Below are positions 1 through 20,000 of a stretch of 20,000 bases of DNA, piece by piece. Origin of the DNA: an uncultured virus (IMG/VR IMGVR_UViG_3300035208_003226) (Duplodnaviria; Heunggongvirae; Uroviricota; Caudoviricetes); IMG/VR virus record IMGVR_UViG_3300035208_003226; one strand, written 5' to 3'. Position 1 is the first letter of the stretch; every line of letters begins with the position of its first letter. Both the position numbers and the translations under genes were made by a program. The notes under the pieces were generated by a model, which made no database searches, was not told where the DNA came from, and saw only the letters and a program-made list of their open reading frames with translations.

Positions 1-1975
1 TACTATATCCCCATACTTCTTCACCAAACGTTTTATTTATAGGAACATCTACACATCTATCATCACTAATCCCATCTATAAACTTCCCACCTGAATATAC
101 CCAAACACTTCTTACAACTTCTGTTATATTACATACTACTGCTGTGCTGTTAATTGTATAACTCTGAATATTAGAAACATTATAATTCGTTAGAGTTCCA
201 TTTCCCCATGAATACCATTTGTAAGCATAAACTCCTCCAGAAGAAAAACTGTAGCTTGCATTAAATGTTGTAGCACTTCCTGAAACGTTTGAGGCAGTTG
301 TATTAACACCATTAATTTCTAATAAAACAGTCCCATTTGTATTCAAAACTGTTACATTGAATATTCCTGTTCCTGTATCAACTAATGTTCCATTGTTATC
401 CCAGTAAGAAGAAAACTGTGGATATTCTGTATCTGTAACTCCTGCATTATATTGGTCTGCTCCAACATCCCATGTTCCTGTTCTTGTTTCTCTATCTATA
501 TCATAATTAAATTTAAGATAAGGGTCTGCACTTAAATCTGTTCCATTTCCTCTTGCACAAGTGTCAGTAGAACTTAAATGAAAGTTTGAAGCATTCTCAT
601 TAAAAAAGGTTACATTACACCAAATTGGATTTAATCCCGGAGGCGTATCATGACTTGCAAGATTATTTGTTGAATCTGTAGTGTTGTAACTTGAATGATA
701 ACATTCTCCTGAAGCATTCTTACAAACATTATTCTTCAAAACTAAAACTACCGCAGTAACCCCATTTGTTCCTCTAAATCCATAATTTCCTCCATAAGCT
801 GTATTACTATAAACAAATGCTTTAGAAGCATTAAGCGTTCTAATTCCTGTGCTTCCTGATGCCTTAGAAAGATTGTATATTAAATTATTATAAATATAAT
901 AATTACCGTTTGGTCTTACCCCATTTATTCCATACTGATAATAAGCATAATTTGCGTGTCCAACTACAATATTATTGCTAATATTTATAAGATTATTATC
1001 TGCTAATGTTACATCAGAATTAATACCTGTTATTCCTGGTCTTGTTATGTTTGAAGTTCCAACTTGTAATCCATCTATAATAACATAATCTTCTGCTATT
1101 GTTACAACTGGACCTGAAACATTATTGTCATTATATACTCTATAAGCAGTTTGGCTAAATGTTCCATTATGTCTTGCTTCTCCTTCAGTATATATTTTAA
1201 CATAATCTGTTTCAGTAGTAGTCCATCCACTAACTGATATTCTTCCATTATCTACATTTGTCCAAATTCCACTAATATTTGCAATACAAGGACCTGTTCC
1301 AGTTAAGTTTGCTTGTTGAGCAGCTTCCCAAGTAGATAATTGTGAATAGTTACAACCAGATTCACAGATAGTAAACATTCCTGAACTTCCATGTAATTTC
1401 ATATCTTTTGGTCTATTTTCCCAGTCTACTAAAACTATTTTTTCAGAAATATTTGTTAAATATTTTATTATTGGAGCATGATAAGATTTGTCATTATAAG
1501 GAATATTTTTTAAATTATTTAATTCTTTTTTGTCTAAAAATGATTCAAGAGGAAGTCTATATTTTCTTTCAGTTAATATTTCATAACCGATAACTTTCTT
1601 TTCATTGGTTATAGGTGCAGAATAATTGTATTCGGGTTCAAGCCAAGAAGCATTCCATTCTGAAATTGGAATTTTAATAAGAGCAAAACTCATTGGGTCT
1701 AATTCTAAATTTCCCCATTTATATCCTTCTGGCTCTGCTACAATAATATAACCTTGTTTTGAACTTCCTGCTCGTTCTTCTTTTGTTGTTTCTAATGTTT
1801 TAGCAATTTCATTTCCTTTCAATAAATTAGTATCTGAAGTTTTTACAAGAAGTTCCATATATTTTGGACTATCATTATTAAAAAGATATATTCCCGAAGT
1901 TGTTACTGAAAGCACTGCTAATGAAACTAAACCTAATATTATCTTTTCTTTTTTACTTAACTTCTTTTTTATCAT
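1..1975 (-). CDS. Membrane-anchored beta-helix (pectin-lyase-like) surface protein with choice-of-anchor-Q-like motif and Ig-like domain; 3'-truncated, >658 aa
   Basis: Not in the ORF track because it runs off the window; translated by hand. ATG at 1975 overlaps the upstream TAA. N-terminus MIKKKLSKKEKIILGLVSLAVLSVTTSGIYLF is basic then hydrophobic. Beta-helix-like segments ISNNIV, IYNNLIY, VYSNTAY, LKNNVC; motif NFHLSSTDTCARGNG...DIDRETRTGTWDVGADQY; then DTEYPQF Ig-like unit. About 29 N-x-S/T sequons by manual count. Confidence 0.8.
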   Translation of the reverse strand, partial: MIKKKLSKKEKIILGLVSLAVLSVTTSGIYLFNNDSPKYMELLVKTSDTNLLKGNEIAKTLETTKEERAGSSKQGYIIVAEPEGYKWGNLELDPMSFALIKIPISEWNASWLEPEYNYSAPITNEKKVIGYEILTERKYRLPLESFLDKKELNNLKNIPYNDKSYHAPIIKYLTNISEKIVLVDWENRPKDMKLHGSSGMFTICESGCNYSQLSTWEAAQQANLTGTGPCIANISGIWTNVDNGRISVSGWTTTETDYVKIYTEGEARHNGTFSQTAYRVYNDNNVSGPVVTIAEDYVIIDGLQVGTSNITRPGITGINSDVTLADNNLINISNNIVVGHANYAYYQYGINGVRPNGNYYIYNNLIYNLSKASGSTGIRTLNASKAFVYSNTAYGGNYGFRGTNGVTAVVLVLKNNVCKNASGECYHSSYNTTDSTNNLASHDTPPGLNPIWCNVTFFNENASNFHLSSTDTCARGNGTDLSADPYLKFNYDIDRETRTGTWDVGADQYNAGVTDTEYPQFSSYWDNNGTLVDTGTGIFNVTVLNTNGTVLLEINGVNTTASNVSGSATTFNASYSFSSGGVYAYKWYSWGNGTLTNYNVSNIQSYTINSTAVVCNITEVVRSVWVYSGGKFIDGISDDRCVDVPINKTFGEEVWGYS

Positions 1976-3924
1976 TAAATATATCCTATTCTTAATGGAT
2001 AATTACCACTAACTTGTGCTCCAGAAATTATAAAAACAATATCTCCACTTGCTAAAAATGGTGTCATATAAGACAATCTTCCTATTCTTGGTAAATTTGA
2101 TAAAATTGTATATCCTTCGCTATCTCTTACTTCAAAATTATAAGAGCTTCCTGCACTTCCAATAATACTTATCCAATTTATTTCATTATTTAATGTGACT
2201 ACATGAGAACCAATATAAATATTTGCTGCTCCACCAGATACAATTAAACTTCCTGTATATGTTAATGGAGTTTTATTTACATGAAACGGAGATACTCCTT
2301 GCATTATACTTCCAACTCCAATTGGATTATAAGTTTGGATACTTCCACCTTTAATCCACTGTTCGCTTCCAGTAGTTAAACTTACTTCAACATTTGGTAT
2401 CGACCAAATACTTCCTGCTATTTGAACTGTATTAGTAACATCTATAAAAGATGTTCCAGAATACAAATGTATCGAGCCACCTTTTATCCATTGTTCAGAA
2501 CCAGCATTTGCTGTAACTGATGGCATACTCCAAATTGACCCTGCTGTTTGAACAACATTTGCAACATCAATATATGAAGTTCCCGAATAAAGATGAATAC
2601 TTCCACCCTTAATATAAGTCTCACTACCAGTGCTTACACTTATGTCTGGCATTGACCATATTGAACCTGCCATTTGCCATGGTGTTGTAATTTGAACTAC
2701 TTGTGCTCTAACACTTCCTATCATATCAGAAAAATAAGTTCCACTAACTCCAACAATTGGCATATTAACAATTGACCCTGCTACTCTATTTGGAATATCT
2801 ATATAACTTGTTCCTGAATATAAATGTATAGAACCTCCTTTAATCCAGCTTTCACTTCCTGCAGACACACTAACACTTGGCATACTCCATATAGAACCAG
2901 CAACTTGAGAAACGCCATCTAAACTTCCACCTTTAATATAAAACTCGCTTCCTACAGAAACATTAATAGAAGGCATATAAACAATGCTTCCTGCAACCAT
3001 ATTATAAACCTCAACACTTCCTGCTTTAATATAACTCTCACTTCCAACACTTACAGAAATACTTGGCATAGACCAAATACTACCTACACAACCAGTCCAA
3101 CTACCAATAGTTTCTGGACTTCTTATTCCTACTGTTCCACTAACAAGAACATTGCCACTAACAACCCAAGGATTTGTAATTTGAACATTCTGACTTCTAA
3201 CTGAACCAATCATATTTTGGAAATATGTTCCTGATACTCCAACAACATCTGGTAAATTTACTATACTTCCTGCAACTCTATTACTAACTTCAATAATTCC
3301 ACTAACGCCATATACATCGCCTTGATAAGCTTTACTTCCTTCATATAAATTTGTAACTACAACTGATGAACCTAAATCGCCAAAGTTCATAATATAATTT
3401 TCTGAACCAGTAGATACATTAATCGCAGGCATTGCTGTTATTGTAACACTACCCAATATATTACTAAATGCTGTTCCTGAAACTCCTACATTTCCGTCAA
3501 TAGTCTGTATCGAATAACTACCAATAGTCGAAGGACTATCAATTGTAATGTTTGGCATATTAACAATACTACCTGCTATACGAGTTGTTATATCAACTAT
3601 TCCTGATACACCAAATCTTTCTCCTTGCCAAACTTTACTACCAAGATATTGATTTGTAGCATAAATACTTCCTACTCCATAAACACTTATTGACCCACCC
3701 TTTATATAACTCTCCGAACCTGCACTAACACTAACTGCTGGCATAGAAACAATTGAGCCAGCTACTATATCATAAACAGAAACCGAACCACCTTTAATAT
3801 AAGTTTCACTTCCTGCTGCAATTGATACACTACCAATAGTAACTCCAGCAATATTAATACTACCGTCAGAATTAACAATCATTCCATATTGCGTTCCGCT
3901 TGCACTTATAATCTGCTCTGCCAT
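1975..3924 (-). CDS. Gly/Ser/Val/Ile-rich tandem-repeat protein (649 aa), probable virion fibre or decoration protein
   Basis: About 11 copies of (A)GSI(V/W)(S/N)MP, about 9 of GSEx(Y/W)IKGGS and 3 of GGSIHLYSGTS(Y/F)ID; lies downstream of the portal gene. Confidence 0.65.
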   Translation of the reverse strand: MAEQIISASGTQYGMIVNSDGSINIAGVTIGSVSIAAGSETYIKGGSVSVYDIVAGSIVSMPAVSVSAGSESYIKGGSISVYGVGSIYATNQYLGSKVWQGERFGVSGIVDITTRIAGSIVNMPNITIDSPSTIGSYSIQTIDGNVGVSGTAFSNILGSVTITAMPAINVSTGSENYIMNFGDLGSSVVVTNLYEGSKAYQGDVYGVSGIIEVSNRVAGSIVNLPDVVGVSGTYFQNMIGSVRSQNVQITNPWVVSGNVLVSGTVGIRSPETIGSWTGCVGSIWSMPSISVSVGSESYIKAGSVEVYNMVAGSIVYMPSINVSVGSEFYIKGGSLDGVSQVAGSIWSMPSVSVSAGSESWIKGGSIHLYSGTSYIDIPNRVAGSIVNMPIVGVSGTYFSDMIGSVRAQVVQITTPWQMAGSIWSMPDISVSTGSETYIKGGSIHLYSGTSYIDVANVVQTAGSIWSMPSVTANAGSEQWIKGGSIHLYSGTSFIDVTNTVQIAGSIWSIPNVEVSLTTGSEQWIKGGSIQTYNPIGVGSIMQGVSPFHVNKTPLTYTGSLIVSGGAANIYIGSHVVTLNNEINWISIIGSAGSSYNFEVRDSEGYTILSNLPRIGRLSYMTPFLASGDIVFIISGAQVSGNYPLRIGYI

Positions 3925-4173
3925 TTATTCGTTCTCCTTTAATTTATTATTTAACATCATTATCTCTCCAAGTAATAACCAAAGCAAATAATTTGTAACA
4001 CTTGCATCGCCATAATAAAAATTTGGTTTAACTAAATTCTTATCATTAACTTGTTCTCCAATCAATTGCATATCATCCATAAATTTTTGAATATTCAAAT
4101 CGGTTCTATCTATAACTTCTTCTTGCATATTTTCTACTTCATCTACAGTTTCTATTTCTTTTATTTCTTCCAT
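3925..4173 (-). CDS. Hypothetical acidic protein (82 aa)
   Basis: Abuts both neighbours; Glu/Asp-rich N-terminus and a hydrophobic helix (NYLLWLLLGEIMML). Confidence 0.7.
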   Translation of the reverse strand: MEEIKEIETVDEVENMQEEVIDRTDLNIQKFMDDMQLIGEQVNDKNLVKPNFYYGDASVTNYLLWLLLGEIMMLNNKLKENE

Positions 4174-4174
4174 T

Positions 4175-4213
4175 TTACTTTCCTTTTCCCTTTTTTCCGC
4201 CTTTACATCCCAT
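4175..4213 (-). CDS. Putative 12-aa basic micropeptide MGCKGGKKGKGK
   Basis: GGAGGT RBS upstream; ATG immediately follows the previous stop; the ORF fills the gap between two genes. Confidence 0.45.
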   Translation of the reverse strand: MGCKGGKKGKGK

Positions 4214-4549
4214 TTAACTTAAACCTCCCTCATTAATATTTATAAACTCTCCATGTTGCTTTTGTCTTCTTGTGCTTGCACGAAATCCTCTTCTTGTTAA
4301 TTTTTCCTTATCTTTATGACATTCTATATCTGCTCTTGTTCCTTGTAATTCGTTTTCTGAACCTTGTCTTAATACTTCTTGCGGACCTTTAACTACCAAA
4401 TTTCCATTTCCATCTTCATAACTTCCCACAACTACTACATCTTCTTGGTCTAATGCTAAGTTTCCTGAATTGCATTCGTGAACATAATCTGTTATTCCAA
4501 ATCCAATAATATACCTTTCATGACAACGAGGACAATATTTAATTACCAT
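4214..4549 (-). CDS. Hypothetical zinc-ribbon protein (111 aa)
   Basis: CPRC...HEC metal-binding pattern at the N-terminus; GGAGG RBS. Confidence 0.7.
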   Translation of the reverse strand: MVIKYCPRCHERYIIGFGITDYVHECNSGNLALDQEDVVVVGSYEDGNGNLVVKGPQEVLRQGSENELQGTRADIECHKDKEKLTRRGFRASTRRQKQHGEFININEGGLS

Positions 4550-4691
4550 TTAATTCCTCCACTTCTTTATTCTTTTCTTTATTTTGTTTTTCCATTATTT
4601 TTAAATAACAATATCCACAAATCCACTTTTCACCATAAAGTAATAATGCTCTTTTATCACATCCTTTAACTTCACATTTAATTTCCTGCAT
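4539..4691 (-). CDS. Small zinc-finger protein (about 50 aa)
   Basis: CEVKGC...CGYC. Start trimmed from the track's 4856, which overlaps the portal gene; true start uncertain. Confidence 0.6.
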   Translation of the reverse strand: MQEIKCEVKGCDKRALLLYGEKWICGYCYLKIMEKQNKEKNKEVEELNGN

Positions 4692-4719
4692 TTGGTAATA
4701 TATAAACCTCTTTTTGCAT

Positions 4720-6924
4720 TTATTTAACCTCCACAACAGGGACATATGTGCATCTACACATTGGATGTAAAGGCATTTGTTCTTCGCTACCAATATCAAA
4801 TATACGTCCATGTAAAGATTCACAATCAGGACAAGTTCTTTCTCCATAACTTGCAACCCATTCTACTTTATTAATTCCGTTTTCTTTATAATAATCAAGA
4901 GCACCCATATTTGCCAATCTTGTAATCTCACTTCTTACAATTGTCACACTTCTGTTTTCTTTTGACTTTTGTAATATTGGCAAACCACTAACACCTTTTT
5001 TAATATCTCCTTCTTCAGTCATTCTATATAAATCTTTTAATTGTAATTTCTTATCAACCTCATCTGCAATATCTTTTATACTTGCCCCATTTTTAAATCC
5101 TTTTTCTAATATCGCTTTTAATTCTGTTATTTGTGTGTCAGATAAATATCCTGCTAATCTTTCTGTTTCATTACTTGCTCTAATTAATCCAAAATCATAA
5201 TTTTCTATATTTGCTAAAATAAACTTTATATAATCTTTATATTTGAATCCCAACCATTCTTCAATATCGTTAACATCATTAAAACTTTCTTGGCAATGTG
5301 GACATTCTTTTTCATATTCATAATTATGTTTCATATGTTTAAACATTGCCATTCGTGTTAATGCCTTTTTTGCTTCATCTTCACTATCATAAGTTCCCAA
5401 CACCTTTCCTGTTTGATGACTTATCACTTGCCATTTACTACCTGCTTTTCTAACAAATTCTTTTAGCTCATCAACATTATCAATATCCGTGCTTTCTTTT
5501 TTTAAAACCTTTTTACTTGGCACTATATTTTTCTTAACTATTTTTTTTACTTTCTTTTTTTCTAACTTTACAGGTTCGTTTTTAACAACTGGTTTTTGCG
5601 GTATATGAGCATTTTGTCCAGGAACAACTGGTTGTGATAACGCTTCTTCTCTTTTTCTTAATTCTTCTTGCTCCGCCTTTAATTCTTCCCATTTATCTTT
5701 ATCTAACTTCATTATATTAATTAATTCATCTTCCAATATTTCTTTAATTGCAAATCCTGCTGCAGGAGATTTAATCAAATCGCTAATCAACTTTAATCTT
5801 CCTTCAACTTCCATAACACTTGGTGTTCCCCATTCAAATTCTACATGTATATCAAATCCGTTCGCATTAAGTATTCTCTTAAAAATCTTTTCTTCAATAA
5901 CTTTTTCTATTTCAGCTTGCATAGATTGTATTCTTCTTTGGAATCCTTCTAACTGAACTTTTGCAAGTCCTTCAGGAATATTAGCCATTCCCATAAGAAC
6001 AGCAGGTATTTGAAAGTCGTAAATTAATTTCTCAATATCATAACGCAATATACTATCAAACTTATCACCAATTTTTCCAAAATCAACAACACTTAAATCA
6101 ACTAAATCATCTGTTGCCCAATCAGTCTTATTATCCATTGTTTCCATCTTCTGACCAAATGCAACAACATCTTCAGGTTTAGGAATAATTTTAACATTGC
6201 CATCTACCTTACCCAACTTAGCATGTAAAGGACTATTAGCTTTTCTATTTTGAATCTGATGACAATCTTTTTCATTCTGTAATAAATGGTCTATATCTCG
6301 CATAGAACTAACACCTATTCCTATTCCATAAGCACCATCACCAACAATATTAAATGGAATATGTGCAATTTCTACTGATGTAAAAGGAACAATCTTCGTT
6401 TTATCCAACTTATTAAATGCACCTGTATATTGATTATAACCCTCAACGTTTCCTAACTTATCTCTAACCACATACATATAATTTGCATTAAGCACCTTTA
6501 ATCCATCAATACCCTTATCAACAGTTCCTCCAATCTCAAGAAATCCATTGCCTTTAACTAACGCTTCTTTACACCATTGTCTAAGCAATGTATCAAATCC
6601 GACATCTTGTATAAAATCTTCTATAATCTTTTTTGCTTGTTCATTCTCACAAACGATATAAAATCCTGGTCCAACAATATAATCTATATACTTGTCAACA
6701 ACAGCAGTAAAAAAACCAAATCTCTTATAAAGTTCTTCCATCTGTTTAAAATCGAATGGATGTTCTTCCCCTAACTCCTGTGGAAACTTAATTGTCTTTA
6801 ATTCCGACTGTCCTTTAAACTGTTCTGTTAAATGTAAGAAGTTTTCTGAAAGACTCGGTTTATATTCTAAATCTACAATTCCTGTATTTTCTTTTATTAT
6901 CTTATTTCTATTCCAAAATGCCAT
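4720..6924 (-). CDS. Portal protein fused to MuF / SPP1 gp7-type minor head protein
   Basis: N-terminal ~420 aa are portal-like (WCKEALVKGNGFLEI, GAYGIG, FQIPAVLMG). C-terminus has MuF motifs IVRSEITR, WVASYGERTCPDC, PLHPMCRC. Follows TerL. Start moved to ATG 6924 behind an AGGTGAT RBS. Confidence 0.88.
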   Translation of the reverse strand: MAFWNRNKIIKENTGIVDLEYKPSLSENFLHLTEQFKGQSELKTIKFPQELGEEHPFDFKQMEELYKRFGFFTAVVDKYIDYIVGPGFYIVCENEQAKKIIEDFIQDVGFDTLLRQWCKEALVKGNGFLEIGGTVDKGIDGLKVLNANYMYVVRDKLGNVEGYNQYTGAFNKLDKTKIVPFTSVEIAHIPFNIVGDGAYGIGIGVSSMRDIDHLLQNEKDCHQIQNRKANSPLHAKLGKVDGNVKIIPKPEDVVAFGQKMETMDNKTDWATDDLVDLSVVDFGKIGDKFDSILRYDIEKLIYDFQIPAVLMGMANIPEGLAKVQLEGFQRRIQSMQAEIEKVIEEKIFKRILNANGFDIHVEFEWGTPSVMEVEGRLKLISDLIKSPAAGFAIKEILEDELINIMKLDKDKWEELKAEQEELRKREEALSQPVVPGQNAHIPQKPVVKNEPVKLEKKKVKKIVKKNIVPSKKVLKKESTDIDNVDELKEFVRKAGSKWQVISHQTGKVLGTYDSEDEAKKALTRMAMFKHMKHNYEYEKECPHCQESFNDVNDIEEWLGFKYKDYIKFILANIENYDFGLIRASNETERLAGYLSDTQITELKAILEKGFKNGASIKDIADEVDKKLQLKDLYRMTEEGDIKKGVSGLPILQKSKENRSVTIVRSEITRLANMGALDYYKENGINKVEWVASYGERTCPDCESLHGRIFDIGSEEQMPLHPMCRCTYVPVVEVK

Positions 6925-6947
6925 TAAAAGCAATCACCTGCCAAGTT

Positions 6948-7003
6948 ATAATATATACAATACTAAATTTTATTTAAATATGTATATTTTTATATTATAT
7001 AAT
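6948..7003 (-). promoter_or_regulatory. Archaeal-type promoter (TTTAAATA-N8-TATTGTATATATTAT) plus ATTATATAAT palindrome
   Basis: TATA-like box in 6971-6979; 15-mer 6948-6962 is identical to 7480-7494 at the same spacing; palindrome at 6994-7003. Confidence 0.65.
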
Positions 7004-7287
7004 TAATACTTAGAACTATTCCTAATAAAAAAGCAATACCAATGAACTATTCCAATTATAAATATAACACTTAAACTAACTGCCCAAGCATTATTTTCTT
7101 CTTTTTCTCTATATTCATCTGTGACTGTTAAATTATTATAATACAAAACCATTTGAGCATTACCATTCTGACAATTTCCAATACAAATTCCTTGTGGAAC
7201 TCCATTATGTAAATGATAAACCTCATGAAGAGCAAAAAGCAAAAAAATATACCCAAATACCACAAGCACTTTTCCTATAATTGTCAT
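7003..7287 (-). CDS. Small two-TM membrane protein with HExxH motif
   Basis: Hydrophobic N-terminal helix ending in LHEVYH; second hydrophobic helix at the C-terminus. Confidence 0.65.
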   Translation of the reverse strand: MTIIGKVLVVFGYIFLLFALHEVYHLHNGVPQGICIGNCQNGNAQMVLYYNNLTVTDEYREKEENNAWAVSLSVIFIIGIVHWYCFFIRNSSKY

Positions 7288-7481
7288 TATTCAAATACCT
7301 CTTTCAATACATCTTCTTTCGCTTTCTTAACTCTTGGAATATTAACTAATAAATTGCTTATATCTTCGTTTGTTTGTTCTTGTTTCTCCATCCACTTCTT
7401 TCTACAATCTGGACACAATCCAGTAGTACAATCTATAGTATCTTCATTTCCACATTCTTCACATTCACTTACTATTTCCAT
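7287..7481 (-). CDS. Small zinc-ribbon protein (64 aa)
   Basis: CEEC...CPDC; TAATG overlap with the next gene; probably leaderless behind a TATA box. Confidence 0.7.
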   Translation of the reverse strand: MEIVSECEECGNEDTIDCTTGLCPDCRKKWMEKQEQTNEDISNLLVNIPRVKKAKEDVLKEVFE

Positions 7482-7544
7482 AATATATACAATATATATT
7501 AGTATTTAAATCTTTTGGTTTCTAAAAATCGATAATTATATAAT
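7480..7544 (-). promoter_or_regulatory. Archaeal-type promoter (purine-rich BRE-like AAAAG, TTTAAATA, conserved 15-mer) plus ATTATATAAT palindrome
   Basis: Minus strand reads AAAAGATTTAAATACTAATATATATTGTATATATTATG; palindrome at 7535-7544. Confidence 0.65.
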
Positions 7545-7576
7545 CAAAACCTTTATAAAGCCATTTTTAACCCAAA

Positions 7577-8866
7577 TTAAGCTAACATCGGTCTATAATT
7601 ACCCTCATCTTTACATGCCCAACATGCCAATGCTAATGCATCTGGATAATCATCGTGCCCTCTCTCACTATGATGTAACTTCATTCCACCACTACTCGTC
7701 AACTCATATCTTAAATCCAACAACTGATAAACCAACTTTCTATGATTCGGAAACTTAATCTTTCCCTGCTCCATCAACTTCTTCAAATTACTATAAATAT
7801 CCATCTTACTCTGCAAAGTAAATACCAATGCATCAACCCTATAATCATCATGTCCATCACCACCCAAACTCTCAGCCAACCAATCGCTTGGTCCACTTCC
7901 CATACCCGTTTTATCCAATAATATCTTATTATATCCATACTTCTCATCTAACTCTACACATTTTCCTACAACCTCTCTCGGCTTATTCTTTTCGTAATTG
8001 CTAATATCAACCACTCTAAATTCGCCACCACAACTCAACAAACTTATAAAAACGCTTTCATCCTCGCCTTCACCAGCAATATCAACCCCCAATCCATAAT
8101 CGTGTTTTGGTATCTTCGCTTCAGGAAGATTATACTCTTCAATACAATTCTGTATAACCTCATACTTGAAATAACAATCTGCATCTTCTATAAACTTCGC
8201 TTCATATTCTGTTGCAAATTCCATCTCAGTCAAATTCTTTCTCTGCTCTTCAATAAACTCTTTTGTTATCTGTCCACAAGCAACTGGAAATGTCCAATCA
8301 TAATCAAATAACTTATATTGTGTTTCCGAACCATGAGCACTTTCCCAAAAATGATTCTTTCCTTTGCCTGTTCCAATTTTTATAATCTGCCCATCTGTTG
8401 ATGCTATCATCGGCATTATAACCTCGTTAACAATACTGTCCTTAATTCCTTCTGCTTCTTCTAACACCACAGTCTTTCCTGTGAATCCTCTTATTGTATC
8501 TCCATTTGGTCCAACTGGTAATGATAATATTCTGCTACCATTTTCAAAAACCATTTCAGTTTGTGTAGATATTTTTATAAATCTCGCAAATATTTTCGAA
8601 TTGCTAACTAAATTTCTAATCTTACTATACAATTCAGAACTCTGTTTTTGTGTAGGAGCAAAAATCAAAAATGTATAATTACTTTCTGTAAGGCATTTAT
8701 AAACCGCATAAGCACTTACACTTGTAGACTTACCACTCTGTCTGCACCAAACTCCAACAACTCTTTTGTTCTTACAACATTCTTTGAGAAAATCTTGTTG
8801 ATATTTATAAGGATAAAAATTAAAAAAACACTCAACAAAATCTATTATCTCATTTTCATCTTCCAT
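7577..8866 (-). CDS. terL: Terminase large subunit
   Basis: PYKYQ adenine-binding motif, Walker A CRQSGKS, Walker B VVLEEA, coupling motif GTG, RNase H-like nuclease motifs GVDIAGEGED, LDKTGMG, HDDYPDALALA. Confidence 0.95.
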   Translation of the reverse strand: MEDENEIIDFVECFFNFYPYKYQQDFLKECCKNKRVVGVWCRQSGKSTSVSAYAVYKCLTESNYTFLIFAPTQKQSSELYSKIRNLVSNSKIFARFIKISTQTEMVFENGSRILSLPVGPNGDTIRGFTGKTVVLEEAEGIKDSIVNEVIMPMIASTDGQIIKIGTGKGKNHFWESAHGSETQYKLFDYDWTFPVACGQITKEFIEEQRKNLTEMEFATEYEAKFIEDADCYFKYEVIQNCIEEYNLPEAKIPKHDYGLGVDIAGEGEDESVFISLLSCGGEFRVVDISNYEKNKPREVVGKCVELDEKYGYNKILLDKTGMGSGPSDWLAESLGGDGHDDYRVDALVFTLQSKMDIYSNLKKLMEQGKIKFPNHRKLVYQLLDLRYELTSSGGMKLHHSERGHDDYPDALALACWACKDEGNYRPMLA

Positions 8867-8875
8867 AATTCACTC

Positions 8876-8932
8876 TTACTTCTTTTTTTGTTTTTTCAGT
8901 TTTGACTTAATCTTTTTCTTTTTTTCTACCAT
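8876..8932 (-). CDS. Putative 18-aa lysine-rich micropeptide MVEKKKKIKSKLKKQKKK
   Basis: GGAGG RBS at 8941-8945; fills the gap between the HNH gene and terL. Confidence 0.45.
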   Translation of the reverse strand: MVEKKKKIKSKLKKQKKK

Positions 8933-8954
8933 TTAATTTCCCTCCCATTTATTA

Positions 8955-9203
8955 TTACCATTCGCCGTATTCTCCATAATCGTCTTCCTCTTTATTGTGT
9001 GCCTCTTTATGGCACGTTGAACATAACGGAATAACATCTTCATATAGCACCTCGAATCCTAAATTCTCGTAACTCAAATGATGCAACTCTGTTGCTTTCT
9101 CACCGCAATTAAAACATTCCCAATTTGCTTCATCCATCATCTCCTTTCTTCTTTCTCGCCAGTCTTCCGAACAAATATATAAAATATATTCATCTTTTTC
9201 CAA
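8955..9203 (-). CDS. HNH endonuclease, terminase-associated type
   Basis: CFNC...LHHLSY...LCSTCHKEAH; adjacent to terL. Confidence 0.85.
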   Translation of the reverse strand: MEKDEYILYICSEDWRERRKEMMDEANWECFNCGEKATELHHLSYENLGFEVLYEDVIPLCSTCHKEAHNKEEDDYGEYGEW

Positions 9204-9780
9204 ATTTGTTCCTCCAATAATCTCTATTAAAATTTGTTTTATTATGACAACTTTTACATAATGTTATTAAATTTTCTGGACTGCAATTTTTCTTATTATA
9301 ATCTATATGGTGAACACACCATCCATATTTAGAACATATTTGACAAATATATTTGTCTCTTTCTCTAATACTTCTTTTAAGTGTTTTTGTCCAATCTACT
9401 GAATATATTTCTTTACTAATTCCGCCTTTCCAATTATAATGTTCAATACCTTTTTTAATTCTTTTTTCAATAGTTTCTTTAGATTGTTTTTTTCCTATAT
9501 GAGATAATTTCATTTTATTTATACTTTCTAAACTTCTTTTTTTACCTTTATTTTTTAAACTTATTTTTTGTTTAGTTTTATCAGTATGTTTATATCCTTT
9601 TCTTTTTTTATGTTTATCGCTATTACTTTTTTTTCCTTCTTCTGAAAAATGATAAGTTCCTTTCTTACCTTTATTCCATGGTATATTTCCTTTTTTAAAA
9701 GGTTTTATTTTTCCTTCTTTAATTCTTAATTTAACAGTATCTCTAATTTTTTCGTTTCGTATTTTACTATACTTTCTCAT
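9190..9780 (-). CDS. NUMOD3-repeat HNH homing endonuclease
   Basis: PWNKG and repeated H(T/S)xxTKxKIS-like motifs; C-terminal CQIC...VHHIDYNKKNCSPENLITLCKSCH. Confidence 0.88.
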   Translation of the reverse strand: MRKYSKIRNEKIRDTVKLRIKEGKIKPFKKGNIPWNKGKKGTYHFSEEGKKSNSDKHKKRKGYKHTDKTKQKISLKNKGKKRSLESINKMKLSHIGKKQSKETIEKRIKKGIEHYNWKGGISKEIYSVDWTKTLKRSIRERDKYICQICSKYGWCVHHIDYNKKNCSPENLITLCKSCHNKTNFNRDYWRNKFGKR

Positions 9781-9785
9781 ATTAT

Positions 9786-10190
9786 TTATTTAATTTGCAC
9801 TGGTTCAATATCGTAAACTTTATCTCTCACCTTTTTATTTTGCCATCTGTTTATAATATCCTGCAATTCCATATCAATATTAACATTAAGACTTTTTTGT
9901 GTTACTGGATAATACTTCTCCTTAAACAAAAGCAACTTATTAAGCATCGTATTCATATCTCGTATTGTTTCCTGTTTTAATCTTCCGGGTTTGCCTTCTT
10001 CTATCTTCTTATCGTCCATCAATATCTTTTTGTATATCGTCAGCATCTCATCAATGAACTCAGCAATTTTTTCGTCTGTCCAAATTCTTGGTTTTGTTTT
10101 ATTTATTGCCCAACCTCTACTACGATATTCTGCATCAACTTCTTTTGGACGAGTTCCAAATCCATAATTTTTTATATTAGGATTAGACAT
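9786..10190 (-). CDS. Probable terminase small subunit
   Basis: First gene of the unit upstream of terL; 134 aa, helical core and beta-strand-like tail (TQKSLNVNID). Positional inference only. Confidence 0.45.
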   Translation of the reverse strand: MSNPNIKNYGFGTRPKEVDAEYRSRGWAINKTKPRIWTDEKIAEFIDEMLTIYKKILMDDKKIEEGKPGRLKQETIRDMNTMLNKLLLFKEKYYPVTQKSLNVNIDMELQDIINRWQNKKVRDKVYDIEPVQIK

Positions 10191-10241
10191 TATAAAATAT
10201 ATATATGATATATAAAAATAATTTAAATTATATTATATAAT
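10191..10241 (-). promoter_or_regulatory. AT-rich promoter region with TTTAAAT box and ATTATATAAT palindrome
   Basis: ATTTAAAT at 10221-10228, palindrome at 10232-10241, no RBS before ATG 10190. Confidence 0.55.
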
Positions 10242-10243
10242 CT

Positions 10244-10702
10244 TTATTTCTTAACCTCGTTTCGTTTATTATAATCTGCTGTCGATAAAAACACAGATAT
10301 TCCATGTCCTCTCTCTTTACATTTGTAACTTAATGTGTGTCCTGAAATAACTTGTGTTCTGCTTCCCTCAATTACCTTATCCATATAATTCTCTTGGTCT
10401 TCAATCAACACAAATCTGTTCGCATCTCCATATTTTCCTAAATCGCCAATATCAACTTTCAAATCTTTTTGGACAAATCCATAAATTCTTTGACTTTCTT
10501 TCTCAGCTTTTTCAACCTTATCCTGAAAATCTAATCTTGCACATGGTTCGTCAAAAGGCAATCCTTTCTTTAAAAACTCTTGTCCTTTCTCAGCCAACTT
10601 TTCATTAAACAAATCGTAAATTGTTCTTGTTCCTAAAAGAACAAAATCTTTTTTCTCTGCATCTGTCTGTGTTCTTTCAATCTCTACTAATTCTCCTGCC
10701 AT
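10244..10702 (-). CDS. Hypothetical protein (152 aa)
   Basis: Strong AGGAGG RBS; no recognised motif. Confidence 0.75.
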   Translation of the reverse strand: MAGELVEIERTQTDAEKKDFVLLGTRTIYDLFNEKLAEKGQEFLKKGLPFDEPCARLDFQDKVEKAEKESQRIYGFVQKDLKVDIGDLGKYGDANRFVLIEDQENYMDKVIEGSRTQVISGHTLSYKCKERGHGISVFLSTADYNKRNEVKK

Positions 10703-10761
10703 ATATCTCCTCCTTTCAACATCTTTTTATTAATCGCAATACTAATCATAAAATCATATAA

Positions 10762-10771
10762 ATTATATAAT
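10762..10771. promoter_or_regulatory. ATTATATAAT palindrome
   Basis: Perfect copy of the motif found in four other intergenic gaps. Confidence 0.5.
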
Positions 10772-10776
10772 CAATA

Positions 10777-11088
10777 TTATTCAACACAAGCTTCGCCAAT
10801 CTCACCATCTTTAACTTCTGAAACATTCTTAATCTCAACCCCTTCTGCAATCTGAGCTCCCAACTCCTTAATAACCACTTCATTCAAACTCAACTCATTC
10901 AAAATGTCTTTTAACACCTGTTGATACTCATCTTTGGTTTTTATAAAATTCTGTTCTAATCCTTCTGAAAGCATCAATTCATTATATCTTTCTTGAAAAC
11001 CTAACAACTTATTTCTTTTAACCAATCTTTCTATCTGTTTTGTTGAAATATCAATCTCTTCCTTAGTTAAAGGTCTCTTATTACTCAT
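10777..11088 (-). CDS. Hypothetical coiled-coil protein (103 aa)
   Basis: Heptad-like Leu/Ile spacing; GGAG RBS; overlaps the upstream stop. Confidence 0.7.
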   Translation of the reverse strand: MSNKRPLTKEEIDISTKQIERLVKRNKLLGFQERYNELMLSEGLEQNFIKTKDEYQQVLKDILNELSLNEVVIKELGAQIAEGVEIKNVSEVKDGEIGEACVE

Positions 11089-11437
11089 CCTCTTTTTCCT
11101 CCTTTTCGCTTGTATCTTGAACTATTCCCAAACTACTCATAAATTCTGGGGTCATCTCACCTTCTAAAACGTCGTTTTTCTCAAATTTCATACGTGTAAA
11201 CCTATCGTTTCTAACACTATCTTTTTTTTCTGATATAATATTACATTTAATTTTTTCTTCCTTAATTTTTGATGTTTTTCCCTTATCAATTTTTCCAAAT
11301 CTAAAAGTCTTTAATGGACAATCAACCTCACAATCAACCCAGCTTGTTTTATCTCCAGCACAACATTGCTCTTTACAATATTCTTTAATCGCTTTTAAAG
11401 GCGATTTCTTTTCTTTTACTCTTTTTTCTTTTGCCAT
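11081..11437 (-). CDS. Cys-rich putative zinc-binding viral protein
   Basis: SPLKAIKEYCKEQCCAG...CEVDCPLKTFRFG; start moved to ATG 11437 (GGGAG RBS, just after the upstream stop). Confidence 0.7.
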   Translation of the reverse strand: MAKEKRVKEKKSPLKAIKEYCKEQCCAGDKTSWVDCEVDCPLKTFRFGKIDKGKTSKIKEEKIKCNIISEKKDSVRNDRFTRMKFEKNDVLEGEMTPEFMSSLGIVQDTSEKEEKEDE

Positions 11438-11438
11438 T

Positions 11439-11627
11439 TTATATCTCGCTCCCAACAATATCACCACTTTTATTTCTAAAGCTCATATAATCGTCCCATT
11501 GAAATCTGACAAACTTTGAAAAATTAAAATTACTGTCCTTCTTTCTCTCATCCTCTATTTGTCCTATCTGCTCATTCCTCATTGTCACCAACACCTGATG
11601 CATCTTTTCTTTATTCTCTTTTGTCAT
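11439..11627 (-). CDS. Ribbon-helix-helix-like DNA-binding protein (62 aa)
   Basis: HQVLVTM strand, helix, then NFSKFVR helix fit the RHH pattern; start moved to ATG 11627 behind a promoter motif. Confidence 0.55.
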   Translation of the reverse strand: MTKENKEKMHQVLVTMRNEQIGQIEDERKKDSNFNFSKFVRFQWDDYMSFRNKSGDIVGSEI

Positions 11628-11629
11628 AT

Positions 11630-11696
11630 TAAATATATACCATATATAATCATTATATAACTTCATTTAAATATATTTATATATAAATTATATAAT
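11630..11696 (-). promoter_or_regulatory. Archaeal-type promoter (TTATATAA-N8-TATGGTATATATT) plus ATTATATAAT palindrome
   Basis: Same spacing as the 6948 and 7480 promoters; perfect palindrome at 11687-11696 and a one-mismatch copy at 11652-11661. Confidence 0.6.
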
Positions 11697-11740
11697 TAGC
11701 TTTAAAAACAAAAACAAACAAAAAACAAACTAAAATTACT

Positions 11741-11989
11741 TTATGGGTCAATTTTAAATTCTAAAGCATGTCTAACAGTCATAATATCTCCATCAAGATT
11801 AATTATTTTACGCAACCATCTTTTAGGTAATACTGCTAAAAGAACTCTAACCAACATACATCTTCTTTTTTGTTCCCCATCAACTCTATCTTCAATATCC
11901 TGTATTTTTTCATTCAAATACAATATTGCACTATTCATCGACTCAATCTCTCTAACAGTTTGACTTGTTCTTGTTTTCTTTTTAATCAT
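11741..11989 (-). CDS. Hypothetical protein (82 aa)
   Basis: ATGA overlap with the upstream gene, GGAGG RBS; followed by T-rich tracts on the minus strand (terminator-like). Confidence 0.65.
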   Translation of the reverse strand: MIKKKTRTSQTVREIESMNSAILYLNEKIQDIEDRVDGEQKRRCMLVRVLLAVLPKRWLRKIINLDGDIMTVRHALEFKIDP

Positions 11990-12606
11990 TGTTCCCTCCT
12001 TTCATTATCTTGAATAAAATTATCTGCAACGATATTATTCTCAATATGATATAAAGCCCTATGTTGTCTTACATCAACACCAACGACATTATCTTGCATT
12101 GCATCGTTTTCTGCTATTCCAACTAATTCAAAATCATCCTCACCATTATATGTATATTTTTTAATACACTTCTCTATAATATTTTTTATTAAAAACGCCA
12201 TCTGTCTTTTATTATCTAAAAATACAACATTAATACCATACCTCATCAACAAACTTCCAACCATTCCTAAAATGCAATGCTCATTAATACTACTTGTTCT
12301 ATCTTCAATATGTCCTTCAACAATTATAAAACTATCTATAACACCATCACCATTATACATACGACATGCTTGTTCCTCTAATCTCTCATCCATAATACTC
12401 GAACAAAAATCATCTATTGTTTTTCTTTCGAATATAAGTTTATCTCCTGTAATAAACCGATATTTATAATCAATATCTTTAATATCAAATACAAAATCTC
12501 CAACTTCCAATCTCTTAACCTCATACTCTACCCCCAATTCTTCAAACTCCTCATGTAAAGCTCCAAACTCTCTATCATCTGCAAATATCTTAATCTTATT
12601 TATCAT
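11986..12606 (-). CDS. Stand-alone ERCC4 (XPF/Mus81/Hef-type) nuclease domain protein
   Basis: IFADDRE, LEVGDF, FERKTIDDF (GDxnERKxxxD), ERLEEQ, IIVEG. Confidence 0.9.
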   Translation of the reverse strand: MINKIKIFADDREFGALHEEFEELGVEYEVKRLEVGDFVFDIKDIDYKYRFITGDKLIFERKTIDDFCSSIMDERLEEQACRMYNGDGVIDSFIIVEGHIEDRTSSINEHCILGMVGSLLMRYGINVVFLDNKRQMAFLIKNIIEKCIKKYTYNGEDDFELVGIAENDAMQDNVVGVDVRQHRALYHIENNIVADNFIQDNERREQ

Positions 12607-12749
12607 ATTTCTTTCTCCCTAAAAGCAGATATTATCATCATAATATTTACTCCAATTATAAAACCAAGATTAAAATATTTAGGAAATATCGTTATTAACA
12701 AAGCTATTATAATATTAAGTATACCCACAGATAAAAAATATCTATTCAT
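12603..12749 (-). CDS. Small two-TM membrane protein (48 aa)
   Basis: Hand-translated MNRYFLSVGILNIIIALLITIFPKYFNLGFIIGVNIMMIISAFREKEI; ATGA overlaps at both ends. Confidence 0.65.
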   Translation of the reverse strand: MNRYFLSVGILNIIIALLITIFPKYFNLGFIIGVNIMMIISAFREKEI

Positions 12750-13318
12750 TTTCCCTCTCCTGCTTCTTTCAAAGCAGAATTTATATTTTCAAGTTCTGTT
12801 TCATTAAATTCAAAACCTTTCCAAGTATAACAATCACATATAGAACAAATAGCACATTTCCCACCATTATTATCTAAACTATGAGGTAAGTGAGCTTTTT
12901 TTGAATGACCACATTGACAAAACTCATCTATTGGATTATGCTTAATTTCATCTTTCGTCATCTGCAAAAATTCAACTGCTGTTTTTAGCTTATCGTTTCT
13001 TTTTACCTTCCAATAGCCATTAGGATAGCCAAATTGTTTTCCAGTAGTTACTTTTCTTATAAATCTGAAATTAAACTTTTGTCCTCTTTCTTTATGATAA
13101 ACTAAATCTTTAGTAACTTCAACTTCACAAATATCAACATCTGTTAAATTTCTACCTTCTCCATTTCCATAGACGGGATATAAGTCTAAAATAAAATGGT
13201 CTCCAACTTTCAAATCTTTATCCTGTAATTTATTATTTGGATTATCAAAGTATTCTCTTGTATATTCGTTCTCTTTCTTGATTTCTTGAATTTTTGTTAG
13301 GTAGGGGTTGTTGTTCAT
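12746..13318 (-). CDS. Hypothetical protein with C-terminal Cys/His zinc-binding cluster
   Basis: CQCGHSKKAH...CAICSICDC; GAGGT RBS and ATGA overlap. Confidence 0.7.
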   Translation of the reverse strand: MNNNPYLTKIQEIKKENEYTREYFDNPNNKLQDKDLKVGDHFILDLYPVYGNGEGRNLTDVDICEVEVTKDLVYHKERGQKFNFRFIRKVTTGKQFGYPNGYWKVKRNDKLKTAVEFLQMTKDEIKHNPIDEFCQCGHSKKAHLPHSLDNNGGKCAICSICDCYTWKGFEFNETELENINSALKEAGEGK

Positions 13319-13319
13319 T
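13284..13319. repeat. 36-bp direct repeat A, copy 1 (encodes MNNNPYLTKIQE)
   Basis: 35/36 identical to 13644-13679. Confidence 0.9.
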
Positions 13320-13473
13320 GTTTTACCTCAATATTATCAGAAAAAATAACAAATGCTGTTTTTCCTATATGTTCTGCTGGAACTATAATATGTCCTGCAT
13401 ATCCTCCAAACTTCTTACATTCTTTTTTAATTAATTCGTCTTTCTTTTCATCAAATTCTATTATAATTTTCAT
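13315..13473 (-). CDS. DUF2080-like small protein (52 aa)
   Basis: KKFGGYAGHIIVPAEHIGKTAFVI resembles the archaeal DUF2080 pattern; start moved to ATG 13473 behind GGAGG. Confidence 0.65.
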   Translation of the reverse strand: MKIIIEFDEKKDELIKKECKKFGGYAGHIIVPAEHIGKTAFVIFSDNIEVKQ

Positions 13474-13487
13474 GCTAAATCCTCCTC
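13466..13487. repeat. Junction repeat B, short copy (minus strand GAGGAGGATTTAGCATGAAAAT)
   Basis: Matches 13621-13646 and 13847-13872 apart from a 3-nt deletion. Confidence 0.85.
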
Positions 13488-13628
13488 GTCTTTCTTTAAT
13501 ATACTTAAACATTTTTTACAATTAACATTAGATATATTATCTGTAGTATCATCAAATTCTCCATTAAGTCTGCTATCACAAAGTCTAATTCTATTTCCAA
13601 AATCAAATTTAACAAAATGTATTTTCAT
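13470..13628 (-). CDS. Small zinc-binding protein (52 aa)
   Basis: MKIHF...LC...VNCKKC; start moved to ATG 13628 behind GGAGG. Confidence 0.65.
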   Translation of the reverse strand: MKIHFVKFDFGNRIRLCDSRLNGEFDDTTDNISNVNCKKCLSILKKDEEDLA

Positions 13629-13679
13629 TCTGCTAAATCCTCCTCTTGAATTTTTGTTAGGTATGGGTTGTTGTTCATT
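13621..13679. repeat. Fused junction repeat B (13621-13646) and repeat A (13644-13679)
   Basis: First part is identical to 13847-13872; second part is 35/36 identical to 13284-13319. Confidence 0.9.
13625..13678 (-). CDS. 17-aa chimeric mini-ORF MNNNPYLTKIQEEDLAE
   Basis: In frame, with ATGA overlaps at both ends; made entirely of repeats A and B. Confidence 0.5.
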   Translation of the reverse strand: MNNNPYLTKIQEEDLAE

Positions 13680-13854
13680 TCTTCTTACCCCTACTCTTTG
13701 GTAATTCATAATGCATTTTCATTAAATCTTTTTTTAATATATTTCCAACAGACATAAAAAACTCTTGATATGAAACTTTCTTTATGTTAAGTTTAATCCA
13801 CTCAACACAGATTATCTTAACTTTCTTTCTATCGGTTATATCTTTCATTTTCAT
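13675..13854 (-). CDS. Hypothetical basic protein (59 aa)
   Basis: Hand-translated MKMKDITDRKKVKIICVEWIK...KSRGKKK; GGAGG RBS and ATGA overlaps at both ends. Confidence 0.65.
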   Translation of the reverse strand: MKMKDITDRKKVKIICVEWIKLNIKKVSYQEFFMSVGNILKKDLMKMHYELPKSRGKKK

Positions 13855-13872
13855 TCTGCTAAATCCTCCTCT
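13847..13872. repeat. Junction repeat B, full copy
   Basis: 26/26 identical to 13621-13646. Confidence 0.9.
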
Positions 13873-14087
13873 GAAAGATTGAAGAAATCCATAAAGGCAA
13901 GATAAGCGTTTCTATGATGTTTAATTGCATACTTAAACCATTTTATTGCCTCAGTTTTTAACACATTATTCCATACAACTTTAGGGTAACTTCCTGTTTC
14001 TTTTAGTAAGAATCTTTTTTCACTTTCTAACATCATTAAATTCGGTTCTATTTCAATGTCTTTTAAAGTTTTTAGTTCGGTTGTCAT
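13851..14087 (-). CDS. Hypothetical viral protein (78 aa)
   Basis: Intact ORF, LKTLKD...EAIKW...FFNLSEEDL; ATGA overlap with the next gene. Confidence 0.75.
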   Translation of the reverse strand: MTTELKTLKDIEIEPNLMMLESEKRFLLKETGSYPKVVWNNVLKTEAIKWFKYAIKHHRNAYLAFMDFFNLSEEDLAE

Positions 14088-14096
14088 ATAATCGTC

Positions 14097-14909
14097 TCAA
14101 GGATACCCAATCCCTTTAGGGTTGGGAGGAATTGAGGGAGCTTCCTTTAAATTTAGTTGTGATAATCTTTCGTTAGCAATTTTACAATATTCTTCTGAAA
14201 TTTCAAAACCAATATAATTTCTTCCCAACTTCTTACAAACTAATGCAGTTGTTCCAGCACCACTAAAGGGGTCGCATATATTTGCATTCTTCCAAGAAAA
14301 CATTTTAATACATCTCTTTACTAATTCTTCAGGAAACATTGCATTATGTCCAAATACTTTTTGTTTAGTTTCAGGAGCAAATTTCCAAAGTGCTAAAGAC
14401 CATTCTATAAATTCTTCTTTTGTTAAATCAGTTTCCCCTCTCTTTTGAAGTTTTCTATCTCCTTTAGCAAAAATAAGTATATGTTCAAATGGTGTAGGAA
14501 AAGATGGACAAGATGGAGATAAAAATGACCCCCAACTTGTTCTGTTACCTACTTGAGATTTGTCCCATATAATGTGTGTTATGGGAATGTATCCAATTTC
14601 TTTCATAAATTGAATTATATCACTTGATGTTGGAACTGCTCCATTTCTACCATCTCCAATATTTATACAACATCTTCCGCCCATACATTGTTTTTTAAAT
14701 AATTCTGAAAATACTTCTTTTAACCATTTAATATAATCTTGATGGTCTTTGTTGTCGTTATATAAATCATAAGGACTTTTATGATATTTATTATTCCCTA
14801 AATCTACATTATAAGGTGGAGAAGTAATTACTAAATCAATTAAATTATCTTCTATCTTTTTAATCCCTTCAAGGCAATCTTCGTTGTATATTTTGTTTGT
14901 TTCTAACAT
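14097..14909 (-). CDS. Beta-class amino-DNA methyltransferase (N4-C/N6-A family, SPPY type)
   Basis: Motif IV TSPPY precedes HNAMFP and motif I DPFSGAGTT, then GFEISEEY; no restriction enzyme nearby. Confidence 0.93.
   Translation of the reverse strand: MLETNKIYNEDCLEGIKKIEDNLIDLVITSPPYNVDLGNNKYHKSPYDLYNDNKDHQDYIKWLKEVFSELFKKQCMGGRCCINIGDGRNGAVPTSSDIIQFMKEIGYIPITHIIWDKSQVGNRTSWGSFLSPSCPSFPTPFEHILIFAKGDRKLQKRGETDLTKEEFIEWSLALWKFAPETKQKVFGHNAMFPEELVKRCIKMFSWKNANICDPFSGAGTTALVCKKLGRNYIGFEISEEYCKIANERLSQLNLKEAPSIPPNPKGIGYP
14102..14126 (+). repeat. Left-end guide and hairpin GATA-CCCAA(T)CCC-TTTA-GGGTTGGG
   Basis: Imperfect palindrome with one bulged T. Confidence 0.8.
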
Positions 14910-14921
14910 TTTGTTTCCTTA

Positions 14922-14946
14922 GATACTCCACCCTTTAGGGTGTGAG
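14922..14946 (+). repeat. Right-end guide and hairpin GATA-CTCCACCC-TTTA-GGGTG(T)GAG
   Basis: Imperfect palindrome with one bulged T; same length and orientation as the left one. Confidence 0.8.
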
Positions 14947-14952
14947 AGTATG

Positions 14953-15501
14953 TCATTCTTTTCCTCCAAAGTATTTATTAATAAAAGAATTAATATCTTC
15001 CCAACAAATAATTCCTGTAGTAAATTTAAGATATAAATCATCTTTCAGCTTCTTAACTTTCTCATTCAAATTCTCATTAACTCTATCGTTATGTTCACAA
15101 AATATCTTTTGTCCAGTATAATATCTATTTCTCCATTCATCAATTTCTTTCTGCATTTCTCTTTTTTGGGTTTCCTGTCCTGCTTTAAAATTATTTCGAG
15201 CAGTTTTAAATAAAAGAGCATCTGCGTAATTTATTTCTTTATCTTTATAGAAATTAGTTATATCTTGGTTAGTTATTTCCTGCATTTTTTGTGCAGTTAA
15301 GGAAATAGCTTCTAAAACGTCTTCTCCTGTATATTTCTTTGGATTATCTTTAAATCTCTGTTTTCTATTAATTATCTTATACATTATTTCTTGCTTTATC
15401 TCATCTGAAAAAGTGTCCGCAAAAGAAGTTGAAATAACAACAGAACTCTCCTTAGCATAAGCAGAATCAGTTATCTTCTTCTTTGGACTATTATTTTTCA
15501 T
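14953..15501 (-). CDS. Hypothetical protein (182 aa)
   Basis: Coupled to the E1 gene by an ATGA overlap; helical, no recognised motif. Confidence 0.7.
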   Translation of the reverse strand: MKNNSPKKKITDSAYAKESSVVISTSFADTFSDEIKQEIMYKIINRKQRFKDNPKKYTGEDVLEAISLTAQKMQEITNQDITNFYKDKEINYADALLFKTARNNFKAGQETQKREMQKEIDEWRNRYYTGQKIFCEHNDRVNENLNEKVKKLKDDLYLKFTTGIICWEDINSFINKYFGGKE

Positions 15502-16178
15502 TTTCCCAACACCTTCAAACTTGGCATCGTTCTTTTAATTACTTTGAAATATTCCTCACCCTTATCAATCATCTTCACAATCTGGCAAGTTTCACTTGCA
15601 ATACTCAACACCGTATAAATCACACTTTTCTCACCGCAAACCGTATCTGCAGTCTTCTCCTCCAAATGCTTCTTACAACTCTCCACATCTTCTTTCTTTG
15701 CAAAATCATAACCATAAATCGCATAACTATCTGCACCCATTCTTGTATCTACCAACTTTATTGGTATCTGCTTCACAGCATCATAAACTATCTTTCTTGC
15801 TTCCATATTATCAAAACACAAAACCACCACAGTATTCAAATCCACATTATTTTCAATAATCTTGCCAATATTCCTTTTTGTAATCTTTTTCTCACAAATG
15901 CTAATCTGAGTTTCAGTAAAATCTTCAACAATATCCCTTAATGAATAAACTTTATACTTTCCAATATCACTTATTCTATAAAACTGATTAGGAATATTCT
16001 GCTTCTCCACCGTATCAAAATCAAACACAGTAATATTATTGAATCCCAACTTCGCCAAATTTAACGTTATAAAACTTCCCGTGCTTCCTGCACCAAATAC
16101 TAAAATATTACTTCTTTGCTTTTCAGGATTGAAAATCTTTTCTTGTCTTTCATAACTCACGACATTATCTTTAGTCAT
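15498..16178 (-). CDS. ThiF/MoeB/E1-family Ubl-activating enzyme
   Basis: YERQ, ILVFGAGSTGS, DFDTVEKQNIPNQ, GKYKV, CFDNMEARK, DTRMG; candidate catalytic Cys in TVCG. Start moved to 16178 (GGAGG, ATGA overlap). Confidence 0.92.
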   Translation of the reverse strand: MTKDNVVSYERQEKIFNPEKQRSNILVFGAGSTGSFITLNLAKLGFNNITVFDFDTVEKQNIPNQFYRISDIGKYKVYSLRDIVEDFTETQISICEKKITKRNIGKIIENNVDLNTVVVLCFDNMEARKIVYDAVKQIPIKLVDTRMGADSYAIYGYDFAKKEDVESCKKHLEEKTADTVCGEKSVIYTVLSIASETCQIVKMIDKGEEYFKVIKRTMPSLKVLGK

Positions 16179-16510
16179 ATTTCCTCCCACATTTCATCAA
16201 ATTCTTCCTTTGTAATAGTATTTTCATTCATATCATAATAACTCTCACTAAATCCATCATTATCTAAATATCGGTTATGAACACATTTATTAAAATTACT
16301 GTATTCACTCCAACATTTGTTTCCCTCATTATCATAAGTAAAAATCTCATTTCCTTTAAAATCATATTCACTCCATCGTTCAAAACCATTTTCCATATAT
16401 TTTAAATGTAAAATATTTCCATTCATATCATACCAATATTCTACAATATATCCATAAGCTTCAACCCTCTTATAATCAACATATGGTTGTTTTAATCTAT
16501 ATTCTGTCAT
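16175..16510 (-). CDS. Small YD-like beta-hairpin repeat protein (111 aa)
   Basis: WYDMNGN, WSEYDFKGN, TYDNEGN, YYDMNEN; ends ITKEEFDEMWEEI. Confidence 0.7.
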   Translation of the reverse strand: MTEYRLKQPYVDYKRVEAYGYIVEYWYDMNGNILHLKYMENGFERWSEYDFKGNEIFTYDNEGNKCWSEYSNFNKCVHNRYLDNDGFSESYYDMNENTITKEEFDEMWEEI

Positions 16511-17421
16511 TCTTGCAACTCCTCAATATTTATATAATCCCCCGAACTTTGTAACTCTTCATCATCTCGCCAATCTTCTTCATCAACTCCGTCTTGTTTG
16601 CAATCCCAACTATAAATATAATCTCGAACAATAGTGAAAAACATTTCTGTATTATCTTTATTCAAAAACTTAAACAACAAGCAACCCTTTCCAACATTCT
16701 CAGGTTCATACTCTGCAAAATCTTTTTGCAACGCTTTTCTTAATGCTTTATGCAAACTAAAAATCTTTACTGTATTGTTCATCATAATAGCATTTCTTCC
16801 ATAATTTATGAAATTTGGTTTAGCATCAACCTTTTGTCCAAATATGTCTTTCTGTCCTTTTGCCGAACTACTATAAACTGGTTCTTTAACCTTGCTCTCG
16901 ATAATCTCTTTCATCTCGTTTTCTATATCGTGATTAATAACGCAAAATCCAATATCATTTAAACTGAAAGTTATAAAAGGTTCTCTATACTCAACCCTTA
17001 CCAAATGTTTTCCTTTGCTACTAACGATATAAACCGTTAATTTTCTATGCTCCGAAAAAGAATTTATCAACCCCTCATCAACGCCACTCCAAAAACAACC
17101 CATAGTATTATGACTGTGCCATTCTCCCATAATTCTATTACACTCCTCAGGATGTTCTCTCATCAAACCTGAAATTTGAGTTGTGCTAAAATCAATTCCT
17201 CCTTTATCTGCTTCTTGTTCTGGAAATATTAAATCTTCTAACAACAACATATCATCTTCTATCTTGCCAATAATAAATCCTCCAATCTCCTTATCATAAT
17301 TGCTACTCATCCAATCAATAATATCCTTAAACTTTCTACTCATAACCACCTTATACCCAAAAGTGTATTTTGCTGTTTTCTTATCTTCTCTTTTATCTTC
17401 TTCTTTATCTTCCCAAGTCAT
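16507..17421 (-). CDS. JAB/MPN+ (JAMM) metalloisopeptidase with C-terminal extension
   Basis: KEIGG catalytic Glu; WHSHNTMGCFWSGVD matches HxH-x7-S-x2-D. Start moved to 17421 (GAGGT, ATGA overlap). Confidence 0.9.
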   Translation of the reverse strand: MTWEDKEEDKREDKKTAKYTFGYKVVMSRKFKDIIDWMSSNYDKEIGGFIIGKIEDDMLLLEDLIFPEQEADKGGIDFSTTQISGLMREHPEECNRIMGEWHSHNTMGCFWSGVDEGLINSFSEHRKLTVYIVSSKGKHLVRVEYREPFITFSLNDIGFCVINHDIENEMKEIIESKVKEPVYSSSAKGQKDIFGQKVDAKPNFINYGRNAIMMNNTVKIFSLHKALRKALQKDFAEYEPENVGKGCLLFKFLNKDNTEMFFTIVRDYIYSWDCKQDGVDEEDWRDDEELQSSGDYINIEELQE

Positions 17422-17705
17422 ATTTCTACCTCTTCCCATAACATATTAAATTCTTCCTCTGTGATGTTATTATAATAATCATCAAACCATTCTTCCTCTA
17501 CTATCGTTTCATTTTTATCTTCTCCAAATACAATTTTTTTAGTATGAATCTCATTTCCATAAACACTAAAATCACTATATTGTTCTTCTTTAACATTTTT
17601 ATAATGCTCTATCTCCCATTCTCCATCAACATATATATATTTACAATTGCCACTAAACTTCACTGTTCCTTCTGCTATTCTTGGTATTTTTAATTTATAT
17701 ATCAT
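17418..17705 (-). CDS. Small protein paralogous to 16175..16510 (95 aa)
   Basis: Starts YKLKIP (cf. YRLKQP); ends ITEEEFNMLWEEVEI. Confidence 0.65.
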   Translation of the reverse strand: MIYKLKIPRIAEGTVKFSGNCKYIYVDGEWEIEHYKNVKEEQYSDFSVYGNEIHTKKIVFGEDKNETIVEEEWFDDYYNNITEEEFNMLWEEVEI

Positions 17706-17706
17706 T

Positions 17707-18939
17707 TTAATCCTCGTGAACAATATTAGGTATGTTCATATTCAGATAATTTGTGACTCTTTCAGCTGTTGCAACAAGTTCGTTTCTTGCTGTTCCTACT
17801 TCTTCTTTCTTTGGTTTTATTCCCAATTCTCCTGTCCAGTATCCAATAGCAATATACTTATCATTTGGTGTATAACTCTTTGCCCATAAGTTAAGCATAT
17901 AAATCAAATCTTTAAATTTGAATCTTGCTAACAAATCATAAATAATTGTTTGTCTATCACTTCCCCAACAAACTTGACCACAATCTCCCCAAAGAACATG
18001 AGGATGTATAATTTCTCTGTCATATCCATCATACCAAACTGTTTTTCTTTTTAGATTATCAACATAAATTTTATTTGGTGTTATAAAAAATTCAATCTCT
18101 CCAATAGGCACTTCTTTCTCAATCCCATCTTTGCCCTTATATCCTGCAACTTTAATGCTAACATCGCCAATATTAACTCTGATTCCATCATTCTCAACCT
18201 TAACACTTTTTACAAACTTCAAACTTTCTATTTCTTTCAATTCTTTAATTAACATTTCTTTACCATTATCAGCAAATCTTATCAAAGCACTCTTCTCTGT
18301 TTCTGCATTAATTCTGTTTCTTATATTGTTCATAACTTCTGATTCATATTGCTTTATATAATTGTCATAATTCTTTATACTTATCTCTTTATCTTCAATC
18401 TTTTTTCTTATTCCTGCCAAAAATTCTACAGAAACAATATCGTAAATATCCTTTTTTATATCTTTTTCTTTAATGCCGTATCTTTTCATACAACTTTCTA
18501 AAACAACTTCAAGTAACCAAAACAAAGCATTGTTCTTTAATTCCAAATTCATTTGTGTGTTATGAAAAATAGGATAGTAAAACAACACCAAATTTCTATC
18601 AGGATAATATCTTCCTACAACAACTTCTCCCAATTTCTCATCCTTATAACAAATATCATCTTTGCTTTCTCCTTTTAATCTTTTAACATAACAATTGCAT
18701 GATAAACATCCTTTTAAACTCAATATTTCAGAAAATATTTCCCCAATTTCGCTTCTTTGAGAACTCGTTAAAGTTGGAAAAACACTTAATGTCAACTCAT
18801 TATAATAGTTTGTTTCTAAATCTAATGGAGCATTATACATAATTTTCTTAAATCCCATTTCGCTCAAAATCTTATTTATCTTTAATGCTACTGCTCCATA
18901 ACCTTGTAATTGTTGTATTAAATTTAATCCTGATATCAT
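17707..18939 (-). CDS. Prokaryotic E2/UBC-like protein with N-terminal domain and coiled coil
   Basis: C-terminal IIHPHVLWGDCGQVCWGS parallels the UBC motif HPN(V/I)xxxGxICL; predicted coiled coil around residues 175-240; lies between the Ubl and JAB genes. Confidence 0.75.
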   Translation of the reverse strand: MISGLNLIQQLQGYGAVALKINKILSEMGFKKIMYNAPLDLETNYYNELTLSVFPTLTSSQRSEIGEIFSEILSLKGCLSCNCYVKRLKGESKDDICYKDEKLGEVVVGRYYPDRNLVLFYYPIFHNTQMNLELKNNALFWLLEVVLESCMKRYGIKEKDIKKDIYDIVSVEFLAGIRKKIEDKEISIKNYDNYIKQYESEVMNNIRNRINAETEKSALIRFADNGKEMLIKELKEIESLKFVKSVKVENDGIRVNIGDVSIKVAGYKGKDGIEKEVPIGEIEFFITPNKIYVDNLKRKTVWYDGYDREIIHPHVLWGDCGQVCWGSDRQTIIYDLLARFKFKDLIYMLNLWAKSYTPNDKYIAIGYWTGELGIKPKKEEVGTARNELVATAERVTNYLNMNIPNIVHED

Positions 18940-19088
18940 TGTTCTTCTCCCTCAATATAATCAAACATATCAAATGTTTCACTATCTTTTTCTGAACCAT
19001 TAGTTCTCATAAATTTAATTTTTTTTATATTAAATACATTCTGTAATGCAGTAATCACTTCTTCTATTGTAATTTTTTTTGTTATCAT
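18936..19088 (-). CDS. Hypothetical protein (50 aa)
   Basis: Hand-translated MITKKITIEEVITALQNVF...IEGEEQ; ATGA overlap with the E2 gene. Confidence 0.6.
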   Translation of the reverse strand: MITKKITIEEVITALQNVFNIKKIKFMRTNGSEKDSETFDMFDYIEGEEQ

Positions 19089-19166
19089 ATTCTTTTTATG
19101 TCTCTTTTTGTTGTTTTAACTTTTTAAAAATGAAAAATAAAGGAAAAATAAAAACACTTCGAATTC

Positions 19167-19403
19167 CTAATCCTTTCCATTCTTTAAGTTCTTAACGATA
19201 AAGTAACTTTGTTCATCATACGCATTTGCGTTCAATTCTACTTTGTTTCCGTATTCATCATTAACTTCTTCACCAGTTGATAATGTAATACTTGCACTTG
19301 AAAGCAAATCGCTTACTCTATCGCCTTCCTTAAAACCAACAGTCTTCATTTCGCTTCCAAAACGACCTACTGTTGCTTTTCCGAAGACAACATCATCTGA
19401 CAT
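19167..19403 (-). CDS. Ubiquitin-like beta-grasp protein (78 aa) ending KNLKNG-KD
   Basis: Strand-strand-helix (GDRVSDLL)-strand pattern, typical size, near-terminal Gly, E1/E2/JAB context. Start at 19403 behind GGAGG. Confidence 0.72.
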   Translation of the reverse strand: MSDDVVFGKATVGRFGSEMKTVGFKEGDRVSDLLSSASITLSTGEEVNDEYGNKVELNANAYDEQSYFIVKNLKNGKD

Positions 19404-19824
19404 TTTTTCCTCCATTTTTTGATTTATTTGTCACCTGATTTTCAGGTAGATTATCAACCTTGTAATTGCATTTGCTTGCAATCTTCATAATCTTTTCTTC
19501 TGTTTTTGCATCAGCATAAAGTTCAGCTCCATCCTTTGACCACAACTTAAATACCCTAAACCAATCGGTATGAATCTCGGTATCATTAACATACTTATTT
19601 GTAGCCAAATACGTAGCTAAATTCTCGCACATAACTCTCATAGCACCAGCACTAATAACACCTTCGCTTTCAAAAGTCAAATCTATCTTATATTTCACCT
19701 TGGCCATCTTCTTTTCAGCAGAGCCAGAAGAATGGATAAACTTCCTTTCAGAATTTACTTTGTCAAAAGTTTTACTTCCGTCCCTCTGTTGTGTTTGACT
19801 ATTTGATTTTTTATTTTGTTTCAT
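19393..19824 (-). CDS. Hypothetical protein (143 aa)
   Basis: Overlaps both neighbours; start uncertain. Confidence 0.65.
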   Translation of the reverse strand: MKQNKKSNSQTQQRDGSKTFDKVNSERKFIHSSGSAEKKMAKVKYKIDLTFESEGVISAGAMRVMCENLATYLATNKYVNDTEIHTDWFRVFKLWSKDGAELYADAKTEEKIMKIASKCNYKVDNLPENQVTNKSKNGGKNVR

Positions 19825-19982
19825 ATTCTTAACTTCCTAAAAACCTCATTAAAATCTGCCAATAACATTCTTATTTCTGAAAGTTCTTGTCTTAATAACG
19901 GGTCTTTTAAATCTTCTATACTCAACTCTTTAATTAACTCACCCATCTTTTTAAATTCTTCTATTTTGTTTGTTTCTTTCAT
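19821..19982 (-). CDS. Hypothetical helical protein (about 53 aa; may start beyond the window)
   Basis: Hand-translated MKETNKIEEFKKMGELIKEL...RKLRI; ATGA overlap; frame is open to the window edge. Confidence 0.55.
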   Translation of the reverse strand: MKETNKIEEFKKMGELIKELSIEDLKDPLLRQELSEIRMLLADFNEVFRKLRI

Positions 19983-20000
19983 TTTTCTTCCTGTAAATAA

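Follow-up and report, generated by a model that had tools for sequence, protein, structure and literature searches.

A probable non-autonomous IS200/IS605 transposon with a DNA methyltransferase passenger in a tailed virus

Introduction

IS200/IS605 elements are minimal insertion sequences equipped with tnpA, tnpB or iscB, and their accessory slot is normally occupied by TnpB, an RNA-guided nuclease. Non-autonomous derivatives of this family, which are short and non-coding, are termed palindrome-associated transposable elements (PATEs). Single promoter-less passenger genes that are bracketed by recombination signals and served by an enzyme encoded elsewhere are also represented by the mobile insertion cassettes (MICs), which use the inverted repeats of DDE-type insertion sequences, and by the integron cassettes, which possess one attC site in the form of a bulged single-strand hairpin and need the IntI integrase together with an attI platform.

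The geometry of the transposon ends has been described for IS608. In the accessible text of PMC3201880, the left cleavage site is located 19 nt 5' of the hairpin foot and the right one 10 nt 3' of it, the 4 nt preceding the hairpin foot on its 5' side serve as guides, and the hairpin contains an extrahelical T. The guide GL, AAAG, is placed at +16..+19 in the accessible part of PMC5934647, with the pairs A+16:T-3 and A+17:T-4. Guide bases 1, 2 and 4 pair with cleavage-site bases 2, 1 and 4 (AAAG/TTAC, GAAT/TCAA) according to passages of both papers (PMC3201880, PMC5934647), which confirm the geometry and the guide rule as quoted in a preliminary description of the locus treated here. Herein, an 869-bp element is reported which, in our judgement, is very probably a non-autonomous IS200/IS605 "peel-and-paste" transposon residing in a tailed virus at positions 14088-14956, having kept its ends but no transposase of its own, and carrying a methylase as passenger.

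Anatomy of the element

The window, namely the whole stretch of 20 kb of viral DNA that was analysed, contains at 14088-14956 an element of 869 bp in which one left end (LE) and one right end (RE) can be read. The LE (14088-14136, + strand) is constructed from an 18-nt linker, the guide GATA, a bulged hairpin, the 3' flank AGGAA and an outer stem. Its guide occupies 14102-14105, corresponding to +15..+18 counted from 14088, and is followed by the hairpin CCCAATCCCTTTAGGGTTGGG at 14106-14126 with the bulged base T14111, while the outer stem is formed by the pairing of 14096-14100 with 14132-14136. The RE (14913-14956, + strand) consists of the guide GATA at 14922-14925 (-35..-32), the hairpin CTCCACCCTTTAGGGTGTGAG at 14926-14946 with the bulged base T14943, and the 10-nt tail AGTATGTCAT at 14947-14956, the final four bases of which, TCAT, are the predicted right cleavage site. 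The predicted target and left cleavage tetranucleotide, also TCAT (14084-14087, + strand), is situated outside the element, and its minus-strand ATGA is the start of the downstream 78-aa gene. On re-reading, the two directly oriented bulged hairpins preceded by GATA (14102-14126 and 14922-14946), both copies of TCAT and the guide positions were all recovered as the preliminary description had given them. Both hairpins lie subterminally on the + strand as imperfect palindromes and are free of terminal inverted repeats, which is the arrangement typical of IS200/IS605 members.

The LE scored 55 bits and the RE 52 bits against the respective nhmmer profiles. The core common to both hairpins, CCCTTTAGGG, occurs in exactly two copies in the 20 kb, plus one match with 1 mismatch inside the methylase gene; these 3 matches compare with 0.32 expected in the window, and 0/200 shuffles reached 3. 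The folding energy of the LE gave z = -1.43, with 18/200 shuffles folding equally well, and that of the RE z = -2.42, with 4/200. Folding energy alone is weak evidence for the ends, and their real support is comparative.

On the minus strand, the two junctions read GGAGGAAAAGA-ATGA-CATACTC and GACGATTAT-ATGA-CAACC, so that deletion of 14088-14956 would yield GGAGGAAAAGA-ATGA-CAACC, in agreement with the junction previously proposed to be rebuilt by excision. ATGACA occurs at both junctions, which leaves the boundary, as judged from the window alone, ambiguous by up to 6 nt. No Rfam family matched, nor was any omega-RNA-like match obtained; the terminator scan found no terminator-like site, and promoter-like sites were about as many as expected by chance (9 versus 8.0).

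The methyltransferase cargo and the flanking genes

The single open reading frame inside the element (14097-14909, minus strand) is intact and encodes an orphan beta-class N4/N6 DNA methyltransferase of 270 aa with the motif TSPPY, which bears out the earlier claim that such an enzyme is the only cargo. It matched Pfam N6_N4_Mtase at 2e-45 over profile positions 1-221 of 221, PHROG 67 at 4.7e-58 and, as best PDB matches, the DNA cytosine-N4 methyltransferases 8s9m/8s9n at 3e-24; the enzyme probably modifies N4-cytosine. It may well be active and benefit the virus by shielding viral DNA from host restriction. The reading frame passes through the LE hairpin to a stop at 14099-14097, and its last ~20 codons are LE read-through. 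The closest relative of the methylase (L001, 70% identity) ends 20 aa earlier, has no hairpins and sits outside any such element. The hairpin core was present in 0/79 viral-contig loci that hold relatives of the methylase, so that linkage to the hairpins is not a general feature of this methylase family. Among the relatives compared, none of the TnpA-bearing elements carries this particular methylase, and a blastn search of a phage database returned short methylase similarities only and no related virus.

The upstream flanking gene (14953-15501, minus strand) encodes a protein of 182 aa with no assigned function, and its stop codon TGA comes from the terminal ATGA of the element. No relative of this protein was found in the viral contigs searched; homologues of the gene in the related loci L149, L150 and L151 all end in GGAGGAAAAGAATGA. 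The downstream flanking gene (13851-14087, minus strand; 78 aa, MTTELKT...) begins at the target ATGA, and an identical stretch of 22 nt, ATGACAACCGAACTAAAAACTT, begins a gene directly after another ATGA junction in L150. A mini-ORF of 17 codons (14903-14956, minus strand) runs from the ATG of the ATGA junction through the RE hairpin to a stop that overlaps the methylase start codon, and in relatives the equivalent frame, of 12-17 codons, terminates a few nt upstream of the cargo ATG; this mini-ORF may serve to relay translation. At the other end, the stop codon of the cargo frame often falls within the LE hairpin loop, the same frame being used in 6/9 elements. A tblastn search of the window proteins against all relative loci collected revealed almost no genes in common, so that gene sharing gives no clue to the host of this virus. 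The element region lies outside the nearest record (G001), a fragment of 13 kb.

A family of related elements

Scanning of viral contigs with an RE pattern yielded 28 loci, 15 of which were family sites, and with an LE pattern 34 loci, 25 of which were true LEs. The pattern GGATACCCN{11,13}GGGAGGA gave 0 matches in five genomes bound to contain matches, and this result was set aside. Viral and metagenome contigs together yielded 20 distinct complete elements, 190-2330 bp long, which display a constant RE..LE order and orientation and are then followed by ATGA (19/20) or ATAA (1/20). A further 52 LEs came from genome contigs, most of which belong to MAGs that bear a DPANN archaeal label, with the TCAT flank seen by eye in ~50 of the 52; the DPANN link rests on the labels of the MAGs whose contigs carry related elements, and could reflect binning.

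Two alignments, of 25 REs and 31 LEs, were constructed. The REs share GATA in 25/25 (an invariance due in part to the search patterns, which included GATAC and GGGTATCC), a terminal TCAT in 25/25, the 10-nt tail in 24/25 and the T bulge in 24/25. The LEs are flanked by TCAT in 29/31 and by TTAT in 2/31, and their linker measures 18 nt in 24/31 and 21 nt in 7/31, while the DNA beyond the TCAT flank is unrelated between loci; the homologous boundaries thus fall at TCAT, as had been predicted. In the RE hairpin, 93.5% of the positions are paired versus 29-51% when the partner columns were slid, the covariation score was reached by 0/500 shuffles, and 5/8 pairs have changed on both sides. The corresponding values for the LE are 84.9% versus 27-49%, with 12/15 pairs changed on both sides; the LE inner helix is 93.5% paired, and all of the outer-helix pairs (7/7) have changed on both sides.

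TCAT at both junctions of the window mimics a 4-bp repeat. In a few relatives the LE flank differs from the RE terminal TCAT, being TTAT in L106 and likewise in L120, and TTTT in L146, and this mismatch, few as the cases are, argues against a target-site duplication. The variant LE of L146, with the guide AATA, also fits the pairing rule, as a single case in AT-rich DNA. Moreover, nine identical LE cores were detected in a 1.1-Mb MAG (G013), eight of them at contig ends, with 0 matches for the control pattern; each of the five copies that were fetched follows a different flank ending in TCAT. In the metagenomes holding the window, the depth is ~5-fold higher over the LE and RE bins, and the homology of other metagenome copies to the window stops at 14136. 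Contig joints from 14136 to 14907-14916 were also noticed, which may represent other family members or cargo-less copies.

The commonest cargo, found in 12/29 elements, consists of methyltransferases of four Pfam families (N6_N4_Mtase, DNA_methylase, Dam and MT-A70), and other cargo includes small genes with no assigned function.

Linkage to the Y1 transposase

Eight relatives, namely L109 (=L094), L145, L146, L147, L162, L218, L227 and L176, encode a Y1 (IS200-type) TnpA between or next to such ends, and the link between these hairpins and IS200/IS605 transposases, on which the first reading depended, was thereby established. The seven TnpAs scanned with Pfam scored 114-122 bits against PF01797, and the L094 enzyme matched the solved IS200/IS605 transposases 2ec2 (5e-31) and IS608 TnpA 2a6m (2e-15). 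In five relatives TnpA is followed by a methyltransferase, while L176 exhibits the minimal classical IS200 layout, in which TCAT precedes the LE, tnpA on the top strand and GATA-hairpin-AGTATCAT. No TnpA was recognized in the 20-kb window by Pfam and PHROG matches of its proteins, and the ends conserved in the family, together with Y1 TnpA in relatives, uphold the classification as a non-autonomous IS200/IS605-type element. TnpA is likewise absent from 8/9 viral records searched, one of these eight being a 24-kb genome, 100% complete, that holds two elements. Three TnpA-less elements have cargo in common with TnpA-bearing ones: L100 with L162 (82% and 50% amino-acid identity over two pieces of L100), L140 with L146 (68% nucleotide identity) and L129 with L145 (65%), L117 and L087b being linked through L129 (69% and 71%).

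The same ends at other loci

The same end pair was found around other cargo, for which the preliminary description had suggested a search. In L150, an RE and an LE hairpin identical to those of the window surround an 83-aa gene. In L149, an identical RE occupies the same junction and the cargo is 175 aa long; the upstream gene end and the RE are identical to the window, and the cargo and the downstream gene differ, a pattern that recombination within the conserved ends could produce as easily as transposition. Relatives of the window's flanking genes are present in L149, L150 and L151 with no methylase at this junction: L150 has a 55-aa gene between the two window flanks and L151 a different downstream gene, and in both the flank homology breaks exactly at the two ATGA. 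Only these breakpoints bear on the empty-site allele called for by the preliminary description, a perfect copy of which was not found. No allele with both window flanks directly abutted appeared among the related contigs compared, and no empty-site or RE-LE circle joint was present among the 15 joints listed (33 further), which were drawn from Logan contigs.

Proposed mechanism and alternative explanations

The assignment to a non-autonomous transposon draws on the observed anatomy, the conservation across the family, the covariation, the TCAT target, the linkage to Y1 TnpA and the cargo common to TnpA-bearing and TnpA-less members. In the mechanism proposed, the active ("top") strand would be the window + strand, antisense to the genes, on which the element lies 3' of the target TCAT and ends in TCAT. 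The GATA at the 5' foot of each hairpin would specify TCnT through the IS608 pairing rule; the earlier prediction of TCnT agrees with TCAT at both ends, as a matter of sequence logic. As TCAT reads ATGA on the complementary strand, the element would land in the stop/start overlaps of translationally coupled genes. After insertion, its terminal ATGA would give the upstream gene its stop, and the downstream gene would keep its original ATG. The ancestor would belong to a lineage with full members ordered RE, tnpA (Y1 HUH), methyltransferase and LE. We infer that the element is mobile at present and that TnpA is supplied in trans; excision and re-insertion would take place only with a cognate enzyme, encoded by such a relative that resides in the host or in a virus infecting it at the same time.

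An immobile relic, that is, an IS200/IS605 derivative now spread only by homologous recombination at the ~45-nt conserved ends with no action of TnpA, is considered unlikely. It would account for L149, where other cargo and another downstream gene follow the identical upstream gene end and RE, for the lack of an empty site or circle junction among the joints listed, for the absence of TnpA from most viral records, and for L087, where two tandem cassettes have truncated LEs that match the LE profile at only ~16 bits. However, the L087 contig also holds the TnpA-bearing element L145, and what is conserved in the family is exactly what TnpA requires: the guide, the bulge, the spacing and the cleavage tetranucleotide. 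The hairpin arms of both ends covary, which relics would not maintain, and identical LEs stand beside many unrelated flanks, always after TCAT.

Still less probable is the view that the hairpins are chiefly RNA-level expression signals for translational coupling or mRNA processing and stability, with the likeness to a transposon secondary and TnpA one cargo of many. The ends do fall within the transcribed part of an operon whose genes are all on one strand, the mini-ORF that starts at the junction ATG crosses the RE and stops beside the cargo start, cargo frames tend to end in the LE loop, and G.T wobbles in the LE outer stem show no strand preference (12 versus 10). In the inner hairpins, by contrast, the wobbles favour the + strand, antisense to the mRNA, over the gene strand (10 versus 2), and in L176, where the LE, the guide and TCAT are the same, tnpA is read from the opposite strand, which places the LE in another mRNA context. 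The absence of any Rfam match or terminator-like site also speaks against this view, which leaves the strict TCAT flank and the multi-copy LEs at contig ends unexplained. Hardly credible, finally, is the separate landing of two unrelated transposon stubs on either side of a resident methylase gene: the hairpin-free methylase relative L001 would suit it, yet the identical RE and LE hairpin are paired around a different gene in L150, the order and orientation of the ends are constant in the 20 complete elements, and the junction lacks a methylase where relatives of the flanking genes occur.

Beyond the non-autonomous transposon itself, a wider proposal is offered tentatively, with somewhat less than even confidence. 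The family may constitute an undescribed IS200/IS605 lineage whose accessory slot holds exchangeable methyltransferases (at least four Pfam families), which circulates among viruses and DPANN-type archaeal genomes and targets operon ATGA overlaps. Its ends would serve TnpA as single-stranded DNA hairpins and would also act, in the mRNA, as a translational relay, made of the RE mini-ORF and the cargo stop in the LE loop, that couples the upstream gene, the cargo and the downstream gene; the effect would be a shuffling of anti-restriction methylases between viruses.

Significance

Judged from sequence comparison, the peel-and-paste machinery is apparently used as a cargo vehicle, in which single genes, most commonly orphan methyltransferases of several classes, are bracketed by ends that TnpA could recognise and are placed precisely in the ATGA gene junctions of viral operons. 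The family seems to shuttle DNA-modification genes between viruses and the genomes of very small archaea. If active, it would provide a simple natural route by which anti-restriction genes move between viruses, apparently of the poorly known DPANN archaea, and would help to explain the turnover of virus methylase repertoires. It also provides a short single-strand transposon that is programmable, tolerates cargo and has a defined 4-nt target, and makes testable the idea that transposon ends are shaped to preserve the translational coupling of the genes they interrupt. Such a family is apparently undescribed: no account of IS200/IS605 elements with TnpA plus a methyltransferase, or of such viral cassettes, was found in the literature searched.

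Comparison with known systems

Compared with IS608 and the IS200 group, the window element has a linker of 18 nt (18-21 in the family) and a tail of 10 nt, against 19 and 10 in IS608. Both ends are likewise on one strand, with subterminal imperfect hairpins, an extrahelical base and a 4-nt guide at the 5' foot, and the left target tetranucleotide is outside the element and the right site inside. In addition, the Y1 HUH TnpA of relatives is homologous to IS608 TnpA (2e-15). The differences are that the window element has neither tnpA nor tnpB, that the cargo-bearing lineage has tnpA and passenger on the strand opposite to the active strand, that the left and right cleavage sites are identical (TCAT), whereas those of IS608 are TTAC and TCAA, that the LE possesses an extra covarying outer stem in which the linker pairs with the 3' flank, and that the accessory slot holds a DNA methyltransferase. 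An IS608 end motif has 0 occurrences in the accessible part of PMC5934647, and no sequence similarity to the IS608 ends is therefore claimed.

Like the PATEs, the window element has no TnpA, keeps IS200/IS605-type ends and would need a transposase in trans. It differs from them in its length of 869 bp, its intact gene of 270 aa and its relatives with many different genes, and is accordingly not classed as a PATE; the 52-nt cargo-less relative in L088 would fit that class better. With the MICs and integron cassettes it shares the single bracketed passenger gene and an enzyme encoded elsewhere. Its two ends, however, are distinct and directional, each with its own hairpin, and neither inverted repeats nor attC/IntI/attI were seen; no integrase family was found among the window proteins scanned, which sets it apart from integron cassettes.

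The IS605 elements with tnpA and tnpB and the ISC/IscB elements, as described in the abstracts of PMC4810608 and PMC10055086, likewise have a two-gene layout between hairpin ends, made up of a transposase and one accessory gene, and frequently occur as copies that have no tnpA but retain the second gene. Unlike in those elements, the slot is here filled by interchangeable methyltransferases or small genes in place of an RNA-guided nuclease.

Structure and genomic setting of the element

The element occupies 14088-14956 of the window (869 bp), and both of its ends carry a guide, defined here as the tetranucleotide at a hairpin's 5' foot. On the + strand, TCAT (14084-14087) is followed by an 18-nt linker, the left-end (LE) guide GATA (14102-14105) and the hairpin CCCAATCCCTTTAGGGTTGGG with one bulged T (14106-14126), which leads into AGGAA. 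The right end (RE) is built from a second GATA guide (14922-14925), the hairpin CTCCACCCTTTAGGGTGTGAG, also with one bulged T (14926-14946), and the tail AGTATGTCAT, whose last base is 14956. The methyltransferase ORF (14097-14909) is reverse-oriented. On this gene strand, GGAGGAAAAGA-ATGA closes the upstream 182-aa gene, and TTAT-ATGA-CAACC marks the start of the downstream 78-aa gene. Re-reading of the sequence bore out every coordinate and string of the preliminary description. The 10-nt hairpin core has two exact copies in the 20 kb plus one match with a single mismatch, which makes 3 matches against 0.32 expected, a number attained in 0 of 200 shuffles; the single-sequence folding energies are unimpressive (LE z = -1.43, RE z = -2.42).

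The surrounding region is AT-rich with every gene on the minus strand, and it encodes a large terminase (7577-8866), a portal/Mu-F protein (4720-6933), HNH endonucleases and an ERCC4-type nuclease, a gene set that places it in the genome of a tailed virus. Beside the terminase, two adjacent overlapping minus-strand ORFs (8955-9203 and 9190-9780) match HNH endonuclease PHROGs, which points to one HNH gene that is split or frameshifted, or else to a pair of small HNH genes. The minus strand just upstream of the element (15498-16190 and 16507-17439) encodes, near each other, a ThiF/E1-like protein (Pfam 4.9e-26) and a JAB-domain protein (1.6e-05), which make up a ubiquitin-like-system pair carried by a virus. 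At 13621-13646 and 13847-13872, ATTTTCATTCTGCTAAATCCTCCTCT recurs as an exact direct repeat of 26 nt, its copies spaced by 226 nt and located at two successive junctions between small genes, each with a ribosome-binding site and an ATGA overlap on the gene strand; it is possibly a recombination point or a recent duplication.

A family of paired ends

An RE-based pattern search of IMG/VR returned 28 loci, 15 of which read ...GATAC-hairpin-GGGAGTATGTCAT followed by unrelated sequence, the other 13 being unrelated chance matches, while an LE-based pattern returned 34 loci with a genuine LE in 25. Pairing of profile matches yielded 20 distinct complete elements, whose lengths span 190-2330 bp and all of which start, on the gene strand, at ATGA; the sequence that follows them is ATGA in 19 and ATAA in one. 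Among 25 aligned REs, GATA and the terminal TCAT are invariant, and the 10-nt tail and the bulged T are each retained in 24; the invariance of GATA is due in part to its presence in the search patterns. Among 31 aligned LEs, the 5' flank is TCAT in 29 and TTAT in two, and the linker is 18 nt long in 24 and 21 nt long in seven.

The RE hairpin is 93.5% paired, compared with 29-51% for slid partners, and five of its eight pairs are altered on both sides; its covariation score is matched by none of 500 shuffles. The LE inner helix is likewise 93.5% paired. An unexpected outer helix was recognized at the LE, in which the linker pairs with the flank 3' of AGGAA (window 14096-14100 with 14132-14136; alignment columns 27-33 with 65-71) and all seven pairs are altered on both sides. 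In the inner hairpins, G.T wobbles number 10 on the + strand versus 2, a modest hint that the + strand may be the folding strand.

A cargo-less mini-element of ~52 nt lies between two ATGA at L088:1431-1505, a locus on another contig. Its single hairpin is a hybrid, with its 5' half from the RE and its 3' half from the LE, and both the RE-type tail and the LE-type linker are preserved; the mini-element could have arisen by recombination or deletion between the two hairpins, or else represent a minimal unit that can be mobilised.

The insertion site

The upstream 182-aa protein, used as a metagenome query, retrieved five loci, which reveal a hypervariable insertion locus. One (L148) is identical to the window. 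Another (L149) carries the window's gene end and an identical RE, beyond which come another cargo of 175 aa, an LE and a downstream gene that also differs, an arrangement that could stem either from a separate insertion at this ATGA or from recombination inside the RE. In L151, which lacks an element, the gene end ...GGAGGAAAAGAATGA is directly followed by an unrelated gene. L150 reads ...GGAGGAAAAGA-ATGA-[55-aa gene]-ATGA-CAACCGAACTAAAAACTT, so that both window flanks are present, separated by a small gene, and homology breaks exactly at both ATGA; elsewhere, it harbors a 327-bp element in which an 83-aa gene is enclosed by exactly the window's RE and LE hairpin. These breaks therefore confirm the boundaries at TCAT/ATGA that the preliminary description had proposed, and the end pair that it suggested looking for around other cargo is seen in L150. 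A perfect empty-site allele was not found among the five loci.

Linkage to a Y1 transposase

Among nine element-holding viral records, one (G007) encodes a Y1 transposase, TnpA (PF01797, 4.8e-37), inside a 2.3-kb element with the family's RE and LE. Its gene-strand order is RE, 46-aa ORF, TnpA, N4/N6 methylase, second-RE remnant, small ORFs and LE, then ATGA. Use of this TnpA as query uncovered three further viral TnpA elements (L145, L146 and L147), and the genome-contig scan added L162, L218, L227 and L176. The last has a classical IS200 layout of 0.7 kb, which on the top strand comprises TCAT, an LE (outer stem, GGATA-hairpin-AGGAA), a 143-aa tnpA on that strand and GATA-hairpin-AGTATCAT. 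All seven carry TnpA with family ends, which ties the hairpins to IS200/IS605 transposases as had been anticipated. Among solved transposases of this group, homologues of the TnpA of locus L094 are the Sulfolobus protein 2ec2 (5e-31), IS608 (2e-15) and ISDra2 (9e-14).

L145 shares its contig with two tandem TnpA-less cassettes ~12 kb away (L087:295-1535), both methylase-like with truncated LEs and with cargo proteins sharing the tail ...ARHSSQAEMMELKEQTFQE.

The methyltransferase cargo

The window ORF encodes a full-length N4/N6 methyltransferase of the beta class (Pfam 2e-45, motif TSPPY), whose best solved relatives are cytosine-N4 methyltransferases (3e-24). Its nearest relative, L001 (70%), is not part of any element, and the N4/N6 methylases of other elements are only ~30% identical to it; in the cargo comparison across elements, no TnpA-bearing partner with matching cargo was found.

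Across 29 scanned elements, the window's included, a DNA methyltransferase exceeded the Pfam cut-off in 12 (N6_N4_Mtase in five, among them the window's, C-5 DNA_methylase in four, Dam (PF05869) in two and MT-A70 in one), and five more gave sub-threshold methylase-like matches; the remaining cargo consists of small proteins of unknown function. TnpA is present in seven of the 29, and in five of these a methyltransferase follows it directly. In two TnpA-bearing elements the methyltransferase is found as two overlapping ORFs (L162:238-933, 84 + 138 aa; L145:4013-4617, 69 + 133 aa), which could signify frameshift, decay or programmed recoding.

Cargo is shared between TnpA-less and TnpA-bearing elements: L100 and L162 have a common C-5 methylase (82% and 50% amino-acid identity in two pieces), L140 is 68% identical to L146 and L129 65% identical to L145 at the DNA level, and L117 and L087b connect via L129 (69% and 71%). 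The simplest history would be that TnpA-less elements arose by tnpA loss from an RE-tnpA-cargo-LE ancestor.

The window methylase is an orphan, since no restriction enzyme adjoins it. This status, together with the variety of methylase classes, suggests an anti-restriction role, in which the enzyme would most plausibly protect viral DNA from host restriction. In the accessible literature searched (PMC6563490 included), no description was found of IS200/IS605 elements with tnpA plus methyltransferase, or of methyltransferase cassettes with IS200/IS605 ends in viruses.

Copy number and host

The window is present in landfill and groundwater metagenome runs (X1, X2), in which contig depth rises ~5-fold over the LE and RE bins and contigs break at 14088/14129 and 14916/14931, the pattern expected for multi-copy repeats. 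The genome-contig scan gave at least 121 loci, with a true LE by profile in at least 52. Among the matches listed, titled LE contigs belong mostly to MAGs labelled Woesearchaeota, Nanoarchaeota, Pacearchaeota or other small archaeal bins, and a few to bacterial MAGs. A 1.1-Mb MAG labelled Methanosarcinales (G013) holds nine identical LE cores, eight of them at contig ends, with 0 matches to a reversed control pattern; the five copies retrieved all have different preceding flanks, every one of which ends in TCAT. TnpA was not detected in G013, and the repeat itself may have dropped out during assembly. G013 is small, which suggests either a DPANN-type genome or a mixed bin. A Pacearchaeota MAG also includes a complete 24-kb viral genome that has two elements, and host assignment therefore leans on binning, so that an archaeal host is tentative. 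The window's own proteins have almost nothing in common with the element-bearing contigs.

Proposed mechanism and comparison with IS608

From the established anatomy, family, target and TnpA linkage, we infer a course of excision and re-insertion in which a cognate TnpA dimer would bind both + strand hairpins while that strand is single-stranded, GATA would pair with TCAT at each end, and the element would exit as a single-strand circle and re-insert 3' of a TCAT. As TCAT is the complement of ATGA, insertion in a stop/start overlap spares both neighbouring genes. The RE-proximal ATG opens a mini-ORF of 12-17 codons ending beside the cargo start, and in six of nine elements the stop codon of the cargo frame falls within the LE hairpin loop, ~30 nt before the downstream ATG; speculatively, these features may keep translation coupled. 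The LE flank is TTAT in L106 and TTTT in L146, yet the RE terminus is TCAT in both; these few cases would argue against TCAT/TCAT as a target duplication.

In the accessible portions of PMC3201880, IS608 is cleaved on the left 3' of TTAC, 19 nt 5' of the left hairpin, and on the right at TCAA, 10 nt 3' of the right hairpin. The sites are recognized by the tetranucleotides at the hairpins' 5' feet, and the hairpin has an extrahelical T. Excerpts of PMC5934647 place the left guide AAAG at +16..+19, give GAAT as the right guide, and pair A+16 with T-3 and A+17 with T-4. Applied to GATA, this rule would predict TCnT, and TCAT stands at both ends of the element, in keeping with the preliminary description; the divergent LE of L146 (guide AATA, flank TTTT) also fits, as a single case in AT-rich DNA. 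The LE outer stem is absent from the portions of the IS608 descriptions examined, and an alternative pairing of GGAGGA with TCCTCC just 3' of the LE hairpin may be the counterpart of the "second LE hairpin" of IS608/ISDra2 in the excerpts of PMC5934647. Measured against those IS608 accounts, the spacing in the window's element is 18 versus 19 nt on the left and 10 versus 10 nt on the right.
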